A stretch of 64,000 nucleotides of DNA, from the IMG/VR virus record IMGVR_UViG_3300029846_000001; one strand, 5' to 3'. Positions 1-64,000 of the stretch are shown here, one piece after another. Under the pieces are notes generated by a model. That model did not search any database. It was not told the DNA's origin and saw only the letters and a program-made list of their open reading frames with translations. This DNA is from a virus (lineage: Duplodnaviria; Heunggongvirae; Uroviricota; Caudoviricetes). How positions within the stretch are numbered: position 1 is the first letter of the stretch; every line of letters begins with the position of its first letter. Made by a program: the position numbers and the translations under genes.

Positions 1-1
1 C

Positions 2-460
2 GTGCCCGACTCCCAGCGCTCCGCTATTCTGGCTAATATGAACGCCATAGCTGGAAGCAATATAGCCAAGTACATTAACGAAGTAAATTTCAATAACGCA
101 AGGCAAATAAACGAAGCTGATAGATTCAATGAAATGGCTTATGTTCAGACAGACGATAAGAACATAGCGGAAAGGCAACGTTATGAATCCGGGTTATTGA
201 AGGCTATGGCTATAAGGGATGAAAATCTTGCTCGTTATTATGACAGCATAAACAGTGAGATACAGAATAAGTTCAATGTTCGTACATCATTGAATACCAT
301 AGCTTCCATAGCTCCAAATATGAGAATGCTTCCAAGTGGTCAAATTATTTACGTTCAAGGTAATCAGGATGTGATGAATATGGGTGATTATTCCACACCT
401 TACTTGAGAAGTTTAAATGAAGAAGATGATGAAATTAAAAGAAGAAGGAGGACCAAATAG
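2..460 (+). CDS. 3' fragment (152 aa) of a gene starting upstream of the window; hypothetical, probably part of structural block
   Basis: Open frame from window edge, ends 1 nt before the 1019-aa gene (ATG at 460); Asn/Ile-rich composition like neighbours. Confidence 0.5.
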   Translation: MPDSQRSAILANMNAIAGSNIAKYINEVNFNNARQINEADRFNEMAYVQTDDKNIAERQRYESGLLKAMAIRDENLARYYDSINSEIQNKFNVRTSLNTIASIAPNMRMLPSGQIIYVQGNQDVMNMGDYSTPYLRSLNEEDDEIKRRRRTK

Positions 461-3400
461 TGGCTTCACAGTATAGTATTTTAAGGCAATATGCCCCGTA
501 TGTTAGTCCTTACAACATAGATCTTGTTAAGGACGTCATGATGTACAAACAGCAGAAGGTTGATGCTGCTCGTGAAAAGATCTATACCCAGGTAGATTAT
601 CTTATGGGTCAAGAGATAGATAAGCCTGAAGCCCGCGCTTATATGGAAGATAAGATGTCAGGTGTGATTGCTAACATCAATCAAAAATTCAAAGGCGTGG
701 ATCTTTCTTCTGATGGTGTTACGAGAGCCATACAAGGAGAGATAAGTTCGGTGTTAGATGATACGGTCATTAACGCGATTGCCGGCACAAAAGAAGGCAA
801 GAGGGTTATGAAGGAAATAGAATCTATAAAACAGAATCATCCTGAACTTTATTCTCCTATTAATGAATGGCATGCTTTGGACCCTTATTACAAATGGAGG
901 TCAGATGGTAAAGCAGGATCAAGGTTGGGAGGTCTTCATTATTCTCCTTATGTCGATTATACTAAGGAGATAAATAAGCTGGTCAGTGATTTTAGGAAAA
1001 ACAACGAAGGCAAGAAGATTCAGACAACAGAATATGATGTTAAAGGTAATCCTACTGGTGGAATCATAGAAGTCAACGTAGATGAGCTTACTGATTCCCA
1101 GATAAGGAATTTTGTGTCTGCTAACTTATCTGAAAACATGAGGAATCAGATGAGAATAGAAGCATCATACATGGCAGCTACCAATCCGGTGTTCAGTAAT
1201 CCGGATTTGGTTAGTCAATACATTGGGTCTTATGTCGAAAGATACGATAGGCACATAGGAGCATTGGAAGCAAAAAAGAAATCAGTAGGGGATAATAAGG
1301 ATATTATTGATCGTATTGACAGTCAGATACAGGAAGCTAAAAATCAGAAAGCAGAAGCCAAGAGGGAGGCAGATATGATAATAGCTTCATCAGATCCGGT
1401 AGCGGCTGCTAATTTTGTTGTTACCAATAATCTTTTCGATAAGATGACTGATGCATGGAGATACGACAATACAAGTTTTGAAAGGAAGAAAGATGATCTT
1501 TATTTTGCAAGGTTGGCAGAGGATAGGGCTCAGCAAAAGTTTTTGACTGATAATGCTAAGTCTATGGTTGAAATATCGTTGGCAAAAGAGCAACTTGCAC
1601 AGGCTAAGATTGAAACCGAATACATGCGTACTTACGGTTCCAAGATGGGCACTGAAAGCTCATCCGGAGGCACAAGAGGAGCAGGCGGTGTAGGAGTGCC
1701 GATGGCTCCTATGGACGGGCCTACGGCTATCAATTCTGGAACGGGTAAGATAGGATCTGTTAATTTGGCTAATATCCCTTATGAACAACTCACATCTTCT
1801 TCCACAGAGCGTAGAGCAAATTTATTGAAATTATATAATTCATTATCTCCTACAGACAGAAGTAATATCGTTGCAGCATCATACGAAGAAGAAAAAACTG
1901 ACCCAGGATTGTATGCTAATATGACTCCTGAAGAACGGATATATTCTTATTTAAAAAATAATGGAGGTCAGAAAAACGGATATTTTGGACAAGGAAATAA
2001 CAGATTGTCTGAAGCTTATGATGCTTTACTTCTTTCTGATTCTAAGGCAAATGGAGCTACAAAGGCTATAAATAACATAACTGATTATCAAATAGATAAT
2101 ATAGTTACTAAAAAAAATAAGGATATTATCAGTAAAGTTCGTAATGCTAAGTTTATGAAAGGAAATTCTTTTATAAATCTTACCGATACAGATGATAAGG
2201 CTGGAGCCTTCCTGCTCGCCACAGCCATAACAACTGGTGTATCTGATGCCGTAGGGTTCAGAGAATACATGATGGACCCTTCAAGAGGAATAGATATTCT
2301 TAGTGCTATATCTCCGTCATTAGGAGCTAAGGCGAGTGCCGGCAAGTTGGGGAAAAACATATCTGATGCTATTACAAGCGAGAATAATGGTTCTTCTACT
2401 GGTACATTGGCTCTTATTAATGGAATGAAGAAACTCAACGGCGATCCTGATTTTAATATATCAGATTATATGACCATAGATAAGGATGGTGATATAGATT
2501 TAAAAGATTATCAGGAAGGTGAACCATTAACTATTACCCAGCTAAGATATGCTGAGAAAAACAGTAGAGTGTCTGATATGATAGCAGGTCAGATGCAGGA
2601 TGAGATAAAAATGTCTGTATCTCCTGATCAGATTTCTGATAAGTTATCTCAGTATCATTACCTTGATTCTTACAAAAGATACAATTGGAATGCCGATTCA
2701 CCGGAAAAGTCTTTGCAGAAGGCTCAGTTTAGAAGATTGTCTGGTTACATGGCAGGAAAGGTAAATAATCTGGATCCTACTGCTATTAATGCCATTAATA
2801 TGGATGCCGAGATAGATAATGGCACTGTTAGAAGATTCTTGACTGCTCAAGTAGGTTCCGGTAAAAATTCTTATGTTACAGAAAGGGTTGAGATTACGAA
2901 TGACGAGCTTCTTAAGGCGGGTATAGATCCTTCGGTCGAGGAGCGTAATTATCCGGTGGATGGTTACAAATCAAGTTTTGGAACCTGTGATTTTGTAGAT
3001 ACCGGAAAGAAGGAAGGTTATTCTTATGATAAGTATCTTATACGTAATGGTCTTCCCCGTTTGGCTTCTAAGGCTGATGTTAAGAATGATCTTTATGATA
3101 TAGTAAAGGTTCATGGTTCTTACCTTAAGCCAGAAGAAATGAATGTTGTTAAAACCCTTGTTGATAATTTTATTGACATGTCTGATAACATATCAGTTCA
3201 GTTGGAGGGAATGGATGACAGGGGTTCAAGAGAGGTAGCGGTCAATTTCTATGACAAAAGGACTAAAAATTCTAAAAATCCTGCATTGTTGTTCTCGGAT
3301 TTTGTTCCTTTGGATCCAGGTAATGATGAGTATGCGGATTACTGGAATAGCATTCACCAGAAGTGTCCTCAGTACTTCTTTGTAAAATACGTGAAGGAGG

Positions 3401-3519
3401 CTGTTCAAGAACGTCTTGATCAGATGAGGGATCCGTATATGAGAGGAATAAATATCACGCCCAATATGAATGACAAGTTTAGTAAGTTGAACGATTTTTT
3501 GCAGAAAATTTATGGCTGA
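460..3519 (+). CDS. giant hypothetical protein, 1019 aa (virion/structural-associated?)
   Basis: 1019-aa uninterrupted ORF; 8-nt ATGGCTGA start/stop overlap with next giant gene indicates translational coupling; Gly-rich segment GTRGAGGVGVPMAPMDGP. Confidence 0.8.
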   Translation: MASQYSILRQYAPYVSPYNIDLVKDVMMYKQQKVDAAREKIYTQVDYLMGQEIDKPEARAYMEDKMSGVIANINQKFKGVDLSSDGVTRAIQGEISSVLDDTVINAIAGTKEGKRVMKEIESIKQNHPELYSPINEWHALDPYYKWRSDGKAGSRLGGLHYSPYVDYTKEINKLVSDFRKNNEGKKIQTTEYDVKGNPTGGIIEVNVDELTDSQIRNFVSANLSENMRNQMRIEASYMAATNPVFSNPDLVSQYIGSYVERYDRHIGALEAKKKSVGDNKDIIDRIDSQIQEAKNQKAEAKREADMIIASSDPVAAANFVVTNNLFDKMTDAWRYDNTSFERKKDDLYFARLAEDRAQQKFLTDNAKSMVEISLAKEQLAQAKIETEYMRTYGSKMGTESSSGGTRGAGGVGVPMAPMDGPTAINSGTGKIGSVNLANIPYEQLTSSSTERRANLLKLYNSLSPTDRSNIVAASYEEEKTDPGLYANMTPEERIYSYLKNNGGQKNGYFGQGNNRLSEAYDALLLSDSKANGATKAINNITDYQIDNIVTKKNKDIISKVRNAKFMKGNSFINLTDTDDKAGAFLLATAITTGVSDAVGFREYMMDPSRGIDILSAISPSLGAKASAGKLGKNISDAITSENNGSSTGTLALINGMKKLNGDPDFNISDYMTIDKDGDIDLKDYQEGEPLTITQLRYAEKNSRVSDMIAGQMQDEIKMSVSPDQISDKLSQYHYLDSYKRYNWNADSPEKSLQKAQFRRLSGYMAGKVNNLDPTAINAINMDAEIDNGTVRRFLTAQVGSGKNSYVTERVEITNDELLKAGIDPSVEERNYPVDGYKSSFGTCDFVDTGKKEGYSYDKYLIRNGLPRLASKADVKNDLYDIVKVHGSYLKPEEMNVVKTLVDNFIDMSDNISVQLEGMDDRGSREVAVNFYDKRTKNSKNPALLFSDFVPLDPGNDEYADYWNSIHQKCPQYFFVKYVKEAVQERLDQMRDPYMRGINITPNMNDKFSKLNDFLQKIYG

Positions 3520-6500
3520 CAATAATATAGATAGATATAATCCTGCTGCTAAAACCACTTACGAAGATGTGGCAAGGCAAAGGAAATTAGCCGAAGAAGA
3601 GAATTACACTCCGGCTACATTACCAGAGACGACAACGCCTCTGGTTCCTAATTATATGCCTGGTGAAGGTGTGTATGCCCAACCTAAATTTCCGGATTAC
3701 GCATCAAGGATAGCTGCTGTCGAATACGAAGAACCGTATATAGCCAAGGAGATAAGCAACAGCTACTCGGAGGCACTGGCTCGTAACAGCTACAGGGGGG
3801 CTACACCTGCCCCGCCGCCTCTTAATCCCTATGGACCGAAGGTAAGTATCCGTGAAAGTCATCAGATGGGTAATGATGGGGTATGGCGTACAAAATATTC
3901 TAACTATATTCCGGGTATAAACAATGAAGATTATTATGCCAGGAGACAGAGCGGATGGAGTAAGTTTTGGAATGGTGTAGGCAAATTCGCTTTAAAATCC
4001 GCATTGTACGGTGCACAAGGAGTTGTGTCATTGCCTGACAAACTTATCAATATGGCATCTGAGGGAAGTTACAAAGCTGCGTTAAACACTAACATGGATA
4101 AGTTTGTAGGTGATCTTGACCAGCAAATAGACATGCTTCTTCCCCATTATTACAAGAAAGAGGTAGAAGATTATAATTTTGGTCAGAAGCTTTTTAAGGA
4201 TACCGGTAATTTCTTGTGGAATGACGTCCTTGGTAATGGTATGTCTTTTACCGTAGGAGCCATGATATCAGCGTACATGACCGGAGGACTTGGAGTTGGA
4301 TCATTGGGTAATATAGGCGCTAAATTAGGTGGAAGAATCGGAGCTAAGTTAGCAGCAAGGCAAGCTGCCAATAGGGGCATAGGAAGCCTTAAAAGCGTGT
4401 TTAACGACTATGTAAGAAAAGGAGTTGCTACCGGAAGAAATGTAGGGGAGGCGGCTAAGACCATGACGTTGTTGGCTACCAGTGCCGGATTCGAGTCATC
4501 GGTTGAAGCAAATTCTTTTATGAAGCAATCTGAGTCTGATTTCAAGGATTATTATCGTAAGATTTATGGTCGTGATCCCAATGCAGAGGAAATGGCTGTT
4601 TTTCGTAATTCTAATGCTGATGTAGGTAGTGCTATATTTGCCGCCAATATGGGTATCGTAGGATTATCTAACTGGCTTCTTTTTGGTAAGTATATAGGGT
4701 TAGGAGGCAAGGCTATACCAGGGTTGGAAAAGAGGCTCAACAAGCATTTATTTGGATTAGGGACGGAAGTTGCGAAGCCGGGAGAGATGGCTATTAAAAT
4801 AACCAATCCCAATATAGGACAGAAGATAGCAGGCAATGTTTTCAATATCATGAAAAGACCGGTATCTGAAGGCTTATGGGAAGAAGGATCTCAAGGTGCT
4901 GTTCAGAATACGGCTGAGGAATATGTTAAGTCAAGATATGATAATGTCGCCATGAACGGAGCCGTTGATGTTCTTGATGCTATTTCTGAAGGATTTAAAA
5001 AGCAATATACGTCTAAAGAAGGATGGACTGAAATAGGAATCGGTGCTATTATCGGTTCTTTGTTTGGTATGAGAGAAGGCTTCTTTGGGGTGAAAGAGTA
5101 TAGTAATAGTCAGATCTTGCTGGAAAGGCAAGTGAATGAATATAACAAAGCATCTTCTAATCTTAACACGGCGGCTTTGAATACGTTGAAAAAATCAATG
5201 AGTTTAGGGCCTCAAGTTCGTTCCGATGCCCAGTCTATGACTGGTAAGGAGCTTGATGATGCTATGTTTGAAAAGATGTCTATTGACAACCAAATGGGAA
5301 CCTTAGAGGATTCGGCTGAAAATTTCCGGCAGATGATTGATATGATGCCTATTTCGGAAATAGCCGAAGCTAATGGAATGTCTTTGGAAGAGGCAAAGAA
5401 ATACAAGGACTCTATTATTGATAATTATAATAATCGTCTTTCGGATTTCAGATCTGCCCAGAGTTTTGCCGAAGATCTTATAGGTGATGATTCTAAGATT
5501 GAGTTTAGGAAATACGTGGCTCGTAATGCTTTTCTTGGTCTTCAATCGGAATCAAGAATGAAAGACATAGCTTCTGTCATAGAAACGCTTTCGGGGCAGC
5601 CTCGCGTGGCGGATGCTCTAAGTACGTTCTCCCGGCTGTCGGACAGGGCAAGGGAGCGGGCGATGGCTATCCGTGGCATACGGTCAAGAATAGAAGAACT
5701 TGAATCCGAAATAGAAGATCTTGCTACCCGCCCTCGCAACGTAGAAGGGAAAGATCCACAAGCTGAATCCATACAACGAAAAACCAAAGAATTGGAAAGC
5801 CTTAGAACCAATTACAACAATTCGTTGTCTGAGTTATCAACGTTAATAGGAAAAGAGTTTTCGATAGAAGAGCTGGTAAGTAAAACCGAATCTGTTTTAT
5901 CATCTCCTCTTTCTCCCATAAGTTCACAAGATGTGATAGAAGCCTATGATACGCTTGTGGCTTTTGATGATTATTTTAATGTAAAATCAAGACAGGAAAA
6001 GAAGTTTACAGCCAAAGACAAAGCCATGAGATCCTTGGTAAATGAATACCGAAGAAGTTTGATGGACTATAGGAATATGAATAACTTCTTGTCTAAGATG
6101 CTTGATAAAAGATTCTTAGCTGAGGAAAACAGGGGGTTTTCAAAAGCGCTGTCTTCTCTATGGTCTACTCCTTATAAAGGGGATGACAAGGTTCCTGATT
6201 TTGCAGAGTCTAATAAAGTTGGTGAATATGACACTGATGAGGTAGTAGATCAAGCTGTGTCAGAAGGTAAGATTTCGGAAGACGAAGCTTGGACTATCAA
6301 GGCTTTTATGCATGCTCTTGATAAAGTAAGGGAAGATAGGATGAAGGAAGCAGAAGATGATATAAAAGAGTCACCGCTTACGGAGTCTGTATCGGATGAA
6401 GATTATGAGGCTGCTATGGATAATCCTATTATGGTTCCGGCCGTAAGGCAGTCTATAATTGATAAACTATATACAGGTAATGCCGATCTTCTTACTGAGA

Positions 6501-9500
6501 GAGAAAAAGATGTGTATGATAAATACAAACAAGATTTTGATGATTATGTATCGTCTTTGGGTGACAGTCCCGTTAATCTCATAAAATCATTATCTGAAAA
6601 GGCTGATAGGCTTACAAGTCCGAGATCTGTGTATGAGGATAATAAAGCTATTATTGATATGGCTAAATCCAATTTGGAACCAGATCAAAGGAAGGAACTT
6701 GATGATGCTATTTCTTCGTATGTTGATATAATGAACAGACGGGACAAAGGGGAGAAAGTTGACGAAGATAAGCTTGCCGATTCGGTATTTACCATAGAAG
6801 ATCTTGGCCAGGTTGGAAACATCACGGATCTCCTTCCTTATATCGAACAAAACAGGATTATTGATAAAGGTCGTATTTCCGAATCTACGTTAAGTAATTT
6901 TGGGGAGGATGATGCTAATATAGATTCTCTTGTAAATGAATTAGACGAATCTGATAATACGCCGGGAGCCAATATAGATAGCGCCCAGAATCCAGAGACG
7001 TTGATGGTAAGAAGAATCTCCAATGACGGCAATGAAAGGTATGAAATTGCAGGTCTTAGAGCCGATAAATTTATATCTTCTATAAAATCATTGGTTCCTA
7101 TTCAAATAAGCTCTGAAACGAACGCTAATGGTACTAAAAGGTATTCTCTTAACATAGGTGGAGAAACGGCTACTATAATTGAACTGCCTTATCATGCGAG
7201 ATGGTCTATAGACAAAGAATCGGCTCGTGTTCTTAACCGTTACACAGATGTGTCTATTCAGGACGTGGGTAATTCATATTCTTTGGTTTATAAGCGTCTT
7301 GATTCAGACGAATTGGTTCCGTACAGAACAGGTGTTGGATTCGGAGAGAATGAAGTAGATAAAATAGATCAGGAAGCATTATCTTCTTTGAAGAAAGGAG
7401 ATAAGGTTAATCTTGAGATAGATGCAAATGATACCTATAATCAGTCTCTTTTTGCCGAATACAATGATGCTGTTCAGTCCGGTGATAAAAAAAGAATAGA
7501 ATCTGCTGAAAATAAGCTGGTATCCAATATGGTTATCAAGGTCATGAGTGGAAACAGATTCGTTTCTGTTGTAAAAGCTGACACAGGAGGCATAGATGGT
7601 ATAAGTAAGATAAGAAGAACGGCTTTTAACAAGTGGAAGAAGGACGCCGGCCGGTCGGCCACCATCAACGTCGGCACGCATGTTGTTGCCCAGACCCTTC
7701 CTGGAAGACCGGTGTTTAACATGAGAGTAAACGGTCAAGGATATGGTCAGGTAGAAAATCTCCCTATTACCGAAAAAGGAGCTGAAAAAGTATCTGATGT
7801 CGGATATGTATTAAATGGCAAAGTCGTGCTTAAGAACGGATCTAAATACACAGGCTTCCCATTTGCTTATTCTATATTAAATGACAAGGGGAATAATTAC
7901 AAAAATGTAAGAGTTCCGGTAGTTGTCATCAAAGGCAAAAACGGTCTTAATTATCTTTTCCCGGTTAGTCTACGTTCTGTGGAATCAGAGGAAGGAAAGA
8001 AATGGATTTCTTTTATAGATATGCTGCTTGAATCAGGTGACTCTGAATTGTTACAGATGGGTCAAGATGATATACAAGATCTTAATGCGTATCTAACCAA
8101 GTTAGGCCTTGATCCGGCTTCGTATCAAGTATCGTATTTGAATCCTATTTCAGGGCTTAGAAAAGCTCGTGAGGCTATAGAAAAATTATCTACGGTTCCT
8201 GATGTTGTTAAATGGGTAGAAGATGAAAGCAGGAATGTGAAAGACATTGTGATGTCTGAAGTAGAATCTGGAATAGATTTCGAAGGTGAGATGTTTGTCG
8301 CTCCTAAGATCAGGATTCAGTTTGGTAAATCATCTTCCAGACCTAAATCACTTATAGAAGATGATCTCCCTTTCTCCGATGAGGGTAAGACCGTTACTTC
8401 CAAGGAAGATGTGGATATTTACGAAGATGAAATGCCAGAGGAAGACCCTGTCCGGGGGACTCGGCCGGCGCCACCAGCCCAGCCGGCTCCTGCGGCACAA
8501 GCTACGCAGTCCTTACATGGCAAGAAGCGCACCTCCAGAAAAAACTTCTCTCTTATGTTAAACGAAATAGAATCTCATATAGAAAAAGAAGGATTGCCGT
8601 CTTATGCTAATATTTTTGATTTTATAGCAAGGAAGATTGTAGGAGGTGATTTGAGGTTTCTTCGTGAGAGAGGTAATCCTAAAAGCCTTAAGGAAGAAAT
8701 GGGATTAGAACCTAAAGGAACAGTAGGTGATAAAATATCCACTCCTTCTAAAAAGGGAGGTAAGACCTTAGAAGAATATGTTTCTTGGCTTCGTTCTCAA
8801 ACAGATCAGGTGGTGGTTGATTATGTTGGTCCAAGATCTGACGAACAAATTATATCAGAGTTGAAAAACTTTTTGAAATATATTAATTTTGTTCCAAGCA
8901 AGGCTTTGAATTATTCTCTTAGAGTCAATGGCATGGATGCCCTAAAAGAATATGGCACAAAAGAGGAAGTAGAAAAAATGGAATCTGACATCAATAGTTT
9001 GGTTTCTGAAGTTTTGCCTACGGTAGATAATCAAACTGTAGAAGATGTTTCTACTGCAATAGAATTAAATAACCTGCCTGCCATATGGAGACCTATGGAA
9101 AGCCTTGATATGACAAACGAGGAAAAAATAGAGTTTTTGAATAACGTAGCAGATTTCCTTAGCGGCATTCCAGAGTATGATGCTGTTGTGGAGTCTATAG
9201 AGTCAGAATCAGATAATATTTTAAATGATGGAAAAGAAGGAAGTGCAGAAGGCGGTGCAGTACGCGCTGAGGAAGATGGCGATAAAAAGGGAGATGGAAA
9301 AAGAGAAGGACAACCCAGAGATGATGGCAAAGCTGAGGGAGATGTCTATTTACCTGGATCTGAAGAAGGAAGAGTAGATAACTATAAGAAGAACGGAGAT
9401 AAGTTCTCTGATATTGCCGAAGTTACTTTATGGTTACTTAGAAGGGCTGCCGGCATAACCTCTATCCCGGAAGGAGAAGAGGTTTATGTAGAGGGGGATG

Positions 9501-10153
9501 AAGTTAATAGCATTATGACCGATATGGAATCAAGGTACGGGATAGACACCATCAACCACTCGCATACGACTAAGGCTATAAGGGATCTTAACGGCGTATC
9601 AGGTTATAAAGTAGAATACGGCTTAACCTTTTTAACATACGATCCTTTTATTAGAATATCCAATCCAAGGAAAGAATCTAAGGCCGAGAAAGACGAACCT
9701 CGTATATCCGAAGAACCGCTTACTCACATATCAAGGGTAACAACCCCTTATTTCCTGTACGGCGGTGATGAAGCATATACATCTGTTCCGGCTAAGGTAG
9801 AACCTATACCGGAGAAGATAATGGGTCGTAATGGCATTAAATTTGGTATGAGTGTAGTCGAGTTAACCAAATTAGGGTACAAAAAAGCTGGTGGAAACTG
9901 GATATATAAATTCTATATGAACTCAGGTGTGTATGATTTGTATAATATCAGTACCGGTGAAGCGTTTAGGGCAAAACCGAATCTTGGAGTTAAGATAAGT
10001 TCCAGTGCATTCATCCGCTCTTTATCTCAATCTGGTAGAAAAATACAAAATATGATGAGTAATATGAGCCAGGAAGAGATAGACAGGAATAAGAATCTCG
10101 TAGAAGGTTCTGATAATTCGGATTCGATAAATGAGTTAAATAAAGAGTGTTGA
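3512..10153 (+). CDS. giant hypothetical protein, 2213 aa (virion/ejected or tail protein?)
   Basis: 2213-aa uninterrupted ORF; coiled-coil-rich, acidic Gly/Asp-rich tract (AEEDGDKKGDGKREGQPRDDGKAEGD), Pro/Ala linker (RPAPPAQPAPAAQ); size class typical of phage ejected/tail proteins. Confidence 0.85.
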   Translation: MADNNIDRYNPAAKTTYEDVARQRKLAEEENYTPATLPETTTPLVPNYMPGEGVYAQPKFPDYASRIAAVEYEEPYIAKEISNSYSEALARNSYRGATPAPPPLNPYGPKVSIRESHQMGNDGVWRTKYSNYIPGINNEDYYARRQSGWSKFWNGVGKFALKSALYGAQGVVSLPDKLINMASEGSYKAALNTNMDKFVGDLDQQIDMLLPHYYKKEVEDYNFGQKLFKDTGNFLWNDVLGNGMSFTVGAMISAYMTGGLGVGSLGNIGAKLGGRIGAKLAARQAANRGIGSLKSVFNDYVRKGVATGRNVGEAAKTMTLLATSAGFESSVEANSFMKQSESDFKDYYRKIYGRDPNAEEMAVFRNSNADVGSAIFAANMGIVGLSNWLLFGKYIGLGGKAIPGLEKRLNKHLFGLGTEVAKPGEMAIKITNPNIGQKIAGNVFNIMKRPVSEGLWEEGSQGAVQNTAEEYVKSRYDNVAMNGAVDVLDAISEGFKKQYTSKEGWTEIGIGAIIGSLFGMREGFFGVKEYSNSQILLERQVNEYNKASSNLNTAALNTLKKSMSLGPQVRSDAQSMTGKELDDAMFEKMSIDNQMGTLEDSAENFRQMIDMMPISEIAEANGMSLEEAKKYKDSIIDNYNNRLSDFRSAQSFAEDLIGDDSKIEFRKYVARNAFLGLQSESRMKDIASVIETLSGQPRVADALSTFSRLSDRARERAMAIRGIRSRIEELESEIEDLATRPRNVEGKDPQAESIQRKTKELESLRTNYNNSLSELSTLIGKEFSIEELVSKTESVLSSPLSPISSQDVIEAYDTLVAFDDYFNVKSRQEKKFTAKDKAMRSLVNEYRRSLMDYRNMNNFLSKMLDKRFLAEENRGFSKALSSLWSTPYKGDDKVPDFAESNKVGEYDTDEVVDQAVSEGKISEDEAWTIKAFMHALDKVREDRMKEAEDDIKESPLTESVSDEDYEAAMDNPIMVPAVRQSIIDKLYTGNADLLTEREKDVYDKYKQDFDDYVSSLGDSPVNLIKSLSEKADRLTSPRSVYEDNKAIIDMAKSNLEPDQRKELDDAISSYVDIMNRRDKGEKVDEDKLADSVFTIEDLGQVGNITDLLPYIEQNRIIDKGRISESTLSNFGEDDANIDSLVNELDESDNTPGANIDSAQNPETLMVRRISNDGNERYEIAGLRADKFISSIKSLVPIQISSETNANGTKRYSLNIGGETATIIELPYHARWSIDKESARVLNRYTDVSIQDVGNSYSLVYKRLDSDELVPYRTGVGFGENEVDKIDQEALSSLKKGDKVNLEIDANDTYNQSLFAEYNDAVQSGDKKRIESAENKLVSNMVIKVMSGNRFVSVVKADTGGIDGISKIRRTAFNKWKKDAGRSATINVGTHVVAQTLPGRPVFNMRVNGQGYGQVENLPITEKGAEKVSDVGYVLNGKVVLKNGSKYTGFPFAYSILNDKGNNYKNVRVPVVVIKGKNGLNYLFPVSLRSVESEEGKKWISFIDMLLESGDSELLQMGQDDIQDLNAYLTKLGLDPASYQVSYLNPISGLRKAREAIEKLSTVPDVVKWVEDESRNVKDIVMSEVESGIDFEGEMFVAPKIRIQFGKSSSRPKSLIEDDLPFSDEGKTVTSKEDVDIYEDEMPEEDPVRGTRPAPPAQPAPAAQATQSLHGKKRTSRKNFSLMLNEIESHIEKEGLPSYANIFDFIARKIVGGDLRFLRERGNPKSLKEEMGLEPKGTVGDKISTPSKKGGKTLEEYVSWLRSQTDQVVVDYVGPRSDEQIISELKNFLKYINFVPSKALNYSLRVNGMDALKEYGTKEEVEKMESDINSLVSEVLPTVDNQTVEDVSTAIELNNLPAIWRPMESLDMTNEEKIEFLNNVADFLSGIPEYDAVVESIESESDNILNDGKEGSAEGGAVRAEEDGDKKGDGKREGQPRDDGKAEGDVYLPGSEEGRVDNYKKNGDKFSDIAEVTLWLLRRAAGITSIPEGEEVYVEGDEVNSIMTDMESRYGIDTINHSHTTKAIRDLNGVSGYKVEYGLTFLTYDPFIRISNPRKESKAEKDEPRISEEPLTHISRVTTPYFLYGGDEAYTSVPAKVEPIPEKIMGRNGIKFGMSVVELTKLGYKKAGGNWIYKFYMNSGVYDLYNISTGEAFRAKPNLGVKISSSAFIRSLSQSGRKIQNMMSNMSQEEIDRNKNLVEGSDNSDSINELNKEC

Positions 10154-10155
10154 GT

Positions 10156-10698
10156 ATGAGAAGGAGATACGAAGATGTTTCAGGTCTTGTTCAGTATCAG
10201 TTGAAGACCAATCAGCAGGGGAATATAGAGGTTTATGTTGATGACAGGTTTGTTGGAAACGTAAGTGAAGGAGTCTGCAATTGGAAGGATATTGAATACA
10301 AGAGCAAAGTTACTATATCTTTGAAAGGAGTCGAGGATAAGGCTAAAACTTTAAGTAAAAGAGTCGGTCCCTATTGTCACATTTATAGCATATTTGGAGG
10401 AAATGAATCTTATCATGAAGGTCCGGATAGTAATATAAAAAAGAGTCCGGTTACCACCTTTATAATGTATTGTTATAAAAATGGGGATATTACAACTACC
10501 ACCACTTATACTAAAAATTTATCTGGAACTCTTCAGATAGGTAAAACACAATTGACTATCAATTACAAACAAAGTAAAAGTCAGTCTTTTTCTGGTGGTG
10601 ATAAAGATTATGTAACATCCGTATCTGATTTCCCTTTTGTTACTGGTCCAGGAGATAATAGCGTTGAGTTTGAAGGAGAGGGAAGATTAATAGTTTAA
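10156..10698 (+). CDS. small protein with MRRRY N-terminus (MRRR-leader family member 1)
   Basis: ATG 3 nt after stop of 2213-aa gene; ORF track lists GTG start at 10147; N-terminus MRRRYEDVSG shared with three other genes. Confidence 0.6.
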   Translation: MRRRYEDVSGLVQYQLKTNQQGNIEVYVDDRFVGNVSEGVCNWKDIEYKSKVTISLKGVEDKAKTLSKRVGPYCHIYSIFGGNESYHEGPDSNIKKSPVTTFIMYCYKNGDITTTTTYTKNLSGTLQIGKTQLTINYKQSKSQSFSGGDKDYVTSVSDFPFVTGPGDNSVEFEGEGRLIV

Positions 10699-10774
10699 AC
10701 AAAGGCTTCGCATTATGAAATAGAAGTTTCATAATTTCTATTTTTATAGTATTTTGTCTAAAATATTTATCACT

Positions 10775-10801
10775 ATGGGTGTCAAATGTCAGATAGAAAA
10801 A
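10775..10801 (+). repeat. direct repeat of the first 27 nt of the 752-aa gene (atgggtgtcaaatgtcagatagaaaaa; second copy 11425-11451)
   Basis: Identical 27-mer at 10775 and 11425; at 10775 it is fused to the copy of the 3' end of the 2213-aa gene, a recombination junction. Confidence 0.8.
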
Positions 10802-10802
10802 T

Positions 10803-10866
10803 AAGAATCTCGTAGAAGGTTCTGATAATTCGGATTCGATAAATAAGTTAAACAAGGAGTGTTGAG
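10803..10866 (+). repeat. direct repeat: near-identical copy of the last 64 nt of the 2213-aa gene (10090-10153), preserving the reading frame (NKNLVEGSDNSDSINKLNKEC*) but preceded by TAG
   Basis: aagaatctcgtagaaggttctgataattcggattcgataaat(g/a)agttaaa(t/c)aa(a/g)gagtgttgagtatgagaaggagat present at 10090-10170 and 10800-10880. Confidence 0.85.
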
Positions 10867-10867
10867 T

Positions 10868-11398
10868 ATGAGAAGGAGATTTTTTAATGCTGCGGATAAT
10901 TTTATGGGAGGATGTTATAATAAGTTATCCAATGAAGATATAAAAAGGCTTGGAGGAAAAAGACCTTATGTATGTCAGTTTAATAAAATTCATATACATA
11001 TAGGACCTGTATTAAAAGATCATGATTCTGATGTTAGTTACATAATGTTTAATAGTAATTGGAATCAAGGTGGTTATGAATCTATGGTTTATAATCATAG
11101 CAATAATGGTATTTTTATATTAGGTGAAAACAAAATTGGTAACATAGAAGATCATATACAAGATCTAACATATTGGTACGAATATGATCCAAGCATTAAT
11201 GAAAATTATTGTTATTTTTATTATGAGGCTAATAACAGCGGAAATGCTATCAAGTTGAATGGTGAGTTTGGTGATACCAGTACTGTTTTCAACATTCCCA
11301 GCTTGGAAGTCACCACTCTTCGTGATGGCAGTTTGAGTTTTCCGGAGATTTATATAGAAGGAATTTGGGATCCGTCATTGTATAAGTCGGTTTTATAA
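10868..11398 (+). CDS. small protein with MRRRF N-terminus (MRRR-leader family member 2)
   Basis: ORF (track start 10859 is GTG; ATG at 10868); N-terminus MRRRFFNAAD; preceded by duplicated 3' end of the upstream giant gene, so a tandem paralog or cassette of 10156-10698. Confidence 0.6.
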   Translation: MRRRFFNAADNFMGGCYNKLSNEDIKRLGGKRPYVCQFNKIHIHIGPVLKDHDSDVSYIMFNSNWNQGGYESMVYNHSNNGIFILGENKIGNIEDHIQDLTYWYEYDPSINENYCYFYYEANNSGNAIKLNGEFGDTSTVFNIPSLEVTTLRDGSLSFPEIYIEGIWDPSLYKSVL

Positions 11399-11424
11399 TT
11401 AACTTTGCAAAAAAGTTAATTACA

Positions 11425-13683
11425 ATGGGTGTCAAATGTCAGATAGAAAAAAAGGAAAATGAAATAAAACGGGTTAAGGCTCCTAACGGGGAGCCTTCCG
11501 TTCTTTACGAAAGTGCTTTAAAAGTATTAGGAAACAGCGAGCGGGCCCTTCAGGTATGGGCTAAGGCTTACACTCCTGGTTTTTTGTCGTATTACGGTCA
11601 TTGGAATAACCCGGCTCCAGGGGAGATGTTTAACACCGATCCCAATGGCGAACCTCTTTTAGAAGATGTGCTGTCGTATATGAAGCGTCAGACTTATTTT
11701 GCTGATCCTTTAACGGCTCAGGATGTTAAGGATGTAAGGGATTTCCTTTTGTCTACTCATTATTTTTTCAATGCGTCTTCATTGTCTAATGCTATTCTCT
11801 TCGATTTTTATGTAGATGGCAGTTTGATACTGAATGAGCAGAAATTAAGGAGATCCGGTTTGTATGATGAAACAGAAATAAGTCGTATTTTATCCGATCC
11901 TTCTGTTTTAAACGAGGTTTCGACTTCCATGAGAAAGTTAATAGATTCTTCTATTAACGAACATGATAGGGAAAAGGATAATTATTTTATGTCTGTTGAC
12001 TATCAGTATGGTCCTATTGTTTACAAGGAGGGAGTGTTTAACCAATTTGGTAAAAAAGTACCATATAATCCTTCTGAGCTTTATTGGGCTATGGGCAAAA
12101 CAGTAGCCGGCATAAAAAACTTTTCTGAATTTTCATCTGCTTTTGAATCGTTGAGAAACTCATACCCTGAACTGGTTGAGAAATTCGTTTCTGATAAAGA
12201 ATTTGCCGAATCTATGTTTGATGAGTTCTCATCTACGAATAAGATTCCGGTAATAAACATAGAAGGGGATGATGTGGTAGAAGGCAAGAGAAGATCCTTG
12301 TCTAAGCTACAAGATCTGTCTTATTACAATCCTGGCAAAATAGAGTTCCTAAGAGCTCGTATATCAGCTTATTTACATAGGGCTAATGCCGACACCGAAT
12401 CCGATTTAAGAAGCATGATATGGGATATAGAAGAGGCTTGTACGTGGTTTGGCATAGATATAATAGGGACATCGGAAACTTATGATGGCACAGAAGAATC
12501 TTTGAATAAGATAGATAATTTGATGCTGGATCTTGATATTTATGTGGCCAGGCATAATGATGTAAATTATGCTCCAACGCTGGCATCTTCTATAGATGAT
12601 GTTCTTGGTGATAGTACAGACTATTATTTTGGATTATTGCCGGAGTATATGGATAATTTGAATATCGTTTATTCTGAATCCGATATAGACCCAGTAGAGG
12701 CATTTGAGAAACATTCATTGCTTAAGGTAGGAGATAATCTATATCAAAGGATCAGCAAAGATGATCTTAACGAGATGTATCAAATATCAACAGTATTAGC
12801 CAAGCACAACCTAACTCATTTTTCTACTAAAATATATCCTGAATCTTGTTTTAAGAACGGCGTTTTGGATAAAGAGAAAGTACGGAACGTAGATGATAAT
12901 ACGCTCATGGCTTCCATTAAAAAATACGTCAGATCGTTCATGGATTCTCAGAACACAGAGGACATGATAATGACCAGGATGGCGTTTGGGCACCCTGCGG
13001 TACTTGACGTTCCTTACGTGGATGTGGATCGGGAGTATAGTCGATACATGAACAAAAAACAAGATAGCGAAAACCCATTATCCTTATTCGATTTATACCA
13101 ATCTTACCTTGACAACAAACTCCATAAAACAAAATTATATGATAATGCCTATAAGTATCTTGACTTCAAACCTGGTCCATCTTTGGGTCTTATTTCTGAT
13201 GATCCTGATATTTTGAAATCAATAGAATTATCTTTATCTGGAAAAGACAGGTTGATGTTGTTTGATTATAGCATGACCAGTACCGACCCTTCTTTATCAG
13301 AATTGTTTTATTTGGAGAGGTATGACCCTTCGTATGCTGGGAATGATTTTGAACACTATTTTTACACCAGGCACCCGTATTTGTTAAAAGAAAAATCGGG
13401 TTCTAATATCGTAGAGCAAGATGGTGTTATAACAGCAGAAGGTATTTATGATAATTTTATAAGAGTAGGTAATAAGATATGGTCTAAAGTAAGCGAGAGT
13501 AGTTCCGGCTCTATCTACCAAAATCTGACAGGAACCGAATCGGAGGTGAAATACGATTCTACTCAGAAGGCTAAGACGGTAGAAACTGATTACGCTCCAT
13601 ACCAAAACAGATCTGGCTTGACGCAAGACATGACCGTAAGCAAGTCTGAATTGGATGATCTTAACAAATTGGAATGCAGGTAA
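11425..13683 (+). CDS. hypothetical protein, 752 aa (structural-block protein)
   Basis: 752-aa ORF, co-directional with the giant genes, followed by a hairpin terminator. Confidence 0.75.
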   Translation: MGVKCQIEKKENEIKRVKAPNGEPSVLYESALKVLGNSERALQVWAKAYTPGFLSYYGHWNNPAPGEMFNTDPNGEPLLEDVLSYMKRQTYFADPLTAQDVKDVRDFLLSTHYFFNASSLSNAILFDFYVDGSLILNEQKLRRSGLYDETEISRILSDPSVLNEVSTSMRKLIDSSINEHDREKDNYFMSVDYQYGPIVYKEGVFNQFGKKVPYNPSELYWAMGKTVAGIKNFSEFSSAFESLRNSYPELVEKFVSDKEFAESMFDEFSSTNKIPVINIEGDDVVEGKRRSLSKLQDLSYYNPGKIEFLRARISAYLHRANADTESDLRSMIWDIEEACTWFGIDIIGTSETYDGTEESLNKIDNLMLDLDIYVARHNDVNYAPTLASSIDDVLGDSTDYYFGLLPEYMDNLNIVYSESDIDPVEAFEKHSLLKVGDNLYQRISKDDLNEMYQISTVLAKHNLTHFSTKIYPESCFKNGVLDKEKVRNVDDNTLMASIKKYVRSFMDSQNTEDMIMTRMAFGHPAVLDVPYVDVDREYSRYMNKKQDSENPLSLFDLYQSYLDNKLHKTKLYDNAYKYLDFKPGPSLGLISDDPDILKSIELSLSGKDRLMLFDYSMTSTDPSLSELFYLERYDPSYAGNDFEHYFYTRHPYLLKEKSGSNIVEQDGVITAEGIYDNFIRVGNKIWSKVSESSSGSIYQNLTGTESEVKYDSTQKAKTVETDYAPYQNRSGLTQDMTVSKSELDDLNKLECR

Positions 13684-13721
13684 TTTTTGTATATATATAG
13701 TTTTTTCATAGTTATAATTTG

Positions 13722-13756
13722 GGAAGTGAGGCTTGTGAAAGTCTCACTTTTCTTAT
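13722..13756 (+). terminator. putative Rho-independent terminator (aagtgag / ctcactt stem followed by a T-run)
   Basis: 7-bp inverted repeat 13724-13730 / 13743-13749 followed by ttttcttat, 40 nt after the stop of the 752-aa gene. Confidence 0.4.
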
Positions 13757-13903
13757 ATATGCACGTATATCAATAACATACAAGAAAAGTTAGATTTTCA
13801 TTGTTTATGAATTATTTTTATTAAGTTTGCAATATTAGTTTCAGGAAGGGATTATGGAAATAAGGAAAAAGTAAGAACCGAACGTAACTAATAACAGTAG
13901 GAA

Positions 13904-14101
13904 ATGAGAATCAGTACCATCAAACGTAACAACAGCATTCATCTTATGTATAAAAACATTATGAATGATTTAGGTCAATTAAGAACTGTAGTTTCAAAAT
14001 CCTATATTTATAATCTGATACAAAATCAAACCGGATTAAGTATCAGAACTATATCCCATGTCTTGAATCACACAAAAGAACAGGATACAGATTCTTTGTG
14101 A
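13904..14101 (+). CDS. small putative helix-turn-helix DNA-binding protein (65 aa)
   Basis: Segment SKSYIYNLIQNQTGLSIRTISHVLNH resembles a classic HTH; sits alone in a 700-bp AT-rich intergenic island. Confidence 0.3.
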   Translation: MRISTIKRNNSIHLMYKNIMNDLGQLRTVVSKSYIYNLIQNQTGLSIRTISHVLNHTKEQDTDSL

Positions 14102-14183
14102 AAGGCATACATTTTCCTACATTTGTGTGTTCTTTAGTTTTTAGATTTAAGTTTTTCATGGTATTAGTTTAGATTAGTGTAGA

Positions 14184-14222
14184 TCAGGGCTCGCAGTGAT
14201 GCGGGCCCTGGTTTGATTTAAA
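14184..14222 (+). terminator. putative terminator hairpin (cagggc...gccctg) followed by a weak T-run
   Basis: GC-rich 6-7-bp stem cagggctcgcagtgatgcgggccctg, then gtttgattt. Confidence 0.3.
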
Positions 14223-14388
14223 AAGTATTAAAATATTTGCTATTTAAAATCCTGTTCCTATCTTTGCTCCAGAAACAATGAACAACGAGATCCCACCTCT
14301 GGTTGTTTGATGTTGAAAGATATTTTTGGCTCATTAGGGTTTGTCATAGTGGGATCTGACATTCTCTTTTGGGCCTATTTTTTTTATC

Positions 14389-14964
14389 ATGGATAAAGTT
14401 TCTGTTTTTGAAAGTTCGGATTTTGGAGAGCTTAGAATTATTGTAGATCCAAAAGGAGATGTTTGGTTTGTGGCGTCAGATGTGGCTAAATCTCTTGGAT
14501 ATATAAATGCTAAAGATGCGGTAAAAAGACATGTAGATGATGATGATTCTATGCTTTTGCAAGTATCTGATAATCAATGGGGCGTAAAACGATCTATATT
14601 GAAAACCAGATATATAGATAGTATAAGAATAATTAATGAATCTGGTTTATATTCTCTTATATTATCTTCAAAATTAGAGTCTGCTAAGAGATTTAAGAAA
14701 TGGGTAACATCTGAGGTTCTTCCTTCTATTCGTAAAACAGGAGAATATAAAACAAGTTCCGGTGGAAAGGGAATTTTGGTCCCTGACTTTTCTAATCCGG
14801 CAGATGCAGCAAGAGCCTGGGCTGATCAATATGAAGCTGCTCAAAAAGCTATAGCCGAAAAGTCGCAGGCAGAGGCAGAAGCCGTCGTTCTGATGGGACG
14901 TACATGGAGTACGGACATGGGTTCCTTCCTCCTTATGATCATTACGGTATGCATGAGAAGATGA
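14389..14964 (+). CDS. Bro-N / KilA-N-like domain protein (phage antirepressor-like)
   Basis: GELRIIVDPKGDVWFVASDVAKSLGY ... SGLYSLILSSKLESAKRFKKWVTSEVLPSIRKTGEY matches the Bro-N family N-terminal domain; the C-terminus appears to change frame (see 14856-15170). Confidence 0.7.
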   Translation: MDKVSVFESSDFGELRIIVDPKGDVWFVASDVAKSLGYINAKDAVKRHVDDDDSMLLQVSDNQWGVKRSILKTRYIDSIRIINESGLYSLILSSKLESAKRFKKWVTSEVLPSIRKTGEYKTSSGGKGILVPDFSNPADAARAWADQYEAAQKAIAEKSQAEAEAVVLMGRTWSTDMGSFLLMIITVCMRR

Positions 14965-15170
14965 AGGAAATGGAAGAACGCGAAAACGAGCTGGAAGAAA
15001 GGGAAAGAAGGCTCGAAGAGCGCGAACGTCGTCATGAAATGGAGGACCGGGAATACCGGAGGATGGGTTACGAATCCTACCCGACCGATTACTATGGAGA
15101 CGACAGATACTACGGTGACGGACCTCAGATGCGTAGAGGTCGCGGACGTGGCAGAGGTCGTTCTTATTGA
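14856..15170 (+). CDS. Glu/Arg-rich and RG-repeat C-terminal segment in the -1 frame relative to Bro-N (possible frameshifted C-terminal extension)
   Basis: The frame is open from 14856 (PKVAGRGRSRRSDGTYMEYGHG...) through EERENELEERERRLEERERRHEMEDREYRR ... RRGRGRGRGRSY*; it overlaps the last 36 codons of the Bro-N ORF; locally GC-rich. Confidence 0.35.
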   Translation, partial: RKVAGRGRSRRSDGTYMEYGHGFLPPYDHYGMHEKMKEMEERENELEERERRLEERERRHEMEDREYRRMGYESYPTDYYGDDRYYGDGPQMRRGRGRGRGRSY

Positions 15171-15263
15171 GGAGCAGACGCAGAGGATCCAGCTTATCAG
15201 AAATATGTAGATACTTACGGCTACCATTTTTCTAATGCTCTCGCTGATGAGGCGGTAAAGAAG

Positions 15264-15557
15264 ATGGTCAACGTCGATGGATCCAAGAGGATCTGGAAGC
15301 AGCCGGAAATAAAAGATATTTTTGAAAAGTGCGGAGCGAAGAAGCCGGATAAAGCGACATGGGGCGATGTCCAATATGTCTTTGCAATGTACTATTCGGA
15401 TGGTTTTCCGAAGGTCTTCAAATGTGAGAACGAGTTGGTGAAAGCTACGTTAATGTATTTGGATGATCCGGATGCTCCCGAAGGAGTAGCCTTTATAAGA
15501 TGGCTTGCCGTGCAAGATTACCTCGGCGAAAAAATAAACTGGAAGGATCTGACCTGA
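15264..15557 (+). CDS. hypothetical protein, 97 aa
   Basis: ORF in a co-directional island, followed by a terminator-like hairpin. Confidence 0.45.
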   Translation: MVNVDGSKRIWKQPEIKDIFEKCGAKKPDKATWGDVQYVFAMYYSDGFPKVFKCENELVKATLMYLDDPDAPEGVAFIRWLAVQDYLGEKINWKDLT

Positions 15558-15918
15558 GATCCAGATCCAGGTCCTTCCGGTGGTGCGGGAGCCATAGTAA
15601 AAAATATGATTCCCGCATTCCCGTTTTTCCCGTTTGGAAAAAAAGGAATAAAAATATTATACCGGTCGGCGGGCAATAGAATACCCGTGGCCGGTTTGTT
15701 TCACATAACTTTTTTTTGACATGAATATAGCACACGAATCTAAATCGAATAAAACCCCATTGTATTTAATAGGAGAGTTGATTGGCGTACCGAATACGGT
15801 TATGGACTCAGCATTGCATGAACTGAGAGATAGAATAGACAAAGACCCTAAATATAAAGATGTTAAAAATTGGCTCGAGTCTTTACCCAAGATCTGAACC
15901 TGTTTTTTCAATACCAGG

Positions 15919-15950
15919 CCCGATGCGATTTTAACGTATCGGGTTTTTAT
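15919..15950 (+). terminator. putative Rho-independent terminator (cccgat...atcggg followed by ttttta)
   Basis: 6-bp stem 15919-15924 / 15938-15943 followed by a T-run. Confidence 0.4.
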
Positions 15951-16023
15951 TTTAATTCATATTGTTTTATTTCAAATCTAATTAATTCATGAATGTCGTA
16001 CATTTGTTGAAAAAGTATTTTTT

Positions 16024-16251
16024 ATGGAAAATAAGGAAGATTACGTTGGTTACGAAGATCAAGAACTGTGTAACCGGTATTACAAAGAGGCTGAAGCCAT
16101 GAGACAAAAGCAGGACTGGTCTCGGCTTAGGGCTGTCCCTGCTCCGGCTAAGGGAACGCCATCGCCCGGCTGGGGTCAGCTTGGACGTGGAAATGGTGTC
16201 AGTGTTAAGTACGTTAGCATCAATTCAGGATTAGGAGGGGACAGATTATGA
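16024..16251 (+). CDS. hypothetical protein, 75 aa
   Basis: ORF; 4-nt overlap (ATGA) with the next ORF suggests coupling. Confidence 0.35.
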   Translation: MENKEDYVGYEDQELCNRYYKEAEAMRQKQDWSRLRAVPAPAKGTPSPGWGQLGRGNGVSVKYVSINSGLGGDRL

Positions 16252-16463
16252 CTGTAGAAGAATTGGCTAATAAAAGATACGGTGGCGAATTTGTTTTCAT
16301 GTTTGGTCATCTTGAAGGTAGAACAAGATTCGTTTTTGAATGCTTTGATCCAAGACCTGATCATGAAGGTAAAAACACTTATATAGTTTCTTATTTTGAT
16401 AAGGGACTTCGTAGAAGAGATGTGGTAGATGTGCCATGTTATATGAATGTTTTAGCAAAATAA
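16248..16463 (+). CDS. hypothetical protein, 71 aa
   Basis: ORF coupled to the upstream ORF. Confidence 0.4.
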   Translation: MTVEELANKRYGGEFVFMFGHLEGRTRFVFECFDPRPDHEGKNTYIVSYFDKGLRRRDVVDVPCYMNVLAK

Positions 16464-16483
16464 ATTAAAATATTGTAAATATC

Positions 16484-17119
16484 GTGGTTAGAATCGCATA
16501 TTTCGGAACCGATGGCTGCCCCGGTCATCACGTTATTCCAATACGAGGTAAATTTACGGAAGAGGATGTTAAGGTAATAGAATCTGTAGATTGTGATGAT
16601 TTCTATAAGGTGTTTGATGTCATGCGTTTTAAGATAGCTGAGTTTAAAGGATGGACGATATTAGGAATCCCGGCAAGCTTAGACGATCATAGACCTGGAA
16701 GCAAAACCGTTATCTTCATAGAGGGTGAAGCTAACGAAACTGACTTTATGGAAGTTATACAAGAGTATTCTTTTCTTAAAAATAAGGTAAAGAAACTTGC
16801 CGAATTGTATCATGATGGAGAATGGCTTGCGACTGGTAAATTGAATCAAGATCCGCCTACTAACAAGGAGCGGTTTCAATTTACGTTAGACAAGGATGAT
16901 ATTATTAACCTGATTAGGGGAGTCGATTTAGATCCTTATTCTGATGTGGCGAATGAAATGGAGAAAATCGGATTGGGATCATCATCTGATTCTTCATATG
17001 AGGGTCCCACATGGTCTTGGTTTGTTAACAAAGTAGAACTTTGGCAGAAGAATAATGTATGGGATAGTTTCTCCGCTGAGTTTTTGTGGGGTTTGTATTG
17101 TAGGATAAAGAAAGTATAG
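16484..17119 (+). CDS. hypothetical protein, 211 aa
   Basis: ORF (track start may be GTG); no recognisable motif. Confidence 0.5.
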   Translation: MVRIAYFGTDGCPGHHVIPIRGKFTEEDVKVIESVDCDDFYKVFDVMRFKIAEFKGWTILGIPASLDDHRPGSKTVIFIEGEANETDFMEVIQEYSFLKNKVKKLAELYHDGEWLATGKLNQDPPTNKERFQFTLDKDDIINLIRGVDLDPYSDVANEMEKIGLGSSSDSSYEGPTWSWFVNKVELWQKNNVWDSFSAEFLWGLYCRIKKV

Positions 17120-17142
17120 TAACAATTAATTTAAAACAAATC

Positions 17143-18006
17143 ATGGAATTAAAAGATTTTAAAGATGTGGTTAGAGTAATGACAAAAGAAGAGTTCGAAT
17201 CAACAATCGAAGAAGATATTAAATTCGTTGAGGGATTCAAGAATTTCTTAAAACATGATGATGCCACGAGGATAGTAGAGCATATCAAGTCTGTGTTAGA
17301 AGCATCAGTAGATTATTACTATCCTAATCATCCTGAAGTAGAATTTGAAAAAGATTTTAATATACAATACGATGTCAATAATATCTTGAACAAATACGGC
17401 CACACCGAAATGGGTATGTATAAAATACAGCTCTATATAGAGAATATTTTGGGTAGTATTCAAAACAAGAAGCCTGTAGACGTGGGAGAAGTCTCTGACG
17501 GATACCACACTTTCAATGAATTGTATCGGTATCGCATGTTGTATAACGCTGCCTTCTTTAATCTATTAGCCAGAAACGGACAGGTTGAAGTTTGCAAATC
17601 AAGGAGACACAGCGACGGAGAAAAATGCTTCGGTTCTGATGATTGGTTTATTGTGATGGCGATCCTACCTACCGGTCAGGTATCTAATCACTATGAAAGC
17701 AAATACTGGGATTTGTTTGATGTTCCTGAAAGAGAAACTGCTTTCGAATACGATGGCCATACACCAAATGAAGCTGCCGACAGACTTAAAAAGTATCTCA
17801 AATTGCCTCGTCGTGGCATGACATTCGAACAGGCTTTAGAACGGCTTAAATTAGGTCGTAAGATAAAAAGAATCGATTGGGGTAAAAAGTATATCTGTAT
17901 GTTTGACGTAAATATATTGATGGTAGATACAGGTCAAAAAGTAGCATCAAATTGGAATCCAACCGAACATGATATTATGTCTAATGACTGGGAGATTGCG
18001 GGATGA
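17143..18006 (+). CDS. hypothetical protein, 287 aa
   Basis: ORF; C-terminal W/K-rich segment (MTFEQALERLKLGRKIKRIDWGKKYICMFD...DWEI) of unknown function. Confidence 0.55.
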   Translation: MELKDFKDVVRVMTKEEFESTIEEDIKFVEGFKNFLKHDDATRIVEHIKSVLEASVDYYYPNHPEVEFEKDFNIQYDVNNILNKYGHTEMGMYKIQLYIENILGSIQNKKPVDVGEVSDGYHTFNELYRYRMLYNAAFFNLLARNGQVEVCKSRRHSDGEKCFGSDDWFIVMAILPTGQVSNHYESKYWDLFDVPERETAFEYDGHTPNEAADRLKKYLKLPRRGMTFEQALERLKLGRKIKRIDWGKKYICMFDVNILMVDTGQKVASNWNPTEHDIMSNDWEIAG

Positions 18007-18042
18007 GTTTGTATATCCGAAATAACATTAAAACAATATAAT

Positions 18043-18268
18043 TTTATTATAAGGTTTTAATGTACCATAAATGGTCCGGATATTAGCCTAAGCCTTGAAA
18101 CGAAGGCTACGTTATTTAAGAATAGATAGTTACCTACGGATGTTTACCCAAGTCTGTAGCTCTAAGGTAAGTGATTAAACAGTTCTGGTATTCAGGAACG
18201 GTGTTGCTTACTAAAAACCTTAAATAACATTGGCGATGGGTACTAACAGAGTTTTACTCTGACTTATG
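18043..18268 (+). ncRNA. candidate omega RNA (IscB guide RNA scaffold), copy A, directly upstream of iscB
   Basis: About 225-nt noncoding element ending 30 nt before the iscB ATG; a homologous inverted copy at 47930-48170 shows compensatory base changes (e.g. stem ctacgg/ctgtag versus caagga/ttcttg around the conserved loop atgtttacccaagt); small hairpin accataaatggt at its 5' side. Confidence 0.55.
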
Positions 18269-18297
18269 TTGAATAAACATTAAAAACGTTTGTAGAT

Positions 18298-19518
18298 ATG
18301 GTGTACGTACAAGACATAAATGGTAAACCTTTGATGCCCACAACAAGGCATGGTAAGGTTAGACGACTGCTTAAAGACAAAAAGGCAGTTGTTGTAAACC
18401 TATGTCCGTTTACCATCAAATTAATGTACGTTACATCTGATTACAAACAGGAAATTGTTTTAGGCGTTGATGCTGGAACTAAACATGTTGGTCTATCAGC
18501 AACGACGAAAAGCAAAGAACTTTACAGCAGTGAAGTAATTCTTAGAAATGATATCGTAGATCTTTTGTCTACCAGAAGAGAGCTACGGAAAGCAAGACGG
18601 AACAGGTTAAGATATAGAAAACCTCGTTTTGATAACAGAGTAAAAAGCAAGCGTCTAGGATGGATAGCACCTTCGGTGAAATACAAAGTAGACGCCCATA
18701 TTCGTGTTGTTGAAAATGTTTGCTCTATATTACCAATATCTCGTATTGTTATTGAAGTAGCTCAATTCGATACTCAAAAGATTAAGAATCCTGAGATATC
18801 AGGTAAAGAATACCAGGAAGGTGATCAACTTGAGTTGTGGAACACAAGGGAGTATGTTTTAGCAAGAGATGGACATAAATGCCAGTATTGTAAAGGCAAG
18901 TCAAAAGATTCTATACTGAATGTTCATCATATTGAGTCTCGAAAAACCGGAGGGGATTCCCCTTCTAATCTTATAACTTTATGTGAAACATGTCACAAAG
19001 AATACCATAAAGGTAATATAGATTTAAAGATCAGAAGAGGCAAGTCGCTTCGCGACGCAGCCGTAATGGGAATTATGAAATGGAGGTTGTATGAAGAGTT
19101 AAAATCCAGATACGACAGAGTTTTTATGACGTTTGGTTACATTACGAAACATAATCGGATTAAATATGGGATTGAAAAATCCCATACATCCGACGCGTTT
19201 GTCATTTCTAAGAATATTAATGCGAAACGAATCGAACGTCAATATTTAAAACGTTTAATTCGTAGACATAATAGACAAATACATAAAATGAAAATTTTAA
19301 AAGGGGGGAAGAAGAAAAACAATCAAGCTCCTTTTGAGGTTTTCGGTTTTAGGTTGTTTGATAAAGTGTTGTATAACAATAAAATATTCTTTGTTTATGG
19401 AAGGAGAAAATCAGGGAGTTTCAATATCAGGGATTTCAACGGAGAAAATTCAAAAGATGTTTCACGCAAAAAGTTTAAACTCATTAGAGGGAAGAGGCAT
19501 CCGATTATATTAAAGTAA
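18298..19518 (+). CDS. iscB: IscB, an OMEGA-system RNA-guided nuclease (IS200/IS605-associated Cas9 ancestor), 406 aa
   Basis: PLMP motif (DINGKPLMPTTRHGK); RuvC-I (LGVDAGTKHVGLS); Arg-rich bridge helix (RRELRKARRNRLRYRKPRF); RuvC-II (IVIEVAQFD); HNH (CQYCKG...NVHHIESRKTGGDSPSNLITLCETCHKEYH); RuvC-III (KSHTSDAFVIS). Confidence 0.85.
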   Translation: MVYVQDINGKPLMPTTRHGKVRRLLKDKKAVVVNLCPFTIKLMYVTSDYKQEIVLGVDAGTKHVGLSATTKSKELYSSEVILRNDIVDLLSTRRELRKARRNRLRYRKPRFDNRVKSKRLGWIAPSVKYKVDAHIRVVENVCSILPISRIVIEVAQFDTQKIKNPEISGKEYQEGDQLELWNTREYVLARDGHKCQYCKGKSKDSILNVHHIESRKTGGDSPSNLITLCETCHKEYHKGNIDLKIRRGKSLRDAAVMGIMKWRLYEELKSRYDRVFMTFGYITKHNRIKYGIEKSHTSDAFVISKNINAKRIERQYLKRLIRRHNRQIHKMKILKGGKKKNNQAPFEVFGFRLFDKVLYNNKIFFVYGRRKSGSFNIRDFNGENSKDVSRKKFKLIRGKRHPIILK

Positions 19519-19555
19519 ATGAACGGATTTAATAAATTTAATAGAAAAACGTATC

Positions 19556-19861
19556 ATGTATAATAAAGAAATAGTAATATGCGCGGCCATCTGGGTGCAG
19601 GACGGCAAGAAGCGTCCTCATCAGCCCACCAATATACCATCCGGCGCCGTATTTTGTGGATTGAGACATTGTTCTATCATTTCTCAGTTTGCGGCATACG
19701 GTATAGCTCATAAAAACCGCAGTGTTCAAGGATTTTTGACAAGCAAGAACCGGTTTCTGACGAGAGAAGAAGCGTCTGAGCTTGTTAAGAACAATAATCA
19801 GGAGATGGTAGTAGATAGGAATGCTATTAGAGAACAATTGTATTCAGAAGATTTATATTAA
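19556..19861 (+). CDS. hypothetical protein, 101 aa
   Basis: ORF immediately downstream of iscB. Confidence 0.45.
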   Translation: MYNKEIVICAAIWVQDGKKRPHQPTNIPSGAVFCGLRHCSIISQFAAYGIAHKNRSVQGFLTSKNRFLTREEASELVKNNNQEMVVDRNAIREQLYSEDLY

Positions 19862-19878
19862 CTAAAAAACAAAACAAC

Positions 19879-20235
19879 ATGGGGTTTAAAATCAAAAAGT
19901 CAATCATTTATAATATGATGAACGGCAGTCGGGTAGAGTACGAATTTGACAATACCAAGGATTTTGATTATATTACATTTAAGGGTGATGGCAAAGAGTC
20001 TTTTTCATTTAACGTAATCCTTGTTAAACAATTAATTGAAACATTTGAAATCATGTTGCAGGATATATATTCTGATAATTATAAGCTTAAGGTTTATGCT
20101 GGTAATTGCATAGCTCAATTGAACGTAAATCCAAAGGACTCAAGTGAATCCTTTTTTGACGTATATGATAAAGATGAAACGAAACTGATATATGGAATAG
20201 AGATCGGTATTCTGAAAGAAATGTTTGGCATATGA
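19879..20235 (+). CDS. hypothetical protein, 118 aa
   Basis: ORF; ATGA overlap with the next ORF. Confidence 0.5.
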   Translation: MGFKIKKSIIYNMMNGSRVEYEFDNTKDFDYITFKGDGKESFSFNVILVKQLIETFEIMLQDIYSDNYKLKVYAGNCIAQLNVNPKDSSESFFDVYDKDETKLIYGIEIGILKEMFGI

Positions 20236-20552
20236 TTACTAAACAAGATATACAAGCAGCAGCATCGTATATTTTCCGAAGCAGTTTTGTCTCAGAAGAC
20301 CAGGCAAGGAAAGTAACGATAAGAGCCGGTAATAACGCTACCAAGAACCTTGTCAAGACCTTCAGAGGAAAGTTGTTCAAGAAGGCTTTTGGAAGAGCTC
20401 GTAGAGGAAAGGATATCAGTTCTTTTGAAAGACAAGAAAAAGAAAGTGGTTTTAATTTTCTTTATAATCCTAATAATGGTCGTATGCGAAGCGGTCATAT
20501 TATAATAGACGGAATTGGTCTGTTTAAACAAATAATAGAGTCGGGTACGTAA
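20232..20552 (+). CDS. hypothetical basic protein, 106 aa
   Basis: ORF; Lys/Arg-rich (KKAFGRARRGK). Confidence 0.5.
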   Translation: MITKQDIQAAASYIFRSSFVSEDQARKVTIRAGNNATKNLVKTFRGKLFKKAFGRARRGKDISSFERQEKESGFNFLYNPNNGRMRSGHIIIDGIGLFKQIIESGT

Positions 20553-20570
20553 GTTATCCGACTTTTTTAT
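20539..20570 (+). terminator. putative Rho-independent terminator (agtcgg...ccgact followed by tttttta)
   Basis: 6-bp stem overlapping the stop codon, followed by a T6 run. Confidence 0.45.
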
Positions 20571-20581
20571 ATATTTGTGGC

Positions 20582-20905
20582 ATGGCAAGAGGTTATTATT
20601 GGATACCACAAACAGATGAAACGTTAAATGGCAGAAGCTATTACGTGGCTAAGATAGTAGGAGATATCACGTTTGATACTAAACGAAAAAGAATCGTATT
20701 TCAAGCTGATAGGTATTTCCCTGTAGGATCTGTTTTCCATTTTACGCACAATTGCTTCAATTATATCATAACTTGCCGACTTCGTAAGCCGGGGCTTTGG
20801 TTTGAAGCCAGGAGAGAGGATTCGGGCCCTATTTGCCCTGAAGATATTGAGCGCTTTGAATCGGGAAGGTTTATACACCGAGATGGGTACATGCATTACA
20901 TATAA
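20582..20905 (+). CDS. hypothetical protein, 107 aa
   Basis: ORF between two terminator-like hairpins. Confidence 0.45.
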   Translation: MARGYYWIPQTDETLNGRSYYVAKIVGDITFDTKRKRIVFQADRYFPVGSVFHFTHNCFNYIITCRLRKPGLWFEARREDSGPICPEDIERFESGRFIHRDGYMHYI

Positions 20906-20958
20906 GCTGAACTTGACGATTTTTCGTCAGATTATAATTTTTTTATCATATCATTTTT

Positions 20959-20997
20959 AAGCCATCAGACTGAGAAGTTAGATGGCTTTATTTTTTA
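20959..20997 (+). terminator. putative Rho-independent terminator (aagccatc...gatggctt followed by tattttttat)
   Basis: 8-bp perfect stem 20959-20966 / 20981-20988 followed by a T-run. Confidence 0.5.
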
Positions 20998-21048
20998 TGA
21001 TATGCTTGATTTTTAACTACCTTTGTCTCATAACAAAAATGTTTTATC

Positions 21049-24000
21049 ATGGTATCAACGTGTATTATTAAAAGAGATAATAAAAAGAAAGTTGTTTCTG
21101 TCTCTACCAGATCAGGGGACAGGTCTATGTTGTTTGATAAGATAGCATCTATTCCTCTTATGGAGAACAGGGAACGGGCTACTACTGTTTTTAAAACCGT
21201 ATTTTCCAACAAGTTCTTAAAGGCTTTTGGCGACTGGAGAAAGAGAGTGCCTATCAACAAACAGGCTTATAATAAGGTAAAATCCAACATCGATCTTATC
21301 CCAGAAGCCTACAGAGAAAGGGTGCTGGATAAGGCTTCTAAGATGAGTAACCCTGTTCTTGTGTCAAAATCAGATGCACCTTATGAAATCCGAGAATCGG
21401 GCTTTGGATTTTACAGCCAAGATCTGGGTGATAATATTATGTTGGTAGATGCTATGGTCCCGTCAAGTATTTCCGTACCGGAAGAACCAGGAATAGACGC
21501 CGGGCAGTATTTACAAGATGCTATATCTTCGGACTTCACTCCCGTATCTGTGGTACAGGATAAGGGTGTTAATTATATGGTTATAAAAGACGGTCTTAAG
21601 ATATTTAGCCCAGAGGAGTTACCAGAAACAGATTCTAATCCTGTGGGTGTAACGTATCAGACCGGAGAGCCTCGTTTGTTTTTCATGAACGATCGTAGTC
21701 AATTATTTGAAGATTACGGAGAAGCTCTTCGCTCTGGCGGGAATGATATCAGAATAGGGTTCTTATCAGGCACCGTTCAGGAATCTGCCGTGGATGGCGT
21801 GGCAGACATTACTTACAAAGCTGGAAAGTATGTTCTTAATAATCTCAAATCTTTTATACCGGTCATGACCGCTTCTGCTTCTACTTCTTTATCAACAAAA
21901 GGTGGTATAATTAACTACCTTATAAAGAAAGGTCTTTTGTCCGGATCTAAGATATTCGATTCTGAAACAAGAAGCTATTATCTTACAGGAGAAGGTCATA
22001 CAGGACAAATTAGACTTTTCAATTCAGCCTTATCATACACCGAGCTCCGTAATCATTTTGGTTCCGATGTTTCCATGAACGACCAAGGTATGATAACCAT
22101 AAGCTCGTTGGATAATAGTAAGGTAACTATGAGACTCGCCACCGGAGGAACGGAAAGGGTTAGCAAAGAGCAGATAAAGAACGATCTTAAGTCGGGAAGA
22201 TACAATGAATTGGACGCCAAGTACGATCATTTTGATGCGCTTGTAGTTTCATTCATATTAGAAGACAACGATCTTTACGCTGATACTAAAGCTAAGATCG
22301 TATCAGATTATAGCAGGCAGGAACGTGATCAACGAAATTCTATTGTCGAGATACTGAAAACTCTTGGCGTTAGTGTCATAGGTATGACCGATTATATAGA
22401 GAAGTACCAAACCAAATACGGGCATGAACCTTCTGCTAAGGCATTGGCGGATATTGCCAATAACGTAATAGCAGTTGGTGAAGATGCTACTTTATCTGAT
22501 TTAGTAGAAGAAACAGCCCACTTCCTTGTAGAGGCATACAGAGATCAGAATGCTGTTGAGGCTGTTCTGCAAGATGTAGAAGGTACGGAAGAGTGGAACC
22601 AGTATGCAGGTCAGTATTATAATACATACGGTAAAGCGTATGAAGGAGCTGAGCTTGATAATGCTGTTAGGAGAGAAATTCTTGGAAAGATCCTCGCCAG
22701 GGAGATGCAGACCGGCACAGCACAGGCGCCGGTAGAGCCCACCTCCTTCCTGGGGCGCGTCCGGCGGCTTTTCTCTGGAATAGTAAGCTGGCTTAAATCA
22801 GCTTTATCAACCCAAAGACAAGATTTGAATAACGTTATTAAAAACATTCGTGATCTTGCCATTACTGACATAGATAAAGGATTTGACACTTCTCTGTTAA
22901 AGGATAATGACTTTACATTATACTCCCTTTCTTCTATGAACAAGAACAAGTTTCTTGAGTCTAAGATCAGATCGCTAAGAAAAACATTAAGAGACTTACG
23001 TCAGATAAGCTCTGATAGGGCTGTAACTACGTCTATGACCCTTGCGCAGCTTAAGACCATAGAAGATAAGATAAATAAGGTAGAGACCGAAATAGACAAG
23101 AATGAGATGGCGGCTGCCATGAACAGCATGATCTCTACAGCCGAAGCTCAGGTCAGATACTTAAGCAATGTGGTGAACACCATCCTTCATGGTGATACCA
23201 AAGACGGCAAGCTTCATTTCAATACCAATGATCGAAAGAACGTAGATATTATCAACAATCAGGTTCTTCCGATCATGAACGATCTTCGAGGATATATCCG
23301 TAACAGAAGTACCGAATTTGATGAACGTGAAAAGCAGGATTATACAAATAGGATCAATACCGTCATTGCCGACATCAATGGTATTCAGTCTGATATTAAA
23401 TCAGTACAAGACCTTGATGAAAGCACGTTGCTTGATAAGTTAATGAACGAACTTCATGTGCCGGCAGATAAGGTAAAGAGAGTAAAAGAATTTTTCGACA
23501 AGGTTCAACACGATGTTTCTTGGATAAGTAGGTGGTTTGGTATATTAGAGCATTCTTCCAGTCCGTTCAATAACGCTCTTGGAGCTATGATTGCCAAAGA
23601 CAATTACAATGCGATGGTGAATGCCCAGCCCGCCATATCCGATTTCCTGGCATATGCGAAAAAGCATGGTTTTAACAAATCTGAATTTGAAAAACTGCTT
23701 CAGAAAGTAGATGGCAAAACTTCTAATTACCTTCGTAGTGCTCTTGATATGGCTAAATACGATCGTAATAAGAAGCTGGCGCAGATGCGAGCGTTTGCGA
23801 CTGCCATGAACATAGAGATATCAGAAGAAGAAATTGGTGATGTGGTTGACAATAACCGTAATTACGTATTTAAAAGAGAAGTAGTTGACAAGGATGGAAA
23901 TACGGTTACTGAAAACGCTAAATTCAAACCATCGTCTGATAGAGTTAATACCGATATTTTTACCATCGAGCAGGAAAAGATCTATACAGAGCAGATGGAA

Positions 24001-27000
24001 AAGTGGGATGCTGAAAATTCGGAACTGGAATTTAGCGAAAGTTATGCCACAAGAATGGAATCCATATACAAAAAGGCTGAAGAAGAATTAGGGCATCCGG
24101 TTTCTCAAACAACCAAAGAATACCTTAATGCTCTATCCAGGCAAAAACGGATATTGAGGCAGCCTTTTATTGATAGCGGTGGTAATTTTGATGAGGTTGC
24201 CTATTTTAAAAGCAGCAATTACGAAGAAGAAGGACTGCTTCGTAAACAACGTAAGGAAGCAGCTTCAGAATACATATATGTAGGAACCAGGAGAGTGGAA
24301 AAAACCGGCGACCAACTTAAGATGGCTAAAGAAATACAAGCTATAAATGAAGTTTGGAGAAAGGAATCAAATAATGTTACCAATGCCGTATCAGAATCGT
24401 TTTTGCAAAAATTAAGAACGATTCAGAGCGAGTCGGGAGGAGAAGCTGCGCTGAAGACACTTATGTTGGGAGGTCACCTGTCGTTCAATGATCGGTTTTG
24501 GAATGAAGTAGAATCGGAACAGTCGGCGCGTACCGAATCAAATAACAAGGCTTCGTATCTTAAAATGGCGCATGATATCATTAGTTCTACGACAAGTGAT
24601 AGAGATGCGACTGACGTGGATTCGATTGTGAAAGATATAGAAAAAAATAAGGCCATTATCAAGGAAATAATCGGAAACAACCGAGATGTGGCTGATATCG
24701 GAGAAATTAACGAAGCGACATTTACCTCATCTGAAAGAGATGCTTTTAGGGCCGCATCTGAAGCTATTGAAGCTGATTACGCTATCTTAATAGATTATGC
24801 TAAGATGGTGGGTCTTGAAGATATTGATAAGTACCTTACTAAAAGCAGTAAGGCCGAAAACGAAGTAAATCAGTCTTATTTAAATGCTCTTGCTGACTCC
24901 AAGGAAGTGGAATGGAAGTTCGTACAACGTCATACTACGGCGAAGAAAGCAAAAAGGATTCAGGCTTTAAGGGATAAGCTGTTTAAGGCTGCTGATAACC
25001 GATATCTGTTTACCGTATCTGAAACCAACTACCTGTCAGAAAAGCTTGGTATAAGCAAAGAATTAGACGGTAGAGATTTCAGGAATGCTGTTAATGCTAA
25101 GATGGCCAGCTTGTTTTTAAATAATACAAGAGAAGAGGGCATAGAAGAGACCAATGCTATTGTTAATGAATTTGCCAGGAGCCAGGTCTTTTCGTACTAT
25201 AAACGCATGGCGCCTACCGGATATGCGGCCATGATCGACAAAATAGGTCGAGGTGAGATAGATGTGGCGCAGATGGTTAAGGACGTACAAAACGGTACAT
25301 CCACCCAAGATTATGGCATGGACATATCGTACCTGTCTTTCGACCCTGCAAGGGCATGGGTGGCTGAATCTGAAGCCGAAAATAGCGGTCGTAATCCTGA
25401 TTATGTAAAAGATCATGGGTATGGTCATCGCATGCCTAAGAAAAGCCTGTATCGTGATGAATCGTATCTCAATGACTTTGGTATCAAGTATGATGCTGAC
25501 GGTAATGAAGTTGCTACTAAAAACGTAGAGCAGTGGAATATGATTCAAAAACTCAAGGAAATAAAAAGACAATCCCTTGATCTATACAAAGAGCAGAGTC
25601 CCAATTTGTATGCTATTCCACAGATATCAAAACAAGACATAGAACGTATGGAAGGATTGGGTATTAACTTCAAAAATACGGTTCGTAATTTTGTATCAGA
25701 TCTGTGCCTGGACAGAGTAGACGATTCTCTATATGGTAAGACCAGGCAAGGGGAAGTATATGATCCGGAAGACAGACTTAGGTCTATACCTAAATACTAC
25801 ATATATGAGTTGGAGAACCAAGATGATGTATCTCACGATTTTGGCTACTCTTATTCGATGCTTATGATGCAGTCATCGTTATATAACGAAAAGCAGAAGT
25901 CTATAGAGCTTGCCCAAGGACTGGAGCAGATGTTACTGAATAAACAATTTGAAGGCGGTAAGAAGGCTGAAGCAACCCAAGCATATCAGATGTTCAGGGA
26001 CTTCTTCAACGATCATTATTATGGCATTAGGATGAACACCAAAAAACTTACGGTGAACATCGGAGGATATACGGTAGACCTTACAAGAATTATGATGGCT
26101 GTTGAAAGATTTATGTCGGTTATGAACTTGGCACTGTCTCCGTTTGTGGCAGCTACCGGCGCCCTGACAGGTCATATCAACCTCATCATGGAATCTGCCG
26201 TAGGACAGTATATAAGCAAAGACTCCCTTAAATACGCATCGGCTGAGTTTTCACGTCTTGCGCCATCTTGTATAGCAGAAACCGGAGACATAGATAGGAA
26301 AAGCAAATTATATGTCATAGGTGAGAGAATGGGGATATTCAATATCCGAAATCGTATGTATGGTGCCGGATACAATAGAGCAGCCAGGACCTTAATGCGT
26401 TCGCCTATGTATGCTTTTATGGAAATCCTGAACTACCCTCTTGATCCGCAGGTTATGATTGCTACTATGGACAATGTTCGTTATTACAAAGGCCGGTTCT
26501 ATACGTTCCAAGATTTCAAGATGGAAAAAGAACGTAATAAAGAACAGAGTACCATAAAAAGAGAATGGAACGCATTAAAAGATCGTACTTTATGGAGTAT
26601 GGTAGATGTCGTGGATGGGAAGGTGGTTGTAAAGCCCGGATCGGGTGTTACTGTTGAGGAAGTTGAAACCCAGATGGCTATAACCAGAAATCAGGTTCGT
26701 AGCTTGTCACAGATATGTAACGGATCTTTGAATGAAGAAAACCGAACTGCCGCATCGCGCAACTGGATAGCCAGGTTCATGACCGCCCACCGAGGATGGT
26801 TGGTGCTGGCGGCTCAACGTCTGTGGAAAAGACGTGGCTTCAATTTCCAGACAATGCAAGAAGAGGAAGGGTTGTCAATTACGTTAAAGAATATGATAGC
26901 CAAAACATTTAGCCTGGCTTCCGAGTCTGGTATGAAAAACATCATAGATGCCTGGAACGAAAATAAAGACAATATGAATGAGGTAGAAAAAACTAATCTC

Positions 27001-27471
27001 AAACGCCTCAGTGTCTATGCCGGCACGTTTCTTATCATGCAAGCCGTATCTATGCTTCTTGCCGGATGGCGTGATGATGATGAAAACGAAGAAAGTTGGC
27101 TTACTCAATTTGGATCCTATGTCGGATTCAGAACCATAAACGAAATAGCTTCACAGATGCCGTTTATTATGGAGCTTAACGTGGTAGATATCATTAACGA
27201 TCCGTTTGTTATGGGGCGAAAACTGAAGGATCTTACCGATCTTAGGAATTATTCACTTGATAAAGTAACATCCGGTACATACAAGGGAGAGTCTAAGTTA
27301 TTTAGGCAACTCGCCAAACAGACGTTTATCAAACAATGGTATAATATCAAGACGCCGGAAGACGTAGCGCGCGCCTATAATTGGTGGCAGCAGACGAACA
27401 ACAAGTCAATGATGTTCTTCATCGGCGCTACTCCTGATTCGGAAGGGGACGATGATGTTAGCTACAAGTAG
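21049..27471 (+). CDS. giant hypothetical protein, 2140 aa (virion/tail/ejected protein; coiled-coil-rich, hydrophobic C-terminal segments)
   Basis: 2140-aa uninterrupted ORF; long helical/coiled-coil stretches; C-terminal hydrophobic helices (TFLIMQAVSMLLAGW); followed by a strong terminator. Confidence 0.85.
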   Translation: MVSTCIIKRDNKKKVVSVSTRSGDRSMLFDKIASIPLMENRERATTVFKTVFSNKFLKAFGDWRKRVPINKQAYNKVKSNIDLIPEAYRERVLDKASKMSNPVLVSKSDAPYEIRESGFGFYSQDLGDNIMLVDAMVPSSISVPEEPGIDAGQYLQDAISSDFTPVSVVQDKGVNYMVIKDGLKIFSPEELPETDSNPVGVTYQTGEPRLFFMNDRSQLFEDYGEALRSGGNDIRIGFLSGTVQESAVDGVADITYKAGKYVLNNLKSFIPVMTASASTSLSTKGGIINYLIKKGLLSGSKIFDSETRSYYLTGEGHTGQIRLFNSALSYTELRNHFGSDVSMNDQGMITISSLDNSKVTMRLATGGTERVSKEQIKNDLKSGRYNELDAKYDHFDALVVSFILEDNDLYADTKAKIVSDYSRQERDQRNSIVEILKTLGVSVIGMTDYIEKYQTKYGHEPSAKALADIANNVIAVGEDATLSDLVEETAHFLVEAYRDQNAVEAVLQDVEGTEEWNQYAGQYYNTYGKAYEGAELDNAVRREILGKILAREMQTGTAQAPVEPTSFLGRVRRLFSGIVSWLKSALSTQRQDLNNVIKNIRDLAITDIDKGFDTSLLKDNDFTLYSLSSMNKNKFLESKIRSLRKTLRDLRQISSDRAVTTSMTLAQLKTIEDKINKVETEIDKNEMAAAMNSMISTAEAQVRYLSNVVNTILHGDTKDGKLHFNTNDRKNVDIINNQVLPIMNDLRGYIRNRSTEFDEREKQDYTNRINTVIADINGIQSDIKSVQDLDESTLLDKLMNELHVPADKVKRVKEFFDKVQHDVSWISRWFGILEHSSSPFNNALGAMIAKDNYNAMVNAQPAISDFLAYAKKHGFNKSEFEKLLQKVDGKTSNYLRSALDMAKYDRNKKLAQMRAFATAMNIEISEEEIGDVVDNNRNYVFKREVVDKDGNTVTENAKFKPSSDRVNTDIFTIEQEKIYTEQMEKWDAENSELEFSESYATRMESIYKKAEEELGHPVSQTTKEYLNALSRQKRILRQPFIDSGGNFDEVAYFKSSNYEEEGLLRKQRKEAASEYIYVGTRRVEKTGDQLKMAKEIQAINEVWRKESNNVTNAVSESFLQKLRTIQSESGGEAALKTLMLGGHLSFNDRFWNEVESEQSARTESNNKASYLKMAHDIISSTTSDRDATDVDSIVKDIEKNKAIIKEIIGNNRDVADIGEINEATFTSSERDAFRAASEAIEADYAILIDYAKMVGLEDIDKYLTKSSKAENEVNQSYLNALADSKEVEWKFVQRHTTAKKAKRIQALRDKLFKAADNRYLFTVSETNYLSEKLGISKELDGRDFRNAVNAKMASLFLNNTREEGIEETNAIVNEFARSQVFSYYKRMAPTGYAAMIDKIGRGEIDVAQMVKDVQNGTSTQDYGMDISYLSFDPARAWVAESEAENSGRNPDYVKDHGYGHRMPKKSLYRDESYLNDFGIKYDADGNEVATKNVEQWNMIQKLKEIKRQSLDLYKEQSPNLYAIPQISKQDIERMEGLGINFKNTVRNFVSDLCLDRVDDSLYGKTRQGEVYDPEDRLRSIPKYYIYELENQDDVSHDFGYSYSMLMMQSSLYNEKQKSIELAQGLEQMLLNKQFEGGKKAEATQAYQMFRDFFNDHYYGIRMNTKKLTVNIGGYTVDLTRIMMAVERFMSVMNLALSPFVAATGALTGHINLIMESAVGQYISKDSLKYASAEFSRLAPSCIAETGDIDRKSKLYVIGERMGIFNIRNRMYGAGYNRAARTLMRSPMYAFMEILNYPLDPQVMIATMDNVRYYKGRFYTFQDFKMEKERNKEQSTIKREWNALKDRTLWSMVDVVDGKVVVKPGSGVTVEEVETQMAITRNQVRSLSQICNGSLNEENRTAASRNWIARFMTAHRGWLVLAAQRLWKRRGFNFQTMQEEEGLSITLKNMIAKTFSLASESGMKNIIDAWNENKDNMNEVEKTNLKRLSVYAGTFLIMQAVSMLLAGWRDDDENEESWLTQFGSYVGFRTINEIASQMPFIMELNVVDIINDPFVMGRKLKDLTDLRNYSLDKVTSGTYKGESKLFRQLAKQTFIKQWYNIKTPEDVARAYNWWQQTNNKSMMFFIGATPDSEGDDDVSYK

Positions 27472-27607
27472 ACGAAGAATATCGGACTTGCATTGTTTTT
27501 GTATGATTCCAATATGCTATATTAGCATCGTCAAAGAGTAGATTGTACGTTTTTTGTTCTTACTTGAAAGATTATGTAGGTTTAATTTTTTCTGAAATTG
27601 TTTTCTT

Positions 27608-27650
27608 ACCGGTTCTCAGTCATAGATGATAGGGAACCGGTTTCTTTTAT
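27608..27650 (+). terminator. Rho-independent terminator (accggttc...gaaccggt followed by ttcttttat)
   Basis: 8-bp perfect stem 27608-27615 / 27634-27641 followed by a T-run. Confidence 0.5.
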
Positions 27651-27684
27651 GTTGTCAATTATTGCTATCTTGCAAACAAAAATC

Positions 27685-28099
27685 ATGAGACGAAGATTTC
27701 AAATAGGGATGGGGGGTAAATCCCTCGCTTATAATCAATAAAGGCATATATATCCAACATGTAGACGGAGGATTATATACGAAAGAAAATTGGTCTAATA
27801 AAGGATATTCCAATAATCTATGCAATGGAATAGCTCTTGTAGATAAAGTGTGTTTTGTTATAGCCACCGAATATATTGGCACATTTCGTTGGGGTAAGGA
27901 TGGAGAAATAGACAATATATTTGCACAAGATAGTTCTAATATGGGAACTATTAAAAAGGATTATTGGGGGCGTGAAAATCAGAATGCGTATCTTGAATAT
28001 GATACCAGTAATACAGATTACGCTTTTAATAAAGCTAATAGCTATTTATTTAAAAATGGTCAAAATGGATATGTAGGTGGCGCCGGAGAGTTTTTTTGA
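27685..28099 (+). CDS. MRRR-leader family member 3, split by a G6 homopolymer: MRRRFQIGMGGKSLAYNQ* in frame 1; a -1 shift at 27711-27716 joins it to the 27848-28099 ORF (total about 137 aa)
   Basis: ATGAGACGAAGATTT start like the other family members; a 6-G run immediately after codon 9; the downstream frame is open from a TAG that overlaps the G-run through to 28099. Confidence 0.4.
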
Positions 28100-28302
28100 T
28101 ATCATTGTATGCGAATGAAATAAACGAATGCCTTTTAATGGTAGGAGGTACGATAATGAGTAATAGAATGTGGACATCCACTCGAAATACAAAATTTTCC
28201 TATTCGTGGTATTATGATATAAACATCCAAGGAGACCATTTGGATACAGGTTCAAGGGATAGTTCACATTATGTCCGCCCTTTTACTGAATTAATTTTAT
28301 GA
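28096..28302 (+). CDS. hypothetical protein, 68 aa (TTG start in track; internal ATG possible)
   Basis: ORF only. Confidence 0.3.
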   Translation: MISLYANEINECLLMVGGTIMSNRMWTSTRNTKFSYSWYYDINIQGDHLDTGSRDSSHYVRPFTELIL

Positions 28303-28306
28303 AATT

Positions 28307-28756
28307 ATGAGAAGAAGATTTGAAAATATTAAGACAGTTGCCGGCGTCAAGATCCCTGTTTTTGCTTGTTCGATTTCGGCCCCTACAACCACATGGCGAA
28401 ATCCTGTACCTATTCTTGGTTGTAGATACCGATCTAATGGAGCAACTATGGCGGCTTCCTATGTTTTAGATGAAATTAATAATAGCAAGGTATGTACGAT
28501 GGGCGGTAATCCTATAAGTTGTACGATATCAAATTCTGGACAATATATCCAGGCTTACTTTAATGAAGGACAGGTAACAGGTGATATTATATTACAGTTT
28601 ACGATTGGAGACGTTTTTTATTATTTCTTTATTACAGAAGGATCCAATCAAGTACCTCAACTGAAATTAAGTCCAAGTACTCACCTTATTCATTCAATAT
28701 ATAAGATAAGTACAATTGGCAGCTTTGTCCCTATTGATACCTATGTGGAATTATAA
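28307..28756 (+). CDS. small protein with MRRRF N-terminus (MRRR-leader family member 4), 149 aa
   Basis: N-terminus MRRRFENIKT; Cys-containing, beta-rich composition. Confidence 0.55.
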   Translation: MRRRFENIKTVAGVKIPVFACSISAPTTTWRNPVPILGCRYRSNGATMAASYVLDEINNSKVCTMGGNPISCTISNSGQYIQAYFNEGQVTGDIILQFTIGDVFYYFFITEGSNQVPQLKLSPSTHLIHSIYKISTIGSFVPIDTYVEL

Positions 28757-28822
28757 TAAAAGATATAAAAATAGTAATAAAATGTATTAGTATAAGATAA
28801 GACGGTTATTAATCATATATTA

Positions 28823-28867
28823 CAATAATCCCCAACCGTACACCTATTGTATGGCCGGGGATTATTG
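28823..28867. terminator. bidirectional terminator-like hairpin between convergent gene blocks (11-bp perfect inverted repeat caataatcccc / ggggattattg)
   Basis: Lies exactly between the end of the plus-strand block (28756) and the end of the minus-strand block (28871). Confidence 0.4.
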
Positions 28868-28870
28868 TAG

Positions 28871-29128
28871 TTACCATCTTCTCTTGTAACAAGAGTCCAC
28901 TACCTTTACCTTTTCTTCTTTGTTCTTACCATAATTAAATTCATACGCATCTTCGAATGAATAAAAAACAGCATAACGCGCCATGCCAAACATATCGTAT
29001 TTTATTCCGTTTTTCCATTTCCCAAAAATGTTTTGATATTGGCACCAATATTCTACCTCCCCATTAGTTGATTTCCTTTCAACTATTCTAAGAAGAATAT
29101 GAAATAAGTTCCTAAGCATCAACTTCAT
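28871..29128 (-). CDS. hypothetical protein, 85 aa
   Basis: ORF, last gene of the minus-strand block. Confidence 0.45.
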   Translation of the reverse strand: MKLMLRNLFHILLRIVERKSTNGEVEYWCQYQNIFGKWKNGIKYDMFGMARYAVFYSFEDAYEFNYGKNKEEKVKVVDSCYKRRW

Positions 29129-29600
29129 GACCTTCCCTATCTGTGAAAACTAAACCAATACCTTCTATAATATATCCTACTACAGGGGCTTTGTCAAATT
29201 CCTCCTTCGTAGCCCAAGTAGCATTATCAGGCATCAGATCCTTAAATGCATCCGAAACATCACCCTGACACCAGCAATTGTTTGATGCAACAATGCCTTT
29301 CCCTTCGATATTGATATACATTTTTCTTCCACCACATCCAAGGCTGTTCCATCCACTCGGTACGTTTTCCACCATAGGCTTAAGCACCCAGCTTTCACCG
29401 TCTATCCTAACCCATCCCGGATCGTCTTTGTGTTTGTCGTACATATTTTGCCAAAAAGAGCATTCGTAGCACCATCCCTTGTCTTCCATGATAGTTCTTA
29501 TCTCACACCTTTCAAATCCATCTGCATCCATCGTGTGCGGAGAATGAGGCTGGTGAGGGGTGCCACATTTTGGGCATACGAGTTTTAAATTATTTTCCAT
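29112..29600 (-). CDS. hypothetical Cys-rich protein, 162 aa
   Basis: CPKCG...C.YEC motifs suggest metal binding. Confidence 0.5.
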   Translation of the reverse strand: MENNLKLVCPKCGTPHQPHSPHTMDADGFERCEIRTIMEDKGWCYECSFWQNMYDKHKDDPGWVRIDGESWVLKPMVENVPSGWNSLGCGGRKMYINIEGKGIVASNNCWCQGDVSDAFKDLMPDNATWATKEEFDKAPVVGYIIEGIGLVFTDREGHEVDA

Positions 29601-29601
29601 A

Positions 29602-29838
29602 TTATTTCACTTTTACGATCTTAATAGAATCTCCGATATTGTATTCCCCTTGGCGTCCAACGAATTTTATAAGCCTATTATTATAAAATATTGAAATTCT
29701 TTCGTCTTCACCATAATACATTATACATCCATCTTCTAAAGGACGTAGATCATATATAACCCATCCGTTATTAACCTGACTATCATCATGCGAACATGAT
29801 GATAACACAAGTGCCATCAATAAAATAAAATACCTCAT
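29602..29838 (-). CDS. putative lipoprotein, 78 aa
   Basis: N-terminus MRYFILLMALVLSSC resembles a lipoprotein signal peptide with lipobox Cys. Confidence 0.5.
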   Translation of the reverse strand: MRYFILLMALVLSSCSHDDSQVNNGWVIYDLRPLEDGCIMYYGEDERISIFYNNRLIKFVGRQGEYNIGDSIKIVKVK

Positions 29839-29844
29839 ATTTTT

Positions 29845-30036
29845 TCAACATAAAAATTTATAACCTGTTTTTACTGCTTCCGCTTCTTCTCTTGTATCAA
29901 ACATTAAGGTAGTGACAGCTCCTATGCCTTCACAAACGTAAGATACTTTTACCCACCACCTAAAAATCCCAGAGCCGTAATCATCATAGTACGGCTCGGA
30001 AAGAACTTCTTCTACATACCCATCCAAATAATTCAC
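29845..30036 (-). CDS. hypothetical protein, 63 aa
   Basis: ORF tiled in block. Confidence 0.4.
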   Translation of the reverse strand: MNYLDGYVEEVLSEPYYDDYGSGIFRWWVKVSYVCEGIGAVTTLMFDTREEAEAVKTGYKFLC

Positions 30037-30755
30037 GATTGCTCCTCCTTATTTTTAGATTCTGCCTCTTCGAGTATGTTGATCACCTTATCGACAATAT
30101 CCGAATCAGACATTTTCTCAATAAAAACATCCATTGCCTTAGTTATGTCATTGGCTTCTTTTTCTTCAAGAGCTATTTCTCCACCGGTAATAGCATCAGA
30201 TAATGATGTAGATAAGTGTCTTATCTTATCAATGCTCATAAACGTAAATGGATTACCACCCCAGCCACCACCCATTTCTTTCATGATCTGATATCCACCT
30301 GAGATAAGTCTGCCTGATGTCGTAGCCAAGGAGGATACGATTAGGGACAGTACCGCCGCTTCCGTCCGCTCCTCGGACACACCCCTCGACCACACGGCTG
30401 CCCTTATAGCGCCGGCCAGGTCGTTTATGTATGGCATGAGGCAATCTTCCATCGCTTGTGTTATATCAGCTATAACCTCACTACGCTCTTTATTTATGTA
30501 GTAGATAGAAGCATTGTACCTCTTTATCTCTTTGTCCATGTCATTTAAAAGACGCTTGATATTGTGCTTATACATAGGACCGCCTTTAACCACTCCCTTC
30601 AGCTTAAGAATGTAATTATAAGCCTGGTCGTTTACGAACAACGTCATGGTCTCAACCGTTGAATGAAGCGTGTTAAGACTGTTAAGAATCTTATCGAAAT
30701 TATTTATCAAATAAGCTTTTCTGGTTTTTGCTGCGTAATTAATCATCGCATTCAA
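30033..30755 (-). CDS. hypothetical protein, 240 aa
   Basis: ORF tiled in block (ATGA-type overlaps with neighbours). Confidence 0.55.
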   Translation of the reverse strand: MNAMINYAAKTRKAYLINNFDKILNSLNTLHSTVETMTLFVNDQAYNYILKLKGVVKGGPMYKHNIKRLLNDMDKEIKRYNASIYYINKERSEVIADITQAMEDCLMPYINDLAGAIRAAVWSRGVSEERTEAAVLSLIVSSLATTSGRLISGGYQIMKEMGGGWGGNPFTFMSIDKIRHLSTSLSDAITGGEIALEEKEANDITKAMDVFIEKMSDSDIVDKVINILEEAESKNKEEQS

Positions 30756-31269
30756 ATTTTAGATTTTCAAGTTCATTCAATTGTTTCTTAATAGATTCGA
30801 TCAGGTGCGCTCTCCGTTCCTCTGCATGTTTTAAAGCTTCTTCTTTGCTCTCAAAAGCATCCATTCCTATTTCATAAGGAGTGAACCTATCAGGGATGTC
30901 GGCTAACAAAAGACCACCATACTCTTCTATTTTAGCTTTTACTTTTCTTATTATACCGTCTCTCAGGCACGCATCCGTAACCCATATAAATCTATCACAT
31001 TCTTCTAATTCCCTTTCGTACAATTCATACCATTTCGGCTTAGGGAATCTTAATGTGAATCTAATTTCGGTATCTTTCTCTAAGACATTAATATCATACG
31101 CCTCCGGCCACAGTTCTTTTATACTGTCTTCGTCTTCAGCATACGCCACCAATACAAATGAATTACTGGATTCTGCGCTACACCAATATGGATATTTTAT
31201 AGGCCATTTGACTGGACGGTGGTCGTTACCGCAGTCGGATTTTTTAATGTAAAATCTTGCTCTAATCAT
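30739..31269 (-). CDS. hypothetical protein, 176 aa
   Basis: ORF tiled in block. Confidence 0.5.
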   Translation of the reverse strand: MIRARFYIKKSDCGNDHRPVKWPIKYPYWCSAESSNSFVLVAYAEDEDSIKELWPEAYDINVLEKDTEIRFTLRFPKPKWYELYERELEECDRFIWVTDACLRDGIIRKVKAKIEEYGGLLLADIPDRFTPYEIGMDAFESKEEALKHAEERRAHLIESIKKQLNELENLKFECDD

Positions 31270-32519
31270 GATTCTTTTATTCTTTTAAGTATATGTTCAA
31301 TAACTTTAATAGTCCACCCGTTTCCCAACATCTTGTACTGTTGGGTTTCGCTGCATTCCCATTTATACCAATCTGGTACAGTCTGTAACCTGGAGCACTC
31401 TGTAGGGGTTAATCTTCTTATTCTGAAATCGCCATGTAATGCTCTCTGTATGATAAAATTGTTTCTATCATATGAATTACAAGATAATGTTGGAGCCTTA
31501 TCTTCATGAAATCCACCTTTGTTAAATCCTCTTGGTATTTGGAAAATAAGATTATCTTTCTGAACTGTTGTGAGACAATTGGATTTTCCATCGTTTTTAA
31601 ATTCAATCATCTGAACTGTTTTAAGACCAGATTCTCTACATGTAGGTTTTTCTGGATTCCTACCTCTCATTGCTACACAAATAAGATCGTACATGTATTT
31701 ACCCTTTACGGTAACAGTATTGGATTTTTCATCTTTTGTTTTAATATTAGCTCCATAATAATTTCCCTTGTCGTGATTTCTTTTTAAGTGAAAAGCTAAA
31801 TTGTTTAAAACTTTTTCAGATAAGTAATATTTTTCATCTACTTCATATTTCGCTATATCACTTATAGTCAAACCTTCGTCTTTAGGTTGAGGGATAATGC
31901 CGCCTTGAATATTAGTCCAATAAATACGTTTCCTGGTTTGAGCGGAAACAAGTGCTGAATTAATATGATTGCCTTTACACCCTATAGCATCATCAAATAC
32001 CGGCTCCCATTTCTTTCCCATCTTAACGTTCTCAAGAAGAAATAATACATCAGGATTAGTTTTTCTTACATCATTCAAAATACGAATAAACTCCCAGAAT
32101 AAGTAAGACTGACCGGCAAATTCAAATCCTTGTTTTTTTAATTCAAGATACTCATTAAGTGATTTGATTTCTATTCCTTCTACGGTAGACAACCCTTTTC
32201 TTTTTCCAGAAAAGGACATATCCGTACATGGGCTGCCGGCTAAAATAAGATCTATGTGTCCAAGATCTTCTACATTCAAATCCCTTACATCTCCTACTTG
32301 TATAGTATTAGGGAAATTTAATTGCGTTTGTTTAATAGCAAACTTATCTATTTCTGATGCATAATATACTTCAGGTGTGATCCCTATTTTTTTTAACGCT
32401 ATTTGACCACATGACATTCCGTCAAATAAACTTAACACTCTCATGGCATTATACACATTTTTCAATTTTAATTGATTTTGATGATAGATACATATTCCAT
32501 GTTCCTCTGCCTTTGTCAC
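31266..32519 (-). CDS. DNA (cytosine-5)-methyltransferase
   Basis: Motif I LFDGMSCG; motif IV GSPCTDMS (catalytic Pro-Cys); motif VI ENV (LLENVKMG); motif X MLGNGWTIKV; the real start may be the internal Met at about 32444. Confidence 0.85.
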   Translation of the reverse strand: MTKAEEHGICIYHQNQLKLKNVYNAMRVLSLFDGMSCGQIALKKIGITPEVYYASEIDKFAIKQTQLNFPNTIQVGDVRDLNVEDLGHIDLILAGSPCTDMSFSGKRKGLSTVEGIEIKSLNEYLELKKQGFEFAGQSYLFWEFIRILNDVRKTNPDVLFLLENVKMGKKWEPVFDDAIGCKGNHINSALVSAQTRKRIYWTNIQGGIIPQPKDEGLTISDIAKYEVDEKYYLSEKVLNNLAFHLKRNHDKGNYYGANIKTKDEKSNTVTVKGKYMYDLICVAMRGRNPEKPTCRESGLKTVQMIEFKNDGKSNCLTTVQKDNLIFQIPRGFNKGGFHEDKAPTLSCNSYDRNNFIIQRALHGDFRIRRLTPTECSRLQTVPDWYKWECSETQQYKMLGNGWTIKVIEHILKRIKES

Positions 32520-32757
32520 CTTTTTCGTTTTGTTTTTGGATTGTCAAGTACAGATCTCCGTCTTCACATACTTCAACTTTTTTCAAGAAGCCTATCATTT
32601 CATCTCCTGTTTCGTGTAAAATACGGATCTTATCTCCTTCTTTTAACCCATAATTGGAATCAAAATATTCTTTTTTGATTCTATCAATATTGTCTTTATG
32701 TTTTTTTATAGCATAAAGCTCTTCTCTTAATAAATAATTTAGTTGTTCTATTGTCAT
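32449..32757 (-). CDS. hypothetical protein, 102 aa
   Basis: ORF; overlaps only the questionable N-terminal extension of the methyltransferase. Confidence 0.45.
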   Translation of the reverse strand: MTIEQLNYLLREELYAIKKHKDNIDRIKKEYFDSNYGLKEGDKIRILHETGDEMIGFLKKVEVCEDGDLYLTIQKQNEKGDKGRGTWNMYLSSKSIKIEKCV

Positions 32758-33320
32758 TTCTTTTCCTCCTTATTTAATGGTATCAACCCTTTTCCATGCT
32801 TGTCATACCACAGCATAGCTATGCAGTTCCATGCACATTGTGCAAGATGAAAACATCCTGTATCGGAATCCACTCTTTCTCCTTTCATGTATTCCATCAG
32901 GTGTCGAAACATTGCAGCTCGATACCGCTCAAATCCGTTGTCAAGATTCTGCCAATTATTAGACCCATATTTTTTGGCTCCGGCATGATAGACTTTTACA
33001 ATGTCCTCAATTTCTTCCATCGGAAGCAAATCCCATCGTAGTTTGTCGTCAATGATGTCATTTTTCACTGATTTTATTGAAGTACTTTTTTCTGGATCTC
33101 CTACACGAATAAGTTCCATAATGTCTGTTTCTATAATAATTGCGTCTCCATTGTAATAAACTTCAGCAAACTTGTCATTTTCTTTTATGTTTGTTGCTGA
33201 AGTCACTAAAGATCCTTTGTATATTATAGTGTTTTTATCTATCTTATCATCTTTCAGTGTTTGAAAAATAGATCCTTTTGGATAAAGGATGTTTTTAGTA
33301 TTATTGTCCATTTTTTCCAT
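32754..33320 (-). CDS. hypothetical protein, 188 aa (C-terminal region YHAGAKKYGSNNW...RHLMEYMKGE is reminiscent of phage dNTP pyrophosphohydrolase-like domains; weak)
   Basis: ORF; motif recognition from memory only. Confidence 0.45.
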   Translation of the reverse strand: MEKMDNNTKNILYPKGSIFQTLKDDKIDKNTIIYKGSLVTSATNIKENDKFAEVYYNGDAIIIETDIMELIRVGDPEKSTSIKSVKNDIIDDKLRWDLLPMEEIEDIVKVYHAGAKKYGSNNWQNLDNGFERYRAAMFRHLMEYMKGERVDSDTGCFHLAQCAWNCIAMLWYDKHGKGLIPLNKEEKK

Positions 33321-33364
33321 CGTTTTATCGTTGTTTTAATCAATTAGTATAATGATATAGTCCA

Positions 33365-33736
33365 TTATTTTTCTTCTTCGCCTATAAAGCGATCAAATTC
33401 TTCTCCGCTCATAACAATGCGGTTAATGATAATTATGCCGTTATTGCTATAATCATCATCTTTAACTCCCATATCATCAAGCTCCTTCTTTAATTCTTCA
33501 AATGTGGAACCTGTCTTGCTTTTAAAAAATAAAGTAGCATGTACAACCTTTCCGTTGTTTAGTTTTACTCTCACGGTATAGACATATCCTTTTTCCTCTT
33601 CATCCTTTTTGTTGACACCATCAAGGATGCTATTTATCATGTTCTTATCCTCACGTGATAGGTTAGATATGGCTATTCTGCCCTTCAACCTAAATATTTC
33701 GTTTTCGTTCATGACTTTCTGTTTTATTGTTTTCAA
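33365..33736 (-). CDS. hypothetical protein, 123 aa
   Basis: ORF tiled in block. Confidence 0.45.
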   Translation of the reverse strand: MKTIKQKVMNENEIFRLKGRIAISNLSREDKNMINSILDGVNKKDEEEKGYVYTVRVKLNNGKVVHATLFFKSKTGSTFEELKKELDDMGVKDDDYSNNGIIIINRIVMSGEEFDRFIGEEEK

Positions 33737-33995
33737 AATATTGTCTTACGGCTTCTATGGCTTTATCGTCATCAAAAGCTTCTTCAAACTCCGTGTAGAA
33801 CCTATCTCGCTCCATGCAGAATGTGTTTTTCCCTTCCGGTATAGGACGGAACACAACCACCCTCTCTTCAGCGTGATCGGTTCCTATTATGTTATTATCT
33901 AAGATAATAGAATACCTTCTTGAACTTTTGTTGATAACAACATCATGTTGAAGACCATACAATTTAAGTATTTCCCTTAATTCACTTGTTTCCAT
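33690..33995 (-). CDS. hypothetical protein, 101 aa
   Basis: ORF tiled in block. Confidence 0.4.
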   Translation of the reverse strand: METSELREILKLYGLQHDVVINKSSRRYSIILDNNIIGTDHAEERVVVFRPIPEGKNTFCMERDRFYTEFEEAFDDDKAIEAVRQYFENNKTESHERKRNI

Positions 33996-34352
33996 TTATA
34001 TTATTCCTTCCAAATTTACTTTAATAGAACCATTTATAGTTTTAATGCTCCCATCTATGGTTGAAATCACATCATCTAAATCGTTTATAATGCCTTCCAT
34101 GTCATCAACCACCTCTTCCATATCAGCTACAGCCTGATCTGATTCCCAATATTTTTCTGAGTCTTGTAACGATTCCGGTATATTATCTCTCGCCTCAGTC
34201 TCTTCGTCTAAAATCATATCAACATCATCTTTGGCTGAATTTATGTTATACTTCAACTCCGATAACTTTGATTTGATGTATTCAAAATCTGTTTTATACT
34301 TATCTACGTTTTTAATAACACCCAATATTTTTTTTCTTCTCTTGTCGTTCAT
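33996..34352 (-). CDS. hypothetical acidic protein, 118 aa
   Basis: ORF; Asp/Glu-rich. Confidence 0.45.
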   Translation of the reverse strand: MNDKRRKKILGVIKNVDKYKTDFEYIKSKLSELKYNINSAKDDVDMILDEETEARDNIPESLQDSEKYWESDQAVADMEEVVDDMEGIINDLDDVISTIDGSIKTINGSIKVNLEGII

Positions 34353-35770
34353 GCTTTTATTCTATTATAATATTCGATAATCTTTTCTTTTCTATCTCCT
34401 GGTTTTACTGCCATATTCTCAGCCAAGAACCTAAAATACGACACCGGTATGTCCTTGAATCTAATTCCTTCATATTTTCCAAACCACATTATTATACTGT
34501 CAAGATCGTCTTCTCTCCTACCATCTCCATTCACAGATTTAAGCGAGGCTGCCCGGCGAAGGATTTCGTCTTTGGTAATAATATCACCCATCCTTATATT
34601 GGACAGAAGTTGATCGCCGGCAAACATACACCAGCCTTTAGAAGGGAATTGTTCGATTGTCAAGTCTTCTATCCGACCGAAACGCCTCATGTTGTCGCAG
34701 CAATCAACTATCAGTGCCTCTTTCTTGTCAGGATGGATGCGAACGGCACGGCCTACAATCTGGTAAAATACTGAATATGAGAATGTTGGACGCCCAAACA
34801 TCACACAGTCAAGTTCAGGAAAGTCAAATCCGGTAGCAAGCGTTGAATAATTAAAAACCACCTTCAACTTGCCTTCTTTGAAATCGGATATGATTTGTTC
34901 TCTTTTCTTTTTGGTTGTTAGCGATGTTACGACACCGGTTATGGCTCCCATCTTGGCATTCATGAACTCTGATATTCTATTACATGATTCAATAGAATCC
35001 ATGCAAACCAAAATGGCTTTACGTTCGTTCATAAGTTGAAGAAGGCGCTTGTAGATAGAGTTGTTTAAGCCATTTCGTACAATACTTTCTTTAATAGATT
35101 CGTTGGTGTATTCAGCTCCGGTGCTGTTCAATATCAGAGCCGATTCATCAAAAGACCATCGTTCGTACTTAAGTGGACACCAAAACCCTTGAGAAGTTAA
35201 TTCTTGTATTTGAGTCACATGAACTATTTTCTTGAAGAAATTATGCTCGTCTTTCGTCAGCATATTGAGCTTGCTGTAGTTTCCTTCCAGCATGGAACTG
35301 TAGGTTCGGAGGCGGCAGGGAGTGGCGGTGAAGCCCAGCACCTTCGCCTCTGGGAACCTGTTCATAAACTCCATAAATTCAGAACCTTCTTCAGGAGAAT
35401 ACCCGCTATGCACCTCATCTATCAATAATGTGTCTATCCCTATATCTTTCAACCTTGCTACGTCTTTCTTTATGCTTTTAAGTGTAGCATAAGTCATAGC
35501 CGATAACTCTTTTTTTTTACATGAAGCAGAATATATGGTAGGTTTAGAACCGAATGATACAGCCTTCGCATAATTCTGCTCCAGAATCTCTTTAGATGGC
35601 TGTAATACAAGGATAGGTCTTTTTAATTCATGAGCTATCTTGCTAATTATCAAAGACTTCCCCGCTGCACACGGCAAGACTTCTATGCCAGGCTTCTTAG
35701 ATCTTCCTGTAAGGAACTTAAGCCCGGCATCTACTGCCTCTTTTTGGTAAGGTCTAAGTTCAAAGCCCAT
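34349..35770 (-). CDS. superfamily-2 DEAD/DEAH-box type DNA helicase, 473 aa
   Basis: RPYQKEAV (Q-motif-like); motif I LPCAAGKS; motif II LIDEVH; motif III GFTATP; C-terminal W/F-rich domain (MWFGKYEGIRFKDIPVSYFRFL). Confidence 0.75.
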   Translation of the reverse strand: MGFELRPYQKEAVDAGLKFLTGRSKKPGIEVLPCAAGKSLIISKIAHELKRPILVLQPSKEILEQNYAKAVSFGSKPTIYSASCKKKELSAMTYATLKSIKKDVARLKDIGIDTLLIDEVHSGYSPEEGSEFMEFMNRFPEAKVLGFTATPCRLRTYSSMLEGNYSKLNMLTKDEHNFFKKIVHVTQIQELTSQGFWCPLKYERWSFDESALILNSTGAEYTNESIKESIVRNGLNNSIYKRLLQLMNERKAILVCMDSIESCNRISEFMNAKMGAITGVVTSLTTKKKREQIISDFKEGKLKVVFNYSTLATGFDFPELDCVMFGRPTFSYSVFYQIVGRAVRIHPDKKEALIVDCCDNMRRFGRIEDLTIEQFPSKGWCMFAGDQLLSNIRMGDIITKDEILRRAASLKSVNGDGRREDDLDSIIMWFGKYEGIRFKDIPVSYFRFLAENMAVKPGDRKEKIIEYYNRIKA

Positions 35771-36137
35771 CGCAATCTATTTTACTGTTTTTTGAAAGTT
35801 CTATTATCGCCTCTTTCAACATCTCCCTTGCTTTATCTTCGTTATCTTCAAGCAAGCATACACTGCACGATATGCCCATACGATCCCCATAAGCCTCGGC
35901 ATTACCTAATGTGAATGCGCAGCAGTAATCATAATCCATGTTTTTTGCTACGGCAATAAACTGATTATCTTCTATCAGTACAGCATATTCAGCATCAGTT
36001 TCACACATGATAATGGCTTTATCTTTTTTTATAGACAACACCTTGTTTCTGAAAAGTCCGTTATAAATCCATAGTTCTTTTCCTGTATTTTTATAAAGCA
36101 CAGCCATATCTTCCTTGATTGTGACTTCTTTTTTCAT
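35760..36137 (-). CDS. hypothetical protein, 125 aa
   Basis: ORF tiled in block. Confidence 0.45.
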   Translation of the reverse strand: MKKEVTIKEDMAVLYKNTGKELWIYNGLFRNKVLSIKKDKAIIMCETDAEYAVLIEDNQFIAVAKNMDYDYCCAFTLGNAEAYGDRMGISCSVCLLEDNEDKAREMLKEAIIELSKNSKIDCDGL

Positions 36138-36140
36138 GAC

Positions 36141-36470
36141 TTACTTGTGTTTAACATCAGTAATTAAAATGTATTTTTTAACAATATCTTCAAGACTCAC
36201 AGAAGAACGTATATATGGTTTTTCTTCGTACTCATATAGAACGTACCCTTCTTTTATGTCTAATATCTTAATCACATGCTTGCCTCTTTCAAATGGATCC
36301 TCAAAGTAGTTCTTATGTTCGTATCTTTGACCTACTTTGATTTTGTCAGTTTTCTTCTTCATCTTATAACGATCTACTGCTCTACCTGTTTTTATGAAAG
36401 CTGTCGTGAGCAAGTATAATAAAACTAAATACAAAAGGATCGCTACTCCACATATTAGATCTTCTTTCAT
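36141..36470 (-). CDS. hypothetical membrane-anchored protein, 109 aa
   Basis: N-terminal hydrophobic helix ILLYLVLLYLLTTAFI. Confidence 0.45.
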   Translation of the reverse strand: MKEDLICGVAILLYLVLLYLLTTAFIKTGRAVDRYKMKKKTDKIKVGQRYEHKNYFEDPFERGKHVIKILDIKEGYVLYEYEEKPYIRSSVSLEDIVKKYILITDVKHK

Positions 36471-36636
36471 TGGACTCCCTTTAAGTAGTTAAACCATATA
36501 TCCTCCAGCTTCTCCTGAAGTTCAAATGCTTTCTTGAAATTCCCACATCTTACAGCAACGTCTCTCATGTATTCTACGTTTATAACTTCCGGATCTTGCC
36601 GGTATTTTGTTCTTAACTTTTGAACGTCCTCGTATT

Positions 36637-37656
36637 TCATCGTTTTATCTTTTTAGACGGATCCCAATCCGAAGAGAAAGGGCATTCGTTTTTGTTATGT
36701 AATCCAAAGTCACAATAATAACACAGTGCTGACGGGCAGGGTAGCTTGTTTTGCGAAACAGGCTGGCTTAGGGTGGCACGCCGCTTGCTATACCTGGCTC
36801 CTTCTGCTCCCTGGATGTACGCTTGAAATGATTTTACACTATTATCTTCAAAATCATACATTTTAGACAAAGTGTCATTTAGCATCTCTATAGATTTTGT
36901 TTTACGTTCCTCATCTACCTTAACCTTTTGGTACTGCCTGGTCCTGGTAAAGAAATAGATGTTCATATCTGGTAGAACCCCACCATATCTTCTATAGATG
37001 TAAAATGAATATATAGGATGCTGTAAATTTGTTTCCAACTTCTTAGAATCAAAAACCTTATTACCTGATTTCCAATCTATGACATAATGGTGAACTACGT
37101 TCTTGCTTTTTATAGCCAGATGAAGGTCTACCGATCCTACTATGTACACATGAGTATGAATTACTCCATTTATGTTAACAGGCTTAGGAAGACGGTACGG
37201 CAGCACAAAATCTTCTTCGACTCCAACTATAGCGCTGTGTCTGATAAGTTTCTCGCAGGGATTAAGATCACTATCAGCTATCATAAACCTATTGCCGTCT
37301 TTTTTGAACAGATCCACAATCCAAGCAAGAAGCTCCCCGGATTGCTTCATGGCTATCATCATATTTTCCGGTGATTGCCAAGGTATGTCTTCTTGGTAAG
37401 CATAGTAACTTATAGCTTCCCCCAGGTCTTTTCCAGAAGGCTGTCTTCCGTTCTTAAAGAAGTATTCCAGTGTCTTATGGATAACCGTACCATAAGACGT
37501 AGCTTCTTGTTTTTCCGTAGACCTTTTGCCCTCTACGTAAGTCTTATACCATTTCATTGGACAAGTAAGAAACGTGTCTATCTGGGAATAAGATATGGCA
37601 AGACGTTTCACGCCATTAAACTCCTTATATAGCAAATGCGTTTCCGGGACCATCAT
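36637..37656 (-). CDS. Cas4/RecB-like PD-(D/E)XK nuclease with Fe-S cysteine cluster, 339 aa
   Basis: N-terminal Cys (TCPMKWY); core VDLHLAIK...IDWKSG; C-terminal CPSALCYYCDFGLHNKNECPF gives the C...C-x2-C-x(n)-C pattern of Cas4/AddB-type nucleases. Confidence 0.55.
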   Translation of the reverse strand: MMVPETHLLYKEFNGVKRLAISYSQIDTFLTCPMKWYKTYVEGKRSTEKQEATSYGTVIHKTLEYFFKNGRQPSGKDLGEAISYYAYQEDIPWQSPENMMIAMKQSGELLAWIVDLFKKDGNRFMIADSDLNPCEKLIRHSAIVGVEEDFVLPYRLPKPVNINGVIHTHVYIVGSVDLHLAIKSKNVVHHYVIDWKSGNKVFDSKKLETNLQHPIYSFYIYRRYGGVLPDMNIYFFTRTRQYQKVKVDEERKTKSIEMLNDTLSKMYDFEDNSVKSFQAYIQGAEGARYSKRRATLSQPVSQNKLPCPSALCYYCDFGLHNKNECPFSSDWDPSKKIKR

Positions 37657-38012
37657 AAGTCATTGTCTTTAAATCCTTCCGGGTAATATACGACATACTT
37701 CTTACCGTCCTCCGGCGTCATGGCGAACTGCATGTAGTTATTACGATTACGATGCTTGCCATCCAATCCTCGTTTCCAATACAGGATACCGTCTATATCC
37801 ACATAAGACCGTCCGCGTTCGGCTCTAACCACGTCCGTGTGTAGCAGATACCCGTCGGAAGACACGATCCACACTTTATCCCCTTTGTTTAAATAAGATA
37901 TTCTTTTTCTTACAACAACCTTTTTCTTATTATCCAATACAAATTCCTCATCCGTCATATTCTTCATCCTCCTCTTCTTCTGTTTCAAAATCAATTCCAT
38001 AACACTGATCAT
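37653..38012 (-). CDS. hypothetical protein, 119 aa
   Basis: ORF tiled in block. Confidence 0.45.
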   Translation of the reverse strand: MISVMELILKQKKRRMKNMTDEEFVLDNKKKVVVRKRISYLNKGDKVWIVSSDGYLLHTDVVRAERGRSYVDIDGILYWKRGLDGKHRNRNNYMQFAMTPEDGKKYVVYYPEGFKDNDL

Positions 38013-38055
38013 AATGTCCGGTCAGTTCTTCTGGTTCTAAATCTTGTCCAAAATC

Positions 38056-38097
38056 CATATTAAAAATATATTAATACATATTAAAAATATATTAATC
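38056..38097. repeat. perfect tandem direct repeat, 2 x 21 bp (catattaaaaatatattaat) upstream of the flotillin gene
   Basis: Seen directly; AT-rich intergenic region ahead of the flotillin/NfeD/ACP genes. Confidence 0.7.
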
Positions 38098-38196
38098 AAT
38101 AAAGCACTAAAAATCACTATTCCTGCTGGCATGAAATCTATAAATGCTGCTTTTGCTTCTTCAATTAGGCCCAAGTGTAACCTTGGGCCATTGTAT

Positions 38197-39897
38197 TTAT
38201 TTTTTGTCATCTCCTTTTAACTTCTTTAAAGTATCTGCAATCGGAAGCTGATCAATGACTCCCAATGCCGGAGCGACGGTCTTAACAACATTGTTAAGGA
38301 AATTACCGGTACTGTTCTGACCGCCGTCAAATACCGTGATATTTCCGAGGTTAATGTGCTCGAACGCCTTAACCTGTTCTCCAGCAATTTCTTTCCACTG
38401 ATTAACCATCTTGTACTGGATGGCTATCTGAGGATTGGATTCTGCTGCTTCCACCATAGCCTTAAATCCGTCGGCTTCTGCCATCAACGACTTTTTCTTA
38501 CCTTCGGCTTCTGCCTCCAGCTTCATCTGAATAGCTTTTGCTTCCGCTTCTGCTTTTGCCAAATGTGCTGCTGCTTCGGCATCAGCCCGACGTTTGATTT
38601 TCTCAGCTTCAGCATCAGCTTGCAACATAGCCTCCTGCTTCTGAATTTCAGCCGGCACAATCTTTTCAGCTTTAAGCGCAGCTTGAACCTTCTTAGCTTT
38701 AGCTTCTTCCACTTCTTTATCAGCAAGCTCTTTTGCCGTTTTCACAGCCGCTTCCGATTTAACTCTCTCTTCTCCGGCTTTCTTTTCTGATTGAGCTTTG
38801 ATAACCTGTAGCTCTGATTCTGATACAGCAACCTCTTTCTGGGCATTGTTATAACCCACAGATGCGTTTTTCTCAGCTTCAGCTTTCTTGATCTGAGCTT
38901 CGGAATCTTGGATTGCTATAGCTGCCTGTTTATCAGCTTCAGCTTTATTCTTCCCGACTTCTTCCATTCTTTCGGCTTCAGCTTTGTTTACTTCAAGTTC
39001 TGCCTTAGATTTTGCGATCGCTGATTCCTTATCAGTCAAAGTCTTTGCAATAACCGCAGCCCTATCTCTATCGGCTTGAGCTACACCGATCTGTTTTTCT
39101 TTATCGGTTAAAGCCAAAGCTACTTCTTTTTCTTTCTTTGTTTCAGCTACTACCGTTTCCTTTTCTTTTTCAGTATAGGCAATTTGAATCTCTTGCTCTT
39201 TTTGGGTATTAGCTACAGCCGTTTCTTTTTCCTTTTGCTGTACAGCAATCTTAATAGCACCCAGCTTTTCCTGTTCTTCGATATTAGCCTGTGCTTCGTT
39301 CAGGGCCTTACTTTCAGCTTCTTTGCCAAGATTCATGATATAGCCGGCTTCGTCTCTGATGTCACTGATGTTGATATTTAGGAGGTAAAGACCTAACTTA
39401 TTAAGTTCGTTATCAATGTTTTTTCTTGCCTTATCCAAAAACTCATCCCTGTCAGAATTAAGTTTTTCAATCGTCATTTCAGCAATGATCAAACGCATTT
39501 GGCCATAAACAATATCCGTAATAAGATTTTCAGTAGATTCAGTATCCATCCCCAAAAGCCTTTCTGCTGCATTCTGCATAATTTCAGGATTTGTGCTGAT
39601 TGCTACTGTAATAGTAGTAGGTACATCCACTCTGATATTTTGAGACGACAAAGCACCGGTGAGCCTACAATCTATTTGCATAGGCTCCATAGACAAAATA
39701 TCATAGCTTTGAATAATAGGCAAGACGAATGCCGCTCCACCATGATATAATTTCGCCGATTTCTTTTCCCCACCTGTCTTACCATAAACGACCAAGACTT
39801 GATTAGGCTTACATCTACGATACCTTGATAAGACTCCGATGATTGTCAAAATAATCACTACAGCTAAAATAGCTGACACGTACATGATTGTTGTCAT
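38197..39897 (-). CDS. flotillin-like SPFH/band-7 protein (YqiK/FloT family), 566 aa
   Basis: N-terminal TM helix; SPFH core; very long Glu/Ala-rich coiled coil (KAEAEKNAS, ADAEAAAHLAKAEAEAKA), the characteristic flotillin EA-repeat region. Confidence 0.75.
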   Translation of the reverse strand: MTTIMYVSAILAVVIILTIIGVLSRYRRCKPNQVLVVYGKTGGEKKSAKLYHGGAAFVLPIIQSYDILSMEPMQIDCRLTGALSSQNIRVDVPTTITVAISTNPEIMQNAAERLLGMDTESTENLITDIVYGQMRLIIAEMTIEKLNSDRDEFLDKARKNIDNELNKLGLYLLNINISDIRDEAGYIMNLGKEAESKALNEAQANIEEQEKLGAIKIAVQQKEKETAVANTQKEQEIQIAYTEKEKETVVAETKKEKEVALALTDKEKQIGVAQADRDRAAVIAKTLTDKESAIAKSKAELEVNKAEAERMEEVGKNKAEADKQAAIAIQDSEAQIKKAEAEKNASVGYNNAQKEVAVSESELQVIKAQSEKKAGEERVKSEAAVKTAKELADKEVEEAKAKKVQAALKAEKIVPAEIQKQEAMLQADAEAEKIKRRADAEAAAHLAKAEAEAKAIQMKLEAEAEGKKKSLMAEADGFKAMVEAAESNPQIAIQYKMVNQWKEIAGEQVKAFEHINLGNITVFDGGQNSTGNFLNNVVKTVAPALGVIDQLPIADTLKKLKGDDKK

Positions 39898-39928
39898 AAC
39901 TTTTAAAATTTAATTGCTGATAAAAAAA

Positions 39929-40423
39929 TTAGATACTTAATTCTCCTTCTTCGTATTTTATATTCACCTTGTCACCGTTTTTGTAATTTTTTCCAGACAA
40001 GCACCTCACTCTCATCTGTTCCTGTCTTCCATTTTTCGAAATATTTACCATATAATGATTCTTCCCTGATCTAAATACTATCTCCACTTCTCTGCCATTT
40101 AAATCTTCCGGACATTCGTACACCATTTCTTGCTTTAACTTAAGAAGTAACTTATATACGTAAAACAAAACGATAAAGAAAAACGACCCTATTACGACCC
40201 CTATTAAATGGGAACCCGAAAAGTATGTGGTCCAGCTATATCCAAGAATAAAATGTGTTATGCCTTTGAATGATATGATGTCCGACAAAGACATGCTTAA
40301 ATCAGAAGCGTTATCAATGTCAATATCCGTATCCAGATCAGATCCTAATATCGACAATAAAAACTGTATAACAAAAGCAAATGACGCTATTAAAGCCATG
40401 CATAAAATTATGTCACTTCCCAT
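39929..40423 (-). CDS. NfeD-like membrane protein (YqiJ/YuaF family), 164 aa
   Basis: N-terminal hydrophobic helices plus C-terminal beta-rich soluble domain; immediately upstream of and co-directional with the flotillin gene, the conserved NfeD-flotillin pairing. Confidence 0.6.
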   Translation of the reverse strand: MGSDIILCMALIASFAFVIQFLLSILGSDLDTDIDIDNASDLSMSLSDIISFKGITHFILGYSWTTYFSGSHLIGVVIGSFFFIVLFYVYKLLLKLKQEMVYECPEDLNGREVEIVFRSGKNHYMVNISKNGRQEQMRVRCLSGKNYKNGDKVNIKYEEGELSI

Positions 40424-40664
40424 ACCCTTCTGTTATTATTTTGTAAACAAGATCAGTCATATCTTTGATGGATTCTGTATCATAATCAATAATAACGATA
40501 TTGAATTTTTGTTCCACCATCGCATCAAGCTCAATTCGATCAATAGAATCTAATCCAAGTTCTTTAAACGTCACATCTTCTTCATGAACTATATCCATTT
40601 CCGAATTAAGAAACTGAGTAATAATTATATCCTCTATTATCTTTCTAATTCTTACTTTTTCCAT
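40413..40664 (-). CDS. acyl carrier protein-like, 83 aa
   Basis: KELGLDSIDRIELDAMVEQKF matches the ACP phosphopantetheine-attachment signature (LGxDSLDxVEL, Ser in DS); acidic and small. Confidence 0.6.
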   Translation of the reverse strand: MEKVRIRKIIEDIIITQFLNSEMDIVHEEDVTFKELGLDSIDRIELDAMVEQKFNIVIIDYDTESIKDMTDLVYKIITEGYGK

Positions 40665-41365
40665 TGCTTTCTAATTTTGTTAAATAAATATGTTTTTATG
40701 TTTTTCAATCGTTCTTTGTCTGTTTCCGCACTTCCGGTAAACAAATAATCCGGATTGCCTTTAGCCGGCGGCGTAGGCAATTTAGATACGGCAAACAACC
40801 AATCCATTTCCTTATTCTTCTTAGGCTCCAAATAAGGCTCGGTAGCGATCTTAAATTTTTCAGCTATTAAGTCAAAGAGCTTTGAGTTTTTAAGGTTCAT
40901 ATGGACTGAAAAAGCCTGAGAAGGCGGTTTCCATATGAAGTTACATAAGCTCATTGTGTAATCTCCTGACTCTGCTATATAAGATTCCGTTACTTGAAGT
41001 ATGACCTCTTTCTTAAATGAAGTATTACCCATAAACCAACACAATCTGGATTCCGCTTCTTTTCTGCTGACACCTATGTCTTTTGAATATGATTCGTACA
41101 TTCCTATCATAATCTTCAACGTTTCCAGAACCTCGTCTGTCATTTCCGGTGTCTCTATATAATTCACAAAAGACGTTCCTTTGTTGGTCAATCTCATCAC
41201 GCCTGATTTTAATTTCTCAACCAGGCCAAGCTCTATATATCTACCAGCATCTTCTTCCTGCATGGCTTCGATCATAACCGAATCCTTCTGTCTTATGGCA
41301 AGAAGATTAGCGAGATCATTAGGAGTCATGTCTGATGCTGTAAGTTGTCTGAAATTGATGTACAT
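40652..41365 (-). CDS. hypothetical protein, 237 aa
   Basis: ORF tiled in block. Confidence 0.5.
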   Translation of the reverse strand: MYINFRQLTASDMTPNDLANLLAIRQKDSVMIEAMQEEDAGRYIELGLVEKLKSGVMRLTNKGTSFVNYIETPEMTDEVLETLKIMIGMYESYSKDIGVSRKEAESRLCWFMGNTSFKKEVILQVTESYIAESGDYTMSLCNFIWKPPSQAFSVHMNLKNSKLFDLIAEKFKIATEPYLEPKKNKEMDWLFAVSKLPTPPAKGNPDYLFTGSAETDKERLKNIKTYLFNKIRKQWKK

Positions 41366-41367
41366 TC

Positions 41368-41574
41368 CTAATCAGCTTTAATGAAAATAACATCTCTATT
41401 ATCCTCCCTCTCCGCGTGACTACACGGACCTGCAATCACATGCACTGCCCCGCATGTAAAGTAATTGAATATACATCCTTCACATCCTGCATTTGGCGCC
41501 GTAGGTTCCACACATTTTAATCTCACAAGTCCGGCATCAAACACTTCTCCTACTTTAAATTCCTTCTTTTCCAT
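41368..41574 (-). CDS. hypothetical Cys-rich small protein, 68 aa
   Basis: CVEPTAPNAGCEGCIFNYFTCGAVHVIAGPC. Confidence 0.4.
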   Translation of the reverse strand: MEKKEFKVGEVFDAGLVRLKCVEPTAPNAGCEGCIFNYFTCGAVHVIAGPCSHAEREDNRDVIFIKAD

Positions 41575-41589
41575 ATTTCCTCCTTGTTT

Positions 41590-42192
41590 TTAACTGTTGT
41601 ACCCTTCTTTGATAATCGAATTTCTACCGGTAGACACCGACTGACGGAGATCATCATGTACAGAATCTACCGTAGAATACTTGTTTCTGGTTGTAAAAAT
41701 AACTTCCAGCATCTCCTTGTAATCACCTAAAGCCACTTCGTATCTTGGATCCACTTTGGCTTTTCTTTCAGCCTCGGCATTACTTTTAGCCAGCTCTCGG
41801 TCGAGAAGGTCTTCTTTGATCCGGTCAGCAATCATATCAAGTTCTTTTTTAATAACTTCTCCTGCTGCCCGAAGTTGACCTTCTACGTCACCAAGCTGGT
41901 CTTGGACGGTACCTATTTCTTTCTTTAGACGATCGTATTCGTTAATCATACCCATATCACCTGCATAGCCGGAAAAGTCCTTGATTATTCTGGTTCCTTC
42001 TTTAAGGAGCTCAATGACTCGTCTTTTGCGTTCTCTGCTTATTAAAGACGGAAGACGATAATTCATATCCGCTACTGCTTTATCATGTATGGAGTTGATT
42101 AAAAACATCTCTCTTTCATCCCCTGCGAACTCAGTAAGAACCAAAAGGAACTTACTTATCAGGTATTCGTTTTCTTCTACGGTAAGTCTCAT
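41590..42192 (-). CDS. hypothetical coiled-coil protein, 200 aa
   Basis: ORF tiled in block. Confidence 0.5.
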   Translation of the reverse strand: MRLTVEENEYLISKFLLVLTEFAGDEREMFLINSIHDKAVADMNYRLPSLISRERKRRVIELLKEGTRIIKDFSGYAGDMGMINEYDRLKKEIGTVQDQLGDVEGQLRAAGEVIKKELDMIADRIKEDLLDRELAKSNAEAERKAKVDPRYEVALGDYKEMLEVIFTTRNKYSTVDSVHDDLRQSVSTGRNSIIKEGYNS

Positions 42193-42205
42193 ACGTTTCT
42201 TTTTT

Positions 42206-43339
42206 TTAATATACTGACTGTTCTTCCTTTACCTCTTGTTCTTGATCTTGATTGTTCGTAACGTCTTCCACAGTATAGAGCTTGGGCGGCGTCGGCGGCT
42301 GGTTGGGGTTCACGAACTTCGTCCCTCCCTCCCCGTACATCCATCCATGCCCCGGCAGGATCTCTGGGTGGATTGTATTAGTAAGCTCTTCCATACTAAC
42401 TTGCCTTACCTTCAGTATATGATGAAACACCAGTCCGGCTGTCCTGAATGATGTTTTGTTTTCAGTTTTAAACCGGTCAAGAGTCTGATACCAGTCTTTC
42501 CCAAATATCATATACTTGTCCAGCCCGTATCTGCGAGGATTATGCAAACCTATCATTAACGTACATAGTTGCCCCAGCGTATCAGACTGATAAAAGTCAG
42601 AAAGACGGGGAGGCTGCTCTTGAGGGCTTTTTATCCTTCCTTCTATCTCTCTGTTGAATTGGGATATGATGAGGAAAAATATGTTTTTATATACTAATTT
42701 AGCCTCGTTCATAATCGCCACCAAATCATCTATAGCCGACTTAGGATCCAATCCCATTCTTTTTATCAAAGCAATATGATCGACTTTAAATATTATAAGA
42801 CGTTTGTCTTTATGCTTAGTAGCTATATGATATACAGCCGCCTCAAACTCTTTTACCGTACACGGAGCGTCGATGTATATTATATTATTTCTGATTTCAC
42901 CTTGAAGGATTTCAAACATCCTCATCTCTTCTACTGTATTAGAATCTTGCCTTCTTAATATTTCAGGAGCCCGCTTTTTCATATCCTGGCTCATTCTGCG
43001 AAGAAGAAGATCCTGAGGATTCATTTCGAACTCGCAATTAACAAGAAAATAATCTTCTGCCTGCGGGTTGATCATCGGATTCATCACATTTTCCAATATC
43101 TTTTGGGCCACATACGATTTACCTACAGATGGCCGGGCTCCTATGGCAATAGCGTGCTGAGGGAAAATACCTCCAAGCAAAGCCTCATCAATATAATCGT
43201 ATCCGGTTTTAGCGGGGATAAGCTCTCCCCGCCTGTATTTCAAGATATTCTCATACGCCTCTTCCATAACCTGTTTAGAGGTTTTGAATATCCTTCTAAT
43301 ATCTATCCTATTTGCTATCTCCTCGTGCATTTTTGTCAC
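42206..43339 (-). CDS. DnaB-like replicative helicase (RecA-fold C-terminal domain), 377 aa
   Basis: Walker A GARPSVGKSYVA; Walker B-like hydrophobic strand followed by D (LIIFKVDHIAL); overall DnaB C-terminal domain arrangement. Confidence 0.65.
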   Translation of the reverse strand: MTKMHEEIANRIDIRRIFKTSKQVMEEAYENILKYRRGELIPAKTGYDYIDEALLGGIFPQHAIAIGARPSVGKSYVAQKILENVMNPMINPQAEDYFLVNCEFEMNPQDLLLRRMSQDMKKRAPEILRRQDSNTVEEMRMFEILQGEIRNNIIYIDAPCTVKEFEAAVYHIATKHKDKRLIIFKVDHIALIKRMGLDPKSAIDDLVAIMNEAKLVYKNIFFLIISQFNREIEGRIKSPQEQPPRLSDFYQSDTLGQLCTLMIGLHNPRRYGLDKYMIFGKDWYQTLDRFKTENKTSFRTAGLVFHHILKVRQVSMEELTNTIHPEILPGHGWMYGEGGTKFVNPNQPPTPPKLYTVEDVTNNQDQEQEVKEEQSVY

Positions 43340-43619
43340 CTTTTGTATCCGATTTGGATCCCCTATTAGCTTTTACTGATTTATACCTAAGACCGTTCTT
43401 GGTATGAGAACAATCCTTGCCTTTTCTCCAGCCCTTACCCTTCTTCTTGTCCGTTTCGTAGTTTTTACGACCAAGCTCCCGGCGTTTGGCTTTCTGTTCC
43501 GGTCTGGCATTTATCTCCTTGTCTTTTTTAGCCTTTTTCTTCCTGGCTTCGGGATGAGTCCTGTAGTACTCTGTTGATCTGCCCATCTTCTTACATTTTT
43601 TTGATTGATAATAGCACAA
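43308..43619 (-). CDS. highly basic Lys/Arg-rich small protein, 103 aa (histone-like/DNA-binding?)
   Basis: Composition about 40% K+R (KKKAKKDKEINARPEQKAKRRELGRKNYETDKKKGKGWRKGK). Confidence 0.4.
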   Translation of the reverse strand: MCYYQSKKCKKMGRSTEYYRTHPEARKKKAKKDKEINARPEQKAKRRELGRKNYETDKKKGKGWRKGKDCSHTKNGLRYKSVKANRGSKSDTKGDKNARGDSK

Positions 43620-43637
43620 AGATAGGCAATTCTCGCC

Positions 43638-44204
43638 CTATTTCAACCTGCCGTAACTCATATCAGGATCACACCAGACATACCCGTCTTTCTCATCATG
43701 AAGATACTCAGGACATCCTCTACATGCGCTACTTCCTGACACTATTTGATTGTTTTTATTAGGGCACTTATCTCCAGGTTTATGCCATTCTATTCTCGAA
43801 CCTGATCGCTCTTTGTTTACATGACAGAATTGAAATACTTTTCCCATCGTCTTCTCGCCAAACATACCTATATGTGTGTACTCTTCCGGTATAGATAGAA
43901 ATTCAGATAAATCTTTATACATCCTTTCCCGTTCCTCCGGCGTAGACCATAATCTGTCAAGTTCGGCATGGACTCTTATCTTAAGAGACCTCAGTGATGG
44001 CCCCGCAAGCCGGCCTTTAGCTTTTCCCTTATTCGGCCCTGATTCATGAACACCGACATAAGCGTTGCATGGTTTGCACATCATAACCATCCCTAAGCCT
44101 TTTCTGCTATATATTTTATCGGCATTTACCAGCTCAGTTTCTCTTCCGCAATAAGGACAAATTTCACCTCTTAAAACCCGTTGTCGGCGCTCATTAAGTT
44201 CCAT
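43638..44204 (-). CDS. hypothetical zinc-ribbon protein, 188 aa
   Basis: CPYCG...CKPCNAYVG Cys pairs. Confidence 0.45.
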   Translation of the reverse strand: MELNERRQRVLRGEICPYCGRETELVNADKIYSRKGLGMVMMCKPCNAYVGVHESGPNKGKAKGRLAGPSLRSLKIRVHAELDRLWSTPEERERMYKDLSEFLSIPEEYTHIGMFGEKTMGKVFQFCHVNKERSGSRIEWHKPGDKCPNKNNQIVSGSSACRGCPEYLHDEKDGYVWCDPDMSYGRLK

Positions 44205-44446
44205 ACCCTATTCTTTTGTTTTTCTTTAAACTTTTCATACAAACTGCTTTCAGTTTCCATTTCTGAGATCTCTACCTCTACGTCCTCTCTTTTGAAAATT
44301 ACTTTCTTGGCTGTCGGATACGCACATTTAGAGATACGAATAGCATTACGAATAGCGTAAACAAAATACGTTTCTGGTGACGATTCGATCACCACTACCT
44401 CATTTAAAGTGTTTTTGTAATTTTCCATATTATCTACTTGCTTCAA
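44171..44446 (-). CDS. hypothetical protein, 91 aa
   Basis: ORF tiled in block. Confidence 0.4.
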   Translation of the reverse strand: MKQVDNMENYKNTLNEVVVIESSPETYFVYAIRNAIRISKCAYPTAKKVIFKREDVEVEISEMETESSLYEKFKEKQKNRVWNLMSADNGF

Positions 44447-44783
44447 TTATATAACCCGGATGATCTTCGCACGCCTCTTTATATTCGATAAGAAACTTAA
44501 GAAATGAATCATAAGACCCCCATCCATTTTCTGGCTCGTATTTCAAAAGACTTTTTCTCTTGGAGATCATAATACATATACCTTTTGTAAGTACATTCTT
44601 CATCTCATTGGTATATATTTCTCTATACAATTCTTCTGGTCTCCAAACATAATCGTACAGCGTTTCTTTATTTTCTGATACGAATATTCTTTGTGCCATC
44701 TTGTTCATGTTGTGGGTGATGTTTGCAACCCATTCACGATCCTCTTCTTTCTTCTTACTTTTAATATAAACGTCCAGGCTCAT
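44430..44783 (-). CDS. hypothetical protein, 117 aa
   Basis: ORF tiled in block. Confidence 0.45.
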   Translation of the reverse strand: MSLDVYIKSKKKEEDREWVANITHNMNKMAQRIFVSENKETLYDYVWRPEELYREIYTNEMKNVLTKGICIMISKRKSLLKYEPENGWGSYDSFLKFLIEYKEACEDHPGYIIEASR

Positions 44784-45774
44784 ACTGTTTTTCTTTTACC
44801 TTGTTATTGATTATCAAATCTGCCACATCATCTCCGTCTCCTACATTTTCAACATTTTGAAGATAGTCCGATACTTTTATCCTTGACTTCATCATCATCC
44901 CATCTATCTTTTTACTCCATGTCTCAAATGCTTGTCCTTTGTCCGGAAAAGCTACAGTCTTTCTATCTTTTAAAACATCTATCACTTCCGGCCTTAGATT
45001 CTGCAACCCACCGGTAGCTACAAATAACTCATCTGGTTTATTCACAGCGCATATAATAGCCGTCTTTTCTGATTCCACCAGATTAACCACCTTATCCGGA
45101 TACTGGCTTAGAAGATGCTCTCCGAACAGGCATTGCCTAAACAAGAAGTCTCTTGCATGCAACGAGTGATAAAACATAACATGAGGCCGCTCATTGTCAC
45201 CGTCTTTTTCCTTCACTCTTTTTACATCAATCTCATTCCCCTGGCTGTCGGTCTTTATATAAAAGTCCATGATCTTGCCGGTTCTACATACAAAATCTTT
45301 GTCTATCTGCCAGAATATACAACATCCTTTCCATCCCCATAAGTCCATTGTTCCTACATGATACCTCCTGAATACATCAGACACCCTTTCTTTTCCCCAT
45401 AGAGATGATAAAAATCTAAATACAGTGTTTCTATCGTCTGGAACTACAGTCCTCTCAAACTCGCTAAAAGGTATGTAATTTACAACGTCAGGATTTACAG
45501 GAGGGCGATAAGCTCTTATACACTTGTTTCCTGAAATCCAAAGATCTTTGTCACCTACATCCTTACCAGTAGGTCGTTTATCGTAACCGCAAGTCCGTTC
45601 ATGATCGCATCTTCCGAACTCGTTGCCAACAACCTGACCTGTTGCCACATCAATATAAGGAGTGAGGCACCGGCTTTTTCCGCAAGCCGGGCAGGTCAGC
45701 TTCAGTCGGCTCCTTCCGGGCCTGCGGTCAAGTTGAAACCGAGGTACGTTTTCGTATCTTCTGAAATCAAGCAT
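44761..45774 (-). CDS. putative DNA primase (zinc ribbon + TOPRIM-like domain), 337 aa
   Basis: CPACGKSRCLTP...CDHERTCGY zinc ribbon; TOPRIM-like Glu (LVESEKTAIICAV) and D-x-G (AFPDKGQAFE); located next to the helicase. Confidence 0.55.
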   Translation of the reverse strand: MLDFRRYENVPRFQLDRRPGRSRLKLTCPACGKSRCLTPYIDVATGQVVGNEFGRCDHERTCGYDKRPTGKDVGDKDLWISGNKCIRAYRPPVNPDVVNYIPFSEFERTVVPDDRNTVFRFLSSLWGKERVSDVFRRYHVGTMDLWGWKGCCIFWQIDKDFVCRTGKIMDFYIKTDSQGNEIDVKRVKEKDGDNERPHVMFYHSLHARDFLFRQCLFGEHLLSQYPDKVVNLVESEKTAIICAVNKPDELFVATGGLQNLRPEVIDVLKDRKTVAFPDKGQAFETWSKKIDGMMMKSRIKVSDYLQNVENVGDGDDVADLIINNKVKEKQYEPGRLY

Positions 45775-46117
45775 TTTGAACTCCTCTCATTGCTTCTATG
45801 ATTCTATCTGCTATAGTTATAGACCATGACACCACATCTGGTACATATACTCCGCAATCTATCTCTCCTTTTCTATGCAGTGTTTTGATAAACTCAATAG
45901 AATAAGCCTTAACAAGATCGAATCTACGTTGTTCCCAGTCTACATCTTTGTTTTCATCATCCACAGGAAGGGTATCAAGATAATAATTTAAACTCCCATT
46001 TATCACACTTCCGTTGCTGTCATAGAATTGTATTTTGTCATAGTCGCTTCTTATGGTTGAACCACTGAAGGTGATTACGTCTATTACCTCCCCGGTTCTT
46101 CTAATTTTTCTTTTCAT
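45767..46117 (-). CDS. hypothetical protein, 116 aa
   Basis: ORF tiled in block. Confidence 0.45.
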   Translation of the reverse strand: MKRKIRRTGEVIDVITFSGSTIRSDYDKIQFYDSNGSVINGSLNYYLDTLPVDDENKDVDWEQRRFDLVKAYSIEFIKTLHRKGEIDCGVYVPDVVSWSITIADRIIEAMRGVQNA

Positions 46118-46347
46118 ACTCTTCTTGTGTTTCTAACCAGTATAGGCATTATTACATTAACATTCTTGCCATATTTCTCATAAGATGTGAGTATGCATAT
46201 TGCATACTTATCCCCTATCTTCAAATCTTTCGATAATCTTAATCTTGACCCCCTTTTGATGTTAATAAAATAATCACCAAAAGGATTGATACATATCGGT
46301 TTTACGATTTCCACATAATCTCCTTCAGGAATAACAATATCACTCAT
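46114..46347 (-). CDS. hypothetical protein, 77 aa
   Basis: ORF tiled in block. Confidence 0.4.
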   Translation of the reverse strand: MSDIVIPEGDYVEIVKPICINPFGDYFINIKRGSRLRLSKDLKIGDKYAICILTSYEKYGKNVNVIMPILVRNTRRV

Positions 46348-47663
46348 ATTACGAATCTTTTAGACATTTCCTCAGCAATATCATATACAACAATATGATC
46401 CTCTTCATTGTATGGCTTATTGATATTCAGCACTCCTTTTCTTACCTTAAACCTCTTATCTTTTCTAAGGTGATTCAACATCCCTTGTTGGAATACACAG
46501 TCTGCCTTCTCCATAGCAGCATTTTTATCAGACCATTCTTTTAGCGTATAACCTTTACTGTTCGTGCTTTTTGGAGAAAAATTCATAATGCGTGCGTCAA
46601 TTCCGTACCAGTTTTTAACCATTCTCCTTTCAGCCTCCAATTGAAAAGCATGTTCATTTCGTATGTCACCCGATTTAAAATCTAAGATAACAATCTCTTC
46701 TTTCTCCACTTCTCTCACTTCCTTCTTCGGATCGCCTTTTTTGAACTGCCCCGTAGCCCTTTGATACACGGCTCCAAAATAACCTTCTTCTTTGTACTTG
46801 AATGTCATTTTAACCATCGCATCTATCGGCGTAGCTACCAAATAATCTTCTAATGATAATATTCTTTCAATCATCATCGGCTTAACCTTATACTCCGAAC
46901 AAAATTTAGCAAACTTCATAACTCTGACAATCATATCGTCAAGATCATCTATGCTACCAAAGAATTTGTCAAGATTCTTTTTTGATATTTTAAGCTTGCC
47001 TTCTTGCACTGTCTTAACTATAAAACTTCGATTTAAGACCATATCTCTACCCGTCAAGTACAATCCGTATAGGTAGTGCATGATCGTTCCTTTATCTGCA
47101 TCATATTCTGATACTTCTTCCGGATTGCGACCAATCATCCTCATCTCCTGTCTCCATTCTTGAAGAGCCGTCTTGTCATCTACGAATCCGTCTCTAATCA
47201 TGGTTGTTACCGAGGCGTATATCTTGGCTGTCCCATCGTCCATCTTTCTTACATAAAAACGATTACCGTCTAATGTCAATCTTACGAATTTGGGAGTCTC
47301 AATCTTCTTTAACTCATCACAGATATAAAACGGCTCTAACGTTTCCTGATTTTCTGTAAACGGATTCGAATCCTCTTCTCCAGGGTTAGAAGCGGCTTCC
47401 TCCGCCGGAGCTTCCGGTTCCTCCTTCTGGGCCTGCTCTGGCTCAGGCGCCGGCTCTTCAACTATTGGAACCTGCCCGCCTCTTTCTGCTATGTCTCTGT
47501 TCTTTATTAAAGACATAACCTCCTTCTTCAACTGCTCTGGTGTTTGATTAGGATTTGACACCGACATCACAACATCGTTCATTCTAAACAACGTATTCCC
47601 TTCTCCTTCCACCATAGGAACAAATCCTAAATCTGTCAATATTTTTATTTTCTGTTCTATCAT
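46344..47663 (-). CDS. hypothetical protein, 439 aa; possible nuclease/recombination protein (weak PD-(D/E)XK-like ILDFKSGD...QLEAER)
   Basis: Large ORF; Pro/Glu-rich acidic linker (PAPEPEQAQKEEPEAPAEEAASNPGEED). Confidence 0.5.
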   Translation of the reverse strand: MIEQKIKILTDLGFVPMVEGEGNTLFRMNDVVMSVSNPNQTPEQLKKEVMSLIKNRDIAERGGQVPIVEEPAPEPEQAQKEEPEAPAEEAASNPGEEDSNPFTENQETLEPFYICDELKKIETPKFVRLTLDGNRFYVRKMDDGTAKIYASVTTMIRDGFVDDKTALQEWRQEMRMIGRNPEEVSEYDADKGTIMHYLYGLYLTGRDMVLNRSFIVKTVQEGKLKISKKNLDKFFGSIDDLDDMIVRVMKFAKFCSEYKVKPMMIERILSLEDYLVATPIDAMVKMTFKYKEEGYFGAVYQRATGQFKKGDPKKEVREVEKEEIVILDFKSGDIRNEHAFQLEAERRMVKNWYGIDARIMNFSPKSTNSKGYTLKEWSDKNAAMEKADCVFQQGMLNHLRKDKRFKVRKGVLNINKPYNEEDHIVVYDIAEEMSKRFVI

Positions 47664-47836
47664 CGCAATTCCCCAATTAATGCTTCTTTAATATAATACA
47701 ATACAGTTTCAGCCTCATCCACATCTGCGGCTGCTCCCTCAAAATCAATTTCTCTCTCACTCTCTCCTCTTTTTACGTTGGCAATGAAAATAATTTCATC
47801 GTCAGCTTCTATTGTAACCTTATATTTTTTTCTCAT
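47660..47836 (-). CDS. small hypothetical protein (about 58 aa), coupled by ATGA overlap to the 439-aa gene
   Basis: Hand-translated MRKKYKVTIEADDEIIFIANVKRGESEREIDFEGAAADVDEAETVLYYIKEALIGELR*; below the ORF-track length cutoff. Confidence 0.3.
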   Translation of the reverse strand: MRKKYKVTIEADDEIIFIANVKRGESEREIDFEGAAADVDEAETVLYYIKEALIGELR

Positions 47837-47929
47837 ATCCCATATTCTATTAAATATATTTAAAGCTATTCATCCGTTTTAATACATCCCCTCGGAGACC
47901 TTTCGGTCTCCTTGGTAGATGTAAATCCC

Positions 47930-48170
47930 GTTAGGGATAAGTCAGGATTTCTCCTGTAAGTACCCATCGCCAATGTTATTTTGAGGTTTTATATAATGGC
48001 AACACTGTTTCGTCAAATACACTACTCCTGTTTAATCACCATTCTTAGAGCAAGAAACTTGGGTAAACATTCCTTGGTAACTATTTATTCTCAAATAACG
48101 TAGCCTTTGTTTCAAGGCTTAGGCTAATAACCCGATCTCTGAAAGAGATGTATTAAACTTTTATAATAGA
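47930..48170 (-). ncRNA. omega-RNA-like structured element, copy B (solo, inverted relative to copy A at 18043-18268)
   Basis: Reverse complement aligns with copy A across about 230 nt with compensatory substitutions in predicted stems; 5' variable hairpin atctctttcagagat; followed (in transcript direction) by the strong hairpin GGAGACC-GAAA-GGTCTCC (plus coords 47893-47910); no nuclease gene adjacent. Confidence 0.5.
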
Positions 48171-48187
48171 ATTATATTAGTTTAATA

Positions 48188-48709
48188 CTATTTGGGGTTA
48201 TATCTGTCAATTATTTCAATAATCAACCTACCTCTTTCTTTAATCATTCCCCTGCTTTCCATATCCAGTACCTTCTTTACCGCATACTTCCACACAAAAG
48301 GAAATTCTGTTTCAAGTTTATCAAATTCCATCCGGTCAAGATACATGTCGAATACCGTATGCTCCGATTCATGAAGGAAAACTATATTATCCCTGCAAGT
48401 AGCAACCGACTTATATATCCTTTTCGGAAGTATGTGACAGACGTTACATACTGTAGGAAAATGAATAGCCTTACCGGTCATAGACATTCGAATAGTACTC
48501 AACTCCTCCAACATAAGACGAAAAAACCCGGATAAATCCGGGTTCTCTAACTTTTTCTTCTTGCTGCTGTTTTTAATGGATGTAATTCTGTCTTTTTTCT
48601 TCGGAGTCAACTCTTTGCTCCTGCAAGCCTGGCATAAGCCATGACTTCTTATCATTACTTTTCGTCCGCATTTTTCGCAGACGTATAGCTTCTTTTCCTT
48701 GCTTTCCAT
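48188..48709 (-). CDS. hypothetical zinc-ribbon protein, 173 aa
   Basis: CEKCGRKV...CQACR N-terminal Cys pairs; basic linker. Confidence 0.5.
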   Translation of the reverse strand: MESKEKKLYVCEKCGRKVMIRSHGLCQACRSKELTPKKKDRITSIKNSSKKKKLENPDLSGFFRLMLEELSTIRMSMTGKAIHFPTVCNVCHILPKRIYKSVATCRDNIVFLHESEHTVFDMYLDRMEFDKLETEFPFVWKYAVKKVLDMESRGMIKERGRLIIEIIDRYNPK

Positions 48710-48894
48710 TCGAATAATAATGATATTATTGAAAAGAATAATCCCGCTGAAGCCAGTAGATAAGGTACGTTCATTAATAATTTATATACCTCGTCTGTCT
48801 TAATCACTATCAGAAGGAAAGCGCCTGCTGAAAGCAATGATATTATCGCCACAACAAGCGCTATGTTGGAAACTACATCAGCCTTACTCTTCAC
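48655..48894 (-). CDS. small membrane protein, 79 aa
   Basis: Two hydrophobic helices (IALVVAIISLLSAGAFLLIVI, LLASAGLFFSIISLLF). Confidence 0.4.
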   Translation of the reverse strand: MKSKADVVSNIALVVAIISLLSAGAFLLIVIKTDEVYKLLMNVPYLLASAGLFFSIISLLFEWKARKRSYTSAKNADEK

Positions 48895-49354
48895 TCTTCT
48901 TCTCGCCTAATTTTTCAGCTCCCTTCTGAAGATCGTATTTAAACACTTCAATGATTTTCGTTTCCACAATAGACTCGCAATTCCAGTCTCCTAACGTACC
49001 CTGCATACCTTTAGTCAACACAGCTTCGGCATCCTTAGGATTGCCGGCCTGGATATACATATAGCATGGAGTTTTCTTTTCTTTACCTTTCTTTTCATCC
49101 AGTGTAATGTAATTCACCTTACACTTATACCAGTACTCAGCTTCTCCGTTGAAGAAGATTTCCGACACTTTAATAGGATTAATTTTTACAACCTCGAAAG
49201 AATTGTACAAATCCTTGAAGATCTCCAACGATCTTGATTCTGCCTCTGTGTAAGACAAGGCATCCACTAAATACTTTTCAGTTACTTTCTTTTTTTTGCC
49301 GTTCTCGATATTATCAATCTCGGCTTTTACCGTAATTTCAAACCATCTATTCAT
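48884..49354 (-). CDS. hypothetical protein, 156 aa
   Basis: ORF tiled in block. Confidence 0.5.
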   Translation of the reverse strand: MNRWFEITVKAEIDNIENGKKKKVTEKYLVDALSYTEAESRSLEIFKDLYNSFEVVKINPIKVSEIFFNGEAEYWYKCKVNYITLDEKKGKEKKTPCYMYIQAGNPKDAEAVLTKGMQGTLGDWNCESIVETKIIEVFKYDLQKGAEKLGEKKSEE

Positions 49355-49365
49355 TGTATTAATAT

Positions 49366-49620
49366 TTAATTAGTTGATTTCTTTCCTTTCTCTATACTAT
49401 TTTTAAATCTTTCAGAACACCACTGCAAAACGTCCATCATCATCATCTCATTGTTGGATAAGATACCTTTTATAATTAACGCCAATTGATGCTGTGACAT
49501 TCTTTGACTCATATCAAATCTTCTTTCCTCTTCATTTACTATCGTAGCCACGAAATACTTACACCCCTCTAAGTGCGTTAGGGCTTCAATCATAGCTTCT
49601 TTTATCTCTTTTTCTTCCAT
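49366..49620 (-). CDS. hypothetical protein, 84 aa
   Basis: ORF tiled in block. Confidence 0.45.
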   Translation of the reverse strand: MEEKEIKEAMIEALTHLEGCKYFVATIVNEEERRFDMSQRMSQHQLALIIKGILSNNEMMMMDVLQWCSERFKNSIEKGKKSTN

Positions 49621-49692
49621 CCTGTTTGTTTTTTGGACAAAGATATGTCTTTTGATAATAAAAAAGATTCAAAATGATTTAATTTAGCTTAA

Positions 49693-50361
49693 TTACTGCT
49701 CTTTTGATTCTTCCGGTATAGGCATGTCAAACTTTTTTCTGATAAACGACTCTGTTTCTTCATTAAACGGATAGGCCTCCTTGATAAATTTCATAGCTAC
49801 TTCCAGGTCGCCGTCTGCTATATCTTTATACCTTTCAAAGATACCAACCAGGTCATTGTTATATGAACGCTCTTGTTTTATGTTGTACACGTATTTCAAC
49901 ACCCTGTCTTTAATTTCATTGGCTTTTTTCACAGTATCATTGAAGGAATTTATACTTTCCAATTCTGGATCTTTGTTTTCCTTGTTTACCTTATCAAACT
50001 CTTCCTTGCTATATCCTGCTTCTCCTGTAATGGCTGGGCAAACACTTTCCCCTATGATCCGAAATTGTTCATACGAGCCTGTCAGAAACCTTGATTCTGT
50101 TTTAAATGCATTATATTTAACAAGCAAATTAGCCACCTCTGTTGCACCTTCTATGGTTCTAAAACCGATGCCGATATCTTTTAACATAAATACTGGAACT
50201 CCTGTTCTTGGATACACGACTTCTTTTTCGTTCTTTATATTCCAGTTTTTAGCTTCAATTGGAATACCTTTACCAGCAAGCTCTTTGTCTATATACAGAT
50301 ATATCTCTTTGCATGTCAATGACACAATCTCATCTCTGCTTAAATCAAAAACTGTTTTCAT
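49693..50361 (-). CDS. hypothetical protein, 222 aa
   Basis: ORF; the antisense 200-aa ORF 49781-50383(+) is judged spurious. Confidence 0.55.
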   Translation of the reverse strand: MKTVFDLSRDEIVSLTCKEIYLYIDKELAGKGIPIEAKNWNIKNEKEVVYPRTGVPVFMLKDIGIGFRTIEGATEVANLLVKYNAFKTESRFLTGSYEQFRIIGESVCPAITGEAGYSKEEFDKVNKENKDPELESINSFNDTVKKANEIKDRVLKYVYNIKQERSYNNDLVGIFERYKDIADGDLEVAMKFIKEAYPFNEETESFIRKKFDMPIPEESKEQ

Positions 50362-50561
50362 TTCTTTTTATTTATTAAATTAAACAATCTACTTCTTTGT
50401 TCGGGCTCCGTATATTCAACCCATATATCGGCTGCCACATTTCTAAGAAATTCCATAAAGTCTTGATGATCCCTGTATTCAGCAGAATCAACTTTTCTCA
50501 CAAAACTTAGAATTTCCTTTAACATCTTATTGTTTTCTTCAAGAAGTTCTCTGTCGGTCAT
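50358..50561 (-). CDS. hypothetical protein, 67 aa
   Basis: ORF tiled in block. Confidence 0.4.
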   Translation of the reverse strand: MTDRELLEENNKMLKEILSFVRKVDSAEYRDHQDFMEFLRNVAADIWVEYTEPEQRSRLFNLINKKK

Positions 50562-50567
50562 AACCTT

Positions 50568-50777
50568 TCATATTTTCTTCTTATGGTGTTGATTCTTTAC
50601 CGCTCCGGCTACCTCCGACAACTCCACGTCCCTTTCCATTGTTACCCGAAAATCTTCTTCTGTTAAAGAAAAAGACATAGTTAATGTAGGAGTATCCTTA
50701 AAATACCAATCACATAATTCTTTTAACTCTTTACGTTCATCCTCGTTTTTACATTTATGAATGGTAAGGTAATTCAT
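50568..50777 (-). CDS. hypothetical protein, 69 aa
   Basis: ORF tiled in block. Confidence 0.4.
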   Translation of the reverse strand: MNYLTIHKCKNEDERKELKELCDWYFKDTPTLTMSFSLTEEDFRVTMERDVELSEVAGAVKNQHHKKKI

Positions 50778-50850
50778 TCTTTCCTCTTTTTCTTTGTCTG
50801 TTAAATCTTTTTTTCATAATTCTAACTTTTAAAATTGAGTATATAATTAC

Positions 50851-51117
50851 CTAAGGTAATAGATCATCCAAATAAGCCCATGATTCCATTTCATCTAATC
50901 TGCATAAAATACATCCTGGACGGCTGGATATAAAAGTTCTGTTCTCTTCCAATATACCCATAATTGGATTCTTTGATCCTATTGTTGATTTCTTAGGGAG
51001 AAACACAATAAAACGGTGGCAATCTGGAATTACTGTTATAGAATGCCACACGCTGTTAATGCGCCATTCTGCACCAGCTTTAAAAAGAGGAACAGCAAAT
51101 TCTATATCTTGTTTCAT
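50851..51117 (-). CDS. hypothetical protein, 88 aa
   Basis: ORF tiled in block. Confidence 0.4.
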   Translation of the reverse strand: MKQDIEFAVPLFKAGAEWRINSVWHSITVIPDCHRFIVFLPKKSTIGSKNPIMGILEENRTFISSRPGCILCRLDEMESWAYLDDLLP

Positions 51118-51161
51118 GTCTTATTATTGTTTAATTAATTTAAATATTTTTAGTTTTGAAA

Positions 51162-51407
51162 TTATTTAATATGCTTATCGGCTGGATTGATTATCAATCC
51201 ATCGTCACATGAAGGGAATGATATGTTAGATTCTCCATTATCAAGATTAGTCAGTTTAACCGTTCCAGCATATTCATCATCCACAAAAAACAATTGACCC
51301 GAAGAAACCACAAACCTGCATTGATATGCATTCATCATTGCTCCAAGTTGTCTAATCTTAGTTTTAATCTCTAAAAGTTGAGCGTTGTTGATTATATTCT
51401 TATTCAT
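51162..51407 (-). CDS. hypothetical protein, 81 aa
   Basis: ORF tiled in block. Confidence 0.4.
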   Translation of the reverse strand: MNKNIINNAQLLEIKTKIRQLGAMMNAYQCRFVVSSGQLFFVDDEYAGTVKLTNLDNGESNISFPSCDDGLIINPADKHIK

Positions 51408-51560
51408 ATTTTATTAAAGTTTATCTATTATTTTGTCACCCATTTCCTGCCATTCATCACTCACGCTTATAACCAATCCTATGACAGTTGATGATAATAA
51501 CAATGTAAAAATAAGCCATAACAGAAAGCAGATAAAAACACATACATACCTCATGATTTT

Positions 51561-52307
51561 TTAGTTGTTAGATAAAAGCAAAATCGGTTCATTTGACTCC
51601 GCAATTGCTTTTATTTGTTCTGGATTGACAAAACTCTTAACTTGTTCGCTTATATTACAAATGGACTTGATCATATCAACGAATAATTTCGAGGTACATT
51701 CGTTACACTCCACTTCCATTACCTGTTTATATCTATTGTATGATATGCTCGTTACACAATTCAGCCAGTGCGCATAAGTTCCTTTTTCTGTATTTAACCT
51801 GCCGTATTCTACTTTTGTCTCTCCATTTCCATATTCAATTACTCTTTTTAGAAATGGTTTTGCATAAACACTAAAACCGAAAGGTTGGGTGTTTAAGGCA
51901 TCTAAACGGGAAGTTCCATCTCTCCATTTTCCATTTTCATCGCCTCCTGTCCATTCCTTAGAGGGGTTAGGGACAATATTTCCGTTTTTGTCATAGGAAA
52001 ACATGCAATTCGTTTCCAGTTGATACTTAATAACAGGCACTTCTTCTACTATTTTACAACTCAAACATCTCTTTAAAACTTCCCTGATTTGACTTTCCAA
52101 ATCAGAAAGTGCTATACTATTAAAATATCCTTCGTTGCCTAATCTGTTTGCAGGTAATTTGATCCCATAAGAATGAATCTTATCCACATCTTCTTTTGAT
52201 AAAGTAGTGGTAAACACTCCTTCTTTGGTGACATTCACTTTAGCAGTTACAGATAAACTGTTATTGGTATTCTTTTCCGTTATATTTAGTGTTGTTAATG
52301 CTGCCAT
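51561..52307 (-). CDS. hypothetical protein, 248 aa
   Basis: ORF tiled in block. Confidence 0.55.
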   Translation of the reverse strand: MAALTTLNITEKNTNNSLSVTAKVNVTKEGVFTTTLSKEDVDKIHSYGIKLPANRLGNEGYFNSIALSDLESQIREVLKRCLSCKIVEEVPVIKYQLETNCMFSYDKNGNIVPNPSKEWTGGDENGKWRDGTSRLDALNTQPFGFSVYAKPFLKRVIEYGNGETKVEYGRLNTEKGTYAHWLNCVTSISYNRYKQVMEVECNECTSKLFVDMIKSICNISEQVKSFVNPEQIKAIAESNEPILLLSNN

Positions 52308-52325
52308 AATCAGATCTTTTTTAAA

Positions 52326-52577
52326 TCAATTTGAATAAATATAATGCATTCCTGCTTCATATACCTTATGTACATCAGGGTCATTCTTGTCTTCCGGTTC
52401 CAATTCACTCTCTTCACAAGTATAATCCCATTCAGAGTTGTAGTACATATCCTCGTCTGTTTTCTCCAAGGAACAATCTTTCATTAGATTCATATTTTCT
52501 CCCCATACTGCAACTTCTTGTCGTTGCTCTTCTTCTGTCATAAGGGATATTTTGTCTTTTAATTCTTTCCAGGTCAT
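52326..52577 (-). CDS. hypothetical acidic protein, 83 aa
   Basis: ORF tiled in block. Confidence 0.4.
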   Translation of the reverse strand: MTWKELKDKISLMTEEEQRQEVAVWGENMNLMKDCSLEKTDEDMYYNSEWDYTCEESELEPEDKNDPDVHKVYEAGMHYIYSN

Positions 52578-52601
52578 GATTTCTAAAATATGATCAATAA
52601 T

Positions 52602-52985
52602 TCATTCTACATCAAAAAGTTGATCTAACACCAATAATTCTGCATCCATATCTTCATCTTTCGGGAAACGAACTTTTATGTTTCCGAACTTAGATGTCTT
52701 AAACAAGATGTAGGGGTTCATGTCTTCGGCGGTCACCGGTTTATATTCCTTGATTTCCGACATCTTGAGATACCAGTCGCCTATTTTCACAAATCCGGAG
52801 AAGACAGAACACAGATGCGCTTTTACAGACTGTATCTCCTTTTTATCTTTGAAAGGTATAATTTCCTCCTTCCCTCTTATCCTGATTGACAGGAAAGGAC
52901 AAATATTATCTGTTTCATTTTGGAACTTAAAGCCTGTTATAGCCTGCTTTGGGATTCTTCTCCCCATTAATACAAAATAGCTCAT
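52602..52985 (-). CDS. hypothetical protein, 127 aa
   Basis: ORF tiled in block. Confidence 0.45.
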   Translation of the reverse strand: MSYFVLMGRRIPKQAITGFKFQNETDNICPFLSIRIRGKEEIIPFKDKKEIQSVKAHLCSVFSGFVKIGDWYLKMSEIKEYKPVTAEDMNPYILFKTSKFGNIKVRFPKDEDMDAELLVLDQLFDVE

Positions 52986-52997
52986 TGTTGAAAATAT

Positions 52998-53795
52998 TTA
53001 ATTGGACATAAATATACAAGTTTTACTAAGATATCCTTCTGTCATCTCTATGAAATTCACACAATCTAATTTGCTTAATTTGTAAATCAATGCCGGATTG
53101 TGTATTATGGCTATAATTTGTGTTTGTGGTTTATGGAATGATAATACATTATAAATTTGCATTATATTGTCAATGTCAAGATTCCTGTCTGGCTCATCCA
53201 TGAGAACCGTGTATTCAAAACTGCTTTCTGCTAATGTTATGCGGTTTCTTTTATAATACTTCAACAGATTATCAATCCTTTTAATCCAAAACGCATTTGA
53301 TTTTTTCTTGTATTCTACAAGATCTTGTATTGGAAACGTATAATCCTTTTGACCGAACATTAAATTGAAAAGTGATTCCAATGATAACACCACTTTCTCT
53401 CCATAAGATCTTCTAATATTATTCACATACAAATCTAAGTTGCTGATGTTTTTCAATACACTATCTCGATTCATCTCCGCCGATGGCAATAAACGGAATA
53501 CTTTCCCTGCATAATCGGATGATATGTCAATCCCATCAAGAACCTTGTCATCATCATCAAATATAGGTGGAAAATCCAGTGCCTCGGTCGGCATTTCAGA
53601 GCACATGGATTTCTCGCATAACGCATACATTGATATGATGTTAAGTAAGGTTGATTTTCCACTACCGTTTTTACCTATAATTACATTCACTCCTGACTTG
53701 AAAATAAATTCTCTGCCATTTTCAAATGCTTCTATATCCGAAACATATTCAAATGGAGTTTTTGTATTGTCTTTTATTTTTACTGATGTTATCAT
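52998..53795 (-). CDS. stand-alone ABC-type ATPase (AAA_15/AAA_21-like), 265 aa
   Basis: Walker A GKNGSGKST; signature-like SYGEK; Walker B VLMDEPDRNLD; no fused nuclease or transporter domain. Confidence 0.7.
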   Translation of the reverse strand: MITSVKIKDNTKTPFEYVSDIEAFENGREFIFKSGVNVIIGKNGSGKSTLLNIISMYALCEKSMCSEMPTEALDFPPIFDDDDKVLDGIDISSDYAGKVFRLLPSAEMNRDSVLKNISNLDLYVNNIRRSYGEKVVLSLESLFNLMFGQKDYTFPIQDLVEYKKKSNAFWIKRIDNLLKYYKRNRITLAESSFEYTVLMDEPDRNLDIDNIMQIYNVLSFHKPQTQIIAIIHNPALIYKLSKLDCVNFIEMTEGYLSKTCIFMSN

Positions 53796-53813
53796 TGTAA
53801 TCCTTTTTAAAAA

Positions 53814-54083
53814 TCAATTACCGTCCGAACCATGTCTCCGATGTGCTTGTTGCCGGTGCCCGTGAGGCCACTGGAGAAGACCACGTACCACGCGGCGGCC
53901 TGGCTGCTCTGCCCACTCCCTGTATCCTACGTTAAAACCAATAGGATCATACCTTTTGATCATAGTACCATAATTCTCTCTACCGCAATACCTGTTCTTT
54001 CCTCCAATGATCCATGCCTCATCGTCTCTATCTGGAGATATGGAGTTAAGAAACTTCTCATAATCTTTTCTACTCTTTCCCAT
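53814..54083 (-). CDS. hypothetical protein, 89 aa; the C-terminal 30 aa are encoded by a strongly GC-rich patch
   Basis: ORF; the 3' end (53814-53930) is about 60% GC against an AT-rich background. Confidence 0.4.
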   Translation of the reverse strand: MGKSRKDYEKFLNSISPDRDDEAWIIGGKNRYCGRENYGTMIKRYDPIGFNVGYREWAEQPGRRVVRGLLQWPHGHRQQAHRRHGSDGN

Positions 54084-54438
54084 CTTTGTCTTGATTTAAG
54101 CAATAGTTAATAAAATAAGCAACCTGTTCATTTTCCCCTGTATTATCAAAATCACCTAAAGTCATATCATCATAGTCCAGCAGAACCATACGAAAATCGT
54201 TTTTTTTGACATACACCTCCGTTAAAAACATAGGAATCCCAGCAATTTCTATTATCACCGGAAACTGATCATCGAAGTCAAACGCATCATTAGTTTCTTT
54301 AAACTCTTTAAATTCTTTGAATTTTAGCTTTATACTTCCACCGTTCTCCACTAATGCCTCTTTGATGTACTTTAATCTTTTTGCATTCAGATCAACCTCT
54401 GCTTTTTCTATTTCTTTGTACAATTCATTCAGATCCAT
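54070..54438 (-). CDS. hypothetical protein, 122 aa
   Basis: ORF tiled in block. Confidence 0.45.
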   Translation of the reverse strand: MDLNELYKEIEKAEVDLNAKRLKYIKEALVENGGSIKLKFKEFKEFKETNDAFDFDDQFPVIIEIAGIPMFLTEVYVKKNDFRMVLLDYDDMTLGDFDNTGENEQVAYFINYCLNQDKDGKE

Positions 54439-54940
54439 ATTCCACTATATTTATGTTATCGAATTTTTCTTTTATAACATCCAAGGCACCACACTCGTTT
54501 GTTACCATAACATACTTTCCTGGCTTCATTCTCCACAGATTGAAATACCTTGTCACATTTATAATGTTATTAAATAATGATATTTCGTATCTTGTGTTCC
54601 CATTTTCATCATGTCCCGCTTTTTTAAAATAACATAGGGTCGGCTTGTATTTGAAATAATTAAAAAGCCTATACCATCCCTTCCCGTTACATGTTTCACG
54701 ATTCCATATTCCAGTAAGCTTCCTATATCCCCTTACCGGTATTTTCTCTATTTTTTTTGGTACGATCTTGACATACTCTCCTTCTCCGATTGGTATAGTC
54801 ATATTACCTGTCTCTTCCGTGCAAAAGTATTCTATTTCAGATGCCATGTCTTTATATACATAGAACCGGTATAGGTTCCCGTCAGGGTCTACCCGATCCA
54901 TGTAATATAATATCACTTTGTCTACTTTTATCTTTTTCAT
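54425..54940 (-). CDS. hypothetical protein, 171 aa
   Basis: ORF tiled in block. Confidence 0.5.
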   Translation of the reverse strand: MKKIKVDKVILYYMDRVDPDGNLYRFYVYKDMASEIEYFCTEETGNMTIPIGEGEYVKIVPKKIEKIPVRGYRKLTGIWNRETCNGKGWYRLFNYFKYKPTLCYFKKAGHDENGNTRYEISLFNNIINVTRYFNLWRMKPGKYVMVTNECGALDVIKEKFDNINIVEYGSE

Positions 54941-55248
54941 TCCTTTATTCTCCTTATCTTTAAATCGTTATTCCCACAGTATTCCTTCAACCAACTATCC
55001 GTTAGATAACGATTAACTCTATCGTATTTCTTTTTCGGACCCTTGCTCCAGAATTTCCATTCGTTTGTGATATTGTACCCATATTTATCAAACCAATGGA
55101 TATAATACACTACGTTACCGTACAAATCCACTCTTTTTCTTTCCTGTATGACTACCTCGTAAGGTATCTTCTTGTCTCTTTTCTCCATCTTTGTCCTCCT
55201 TTCTTGAATAAAAAAACGGCACCTATCTTCGCAGACCAGTGCCGGCAA
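54937..55248 (-). CDS. hypothetical protein, 103 aa
   Basis: ORF tiled in block. Confidence 0.45.
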   Translation of the reverse strand: MPALVCEDRCRFFIQERRTKMEKRDKKIPYEVVIQERKRVDLYGNVVYYIHWFDKYGYNITNEWKFWSKGPKKKYDRVNRYLTDSWLKEYCGNNDLKIRRIKE

Positions 55249-55265
55249 CTAACTCGCATGGAAAA

Positions 55266-55676
55266 CTACTTAACCTCAACTAATTCTACAGAGCTGTAGA
55301 ATTTAGTGAAGCTACCAACAAATTCTCTTATATCTTTATATTCTTCTGGTCGTTTTCTGTTACCGTCTTTTATATAATTTACCCACAGTCTATCTTCTAT
55401 GCTCTTAATCGCATTTTCTATAGTAAATTCGTCGCTGACACACATTAAACACGAAGACCCTGTTTTCTTATGTGGTTTATATACCCTTGAAAAAGACCAC
55501 ATTTTTATCCTGTCGTATATATATCCGTTGTTTGGATAAACGAATCCTATCCGGCTGTCACCTTCTTTGGCATAAAATACACCTGGCTCCTTCCCGCCCT
55601 TTCTATATACTACGAATCCTTTTTCTTTTAGGATCTTAACCACTTTATTTAATTTATTTTCTACGTTCATTTTCAT
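55266..55676 (-). CDS. hypothetical protein, 136 aa
   Basis: ORF tiled in block. Confidence 0.45.
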   Translation of the reverse strand: MKMNVENKLNKVVKILKEKGFVVYRKGGKEPGVFYAKEGDSRIGFVYPNNGYIYDRIKMWSFSRVYKPHKKTGSSCLMCVSDEFTIENAIKSIEDRLWVNYIKDGNRKRPEEYKDIREFVGSFTKFYSSVELVEVK

Positions 55677-56127
55677 GCAAAAATTTAAAAACGACCTTCA
55701 TTACATTTCCAAAGTTCTCCACCTTAACCCACTCGTGAGCTACTGCTCTAAGTACGGATGTTTCGTATGTCGGAATATCGTCTTCTTCAACCACCTTACA
55801 AGAAGCCAGAACTCCTTCTGTCGGCTTTAGTCCGAGGTCATGCAGCTCGCAGAGACCGCCCGGCTGGCGGAATGCGCACCACCCGTCTTTCTCTGTTGGC
55901 TGGATCATCGCTATTGGTTTTTCTTTCACTGCAAGATACCCTACCATCCACATTGTTTCTTTTAACCTGTCAGCGTATCCGGCATCTATGATAGCCTCTA
56001 TGTCTTTTGGCGTACCAATACAAGGAACTTTACACATGTTTTTACATTTATCACATGTACAAGGTTGCTCCCATCTGTTATGATCTATGCCTACCAACTT
56101 CTTTATCCGTTCTACTTCTTCTTTCAT
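55654..56127 (-). CDS. hypothetical Cys-rich protein, 157 aa
   Basis: CTCDKCKNMCKVPC cluster. Confidence 0.5.
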   Translation of the reverse strand: MKEEVERIKKLVGIDHNRWEQPCTCDKCKNMCKVPCIGTPKDIEAIIDAGYADRLKETMWMVGYLAVKEKPIAMIQPTEKDGWCAFRQPGGLCELHDLGLKPTEGVLASCKVVEEDDIPTYETSVLRAVAHEWVKVENFGNVMKVVFKFLHENERRK

Positions 56128-56128
56128 A

Positions 56129-56410
56129 TTATACTATCTCTGCTAGTTTTTCATAATACAACTTCATTTCCGGTGAAGCATATTCCATGAATGCTTCGAA
56201 TAAGTAGGGTACCTCTATTATCATATTCACATTACAACCTTCTGCCTGTGAAAGAGATTCAAGATCATTGCTGTATGAACACGTTACATGAGCTCCTACA
56301 TTAAACACATGTAAATCTAATCTTACATATTCCATACATAAATCTAACGCTTTAAACAAGTTCTCTACCTCAATCTCCTGAAATAGGTCTATAAACATCC
56401 TTAAATCCAT
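56129..56410 (-). CDS. hypothetical protein, 93 aa
   Basis: ORF tiled in block. Confidence 0.4.
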   Translation of the reverse strand: MDLRMFIDLFQEIEVENLFKALDLCMEYVRLDLHVFNVGAHVTCSYSNDLESLSQAEGCNVNMIIEVPYLFEAFMEYASPEMKLYYEKLAEIV

Positions 56411-56793
56411 TATTTTACCACCCTTTCTACATGTTTAATTAATACTACTGCTATTCCATTGCCGGTTTTTATCGCACATTCCGATCCCCTTATCCATTCT
56501 ACACACCCTACATACTTTTCCGTAGCATGAAATCCGGGATTGTATTTTCCAGATGTACTGAACTCTACCGTATCCCCTACCTTCAGATCATCAAAAGCGA
56601 CAGACCATGTGGTCCAAATTCTATCATGTCTCCCAGGCTGAATGGCCCCAATTACGCCCTTCTTACGACCGTTTTTTATTGCCCTTAGTATTATCTTTCT
56701 ATCACCTTCGATAAGGCTGCAAAAGCGCCCGTAAAAGGTCAAATCAACCTGTTTTCCTCCTATTTCTTCTCTTATTTTTGTTATTCTGTTCAT
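56410..56793 (-). CDS. hypothetical protein, 127 aa
   Basis: ORF tiled in block. Confidence 0.45.
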   Translation of the reverse strand: MNRITKIREEIGGKQVDLTFYGRFCSLIEGDRKIILRAIKNGRKKGVIGAIQPGRHDRIWTTWSVAFDDLKVGDTVEFSTSGKYNPGFHATEKYVGCVEWIRGSECAIKTGNGIAVVLIKHVERVVK

Positions 56794-57037
56794 TTTCTGA
56801 TTTTGTTTTATTTTTTTCTCTGTTTTTTCTATCTTCTATAGAAGATGATAATAACATTATCTTTTCTATGTTACTTTTTGACTGTAAAAAAGAATCGCAT
56901 TTCATTACTACTACCACCTTCTTAAGTTCCCCATTATCGTATAGCGATACACGCATCATGTTTTGCACCTCGTCCACTATCAGACCTGGAGTAGTCTTAG
57001 CCATTTTGCGTAGCTTATTATACTCCGGTCTTTCCAT
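56744..57037 (-). CDS. hypothetical protein, 97 aa (basic C-terminus)
   Basis: ORF; overlaps its neighbour by 50 nt, so the start is uncertain. Confidence 0.35.
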   Translation of the reverse strand: MERPEYNKLRKMAKTTPGLIVDEVQNMMRVSLYDNGELKKVVVVMKCDSFLQSKSNIEKIMLLSSSIEDRKNREKNKTKSENEQNNKNKRRNRRKTG

Positions 57038-57302
57038 TTCCTCTGTTTATTACTCTATAGTATTTATCCTTATCCCCTTCTTTCAACTTCTCCAGATAGA
57101 AAATTCCATCATGTAAATGAGACAAACAAAACCTGTATCCGTATTTCTGTACTCTTCTTACATGATCCCGCAGTCTTATCTCTTCACTTTTGTCTTGTAC
57201 TTTGATTTTAATACTGTCTCCTTCTTTGATTGTGTATAAAATAGTTTGAATCTCTTCTTTTTTCATCTTATAAAATATTTTAACGGCAGCACCTATACTC
57301 AC
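57018..57302 (-). CDS. hypothetical protein, 94 aa
   Basis: ORF tiled in block. Confidence 0.4.
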   Translation of the reverse strand: MSIGAAVKIFYKMKKEEIQTILYTIKEGDSIKIKVQDKSEEIRLRDHVRRVQKYGYRFCLSHLHDGIFYLEKLKEGDKDKYYRVINRGNGKTGV

Positions 57303-57329
57303 GCACCACTACTGCCTTATGTTTAACAA

Positions 57330-58139
57330 TTAAATACTTAACTCTTCAATGGTCAAGCCTTTTTCTTTTGCCCACTTTAGCATCGCGCATAATTCTGTTT
57401 CTGACTTATATTTCGGATCACGCCACGCCCATCCGAATTTATCCAGGACATGATGATATAATTCGTCGGCCTTTGCCGTGTAAATGTCTTTGAATAAATG
57501 CTCCGAACCTTCCGGTATAAGCATCTCTGTTGTTGCAAAATCGGAATACGATAAACATCCGTAAGCATATTCTGTTATTTCACTCCATGCTTCTCCGGCT
57601 TTAAATCCAAATTCTTTTACAAAAGCCAAAGTTAGATACATATTTAATAATATTGTTACATCATATCCGGAATCCGACTTTCTTTCTATTATTTCCTTTT
57701 CAAATTCCTTTAAATCTTCAGGTCCTAAAAAGATGTATCCTGATACCGACCGGTAATTAGTCTCCGCATACTTCTTGCATTTATCATCATTGACAATCTT
57801 ACTAATGTTAGATAACATCTTTTGCCTCCATTCATCACAAAACTCTACCTCTACGTTCATCCAATCAGTACCATAATTATATTCTTTCGGATATCCGACC
57901 GATGTTACCTTTATACTATTCACGCCATATCCGTAAAGGCGTTCACTTACCTCATTCGCCCATTCCTGTACAAAAGGAATAAACTTATTGTAATAAGAAT
58001 CAAAATCAAAATCCGATTCCTCCTCATATTCTGGCATCTCTTCATAATCCTGTTCAAAGAAATGACGAGGATCTGCTATTGTTTCGTAGAAACTTACGTT
58101 AATGAAACAAAACTCGTTGGTTGTCGTTTTTAATATCAT
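57330..58139 (-). CDS. hypothetical protein, 269 aa
   Basis: ORF tiled in block. Confidence 0.55.
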   Translation of the reverse strand: MILKTTTNEFCFINVSFYETIADPRHFFEQDYEEMPEYEEESDFDFDSYYNKFIPFVQEWANEVSERLYGYGVNSIKVTSVGYPKEYNYGTDWMNVEVEFCDEWRQKMLSNISKIVNDDKCKKYAETNYRSVSGYIFLGPEDLKEFEKEIIERKSDSGYDVTILLNMYLTLAFVKEFGFKAGEAWSEITEYAYGCLSYSDFATTEMLIPEGSEHLFKDIYTAKADELYHHVLDKFGWAWRDPKYKSETELCAMLKWAKEKGLTIEELSI

Positions 58140-58390
58140 AACTTTTTGTATTTACGTACATTTTTCTTGCCATAGAATCTACACATGGCACGAATCTGAC
58201 TATAAAATACTTTTGTCCTCCTGGCCTCAAAGTATTTAAACATTTCTTCATTCTTTGTTTCCCAAACGTAATCCGTTTGGGAACTCATGCGATCTTTCTC
58301 CTTGCGTGAATAATGGTAATATGATACCACAACACGTTTCATACCATTCTTTACAGGTACGATATTTACGTCTATACTATTCTCTGTCAT
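58136..58390 (-). CDS. hypothetical protein, 84 aa
   Basis: ORF tiled in block. Confidence 0.4.
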   Translation of the reverse strand: MTENSIDVNIVPVKNGMKRVVVSYYHYSRKEKDRMSSQTDYVWETKNEEMFKYFEARRTKVFYSQIRAMCRFYGKKNVRKYKKL

Positions 58391-58509
58391 ATTATTATTG
58401 TTTTATGCATTATACAAATACAAAGAGCGCATACCTTCACAGGCCGGCGCTCCTTTCAATAAAAATGAAAAAACTAATATTACATAAACATATTGTTTTC
58501 TACTCTTTA

Positions 58510-58743
58510 TTACAATACTTTTGTTCCGCAATTATTATATCTTCCGTACTCTTTTTTCGTATCATTCAAGATTTCAAAAACCATCTTCTTGTGATCTTCG
58601 TTTGGTAACCTATCCTTAACAGCCGATATTACGCCCGCTATAGACGTGAATCCTGAATCTGTTATTGAACACAGCAACACACCTCTGTTGGCGCCGGTGC
58701 TTATTGCTGACGCCTTTATAATATCATTTTTATATATTCTCAT
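58510..58743 (-). CDS. hypothetical protein, 77 aa
   Basis: ORF tiled in block. Confidence 0.4.
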   Translation of the reverse strand: MRIYKNDIIKASAISTGANRGVLLCSITDSGFTSIAGVISAVKDRLPNEDHKKMVFEILNDTKKEYGRYNNCGTKVL

Positions 58744-58764
58744 AACTCTTTTGTTTTATTGTTT

Positions 58765-58857
58765 GTGAGATGCCCAGAATCGAACCAGGACCGGCACATA
58801 CATACCGGCACGCCGCGCCATCCCTCTATGATACACAAATAGACATGCCTATTCTCA
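58765..58857 (-). tRNA. tRNA-like element A (canonical T-arm; long, possibly type II or intron-containing; cloverleaf not verified)
   Basis: Minus-strand reading gives ...cctgg-TTCGATT-ctggg-catctca-c with a 5' partner tgagaat 5 bp from the inner end; lies in a 170-bp noncoding gap. Confidence 0.3.
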
Positions 58858-58917
58858 CGAACCGACATGCCAAAACCCAAAACTTAATTTGATGAATAAA
58901 ATAGATTAACAAAAATA

Positions 58918-59232
58918 CTATTCTAACTCTTTTATAATATCTTTCACAATATTCAGCCTTACCTCCTTCGTTTCTGGACTAATACAACCAAACCACCCAT
59001 AAAACGTTCTTGTTTCCTCTGGTTCTGTGGCCATACTTATCTTCTCTTCCAATTCCGGGAAATATATTCTCACCATTTCGTCTGAACGAAACTCATAGAT
59101 ATTTTTATGTGTTTTGAAATACATAAACACTACATTTCTTAACGCAACACATATGTATTCCCCATCCTCTAACCTATCAATCATCTCATATACCTTTTTC
59201 CATATGAATAATCGCTCTTCTTTTGTAAACAT
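58918..59232 (-). CDS. hypothetical protein, 104 aa
   Basis: ORF tiled in block. Confidence 0.45.
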   Translation of the reverse strand: MFTKEERLFIWKKVYEMIDRLEDGEYICVALRNVVFMYFKTHKNIYEFRSDEMVRIYFPELEEKISMATEPEETRTFYGWFGCISPETKEVRLNIVKDIIKELE

Positions 59233-59240
59233 ATTCTTCT

Positions 59241-59588
59241 TTATTTTTGTGGTATTATTTGACTGTACGCAGACTTTTCCATGTACACAATACTATGCTC
59301 CTGTCCAAGTATTTTCTTTGCTGCTTCTTTCTTTATCGCGCAATATCTCCCTGTACGATACGGATTCTTTTGATCTGATCCATCCTCAACTTCGATAATA
59401 AAACAACCTCCGTCATCTATTATCTTTTTGCAATTGTCACATATTTCTCCCGTGCATATATGATGCGGCGCCTGCCCTTTGATGTTATTCCCTAATAAAG
59501 CAATCCCCATCTCTTCACCGCATACTATGCATAGTTCTATGGATGGATTCAACCCATGCTCTGGATGCAATACAATACCGTCTTTCAT
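59241..59588 (-). CDS. hypothetical zinc-binding protein, 115 aa
   Basis: CIVCGEE...HHICTGEICDNCKK Cys/His clusters. Confidence 0.45.
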   Translation of the reverse strand: MKDGIVLHPEHGLNPSIELCIVCGEEMGIALLGNNIKGQAPHHICTGEICDNCKKIIDDGGCFIIEVEDGSDQKNPYRTGRYCAIKKEAAKKILGQEHSIVYMEKSAYSQIIPQK

Positions 59589-59989
59589 TTTCTATCCTCC
59601 TTTATTAATTCTATTATAAACTTTTTATCTTGTTCCCACAATGGCAGCCCTTCTTTTACTGTGTATGCCACTGTTTCCCTCTCTCCTATTAATCGCACGG
59701 CAATCTCTCTTGCTTTCAAGTCATCCTCCTCATGCGATTTGTTTATTAAATCATAGGCACATGATTCCACCTTTTGCCTTTCGATTATTATCGAACCCAT
59801 TAACTCGCTTATATGCGATCCTAAAAACGATAAGACATTAATAGCTTTCCCAATATCATTTGAAATAGCACTTGCTAAATACATCTTATCCATATACTCC
59901 GGCAAAGCCTCGTATGCCGTTTCTATGTTTTTATACTGATTTTCGTTTACCTCCCTTTTAATCAGTTCTTCAAATTCTTCTTTTAACAT
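59585..59989 (-). CDS. hypothetical protein, about 135 aa (start trimmed to the internal Met MLKEEFEEL)
   Basis: The ORF-track N-terminal 49 codons read through the tRNA-like element B and are unlikely to be coding. Confidence 0.5.
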   Translation of the reverse strand: MLKEEFEELIKREVNENQYKNIETAYEALPEYMDKMYLASAISNDIGKAINVLSFLGSHISELMGSIIIERQKVESCAYDLINKSHEEDDLKAREIAVRLIGERETVAYTVKEGLPLWEQDKKFIIELIKEDRK

Positions 59990-60012
59990 GTTCTTCCCTA
60001 TTTTAATGTTGT

Positions 60013-60079
60013 GTGAGATCGCCGGAATCGAACCGACTTGCTGCACCATGAATCCCATAAAGCAAGTGCTCCGATCTTC
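60013..60079 (-). tRNA. tRNA-like element B (canonical T-arm gtcgg-TTCGATT-ccggc, acceptor-like pairing gaagatc/gatctca; short D-arm, non-canonical)
   Basis: Minus-strand T-arm plus 3' acceptor strand with a 5-bp complementary 5' strand; total about 67 nt; not foldable into a standard cloverleaf by eye. Confidence 0.3.
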
Positions 60080-60325
60080 GCAGACGGGAGCACTCTGTCT
60101 AAAGCATAAGAAAATTAATGAAGAAATTTTTCTCACTTACGCCATAGCATCTAAAATAGCTATCAGCACTATTTCTATGACAAACATAATAGAAAATATC
60201 TTAAATGCCTTTTTCATATCGCTATCTCCTCCTTTTTATTTTTTTTTAGTTCCACAATAAACTGTTCCGGCTCTGCTCCGACCTACGTTCCACCTACAAC
60301 CGCAGGCCTTAGCCCAAGGCGCCGC

Positions 60326-60586
60326 CTACTCCCCCTCTATGGCAGCCTGTTCGTACCTACAAAGCCAGTCTCCATCTACACAACTAACACTACGCGATAA
60401 TAAACATTTATCCTTATAACAATCATTAAAAATACACCCCTCACAACTGTAATCCTTAACTTCTTCACAGCTAACTACCTTAGCATATACTATACCATCA
60501 CCGTCTTCTATTCCTTTTACCCCAAAAATAGAACCTTCTTCCTCCTTACTCAAATCTAAGTCAGGCGCAAAATCATATACGGGCAT
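60326..60586 (-). CDS. hypothetical Cys-rich protein, 86 aa
   Basis: CEEVKDYSCEGCIFNDCYKDKCLLSRSVSCVDGDWLC. Confidence 0.45.
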   Translation of the reverse strand: MPVYDFAPDLDLSKEEEGSIFGVKGIEDGDGIVYAKVVSCEEVKDYSCEGCIFNDCYKDKCLLSRSVSCVDGDWLCRYEQAAIEGE

Positions 60587-60685
60587 GTTGGTTATGTTTT
60601 AATTGTTATACATTCCGATTACTACTAATCTATAGAATATAGTTTTCAACTCTCAACCTATTGAATTTTGTAGAATAAACTCACA

Positions 60686-61200
60686 TTATGCTGTTTTAAA
60701 GCACTGTAAGTCTTAATTTTGTAGGAAAACCCTACATAATGCTGTTTTAAAACGCTGATCTGTTGAATTTTGTGGGAAGGGACTATAGAACGCTGTTTTA
60801 AAACGCTGATAGTCTTAATCTTGTTGAATAGTCTTAATTTTGTTGAGCTGATAGTCTTAATTTTGTTGAGAAGGGACTATAGAACGCTGTTTTAAAACGC
60901 TGATAGTCTTAATCTTGTTGAATAGTCTTAATTTTGTTGAGAGGAAGTGCCCTATTTTGTTGAGAAGGGACTATAGAACGCTGTTTTAAAACGCTGATCT
61001 GTTGAATTTTGGGGGAAGGGACTATAGAACGCTGTTTTAAAACGCTGATAGTCTTAATCTTGTTGAATAGTCTTAATTTTGTTGAGAGGAAGTGCCCTAT
61101 TTTGTTGAGAAGGGACTATAGAACGCTGTTTTAAAACGCTGATAGTCTTAATTTTGTTGAGAGGAAGTGCCCTATTTTGTTGAGAGGAAGTGCCCTCCCT
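60686..61200. repeat. complex iteron array: about 7 copies of aagggactatagaacgctgttttaaaacgctgat, about 9 of agtcttaat(c/t)ttgttga(a/g) and 4 of aggaagtgccctattttgttgag (candidate replication origin or regulator-binding array)
   Basis: Seen directly; the core gttttaaaac is a perfect 10-bp palindrome; sits in a 780-bp noncoding gap inside the minus-strand early block. Confidence 0.85.
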
Positions 61201-61365
61201 CTCCCCAACCCCGGCTGATCCTCCGACTTTCCGCATAGAACCTGCGCTCTGGAGCCTCACTACAGGCATACGGAGAACGCTACTGAGCTATACTATGGCA
61301 TGGGATATGGGGTGTTTGGAGATAATATCATTCCATAGAGAAAATAGAGACCTTCAGCCCACGCC

Positions 61366-61551
61366 CTACCGTCTGCTTCTCCTATCAAGATAGATATTCA
61401 AGCCTATAATCAAAGCCAATAAGGAAAAGCAAAAGACCATTACAATATTATACTGATCCGGTCCGTACTCCAACATAGAACGAATACCAACCGACAGAAA
61501 ATAAAAGTCAGCTACTAATAAAAACCACCACATAAAATAAAAAAAATACAA
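61366..61551 (-). CDS. small membrane protein, 61 aa
   Basis: Two hydrophobic helices; ORF just above the length cutoff. Confidence 0.3.
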   Translation of the reverse strand: MYFFYFMWWFLLVADFYFLSVGIRSMLEYGPDQYNIVMVFCFSLLALIIGLNIYLDRRSRR

Positions 61552-61904
61552 TAAGTATGTCCGAAAATACGGGTATTATAAAACCTAACTAATTGATAAT
61601 CAAGCATACCTCATTTTTAAAAAAAATACAATAAGCCTAATTTTCAATCCATAGAGACGAAAAAGGCGGCATCCGACGCCCTATTTTGGGTCAGAAAACC
61701 GCCTAAAGTTTCGTTTTAGACCAATTTTAACGGCATGATATAGACAAAATACCGGCATTATATCCAAACTATCCTATTTTAGTTTCGTTTTAGACCAATA
61801 TAGCTCACATCCGCCGTTCACTCTCAGAATATCTTACCCTTAAATTGAAAGGATAGGATACGAAAATAGGGCTGCTCCGATATTCGGAACAACCCTACTC
61901 CTGT

Positions 61905-62111
61905 TTAAATACTGTTTATGTTTTCTTTCACGTATGTTCGTGATGTATGGACTTTGCGTTTGCATTTGTCCTTTCCTGTATCGGCATGATACGCTTCTTT
62001 GAGATCACGATACAACATAAATTCACGATACGCTCTTTTCCGCTTTTCTTTAGCTTCTTTCCTGGACAGACCGCGGACGTCTACCATATGAGATTTAAAT
62101 TTCCTTTCCAT
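61905..62111 (-). CDS. small basic protein, 68 aa
   Basis: Lys/Arg-rich (SRKEAKEKRKRAYREF). Confidence 0.35.
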   Translation of the reverse strand: MERKFKSHMVDVRGLSRKEAKEKRKRAYREFMLYRDLKEAYHADTGKDKCKRKVHTSRTYVKENINSI

Positions 62112-62130
62112 TTTCTTTATGCTTTAATTA

Positions 62131-62304
62131 TGATTAACTCCAGCGGTTAAGAGCTTCGATATAGAAACCCTCCGCCTCTTTATACTCACTTTCGCTCAAT
62201 GTTTCCACCGTCTCGATATAGTTACGCAATGTTATTTTTACGCAACTGTTTTTAGATTTATTGAACGCTTCAATTAAAGCGTTGATCATTGCTTTCTTTT
62301 CCAT
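62131..62304 (-). CDS. small hypothetical protein, about 57 aa (MEKKAMINALIEAFNKSKNSCVKITLRNYIETVETLSESEYKEAEGFYIEALNRWS)
   Basis: Hand-translated; below the ORF-track cutoff. Confidence 0.3.
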
Positions 62305-62320
62305 GCTATTATATTATTTA

Positions 62321-62384
62321 GAGGTTGCTCCGGAATCGAACCGGACGCGCATTCCTATCCTATAGAGATTTTATGCTACAACCA
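62321..62384 (-). tRNA. tRNA-like element C (perfect T-arm tccgg-TTCGATT-ccgga plus acceptor-like gcaacct; the 5' half cannot be placed, so a fragment or intron-containing gene)
   Basis: The minus-strand T-arm is a perfect 5-bp stem with a canonical T-loop; the nearest complementary 5' strand (tggttgt) is only 63 nt away, too close for a full tRNA; lies in a 570-bp noncoding region. Confidence 0.25.
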
Positions 62385-62881
62385 ACAGCCCGTAATTAGT
62401 ACGTAGTTCTTGCGTACAGGCTCGTACTATGTTGTTATTATATTTTCCGTCTGCTACACAACTTAGCCACAAATAAAGGCGATTGTGTCCTTGCGTTTTG
62501 ATACGGCACGTCCCTACATGGTAGGCTACATGCTTGTACCCTGTAATTTAATCTACAGCCTTGTTCTATTTTTCGTGTAAGCAAGTAAGACACGTTTCGA
62601 TCTGGAGATAAACCTCGTACAACGGCATGTTTTCCAAACTGTAATCACATACCTAACATAAACCATACCTATTCGGATAGTCCATGCAGTAATACCAGCC
62701 CTTTAATTGCCAACGGCAAGGGCAACGGTATATCTATCTCCAATATGTAAAATAACTCTCTATTTTGTCAGCTTCAGTCTAAAGCATACGCGGGACGTGC
62801 ACCCACTGACAACGGCGTACAGACGCGTTTAACGGTACGCGTCAAACCTTTGGAGAGCTTAACGGCGCTCTCCGTGCCTTG

Positions 62882-63421
62882 TTACTGCTGGTTGCTTTCA
62901 TGTGCGAGGTATTCACTTACACACTTTGCCACAGTGCGAATAGAATAAGATTTGATCTTAACAGCCACATAAGTAGATTTGTACTCGTCGGTTTCTTTTA
63001 CCAACCATTTAGTACTTTTTTTATTCTCCAATGATTCGGCAGTAGTAAAACCAAATGCTTTATATTCGCTACCGTAAACCACATTCTCAGCGCACCAATC
63101 AGCCGTTTTAGCTTCAATTCCTTTTTCTTTGTCCGCATTGGTATCCTTATATACTTTAGAGTATAAAGCAAATTTAACAAAGGTATTATCAACTTTCGGT
63201 AACATTTGGCTACACACGGCTACCAGGCTTTTTTTATCCTTGGCGAGGGCTGCAACCTTTACGGCGTATTCTGCCGGTATTTCCAAAGCCTTGCAAATAG
63301 CCTTTAGATCAGCTCCATTAGCAAATAGAGCGTTGTACAGTTTAACAGCACCTACCAAATTTGCAGCATTTTCTTTGATAACGGCATTCTGTAGTTTGTT
63401 TACATTTTTTTTCGTAATCAT
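62882..63421 (-). CDS. hypothetical protein, about 180 aa (start trimmed to MITKKNV)
   Basis: ORF; Ala/Lys-rich. Confidence 0.5.
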   Translation of the reverse strand: MITKKNVNKLQNAVIKENAANLVGAVKLYNALFANGADLKAICKALEIPAEYAVKVAALAKDKKSLVAVCSQMLPKVDNTFVKFALYSKVYKDTNADKEKGIEAKTADWCAENVVYGSEYKAFGFTTAESLENKKSTKWLVKETDEYKSTYVAVKIKSYSIRTVAKCVSEYLAHESNQQ

Positions 63422-63479
63422 ATCCCAATATATTTTAATTGTTAAACAAATGATATTCAAATTAATGACCCACAACGCA

Positions 63480-63830
63480 GGCAATTACAGATACATATAT
63501 AGTTAGCCCAACGGGTACACTATATAGGTTCACTATGTTAACTCGTAATCTCTCTCGATCACGACGCAAATATACGACAGTTATCAATACTACAAATATA
63601 TATGCTATCTTTTTTTTGTTAATTTGTATTAATTTCGATTATATTATCTGATTATCAGCAAGTTATAAAACGAACGAGAGCAGTGTTATACGCGTACATT
63701 AATATGTAGGATATATGCTTATTTAAGTGGCTTATAATCAATATGTTATAATAACACATTGATTATCAATAATTTAAATAAGTGGTTGATAATCAGAGAG
63801 TTTATATATTTGAGATAAAAACGCGTTTCC
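63480..63830. promoter_or_regulatory. AT-rich control region with repeated TGATTATCA / TGATAATCA motifs (4 copies, both orientations)
   Basis: Motifs at about 63646, 63760 and 63790 plus a degenerate copy at 63730; upstream of the first minus-strand gene. Confidence 0.3.
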
Positions 63831-63874
63831 GGTTTTCCAGCGAAGGGGGTGTGGGGAAGAAAACGCGTTTCGGG
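63827..63874. promoter_or_regulatory. two copies of the palindrome AAAACGCGTTTC spaced about 32 bp apart, in a locally G-rich stretch
   Basis: aaaacgcgtttcc at 63827-63839 and gaaaacgcgtttcggg at 63859-63874. Confidence 0.3.
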
Positions 63875-63900
63875 GGCGGGAGGTTCGTGATAGGTACCCC

Positions 63901-64000
63901 CTCTCTCCCATCACATAAACATCTTTCATATCCCTCATCACATAAACCTCTTTCTCATATCTCTCCCATCACATAAACATCTTTCATATCCCTCATCACA
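63901..64000. repeat. tandem direct repeats, about 58-60 bp period (ctctcccatcacataaacatctttcatatccctcatcacataaacctctttctcatat), running off the window edge
   Basis: At least 1.7 units visible; each unit is itself two diverged roughly 29-bp sub-repeats. Confidence 0.8.

Follow-up and report, generated by a model that had tools for sequence, protein, structure and literature searches.

A phage gene for an RNA-guided nuclease raises the question of whom it serves: the phage that carries it, as a weapon or an instrument of host takeover, or the element in which the gene itself resides. We addressed this question for a 64,000-nucleotide stretch of viral DNA (IMG/VR record IMGVR_UViG_3300029846_000001; hereafter, the window), in which a first-pass annotation had noted a candidate IscB gene with a putative omega RNA immediately upstream, described it as domesticated or hitchhiking, and suggested inter-phage competition, host takeover or homing as its role. 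The carrier is a tailed phage of the human gut, roughly 140-155 kb in size. One scan of bacterial genomes yielded no host, the best matches being a contig labeled 'Vibrio olivae' and a 6.9-kb contig binned as Phocaeicola; the former shares about 95-97% identity with phage loci of IMG/VR, and the match probably reflects contamination.

The observation itself is real: ORF 18298-19518 encodes a phage-borne IscB, and an omega RNA accompanies it. The 406-aa product scores 358.9 bits against the NCBIfam equivalog NF040563 (guided_IscB, 'RNA-guided endonuclease IscB'; cut-off 175), contains the Pfam domains RRXRR (PF14239; 4.8e-61, residues 2-175) and HNH (PF01844; 4.7e-11, residues 195-238), and matches the OgeuIscB structures 7utn and 7xht both as a single sequence (E = 2.6e-42) and as a profile of 14 sequences (E = 1.5e-70). 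A literal PLMP motif occupies residues 11-14, within the RRXRR span and within a segment (residues 2-110) that aligns to the OgeuIscB N-terminus. Among 14 homologs of 39-88% identity, D58, E153, H210/H211, N224, H233, H296 and D299 are invariant, as are C195 and C232 of the HNH domain and five arginines (R93, R97, R100, R101, R103) of the Arg-rich stretch at ∼93-114; the RuvC and bridge-helix residues align with OgeuIscB. The full IscB architecture originally proposed for this ORF is thus borne out. Residues ∼334-406 are conserved within the family, and presumably form the domain that reads the target-adjacent motif (TAM); the ∼70 C-terminal residues gave no sequence match to solved IscBs, alone or via the profile, nor did the C-terminal 85 aa alone match any PDB entry. 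Family membership predicts an RNA-guided, motif-dependent nuclease, dN/dS values of 0.05-0.17 against nine other copies indicate strong purifying selection, and the full-length ORF is kept in 73 of 79 related loci (disrupted in six).

Two other identities were considered. A type II CRISPR-Cas9 was rejected on the score of the Cas9d model (12.8 bits vs. a cut-off of 375), the lack of a REC-sized insertion in the 406 residues, and the absence from the window of any CRISPR-like array, as had been noted at the outset. A protein-only phage HNH homing endonuclease is ruled out by the RuvC motifs and by the HEARO-class RNA described below; the label 'HNH endonuclease' borne by PHROG 119, which covers residues 1-313 of the protein (1.8e-66), therefore under-describes it.

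The 291-nt leader preceding iscB (18007-18297) contains a full-length match to the Rfam HEARO family (RF02033; 18038-18247, plus strand, 107.7 bits vs. a gathering score of 83, E = 1.7e-22). The omega RNA assigned to this leader is accordingly present, but its start had been placed too far downstream, at 18043: the scaffold begins at 18013 with a closing helix, in which ATATCCG (18013-18019) pairs with CGGATAT just 5' of TAGCC. In other copies this helix covaries (ATAACCC/GGGTTAT, TAATCG/CGATTA), and compensatory changes were found in eight predicted pairs of the RNA. The 5' domain folds strongly (z = -5.65); RNAalifold of 25 copies recovered the HEARO fold only in part, and the assignment rests on the Rfam model together with the compensatory pairs. 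In the IscB-less mini elements described below, the deletion starts just past ...CCTGACTTAT, which places the functional 3' limit of the scaffold there.

The ends of the element were defined by comparison with ∼200 copies in related gut-phage contigs (Table 1). Similarity among copies at unrelated sites begins at 18013 and stops at ∼19555-19559, and the closest GenBank phage, csAssE-Sib (Sib), is without 18013-19552, carrying a 266-bp small ORF in its place. Since the scaffold starts exactly at the left boundary, the guide would be flanking phage DNA, the same geometry as described for IscB elements (bioRxiv 10.1101/2023.03.14.532601); the guide position has a different sequence at each insertion site, against a conserved scaffold. 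In the full-length copy of the window, the stop codon of the preceding WDGH/Tad2-like gene lies within the guide segment. The right end is rich in A and is followed immediately by the start codon of the downstream gene. The omega-RNA ends of elements are strongly structured (z -5.65 and -6.59); at the TAM-side end of full-length copies no significant DNA hairpin was detected (z -0.1 to +1.2).

Table 1. Positions in the window of the full-length element, the mini element and the unoccupied target sites of sibling elements (L numbers denote related phage loci).
Feature	Position	Strand	Remarks
Whole mobile element (omega RNA gene, iscB, short right end)	18013..19555	+	1,543 bp; copies at unrelated sites
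Putative guide of full element	17993..18012	+	AGATTGCGGGATGAGTTTGT; phage sequence of 16-20 nt adjoining the 5' end of the scaffold
Omega RNA scaffold (HEARO class)	18013..18270 (3' end ∼18270)	+	Rfam, covariation, folding
iscB gene	18298..19518	+	406 aa: PLMP, RuvC-I, Arg-rich bridge helix, RuvC-II, HNH, RuvC-III, C-terminal domain
Right end (TAM side)	19519..19555	+	ATGAACGGATTTAATAAATTTAATAGAAAAACGTATC; conserved among copies at different sites
Putative TAM	19556..19559	+	ATG, then T; start codon of ORF 19556-19861
IscB-less mini element	47837..48201	-	365 bp; complete omega RNA scaffold, structured GC-hairpin module, same kind of right end
Putative guide of mini element	48202..48221	-	TATTGAAATAATTGACAGAT; 3' end of NinG-like gene
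ATG flanking mini element (putative TAM)	47834..47836	-	Start codon of 59-aa ORF
Unoccupied target, guide of L020 sibling element	16233..16250	+	15/15, then ATG
Unoccupied target, guide of L011 and L018 elements	16284..16301	+	15/15, then ATG
Unoccupied target, guide of L021 and L022 elements	16581..16598	+	15/15, then ATG
Unoccupied target in WDGH/Tad2-like gene, guide of L009 and L013	17501..17518	+	14-15 of 15, then out-of-frame ATG
Unoccupied target in Tad2-like domain region, guide of L014 and L016	17884..17901	+	15/15, then ATG
Unoccupied target, mini element of L019	37998..38015	-	15/15, then ATGGAATT
Unoccupied target, full element of L019	36638..36655	-	15/15, then ATGAAATA
Unoccupied target, type-2 IscB elements of L045, L049 and L065	49533..49550	-	14/15, then ATGAAGAG

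Pairs of occupied and empty alleles show that insertions are precise and without target duplication, and that empty sites consist of the guide sequence followed directly by ATG. All 18 distinct right flanks of a first sample begin with ATG, as do 16 of 17 in a partly overlapping re-analysis to which a second locus sample was added, and the fourth base after the right boundary is never C. At 17 left junctions with a known unoccupied counterpart, the counterpart continues with ATG (background frequency, 2%); the 13 other junctions with a counterpart were judged by inspection to be boundary ambiguities resolving to ATG, or small-indel or duplication derivatives. From these flanks we infer a target-adjacent motif of ATG, with a fourth base other than C, although part of this rule could reflect the specificity of a transposase rather than that of IscB. 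That the ATG belongs to the element was rejected, as empty sites hold a single ATG and the first bases of the scaffold are paired in the closing helix. Several of the flanking ATGs lie within genes or in another reading frame, which argues for a sequence requirement and against a preference for start codons.

The window carries a second HEARO match (47956-48201, minus strand, 92.3 bits), which is followed by no IscB ORF and marks the mini element of Table 1. Its site is empty in phage Sib and in eight IMG/VR relatives, and in these nine unoccupied relatives the guide is matched at 20 of 20 positions and followed directly by ATGAGAAAAC, which includes the ATG. Mini elements have inserted cleanly, with no bases lost or gained, at several unrelated ATG sites, and the GC-hairpin module near their TAM-side end is structured (z -3.6 and -4.5). 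The guide of the full-length copy tells a different story: relative to an allele of the L003 type it is 4 nt (TTTG) shorter, next to the scaffold, and no perfect ATG-adjacent target for it was found among the fetched loci; the L003-type guide followed by ATGTTCAA occurs in Sib. Because of the lost bases and the missing perfect target, the full-length copy of the window may currently be a poor driver of the spread proposed below.

Relatives of the element are numerous: 340 were found in viral contigs, and counts in related phages gave about 17-18 right-flank sites, over 30 different left junctions and 51 different junction pairs. Presence and absence are polymorphic among phages that are 94-98% identical, and pseudogene copies and IscB-less mini derivatives occur alongside intact ones. 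The window itself holds eight unoccupied target sites for sibling elements (Table 1); three sites that are empty here are occupied in L019 and L065. Discrete ends, many sites, polymorphism between near-identical phages, pseudogenes and minis are at odds with the suggestion that the nuclease has been domesticated, whereas 'hitchhiking' and 'homing' are favored by the sequence evidence.

We propose that 18013-19555 is probably a non-autonomous IS200/IS605-type (ISC/OMEGA) element, which moves between phages in a co-infected cell through RNA-guided homing. A scan for sigma-70 promoters and terminators upstream of the guide gave nothing decisive, and its consensus may not fit the host, possibly a member of the Bacteroidota; since no convincing promoter was detected, read-through is assumed. 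Read-through from the upstream gene of the same orientation would yield an omega RNA with 16-20 nt of left-flank sequence at its 5' end, and IscB bound to this RNA would recognize the guide sequence only where ATG (fourth base not C) comes next. A carrier has the ATA... of the scaffold after its guide, so that recognition would be confined to a genome or sister copy without the element. There, the HNH and RuvC sites would cut the empty site, and recombinational repair off the element-bearing genome in the co-infected cell would copy the element in, together with neighboring markers. The net outcome would be RNA-guided homing, a gene drive among phage genomes, to which the mini element (47837-48201, minus strand) would contribute a second guide, presumably using the IscB of 18298-19518 in trans. 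Inter-phage competition, one of the roles first suggested, would survive in this scheme as a by-product of homing, not as the main role.

Reaching new ATG sites would require a transposase, presumably a Y1 TnpA of the host or from elsewhere, as none is encoded near any copy. The 51 ORFs of the window contain no Y1 TnpA by Pfam, in agreement with the first-pass annotation. Searches of the sequence around ∼200 copies (1.2 Mb, then 2.2 Mb) with IS608 and IS200 TnpA probes, which detect each other at 1e-24, also revealed none: a first tblastn gave nothing at E ≤10, and looser settings likewise returned no TnpA. Exact searches of IMG/VR for full or mini elements joined head to tail, as in circles or tandem copies, gave 0 matches. 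Without a Y1 TnpA the element counts as non-autonomous, in common with most IscB elements (bioRxiv 10.1101/2023.03.14.532601), and the lack does not exclude IS200/IS605 membership; ISC traits that were found comprise precise insertion by a short motif without target duplication, many sites and conserved ends.

The finding of no TnpA in 2.2 Mb, and of no TAM-side hairpin of the sort bound by TnpA in full-length copies, can also be read as the mark of an element that homes only, whose copies are no longer TnpA substrates and need no transposase. New junctions would then arise by imprecise double-strand-break repair or by deletions beside the scaffold, and only those whose new guide precedes an ATG in competing genomes would drive and become common. 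Two right-flank sites do bear 12 and 8 different left junctions, which form series moving upstream from one ATG to another. The guide/scaffold boundary is exactly where deletions of 4-31 nt and small duplications lie, and TnpA-free spread of an IS605 TnpB element through plasmids has been reported (PMC11870625). We nevertheless regard this explanation as unlikely. The clean insertion of minis at several unrelated ATG sites is a signature of transposase rather than of break repair, and phages with flanking sequence unrelated to that of the window carry elements too, a distribution that homology-dependent homing cannot explain.

A transposase is instead central to a second alternative, in which IscB serves only to maintain a classical transposon: host TnpA would excise the element during replication, IscB would re-cut the vacated donor site on the sister genome (peel-and-paste, then cut-and-copy), and the nuclease would not help the element pass from one phage to another. 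Experiments have demonstrated this role for GstIscB and TnpB (bioRxiv 10.1101/2023.03.14.532601), and guide, scaffold and motif are arranged identically in the gut-phage element. Such maintenance requires frequent TnpA activity, of which the TnpA and circle-junction searches found no trace, and it leaves aside that phages of 94-98% identity carry both occupied alleles and empty ones that are perfectly targetable, so that the nuclease would necessarily act between co-infecting genomes as well. For these reasons maintenance alone seems to us a rather improbable account, and homing between phages remains the reading that we favor.

Whether such homing benefits the phage is a separate matter. IscB could be a domesticated phage weapon, kept because it destroys competing phages through marker exclusion or superinfection advantage rather than as a selfish gene; the strong purifying selection on IscB and the guides that match sibling phages would fit this idea, and phage homing endonucleases are known to confer such advantages (review PMC13565253). 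Against it, near-identical phages differ in how many copies they carry and where, the gene is broken in 6 of 79 copies, there are parasitic mini elements and no guide is ever fixed. Such traits mark a selfish mobile element, and make a dedicated weapon very unlikely, though a benefit to the carrier phage may arise as a side effect. A nuclease directed at the bacterial chromosome or at a host defense locus, the 'host takeover' of the first-pass annotation, has nothing found in its favor and is so improbable that we set it aside, since what fills the guide position is in every case flanking DNA of the phage itself, different at every site, and the mini and L003-type guides match the empty allele of sibling phages exactly.

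We offer a broader proposal tentatively, as a possibility that we would not yet bet on: that the IscB/omega-RNA elements of this gut-phage lineage are self-retargeting gene drives without a transposase of their own, which ratchet upstream and replace accessory genes, are parasitized in trans by minis, and depend on an ATG-only motif. If other genomes have an ATG right after the upstream sequence to which a scaffold has newly been joined, the junction would constitute a new cutting allele, able to cut every genome that keeps the intervening DNA, older insertion alleles included. In the phages studied here, the upstream ratchet would step through the Tad2-like anti-defense gene. Were this so, the ATG-only motif would make the 406-aa enzyme an unusually permissive compact editor.

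Several consequences follow for phage biology and annotation. The 90%-identity cluster of the window IscB has 1,150 members, and those that are named are all 'hypothetical protein'; together with PHROG 119, a large phage family, this cluster would represent RNA-guided nucleases with readable guides. The lineage provides natural pairs of occupied and empty alleles with exact guide-plus-motif targets, making inter-phage OMEGA spread directly testable. The elements appear to remove or replace small neighboring accessory genes, including the domain of a candidate anti-Thoeris gene, and would, if so, be a force shaping phage accessory regions. A 406-aa IscB with a three-base motif would also be of practical interest, should the motif be confirmed.

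An IscB with its guide RNA, as found in the window, is an established type of element, and phages commonly encode IscB-like proteins: the window IscB has matches in 37 GenBank phage records, with identity of at most 52%. Cultured phages that combine a HEARO with an 'HNH endonuclease' include Silviavirus, Clostridium phage c-st, and Ralstonia, Nodularia and Microcoleus phages, and HEARO has been noted in Silviavirus genomes (PMC13346280). The IscB-like proteins of cultured phages carry no annotation beyond HNH endonuclease or hypothetical protein, and searchable papers contain no description of their ends, guides, motif or population polymorphism.

Of the characterized enzymes, OgeuIscB (PDB 7utn, 7xht) shares with the window IscB its domain order, a HEARO-type RNA and an alignment over residues 2-333. 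It is longer (496 aa vs. 406 aa), the window IscB being without the insertion around OgeuIscB residues 113-144, and the C-terminal domain of the window IscB is not alignable to it by sequence. The motif of OgeuIscB is NWRRNA, in contrast to the ATG inferred for the window element.

A closer parallel in organization is GstIscB, from ISGst5 of Geobacillus stearothermophilus, for which guide geometry and the motif TTCAT (ATGAA in iscB orientation) have been demonstrated experimentally (Meers et al., bioRxiv 10.1101/2023.03.14.532601). ISGst5, like the element studied here, is a non-autonomous member of the IS605 family with no adjoining TnpA, in which the omega RNA lies upstream of iscB, the guide derives from DNA flanking that end, and the motif sits directly beside the other end, on the downstream side of iscB. 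Written as ATGAA, its motif is one of the commonest flanks of the gut-phage copies, and even the catalytic numbering is nearly equal (D58 and H209/H210 in GstIscB; D58 and H210/H211 in the window IscB). Unlike GstIscB, which resides in a bacterial chromosome, the window element lies in a phage genome and only ATG is invariant in its flank; its full-length gut-phage copies are without a recognizable TAM-side hairpin.

Precedents for the proposed mode of spread come from other systems. An IS605 TnpB element is reported to spread through a plasmid population independently of TnpA, as a gene drive (PMC11870625), and 'non-restorative transposon homing' (review PMC13565253) follows the same logic: the orthologous empty site on another copy of the replicon is cut, and its repair brings in the element without TnpA. 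The TnpB drive concerns TnpB and plasmids, unlike the element described here, and homing of OMEGA elements in phages is called theoretical in that review. Among phages, the free-standing homing endonucleases Seg and Mob of the T-even group are likewise nuclease genes wedged between conserved phage genes; when a relative co-infects the cell they cut its allele, and flanking markers are carried along as they spread, as we propose for the window element. Recognition by Seg and Mob is by protein only, whereas the target here would be set by an RNA copied from the flank, such that each new junction would automatically create a new specificity.

An open reading frame (ORF) at 18298-19518 (+) encodes a 406-aa protein that the first-pass annotation had taken for an IscB nuclease with PLMP, RuvC and HNH elements, an assignment borne out by Pfam matches to RRXRR (4.8e-61, residues 2-175) and HNH (4.7e-11), by the NCBI curated equivalog 'RNA-guided endonuclease IscB' (358.9 bits; model cut-off 175 bits), and by top PDB matches to solved IscB structures (OgeuIscB, 7utn/7xht, E 2.6e-42, improving to E 1.5e-70 with a 14-sequence profile). 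The PLMP motif occupies residues 11-14. The catalytic residues, which that annotation had singled out for checking, are invariant among homologues of 39-88% identity, both in RuvC (D58, RuvC-I; E153, RuvC-II; H296/D299, RuvC-III) and in HNH (H210/H211, N224, H233), as is an Arg-rich stretch (residues 93-114). The C-terminal ~70 residues are kept within the family and do not align by sequence to solved IscBs; apart from this domain, the element appears from its sequence to have the defining features of IscB. The gene is under purifying selection (dN/dS 0.05-0.17), with a full-length ORF kept in 73 of 79 loci. A protein-only HNH homing endonuclease was rejected, given the RuvC residues and the presence of a HEARO RNA.

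This RNA, whose class is now recognized as the IscB omega RNA, lies in the 291-nt leader of iscB, where the omega RNA predicted at first pass was confirmed by a full-length covariance-model match (Rfam HEARO, 18038-18247, 107.7 bits; gathering score 83 bits). Alignment of copies in differing contexts places the start of similarity at 18013 and its end at 19555. The first seven bases of the element, ATATCCG, pair with CGGATAT just 5' of the invariant TAGCCUAAG, forming a closing helix that covaries (ATAACCC/GGGTTAT or TAATCG/CGATTA at the equivalent place in other copies); compensatory changes are also found in internal helices, and the scaffold domain folds far more stably than shuffled controls (z = -5.65 and -6.59). 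Because similarity and closing helix both begin at 18013, the scaffold start marks the element boundary, and flanking DNA fills the guide position. The functional 3' limit of the scaffold lies near 18270, since IscB-less derivatives are deleted directly after ...CCUGACUUAU. Just 37 nt separate the iscB stop codon from the right boundary, and a folding test detected no significant hairpin in this right end of the full element. Like all other right ends, it is A-rich (19519-19558). At most sites the right end adjoins a downstream start codon, so that the element replaces the native translation-initiation region of the downstream gene, which may make insertion less costly.

ATG opens every one of the 18 distinct right flanks seen in 85 copies. 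In a partly overlapping re-analysis of 197 copies, which took in further loci retrieved by an invariant 21-mer of the RNA, it opens 16 of 17 merged right-flank sites, and the base directly after it (the fourth of the flank) is never C. Of the left junctions with a findable unoccupied counterpart, 17 continue with ATG in the unoccupied genome, against an ATG background of 2% per position; by inspection, the remaining 13 are either ambiguous at the boundary, still resolving to ATG, or derivatives by small indel or duplication. The flanking ATG is often, not always, the start codon of the next gene: in phage csAssE-Sib (Sib) it straddles two codons, GTA TGT, it falls out of frame in the WDGH/Tad2 gene, and some mini elements (copies that lack iscB) adjoin an internal Met codon, which argues that ATG is a sequence requirement. 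It corresponds to CAT beside the element end in TnpA orientation, resembling the TTCAT of the Geobacillus stearothermophilus IscB (bioRxiv 10.1101/2023.03.14.532601), and may reflect an IscB motif, the target of a transposase, or both, as in Geobacillus.

Sib (OR575929, 151 kb, human gut, Caudoviricetes) is the nearest GenBank record, with flanks 94% identical; it lacks the full element, and a 266-bp Cys-rich ORF stands in place of 18013-19552. The IscB protein has 340 relatives in IMG/VR, of which the best 80 share 81% identity or more and come from contigs of ~80-160 kb; its 90% cluster comprises 1,150 members, all metagenomic, with named ones called 'hypothetical protein'. One related element lies on a 20-kb contig of 'Vibrio olivae' CECT 8064 (NZ_JBHMEP010000019.1, our locus L082), ~95-97% identical over 9.2 kb to three gut-phage loci in IMG/VR (L035, L038, L039); as the assembly is that of a marine Vibrio, contamination or mis-binning seems likelier than a host signal. 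Elsewhere in the window, 60661-61196 and 63902-64000 hold repeats: a complex tandem and interspersed region (19-23 nt motifs such as ATAGTCTTAATCTTGTTGA; periods 51, 94, 145 and 239) and a 27-31 nt repeat cut by the window end. They are not CRISPR-like and were rejected as such; they may be iterons or regulatory repeats.

Eight 15-nt guides of sibling elements find a match in the window, with one mismatch or none, and each match is followed by ATG (see table; L-numbers denote fetched loci with related elements).

Mini element, neighbouring gene and empty target sites in the window
Feature	Position	Strand	Remarks
WDGH gene with C-terminal Tad2-like (anti-Thoeris) domain	17143-18006		directly upstream of element
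Mini element	47837-48201	-	365 bp; ends homologous to those of full element
Mini-element hairpin module	47850-47945	-	also in L115, L206 and other mini elements
Empty target site	16247	+	sibling guide match, then ATG
Empty target site	16298	+	sibling guide match, then ATG
Empty target site	16595	+	sibling guide match, then ATG
Empty target site	17515	+	sibling guide match, then ATG
Empty target site	17898	+	sibling guide match, then ATG
Empty target site	36641	-	occupied by full element in L019
Empty target site	38001	-	occupied by mini element in L019
Empty target site	49536	-	occupied by second-type IscB element in L065-type phages

The site at 16595 lies in a 211-aa ORF (16484-17119, GTG start; window 16475-17110) that has no Pfam match and is absent from Sib, a further presence/absence difference of the accessory region. 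As read from these matches, the window genome carries two elements and is potentially a target of at least eight others. Several contigs hold two or three copies. Two copies are chimeric, joining a type-2 5' RNA domain to a type-1 body and right end (L011, L020); in others the 5' domain is palindromic and rearranged (L015), iscB is retained with nearly the whole scaffold lost (L017), or the left flank is a remnant of another element's right end (L024, L035). Such chimeric copies and shuffled RNA modules indicate frequent recombination among copies, and the family shows signs of being active.

The second element is a mini element, recognized by another HEARO match (47956-48201, -, 92.3 bits) that is not followed by an IscB ORF. 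It is inserted precisely ahead of the ATG of a 59-aa ORF, and it overlaps the last codons of a NinG-like gene. The site is empty in Sib, showing the insertion to be exact, and nine unoccupied relatives contain, uninterrupted and without mismatch, the 20 nt to its left followed by ATGAGAAAAC. Of 115 omega RNA copies drawn from IMG/VR, ~20 (about one in six) are mini elements. Between omega RNA and right end they carry a structured module, ATCCCTAACGGGAT plus a GGAGACC-GAAA-GGTCTCC hairpin, whose DNA fold is stable (z = -3.6 and -4.5) and whose stems covary in other copies. This GC-hairpin module near the TAM-side end (that of the inferred target-adjacent motif) is conserved in mini elements and absent from full-length elements; its role may be to bind a transposase or to signal the 3' end of the RNA.

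The window contains neither a Y1 transposase nor a CRISPR-like array, in agreement with the first-pass reading, and TnpA was not found near any copy examined. Clean insertion of mini elements at unrelated ATG sites implies that a transposase is needed, presumably supplied in trans by the host. The simplest account of the element, building on its observed anatomy, the ATG rule, exact insertions and matching empty targets, is OMEGA homing. With the left flank copied into the omega RNA, IscB would cut that sequence only where ATG comes next, which is the case only in the empty site; the carrier genome would be spared, as the scaffold's ATA... stands there instead of ATG. Recombination of the cut genome with an occupied one would then copy the element in, the natural repair template in phages being a co-infecting relative. 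Since no promoter was found for the guide, it is probably transcribed by read-through. We infer that IscB cleaves, that homing takes place and that mini elements use IscB in trans.

Two right-flank sites carry 12 and 8 differing left junctions, the larger steps reaching upstream ATGs with loss of the intervening DNA. The window's right junction (ATGTATAATAAAG) is common to L005, L007, L009, L013, L014, L016, L018 and L020-L023, whose left junctions lie 110 to ~1,760 bp upstream of the window's, the DNA between being missing (compared with window 16248-18012); in several of these alleles the WDGH/Tad2-like gene is cut short and its anti-Thoeris-like domain lost. The eight variants at the other site, before a DUF4494 gene (48884-49354, minus strand), follow a like pattern. 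The steps could have arisen when a second insertion was followed by recombination between direct copies; L030 has two copies 4 kb apart. A one-ended transposase event would also account for them, as would selection in favour of deletions that yield a driving guide. An upstream-stepped allele could cut any genome in which the intervening DNA remains, favouring its spread, and we hypothesize an upstream 'ratchet' of such alleles. On a smaller scale, deletions of 4, 7, 10 and 31 nt and short duplications fall exactly at the guide/scaffold boundary (window 18009-18013; L003, L004, L007, L059, L062, L063, L067, L072), and may have been left by the repair of breaks near the boundary, as they resemble repair scars, or by simple slippage. 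Relative to the L003-type allele, whose guide plus ATGTTCAA matches Sib, the window's full-length copy has lost 4 nt (TTTG repeat) beside the scaffold. Because its guide has no perfect target among the fetched loci, this copy may be a weakened driver.

A CRISPR system was rejected for the element, the window having no CRISPR-like array. In its geometry, with the guide taken from the flank at one end and a motif abutting the other, it resembles published IscB elements, in which one end gives rise to the omega RNA and the other adjoins the transposon-adjacent motif (bioRxiv 10.1101/2023.03.14.532601); it has the features of a non-autonomous IS200/IS605 (ISC) element, bar the missing hairpin at one end. 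A phage-borne IscB is no surprise, since many phages encode IscB-like proteins: the protein matches 37 GenBank phage records and PHROG 119 (1.8e-66), and HEARO has been noted in Silviavirus genomes (PMC13346280). Homing between co-infecting phages was called theoretical in a recent review (PMC13565253), and a TnpB element has been shown to spread through plasmid copies without TnpA (PMC11870625). What the present data add is a population picture that we did not find described in the searchable literature, comprising exact occupied/empty pairs, a probable ATG motif, elements of the mini type and the step-by-step replacement of neighbouring accessory genes, which makes RNA-guided homing between phages directly testable.

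Follow-up and report, generated by a model that had tools for sequence, protein, structure and literature searches.

Two length-variable homopolymers in a lectin-like gene of an uncultured human-gut phage: a probable slipped-strand contingency locus, doubly out of frame in the analysed genome

The stretch of DNA analysed here, called the window in the following, comprises 64,000 nucleotides of a tailed virus (Caudoviricetes, IMG/VR record IMGVR_UViG_3300029846_000001). It contains a gene that starts with ATG at 27685 and reads MRRRFQIGM, but is broken after codon 10 by a run of exactly six G (G6, 27711-27716), the first of which is the third base of the Met-9 codon. In the ATG frame, the G6 allele runs into a TAA at 27739-27741 and yields a product of 18 amino acids, and the +1 frame stays open as far as the TGA at 28097-28099. 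An earlier sequence-only reading of the window had described both this split and the open downstream frame, and both are confirmed. However, the TAG that opens the downstream frame does not overlap the G6 run as stated there, it is situated at 27704-27706 and overlaps the preceding GGG (27706-27708) instead. That reading had furthermore proposed that the loss of one G restores a protein of 137 amino acids. Such an open reading frame indeed arises when one G is removed from G6, but it does not represent the full gene, because its stop stems from a second homopolymer, a T7 run at 28091-28097 where T8 is expected, which creates the TGA at 28097-28099. Past T7 the ATG frame reopens for 68 more codons and ends at 28302. 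With G6 shortened by one G and T7 extended by one T, one continuous open reading frame of 205 amino acids (27685-28302) is obtained. Since T7 breaks the reading frame a second time, the gene consists of three pieces (frames 0, +1 and 0) and its intact protein has 205 residues; the sequence-only reading missed it because this second broken tract was overlooked. It follows that no functional protein can be made from the G6+T7 allele of the window. The features of the locus are as follows:

27608-27641, plus strand: terminator-like hairpin, followed by UUUCUUUU (MFE -18.5 kcal/mol, z = -3.8; 0 of 200 shuffled sequences fold equally well)
27678-27682, plus strand: A5 run in the 5' leader, 2 nt before the ATG, length-polymorphic in relatives
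27685-28302, plus strand: whole gene for the 205-aa lectin-like protein with MRRR leader, present as an OFF allele with two frameshifts, as judged against the csAssE-Sib orthologue
27685-27741, plus strand: piece 1, in the ATG frame, translating to MRRRFQIGMGGKSLAYNQ and a stop; native sequence is limited to residues 1-10
27711-27716, plus strand: poly-G in its out-of-frame (+1) state, here G6; with GGGAT just before it, the run makes up GGGATGGGGG(G), which corresponds to an I-G-G-G-V motif
27716-28099, plus strand: piece 2, the gene body with residues 11-137 in the +1 frame, ending at the TGA made by T7 (alignment to csAssE-Sib)
27966-27970, plus strand: in-gene G5 run used as internal control, essentially invariant (G5 in 112 of 113 contigs of the unbiased set)
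28091-28097, plus strand: T7 tract, an out-of-frame (-1) state; the modal state in population genotypes is T8, with the codons E-F-F-L
28096-28302, plus strand: piece 3, residues 138-205, again in the ATG frame, with the last five beta-strands of the predicted lectin-like fold (alignment and model)
28307-28756, plus strand: adjacent paralogue of the MRRR family, 149 aa, intact in the window; its T6 run (28614-28619) is length-variable in relatives

The hairpin at 27608-27641 sits between a gene for a 2140-aa virion structural protein (21049-27471; phrog_37651) and the lectin-like gene that comes after it. Because the two genes are separated by this terminator-like element, the lectin-like gene probably has its own transcription start. 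A scan of the plus strand for sigma-70 promoters returned nothing useful, and a simple terminator scan does not list the hairpin because its stem contains an internal mismatch. Only three G6 runs exist in the 64-kb window, and no further near-poly-G was found within it.

Among deposited phages, the only close relative is csAssE-Sib (OR575929.1, human gut, 151 kb), which shares 98.6% DNA identity over the region. Its orthologue WOZ57324.1 is annotated as a single CDS of 618 nt and translates to 205 amino acids. A base-by-base alignment of the gene revealed exactly two indels between the two phages, G6 versus G5 and T7 versus T8. Piece 2 of the window is 95.5% identical at the amino acid level to residues 5-137 of the csAssE-Sib protein and piece 3 is 97% identical to residues 137-205, hence the downstream frame, whose lack of coding conservation would have spoken against the sequence-only reading, is indeed coding, as the comparison with an annotated intact CDS shows. 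Of the approximately 80 CDS that the window and csAssE-Sib have as orthologues, four change frame; besides the lectin-like gene these are ORFs of 56 and 52 aa and an N-terminal extension of doubtful status, all three of which likewise differ at homopolymers. A census of 1-nt gaps between csAssE-Sib and the whole window returned mostly alignment noise in divergent stretches.

Searches of Pfam and PHROGs with the repaired protein and three other MRRR proteins gave no significant match and no PHROG. The repaired protein resembles the Pfam family Lcl_C (PF07603) only with E = 0.6 (10.8 bits versus a cut-off of 34.9), which is below the gathering threshold, and the paralogue 10156 showed an insignificant Zn_ribbon_2 match (E = 0.19). 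Because these direct family searches were insignificant, the function was deduced from structure. An AlphaFold2 model based on a 66-sequence alignment (pLDDT 92.7, pTM 0.89) shows a disordered leader (residues 1-16), with the remainder forming one compact alpha/beta domain whose last strands lie at residues 161-202. The best match in the PDB is the C-terminal domain of Legionella Lcl (8q4e, probability 0.97); further matches are C-type lectins (snaclecs, LOX-1, NK receptors) and the C-terminal domain of Bdellovibrio Bd2740. In BFVD, the matches (E = 1e-15 to 1e-11, TM 0.77-0.85) are C-terminal parts of phage proteins, among them an annotated tail fibre protein and DUF1566 proteins of crAss-like phages. 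The predicted model thus falls into the Lcl C-terminal or C-type-lectin-like fold class. The same assignment is suggested by relatives, one of which (P0074) passes the Lcl_C threshold with 42.4 bits (1e-10); the domain of the 205-aa protein is larger, approximately 185 residues compared to the 117 positions of the Pfam model. An exhaustive phmmer search with a full-length homologue of 82% identity (P0002) retrieved 687 relatives, in which residues ~17-203 behave as one domain that forms the very C-terminal end of large proteins (965-2,437 aa) or makes up standalone proteins of ~220 aa. One of the giant relatives also bears BspA-type LRRs. Distant homologues retain a basic leader (MRRRFQNN..., MRRRYIGN..., MSSFRRRLM...). 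We therefore confidently predict from the model that the 205-aa protein contains, behind its leader, one C-type-lectin-like (Lcl_C/DUF1566) domain such as is present at phage tail-fibre tips. It is probably a tail-tip adhesin and would as such be carried on the virion. As the predicted domain is one unit, the stop at residue 137 caused by T7 or T9 removes part of a single fold.

The sequence-only reading had recommended looking for population variation at 27711-27716, and this variation is readily found in relatives. Our initial IMG/VR sample consisted of the best 80 tblastn matches and showed G4, G5, G6, G8 and G9, with T8 almost everywhere, but it was biased towards intact genes because best-scoring protein matches had been retained. 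An unbiased sample of 121 contigs (41 metagenome contigs and 80 of 113 IMG/VR contigs) was thus collected by scanning for the exact flanks of the G tract, blind to the tract state, and the tract statistics given here rest on such exact-flank scans only. The genotypes are consensus assemblies and describe differences between samples, and some contigs of the two collections may share source samples. The G tract was G5 in 92 contigs, G6 in 16, G4 in 7, G9 in 3, G8 in 2 and GGGAG in one, which corresponds to 28 length variants in 120 (23%) and a share of 77% for G5. The T tract was T8 in 77, T7 in 15 and T9 in 13, i.e. 28 length variants in 105 (27%) and a share of 73% for T8. Both tracts vary independently of each other (Fisher p = 1.0), and only 58% of the genomes are intact at both. 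The joint state of the window, G6+T7, was found in 1 of 105 genomes plus the window itself, with an expected frequency of ~2%. Another joint state, G4+T7, was considered as one transferred allele and this was ruled out, since the three genomes carrying it differ by 9-32 substitutions within the gene. The A run of the leader also varies (A5 in 93 relatives, A6 in 12, more rarely A2, A3, A7 or A8), independently of the G tract and with all combinations of A and G lengths occurring. Rescue of OFF alleles from an upstream start was examined as well and rejected; only the rare combination A6+G4 restores a long ORF, which would run through the terminator hairpin.

Comparable tracts behave very differently. 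The G6 run at 3795 in the gene for a 2213-aa structural protein was G6 in 85 relatives and GGGAGG in two, with no length variant in 85, and the T9 run at 35510 in the helicase gene was T9 in 35 of 35. The in-gene G5 control, which varied once in the 113 contigs of the unbiased set, had been G5 in 123 of 123 of the earlier pooled loci. The 5' G tract differs significantly from the G6 control (p = 9e-8) and from the in-gene G5 (p = 3e-8), and the T tract from the T9 control (p = 1.5e-4; all Fisher tests). The 5' G tract is at least 25-fold more variable than a G run of equal length in the same gene. Among 30 sufficiently covered homopolymers of the window, the coding runs in large genes (A8, A7, T7, T9, G6) were all invariant. 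The coding runs that varied were the G and T tracts of the lectin-like gene, the T6 of the adjacent paralogue (T5 in 1, T6 in 25 and T7 in 5 genomes; 6 of 31 variant) and one T6 located three codons from a stop. Tract length is accordingly polymorphic among near-identical genomes, well above comparable tracts, and both tracts lie within the ORF at positions that set its reading frame (G at codons 9-11, T at codons 136-138), as is characteristic of contingency loci.

The length changes are recurrent and independent rather than derived from one inherited mutation, which is a further property of such loci. Fitch parsimony on a neighbour-joining tree of flanking SNPs assigned 18 changes to 20 G variants and 20 changes to 23 T variants, as many as are obtained with randomly permuted labels; in the biased first set, 21 G variants required 19 changes. 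Individual comparisons give the same picture. Apart from the one G, no mismatch separates genome L008 (G5) from L041 (G6) along 6,603 bp, three genomes of 99.2-99.7% identity (L012, L029, L043) carry G5, G8 and G6, respectively, and L123 and L248 have identical flanks with T8 versus T9. After in silico repair, 34 of 34 tract-OFF alleles turned out to be intact ORFs of 205 codons. Among 75 distinct repaired alleles, pN/pS was 0.10 at residues 1-45 and rose to 1.19 and 0.96 at residues 46-137 and 138-205, respectively. The low value at residues 1-45 indicates that the gene is under selection and not dead, and the values near 1 over residues 46-205 could reflect relaxed constraint as easily as diversifying selection. 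The gene is therefore kept, its N-terminal part being conserved while its body evolves fast, although it is often knocked out.

A poly-G is not restricted to this gene. In relatives, the slot downstream of it is occupied either by the 149-aa cassette of the window or by a 245-aa MRRR cassette (MRRRFENNAKLYEYKIVSDCIGGGV...) that has a long poly-G at codons 22-24. In 52-53 genomes this tract was G9 (18 genomes), G10 (16, intact), G8 (9), G12 (1), G6 (1) or an interrupted in-frame 10-mer, so that 22 genomes have the cassette ON and 30 (58%) have it OFF. Its state shows no association with that of the lectin-like gene (p = 0.78), and each of the four ON/OFF combinations is present (in 12, 18, 10 and 12 genomes). 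Two genomes with G12 and G9 (L106 and L108) have identical 1,200-nt flanks at the cassette. The context of the cassette tract, ATA-GGG-GGN-GGG-GTA (I-G-G-G-V), matches ATA-GGG-ATG-GGG-GTA of the lectin-like gene. Furthermore, one IMG/VR relative (contig 120811) has an uninterrupted G10 in the lectin-like gene, in frame and with a full-length product, and the P0003 clade of this gene carries GGGGGAGGGG. The shared context and the G10 relative lead us to regard the tract of the window as an AT-interrupted version of the 10-nt poly-G of the family. The T8 tract has a different history. It is limited to this clade, neighbouring clades have TTTTCATTG or TTTTTATTG instead, and because it is missing there it must be recent. 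Given its young age, it is more plausibly a hotspot that arose by chance than a designed element. Moreover, databases contain chimeric proteins in which the two adjacent MRRR genes are fused (P0063, P0065), which indicates module exchange.

Taken together, the locus is probably a slipped-strand contingency (phase-variable) gene of an uncultured human-gut phage, which is doubly OFF in the window and does not use programmed frameshifting. The slippage or phase-variable switch that the sequence-only reading had listed among its possibilities is hence supported by the length variation of the G tract relative to its control, its recurrence and the family-wide nature of the element. Codons 8-11 are written as the G-rich GGGATGGGGG, the interrupted form of the 10-nt poly-G common to the MRRR family, and in the proposed mechanism slipped-strand mispairing during replication of the phage DNA would add or remove G residues. 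According to the computed products, G5 and G8 keep the gene in frame (ON), and G4, G6 and G9 stop translation after 10-19 codons (OFF). The clade-specific T8 at codons 136-138 would act likewise, with T7 and T9 cutting off the last third of the fold. Such switching might alter which host surface glycans are bound by the virion or might help to avoid host defence. Slippage as the cause of the tract changes is suggested by their pattern, and in the same way we infer that switching is reversible and selectively useful. In-frame G8 alleles, in which a shifted tract has landed back in frame, the lack of decay in all 34 OFF alleles and the absence of OFF clades bear only indirectly on this reversibility. 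On the other hand, the modal tract of G5 is short for classical high-frequency phase variation, which counts against an interpretation as contingency locus.

The strongest competing explanation is that the gene is a dispensable accessory which is lost recurrently and essentially one-way, with the homopolymers as the easiest break points and with OFF lineages that die out. We consider it unlikely, but it deserves to be taken seriously. Tract-ON alleles include three independent nonsense mutations (L054, L073, L110) and an A-run double frameshift (L122), so the gene is also inactivated by routes other than reversible ones, as would be expected if loss of function were simply selected for or tolerated. 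The pN/pS of approximately 1 over most of the protein, the recent origin of the T8 tract, the many internally deleted variants of the protein in databases and the position of the OFF alleles at the tips of the tree, where dead ends would also be expected, point in the same direction. However, the in-gene G5 would inactivate the gene equally well and varies in 1 of 113 contigs compared to 28 of 120 for the 5' tract, and mere loss does not easily account for OFF alleles that are without exception otherwise intact, for expanded in-frame G8 and locked interrupted GGGAG alleles, or for the strong purifying selection on the N-terminal 45 residues. Furthermore, a second MRRR gene has a 10-nt poly-G in this very context, with lengths of G8-G12 at near-equal frequency, and this is hard to call decay.

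Much less can be said for programmed recoding, in which the G6 and T7 alleles would be expressed by +1/-1 ribosomal frameshifting or transcriptional slippage and which we regard as very improbable. Re-pairing in the P-site is formally possible (GGG to GGG, and UUU to UUU beside the UGA stop), and slippage of RNA polymerase on runs of 8-9 T or A is known in bacteria, which counts for this explanation. Nevertheless, the programmed frameshift that the sequence-only reading had offered as an option is unsupported, because the majority state needs no shift: G5 is modal and ancestral, G6 is a minority allele whose frame-0 read-through ends after 18 codons, and most relatives carry T8, which likewise requires no recoding. 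An arrangement that requires a shift is not conserved among homologues, csAssE-Sib having one continuous ORF. In addition, G6 and T7 are rarely combined, there is no conserved stimulatory structure, and the tracts are found both lengthened and shortened, a variation that is incompatible with a conserved recoding site.

The least probable explanation is an error of sequencing or assembly at the homopolymers, to which the sequence-only reading had also pointed; although 1-nt indels in homopolymers, as seen in both lesions, are the typical error, and the three small ORFs mentioned above also differ from csAssE-Sib at homopolymers, it can be dismissed because of coverage, recurrence and the behaviour of the control tracts. 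A 125-kb SPAdes contig with ~321x coverage (ENA ERZ827502, NODE_112) matches the window at 100% identity along 6,252 bp, G6+T7 included. The 83-aa product specific to the T7 state is encoded on eight public contigs from several sources, including a lineage of 94.5% identity with G4+T7 (Logan contig of SRR23880814), and T7 and T9 are also present on high-coverage contigs. The same lengths recur across many assemblies, and the control G6, A8 and T9 tracts never vary. A search for a same-strain contig of the window in another tract state found none, the next best contig being 98.9% identical.

Returning to the contingency locus as the preferred reading, it may tentatively be extended to a cassette array. 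Widespread gut phages of ~150 kb would then encode a set of small tip proteins with MRRR leaders, in which a 5' poly-G with G10 as its full form gates each gene and the genes switch independently, and together with the shuffling of cassettes this array could track the phase-variable glycans of the host, so that phage populations would be mosaics of adhesin phasotypes. We put this forward as a possibility that is less secure than the switching of the single gene. If it is true, it would be the first natural-population multi-locus contingency system for a commensal-gut phage. If the states change host recognition, the locus would offer a ready-made system in which to study how gut phages keep pace with phase-variable host surfaces. 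Apart from these interpretations, approximately 40% of the populations of this prevalent phage carry a frame-broken allele of the putative tip gene, which is visible in consensus genomes. Gene callers split or drop such genes, compare the many truncated protein clusters, and counts of "pseudogenes" or "programmed frameshifts" in viromes would be inflated by such loci.

Simple-sequence contingency loci are well known from bacteria such as Campylobacter, Haemophilus and Neisseria, where the tracts are usually G8 or longer. The gut-phage gene shares with them the position of the tract at the 5' end of the ORF, the short OFF peptide and the independent switching that results in combinatorial phasotypes; it differs in being viral, and the length of G8 or more fits the neighbouring cassette but not the G5 run. 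For phages, a 2025 review (PMC11959909) described homopolymer contingency loci as "an exceptional case", and experimental demonstrations come only from Campylobacter phages and, in a 2025 preprint (PMC12633550), from laboratory coliphages and vibriophages. Our literature search found nothing describing such switching in gut-commensal phages or in this phage lineage, and nothing on csAssE-Sib.

The closest counterpart is provided by the Fletchervirus phages of Campylobacter, which are reported to have hypermutable poly-G tracts in genes for receptor-binding proteins (Sorensen et al. 2021, Cell Rep 35:109214). The common features are a poly-G inside host-recognition genes, ON/OFF subpopulations and several such genes per genome. 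In contrast, the gene reported here belongs to another lineage, a ~150-kb uncultured human-gut phage, and its variation is a between-sample metagenomic polymorphism, whereas the Fletchervirus switching is reported from experiments. Its tract is moreover an interrupted G10 with an active run of only G5, and a second hotspot, the T run, truncates the same protein, two features that set it apart from the Fletchervirus tracts.

In experiments, Gomez, Barrick and Waters (bioRxiv 2025, PMC12633550) demonstrated reversible contingency loci at homopolymers of T2 agt and T4 rIIA. These loci revert ~1000-fold faster than a SNP and are used as bet-hedging, and the authors reported putative loci of this type to be widespread. 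These T-even loci resemble the gut-phage gene in that homopolymers inside phage ORFs undergo +/-1 frameshifts by polymerase slippage and that loss-of-function SNPs exist beside the frameshifts at simple sequence repeats (PMC12633550). They differ in that their A runs have at least 6 nt and were studied in laboratory coliphages as minority reads within populations (PMC12633550), whereas in the gut phage a large fraction of natural populations has an alternative length as its consensus and the affected gene is a predicted lectin-like structural accessory. A C-type-lectin fold in a distal tail protein is also the target of diversity-generating retroelements (DGR) as in Mtd of the Bordetella phage BPP-1 and in the tail-fibre proteins of gut Quimbyviridae (PMC8008677), and the purpose, varied host recognition, would be the same. 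However, DGR systems mutagenize adenines through a reverse transcriptase, whereas the variation recorded at the two tracts of the gut-phage gene is in length only. The gut-phage gene adds unusually clear evidence from natural populations for a known kind of mechanism.

Four genes of the window encode proteins that start with MRRR[F/Y]:

10156-10698, first MRRR[F/Y] gene
10868-11398, second MRRR[F/Y] gene
27685-28302, + strand, the studied gene, third of the family
28307-28756, fourth, a paralogue of 149 aa, intact in the window

These genes form two pairs, each located directly 3' of a virion structural gene whose product exceeds 2100 aa. The basic MRRR leader is retained in homologues at just 35-38% identity, is disordered in the predicted structure model, and may represent a docking or assembly signal.

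The studied gene is in frame with five or eight G in its 5' tract (G5, G8) and eight T in its downstream tract (T8). The rare state G4 was found together with T7 in three of the four scorable genomes (L085, L114 and L301), which is a small number; the three represent independent haplotypes with 9-32 differences within the gene. Among approximately 200 genotyped related contigs, of which about 120 came from sampling that ignored tract state, no G7 allele was found, and the same set included five distinct contigs with G8 and five with G9. The absence of G7 despite the presence of these longer tracts suggests that the tract length either jumps by +3 or +4 or passes quickly through G7.

Two non-coding runs upstream of the gene vary in length as well:

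27550-27555, intergenic T6, T7 in approximately 40% of the relatives
27678-27682, A5, two nt 5' of the ATG, A6 in approximately 11% of the relatives, range A2-A8 with the other lengths rare

The A run could influence translation initiation.

The slot equivalent to 28307-28756 is occupied in many relatives (e.g. L090, L089, L123, L106 and L108) by a 245-aa MRRR cassette, which has a long poly-G at codons 22-24. Its length was G9 in 18 cases, G10 (intact) in 16, G8 in nine, and G12 and G6 in one each, in addition to interrupted in-frame 10-mers. The reading frame was broken in 30 of the 52 genomes, independently of the state of the studied gene. In relatives with the window-type cassette, another coding run is affected:

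28614-28619, T6 in the 149-aa paralogue, changed to the frame-breaking T5 or T7 in six of 31 relatives

Compared with the closely related phage csAssE-Sib, the window has frame differences at short homopolymers in three further small or doubtful ORFs, one of 56 aa, one of 52 aa and one an N-terminal extension that overlaps the DnaB-like gene:

42197
51285, A6 versus A7
58822 and 58879, C3 versus C4 and A4 versus A5

Among the database proteins, P0063, P0064 and P0065 are chimeric. They join the N-terminus from one MRRR gene to the body of its neighbour, or residues 1-40 of the studied gene's product to the C-terminal, post-poly-G part of the 245-aa cassette, which suggests that cassettes are shuffled via recombination. 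In-frame internal deletions distinguish P0006, P0007, P0010, P0017, P0020, P0021 and P0048; these variants could instead be assembly artefacts.

Follow-up and report, generated by a model that had tools for sequence, protein, structure and literature searches.

A host-type NfeD-like and flotillin gene pair in the replication block of a crAss-like gut phage

A gene pair encoding an NfeD-like membrane protein and a flotillin lies in the replication block of a crAss-like phage. The explanation that we favor, with moderate confidence, is that this pair is a host-type cassette, acquired as a whole, that occupies a variable cargo slot and would provide a conditional benefit as a membrane scaffold. 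An abundant human-gut crAss-like phage thus appears to have captured the flotillin operon of its own host. Flotillin is under strong selection and yet repeatedly lost, so that flotillin-plus and flotillin-minus variants coexist side by side in nature, and their comparison would reveal the role of flotillin in the infected Bacteroidales cell.

The analyzed stretch of 64,000 nucleotides (the window) shares 94% DNA identity and its gene order with csAssE-Sib (OR575929.1). Since the csAssE-Sib record contains ring and muzzle proteins, BACON-type proteins and a DGR, this identity indicates a crAss-like phage context, and the source is a ~150-kb crAss-like gut phage of Bacteroidales of the csAssE-Sib type. 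A contaminating or chimeric assembly was ruled out, as over 150 independent viral contigs show identical synteny. The three open reading frames of the original prediction, encoding 566, 164, and 83 aa, are real and all located on the minus strand (Table 1), and their assignment to a replication block was borne out by the neighboring DnaB, PD-(D/E)XK nuclease and helicase genes. The stop codon of the acyl carrier protein (ACP)-like gene and the start of the NfeD-like gene overlap by 11 nt, the gap between the NfeD-like and flotillin genes is 31 nt, and gene overlaps are frequent along the whole block.

Table 1. Positions of the gene pair and its surroundings in the window.
Feature	Position	Strand	Basis
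PD-(D/E)XK exonuclease, downstream edge of slot	36637-37656	-	Pfam PDDEXK_1, 1.4e-20
p119, downstream edge of slot	37653-38012	-	backbone gene, conserved position
Doubtful small ORF, 57 aa	38037-38210	-	
21-bp AT-rich tandem duplication	38052-38096	.	TRF
GC-rich hairpin	38168-38189	-	folding energy
Flotillin, 566 aa	38197-39897	-	Band_7 and Flot Pfam matches
NfeD-like short membrane partner, 164 aa	39929-40423	-	fold and synteny
ACP-like protein, divergent, 83 aa	40413-40664	-	PP-binding and PDB matches
p237 backbone gene, upstream edge of variable slot	40652-41365	-	

The assignment of the 566-aa product as a flotillin with an SPFH core and a coiled coil was confirmed by Pfam matches to Band_7 (PF01145; 90 bits, cut-off 23.6, E 2.5e-25, residues 30-211) and, at the C-terminus, to Flot (PF15975; 38.4 bits, cut-off 27, 1.5e-9, residues 450-559). 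A long E/A/K-rich coiled coil preceding Flot (residues ~215-470) was read from the sequence, and an N-terminal hydrophobic anchor (residues 4-24, IMYVSAILAVVIILTIIGVLS followed by RYRR) from the translation. The top PDB sequence matches are human flotillin-2 and flotillin-1 (4.6e-23). The score against the equivalog model of Bacillus subtilis FloT (NCBIfam NF058507) was 145.8 bits at a cut-off of 700, and the sequence identifies the phage protein as a flotillin but not as a FloT orthologue. The supposed rarity of such genes in phages also held, as a near-full-length homolog was found in only 2 of 50,697 deposited phage records and no PHROG family matched the flotillin. A literature search found no link between crAss-like phages and flotillin; the "phage Perkons" paper was discarded as a precedent because it concerns integration into the host floA gene and not a phage-encoded flotillin. 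Length polymorphism was likewise set aside as a minor feature, since 566 aa is the exact length of 41 of the 52 readable copies.

The earlier description of the 164-aa protein as NfeD-like is supported by its fold and by operon synteny, but no Pfam, NCBIfam or PHROG model matches it (for PF01957, no match at E≤0.1), and the assignment can be regarded as only indirectly confirmed. It was reached through a profile search of 1.84 billion proteins together with structure and synteny. The protein is arranged in the order TM1, acidic DxDxDxD loop, SFKGxxHF motif, TM2 and TM3, LxGR motif, and a C-terminal β-barrel with the OB-fold of the NfeD type. Its multi-pass N-terminal segment comprises helices at residues 2-25, 52-69, and 72-101 in the AF2 model, with hydrophobic stretches that are maintained in an alignment of 72 homologs. 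A five-sequence profile found nothing in the PDB, the family profile scored E=0.15 against YuaF (2k14) over the full domain, and a single one of the 72 family members matched PF01957 (6e-5). In-frame fusions of the NfeD-like protein to flotillin are present in metagenomes. Taken together, these data define a Bacteroidales family of ~170-aa NfeD-like proteins that is missed by current Pfam and NCBIfam models.

Loci encoding NfeD-like homologs were collected from a genome collection using a 9-member subset of the 72-member alignment. At all 80 loci, 78 of which are bacterial, a flotillin gene is located directly downstream on the same strand, which bears out the prediction of a bacterial-type NfeD-flotillin operon in a phage replication block; the NfeD-like gene of the window is also encoded in an operon arrangement with an SPFH-family gene. 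The bacterial pairs have unrelated housekeeping genes on either side, and these vary from genus to genus. In the trees of both genes (neighbor-joining, without support values, from stop-to-stop ORFs), the phage pair is sister to the pairs of Bacteroides, Phocaeicola, Parabacteroides and Prevotella. This congruent placement points to a joint ancestry, and the unit appears to be the host-derived pair of the NfeD-like and flotillin genes. The two genes would have been acquired together from a Bacteroidales-type chromosome by a phage of the csAssE-Sib type.

Judging by gene order in related phages, the pair occupies a variable cargo slot between p237, which is followed here by the ACP-like gene, and p119 with the PD-(D/E)XK nuclease gene, the position of both of which is conserved in all related phages. 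Homologs of p237 down to 36% identity always follow DnaB and a ~200-aa gene and precede the slot. The slot itself is empty in phage L336, while L334, L337 and L251 carry only small, apparently p119-like ORFs after p237. The ACP-like gene is accompanied by methylase and, further on, radical-SAM genes but no flotillin in L249, L250 and L335, and by the NfeD-like and flotillin genes in the window and in L243. The replication module of this crAss-like phage group therefore contains a cargo hot-spot. The model of p237 (pLDDT 86) shows a winged-helix and a helical domain. We considered p237 as an Sfp-type phosphopantetheinyl transferase (PPTase) serving the ACP, and rejected this because the winged-helix plus all-helical fold has no significant fold match and because several lineages have p237 without an ACP.

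Retained copies of both genes are under strong purifying selection, with dN/dS values of 0.04-0.07 for flotillin and 0.04 for the NfeD-like gene at a synonymous divergence between sub-lineages above 1.5. Among 79 genomes ascertained through p237, flotillin is intact in 53 (67%), cleanly absent in 18 and partially deleted in 8. At least nine classes of deletion junction were distinguished, with variants joining window positions ~39924-39926 to ~38067-38075 via TTTTT(A) microhomology; some of these variants could be assembly artefacts, yet the same junctions turn up in numerous independent contigs. From the co-ancestry of the pair and the partial remnants, we infer that the direction of change is loss rather than gain.

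To our knowledge, no clear physiological role has been established yet for bacterial flotillins and their NfeD partners, and the role proposed here is extrapolated from the bacterial flotillin literature. In the favored scenario, the pair would be transcribed along with the replication genes, and the flotillin would insert into the host inner membrane through its N-terminal anchor and assemble, by way of its coiled coil and Flot domain, into an oligomeric SPFH cage or a microdomain, to which the OB domain of the NfeD-like protein could bind in the manner of QmcA-YbbJ and FloT-YuaF. During infection, the phage pair may in this way supplement or reprogram the flotillin system that the host itself encodes, with an effect on membrane fluidity and integrity or on membrane-protein stability, and its benefit would be conditional, not essential.

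An alternative that we regard as unlikely, though less so than those that follow, is an accessory role in the arms race with the host or with other phages, either by excluding superinfecting phages or as a counter-defence in which the membrane is stabilized against abortive-infection effectors that disrupt it. This would fit the methylase and radical-SAM genes that occupy the slot in sister phages, as well as the combination of patchy presence, recurrent loss and strong purifying selection when present, a pattern characteristic of accessory genes whose usefulness is conditional. However, the trio matches no PADLOC defence model, so that membership in a defence system was rejected, no anti-defence homology is known, the same pair is already encoded by the host, and the idea is purely inferential. 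Rather improbable in our estimate is a more specific form, in which the SPFH cage and the NfeD-like protein constitute an infection-specific membrane device acting as an anti-abortive-infection counter-defence or as a superinfection-exclusion barrier. Such a device would explain the location in a variable slot, the strong conservation when present and the repeated loss. In a weaker variant, the ACP with its retained Ser would join this device, and would do so solely in the clade that carries flotillin.

The 83-aa protein is indeed ACP-like and, as predicted, carries an intact DSL-type serine: it matches PP-binding (PF00550) in Pfam with 26.6 bits (cut-off 20.8) and PHROG 5934 "acyl carrier protein" at 8e-8, all 116 of its PDB sequence matches are ACPs, and Ser40 is retained where LGLDSIDRIEL aligns to LGLDSLDTVEL. 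It remains below every NCBIfam ACP cut-off, with a best score of 29.7 bits for the housekeeping AcpP type (TIGR00517/PRK00982; cut-off 71). We find it quite improbable that the three genes form one functional module, with the ACP either docking onto the NfeD-flotillin scaffold or supplying it with an acyl or lipid group. The three genes are adjacent, and their order is kept in both sub-lineages, whose flotillins are 83% identical. The phosphopantetheine serine is present at 236 of 241 related loci of the flotillin-bearing clade and replaced by Asp in L249 and L335, both sampled members of the sister lineage without flotillin. The overlap of the ACP-like and NfeD-like genes, on which the prediction of coupling relied, is real, but it is not specific evidence of linkage because overlaps are common along the block. 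In contrast, an ACP gene was found near the pair at none of the 80 loci in the genome collection, and none adjoins flotillin in the L132/L144 lineage of phage-like contigs or in Vibrio phage KIT04; the unit is therefore taken to be a pair and not a trio. In addition, sister phages have the ACP-like gene with unrelated cargo, it is present in all 79 of the p237-ascertained genomes whether or not flotillin is kept, and its constraint is much weaker (dN/dS 0.30-0.44). No PPTase, FAS, acyltransferase or other acyl-handling enzyme is annotated in the 151-kb genome of the relative csAssE-Sib. This distribution argues that the ACP-like gene is an independent neighbor of the pair, outside the unit.

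The position of the pair between DnaB and a recombination nuclease in the replication block might suggest that a flotillin cage organizes an essential membrane-anchored compartment for phage replication or assembly. This is very improbable, as about a third of natural genomes are without intact flotillin while keeping every flanking replication gene, and flotillin is missing altogether from related phages that share this backbone; the abundance of flotillin-minus variants in metagenomes suggests that they replicate and assemble normally. The roles put forward originally, such a compartment or a remodeling of host membranes, are thus speculative. Frequent natural loss argues against an essential role in replication or assembly. 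Hardly credible is a reading of the pair as decaying passenger DNA that came from a host by accident and has no phage function; the selection analysis already goes most of the way to refuting it. Despite frequent deletions and a few truncated ORFs, the pair is conserved in two sub-lineages, most readable flotillin copies have exactly the same length, and both genes are under the constraint described above across that synonymous divergence.

At the 3' edge of the cassette, a hairpin (GGCCCAAG-GUUACA-CUUGGGCC) begins 8 nt after the flotillin stop codon, with a folding energy of -17.4 kcal/mol (z = -4.5) and a compensatory A-U to G-C change in the divergent phage L243. No U-tract follows on the coding strand, and the predicted hairpin may function as a terminator or at the mRNA 3' end. 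A perfect 2 x 21-bp repeat had been reported upstream of the trio. A tandem repeat is present (TRF: period 21, 2.1 copies, 95% matches), but its copies are identical at 20 of 21 positions and not perfect. As the three genes are read from the minus strand, its location is 3' of flotillin and hence downstream. It is strain-specific, with the two-copy state in only 8 of 164 related loci. The most frequent flotillin deletions have their 3' junction at this repeat, which resembles a slippage polymorphism at such a junction. Its position 3' of the genes and its duplication at so few loci led us to reject a role as a regulatory element or iteron. Both hairpin and repeat fall within a 57-aa ORF, annotated as hypothetical in csAssE-Sib, that overlaps the flotillin stop codon and encodes a C-terminal hydrophobic helix. 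This ORF comprises 50 aa in most relatives, is cut to 34 aa in ~54 loci (about a third) and has a dN/dS of 0.57 against L243, which leaves it doubtful as a fourth operon member.

In csAssE-Sib (genes WOZ57345-WOZ57347), a "flotillin family protein" and an "acyl carrier protein" are already annotated, whereas the 164-aa gene is labeled only "transmembrane protein" and the 21-bp unit is present in one copy, compared with two in the window; no literature was found on csAssE-Sib. Reports of SPFH genes in phages date back to 2006, and with flotillin and ACP annotated in this 94%-identical genome, our finding is incremental. SPFH or flotillin genes occur also in lytic phages, namely the flotillin of Vibrio phage KIT04, the SPFH ORFs of the T4-like phages 44RR, Aeh1 and RB43, and the genes of L132 and L144. 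An NfeD-like partner is present in L132 and L144 as in the window, with a lipoprotein-like gene upstream of the pair in place of the ACP, while the gene upstream of flotillin in KIT04 encodes an 82-aa three-TM protein without an OB domain. All of these proteins are only 28-42% identical to the flotillin of the window, none has an adjacent ACP, and they were probably acquired independently.

Among the bacterial systems, yuaF-floT of B. subtilis (yuaFGI), yqiJ-yqiK of Escherichia coli and QmcA-YbbJ of E. coli (PDB 8z5g) share with the phage a short NfeD protein, consisting of TM helices and a C-terminal OB domain, encoded directly upstream of an SPFH gene, and FloT has the same layout of Band_7, coiled coil and Flot as the phage flotillin. 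In contrast to these systems, the sequence similarity of the phage NfeD-like protein is below family thresholds, and the DxDxDxD acidic loop and SFKGxxHF motif are specific to the ~170-aa family, setting it apart from YuaF, YqiJ and YbbJ. The chromosomal operon of Bacteroidales (Phocaeicola vulgatus, Bacteroides xylanisolvens, Parabacteroides goldsteinii) shares gene order, spacing and both protein architectures with the phage pair, with identities by tblastn of 62-67% for flotillin (66-70% over aligned columns) and 32-41% for the NfeD-like protein (37-44% over aligned columns), and both phage genes are placed congruently with it in the trees. The phage copies differ from this operon in that they are set apart on a long branch from the bacterial genera sampled, lie between replication genes instead of housekeeping genes, and are often deleted.

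The three genes lie within a long minus-strand gene run that also contains the DnaB-like helicase and PD-(D/E)XK exonuclease genes. The start of the NfeD-like gene overlaps the stop of the ACP-like gene by 11 nt, and a gap of 31 nt separates the NfeD-like and flotillin genes. Among 50,697 deposited phages, the sole record matching the region (94% identity) was csAssE-Sib (OR575929.1), a 151-kb genome of human-gut source whose annotation includes the crAss-like hallmarks ring and muzzle proteins, Bacteroidetes-associated carbohydrate-binding proteins and a diversity-generating retroelement.

Positions of the features discussed in the text
Feature	Position	Strand	Remarks
HEARO RNA (Rfam RF02033)	18038-18247	+	107.7 bits
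406-aa ORF	18298-19518	+	RRXRR 4.8e-61 and HNH; directly after the HEARO RNA
PD-(D/E)XK exonuclease	36637-37656	-	
119-aa gene	37653-38012	-	
57-aa ORF	38037-38210		overlaps flotillin stop, encloses repeat
21-bp tandem repeat	38052-38096		2.1 copies
GC-rich hairpin	38168-38189		begins 8 nt past flotillin stop
Flotillin ORF	38197-39897	-	566 aa
NfeD-like ORF	39929-40423	-	164 aa
ACP-like ORF	40413-40664	-	83 aa
237-aa gene	40652-41365	-	
68-aa gene	41368-41574		
DnaB-like helicase	42206-43339	-	
439-aa ORF	46344-47663		no Pfam match; csAssE-Sib 'DNA replication factor'
Second HEARO RNA match	47956-48201	-	92.3 bits

By its sequence, the 566-aa protein is unambiguously a flotillin. In agreement with the original prediction of an SPFH protein, Pfam Band_7 (2.5e-25) and Flot (1.5e-9) both exceeded their gathering scores, and the nearest solved relatives by sequence were human flotillin-2 and flotillin-1 (cage structures 9bq2 and 9l3g). 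Assignment as a FloT equivalog was rejected (145.8 bits; the cut-off is 700).

The proposed NfeD identity of the 164-aa protein held only in part. No match was found in Pfam, NCBIfam, PHROG or PADLOC models, and a word-indexed search returned close metagenomic relatives only. When 1.84 billion representatives were searched with a profile, 432 proteins were retrieved, mostly of ~170 aa and all built to one plan: TM1, then an acidic DxDxDxD loop and an SFKGxxHF motif, then TM2 and TM3, followed by an LVGR motif and a C-terminus rich in beta structure; of 72 family representatives scanned, one matched Pfam NfeD (PF01957). The AlphaFold model (pLDDT 75) combined three long helices with a C-terminal domain of six strands, and its top Foldseek match in the PDB was YbbJ (E 0.015 over 119 columns), the NfeD component of the SPFH-NfeD complex QmcA-YbbJ of E. 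coli; generic OB folds scored nearly as high as this NfeD fold match. The family profile aligned in register with the whole NfeD domain of YuaF, at an E-value of only 0.15. The protein is NfeD-like by fold, architecture and operon context, but fails the sequence-family test. A ~170-aa flotillin partner is likewise carried by the Bacteroidales loci L082-L161 (e.g., L089, 5001-5534). The Phocaeicola vulgatus partner (~170 aa), the sole cellular member scanned directly, had no Pfam match, and present NfeD models appear to miss this Bacteroidales partner family.

A scan for the 164-aa family covered a single genome of each bacterial and archaeal species. This gave 80 loci, of which 78 were bacterial, nearly all on chromosomes of Bacteroides, Phocaeicola, Parabacteroides and related Bacteroidales, and two (L132 and L144) were phage-like contigs binned into MAGs. 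The flotillin gene directly followed the NfeD-like gene on the same strand in all 80. Identity to the phage flotillin was 62-67% in 75 Bacteroidales chromosomal loci (76% over a truncated fragment in L153) and 39-45% in the five most distant of the 80 loci, while the NfeD-like partner was 32-41% identical to the phage protein across loci. The NfeD-like protein is the faster-evolving of the two among bacteria too (41-81% identity versus 72-95% for flotillin). Homologs of the phage ACP or of other phage neighbor genes were not detectable at the 80 loci, except for a single match to the 68-aa gene in a phage-like contig. Pfam scans in three genera showed that the bacterial pair is flanked by unrelated housekeeping genes differing by genus (YbeY and MnmG in one, TruA and EamA in a second, cobalamin genes in a third), with no PP-binding protein among them, and one more metagenomic bacterial locus gave the same picture (pair, no ACP). 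In neighbor-joining trees of both proteins, the phage pair (the window and L243, a divergent relative phage) formed a long-branch sister of the Bacteroides, Phocaeicola, Parabacteroides and Prevotella pairs. Joint capture of both genes from a Bacteroidales-type host would be the simplest reading.

The 83-aa protein can be assigned as a divergent ACP. Its PP-binding score was 26.6 bits (cut-off 20.8), PHROG 5934 'acyl carrier protein' matched at 8e-8, and all 116 PDB sequence matches were ACPs. It fell below all NCBIfam ACP cut-offs. The predicted intact phosphopantetheine serine was borne out: LGLDSIDRIEL aligns to the site LGLDSLDTVEL with Ser40 intact, and the serine recurs in 236 of the 241 window-clade loci. 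In the sister lineage, L249 and L335 (5675-5938 in both) carry an ACP-like gene with Asp in place of this Ser (LGFDDLDF in L249); a DNA methylase gene and two radical-SAM genes come next. The combination of an ACP fold with a missing prosthetic-group site suggests a protein-interaction role.

The idea of the trio as a unit was not supported. In addition to its absence from the 80 pair loci, the ACP occurs with other cargo and is missing from other phage-like flotillin loci. L132 and L144 (4998-7508 and 4947-7488) encode an independent NfeD-like protein and 657-aa flotillin (~40% identical to that of the window) behind a small lipoprotein-like gene, with no ACP, and represent a second phage-like lineage. 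The two contigs, 153 kb and 140 kb long and listed as Clostridium and Gastranaerophilales MAGs, are probably mis-binned phage genomes; the lipoprotein-like ORF is 72-76 aa long, and L144 also has the 68-aa gene of the window (45% identical). Vibrio phage KIT04, which alone among the other deposited phages encodes a near-full-length flotillin, has an upstream 82-aa three-TM protein and no ACP. This product, KIT04_049 (L338, 3180-3428), contains an acidic DLDD loop besides its three hydrophobic helices. It is similar to the membrane half of NfeD-like family proteins, without the OB domain. The csAssE-Sib annotation contains no PPTase and no acyl-handling enzyme. The ACP-like gene is best described as adjoining the pair and separate from it.

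The 237-aa gene directly upstream of the ACP has homologs down to 36% identity in other phage-sized contigs, in which the backbone order is primase, DnaB, a ~200-aa gene, sometimes a ~85–120-aa gene, the 237-aa gene, a variable slot, a gene like the 119-aa one, PD-(D/E)XK nuclease and SF2 helicase. The slot holds nothing in L336, only small ORFs, apparently like the 119-aa gene, in L334, L337 and L251, an ACP-like gene and a DNA methylase, with two radical-SAM genes further along, in L249, L250 and L335, and ACP, NfeD-like and flotillin genes in the window clade and L243. The 237-aa protein, always encoded between DnaB's ~200-aa follower gene and the slot, is modeled (pLDDT 86) as an N-terminal winged helix and an all-helical domain with no significant solved-structure match; this fold led us to reject it as a PPTase, and it could be a DNA-binding protein of the replication module.

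Full synteny was observed in 145 of 164 related viral loci. Among 79 complete regions ascertained through the 237-aa gene, a sample unbiased regarding the pair, 53 had all three genes intact, 18 cleanly lacked flotillin while keeping ACP and an intact NfeD-like gene, and eight had partial deletions; ACP was present in every one. At least nine deletion junction classes were distinguished, the two commonest joining the NfeD-like stop region (~39924-39926) to ~38067-38075 via TTTTT(A) microhomology, and some metagenomic proteins join the N-terminus of the NfeD-like protein in frame to the C-terminus of flotillin. The flotillin ORF is exactly 566 aa long in 41 of 52 readable copies. Its dN/dS was 0.068 against L243 (dS 1.7) and 0.037 against csAssE-Sib (NfeD-like 0.041), matching the backbone genes (0.04-0.07), whereas the ACP was more relaxed (0.30-0.44). 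Since strong constraint when kept is combined with recurrent loss, the pair behaves like accessory cargo that is functional yet dispensable. Four loci (L169, L183, L229 and L236) carry a ~360 bp insertion exactly at the start of the 119-aa gene (locus ~6560-6920, window ~38000).

The tandem repeat, originally described as perfect and upstream of the trio, is 20/21 identical and lies 3' of flotillin on the coding strand. Two copies occur in only eight of 164 loci, most having one copy and a 50-aa ORF; its position and rarity led to rejection of a regulatory role. The small ORF is shortened to 34 aa in ~54 loci and has a dN/dS of 0.57 against L243. In our view, the repeat is a duplication that arose by slippage in AT-rich DNA at the strain level and coincides by chance with the common deletion junction. 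The hairpin (-17.4 kcal/mol, z = -4.5) shows a compensatory change in L243 (GGCCCAAG/CUUGGGCC to GGCCCAGG/CCUGGGCC); because no U-tract was found on the coding strand, we only infer a terminator or mRNA-stabilizing element.

Elsewhere in the window, the first HEARO RNA, of the IscB omega-RNA type, and the 406-aa ORF form an IscB-like RNA-guided nuclease unit in the phage structural region; at the corresponding position, csAssE-Sib has only small hypothetical genes annotated. The second match, next upstream of the 439-aa ORF, has no adjoining IscB-like ORF and may be an orphan omega-RNA.

By analogy with the SPFH-NfeD systems HflK/C, QmcA-YbbJ and FloT-YuaF and with flotillin cages, the flotillin would anchor in the host inner membrane and oligomerize to a cage or microdomain, on which the NfeD-like OB domain may dock. 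The pair could thereby supplement or reprogram the host flotillin system in infection, affecting membrane fluidity/integrity or membrane-protein stability. Its frequent natural loss argues against an essential replication or assembly role and would fit a benefit that is conditional and possibly of the arms-race type; the trio matches none of the PADLOC defence models.

SPFH ORFs of T4-like phages have appeared in the literature since 2006 (PMC1524935) and were lately remarked as unexplained in phage GIB1 (PMC13239085). Our literature search found no paper linking crAss-like phages with flotillin. Flotillin and ACP were already annotated in csAssE-Sib, where the three genes are labeled 'acyl carrier protein', 'transmembrane protein' and 'flotillin family protein'. 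The present analysis contributes the NfeD-like assignment of the middle gene, a host origin for the pair, the setting apart of the ACP, the variable-slot context and the natural flotillin-plus/flotillin-minus genome polymorphism. The textbook analogues of the pair are yuaF-floT, yqiJ-yqiK and QmcA-YbbJ, and the closest system is the NfeD-like/flotillin operon of Bacteroidales chromosomes.
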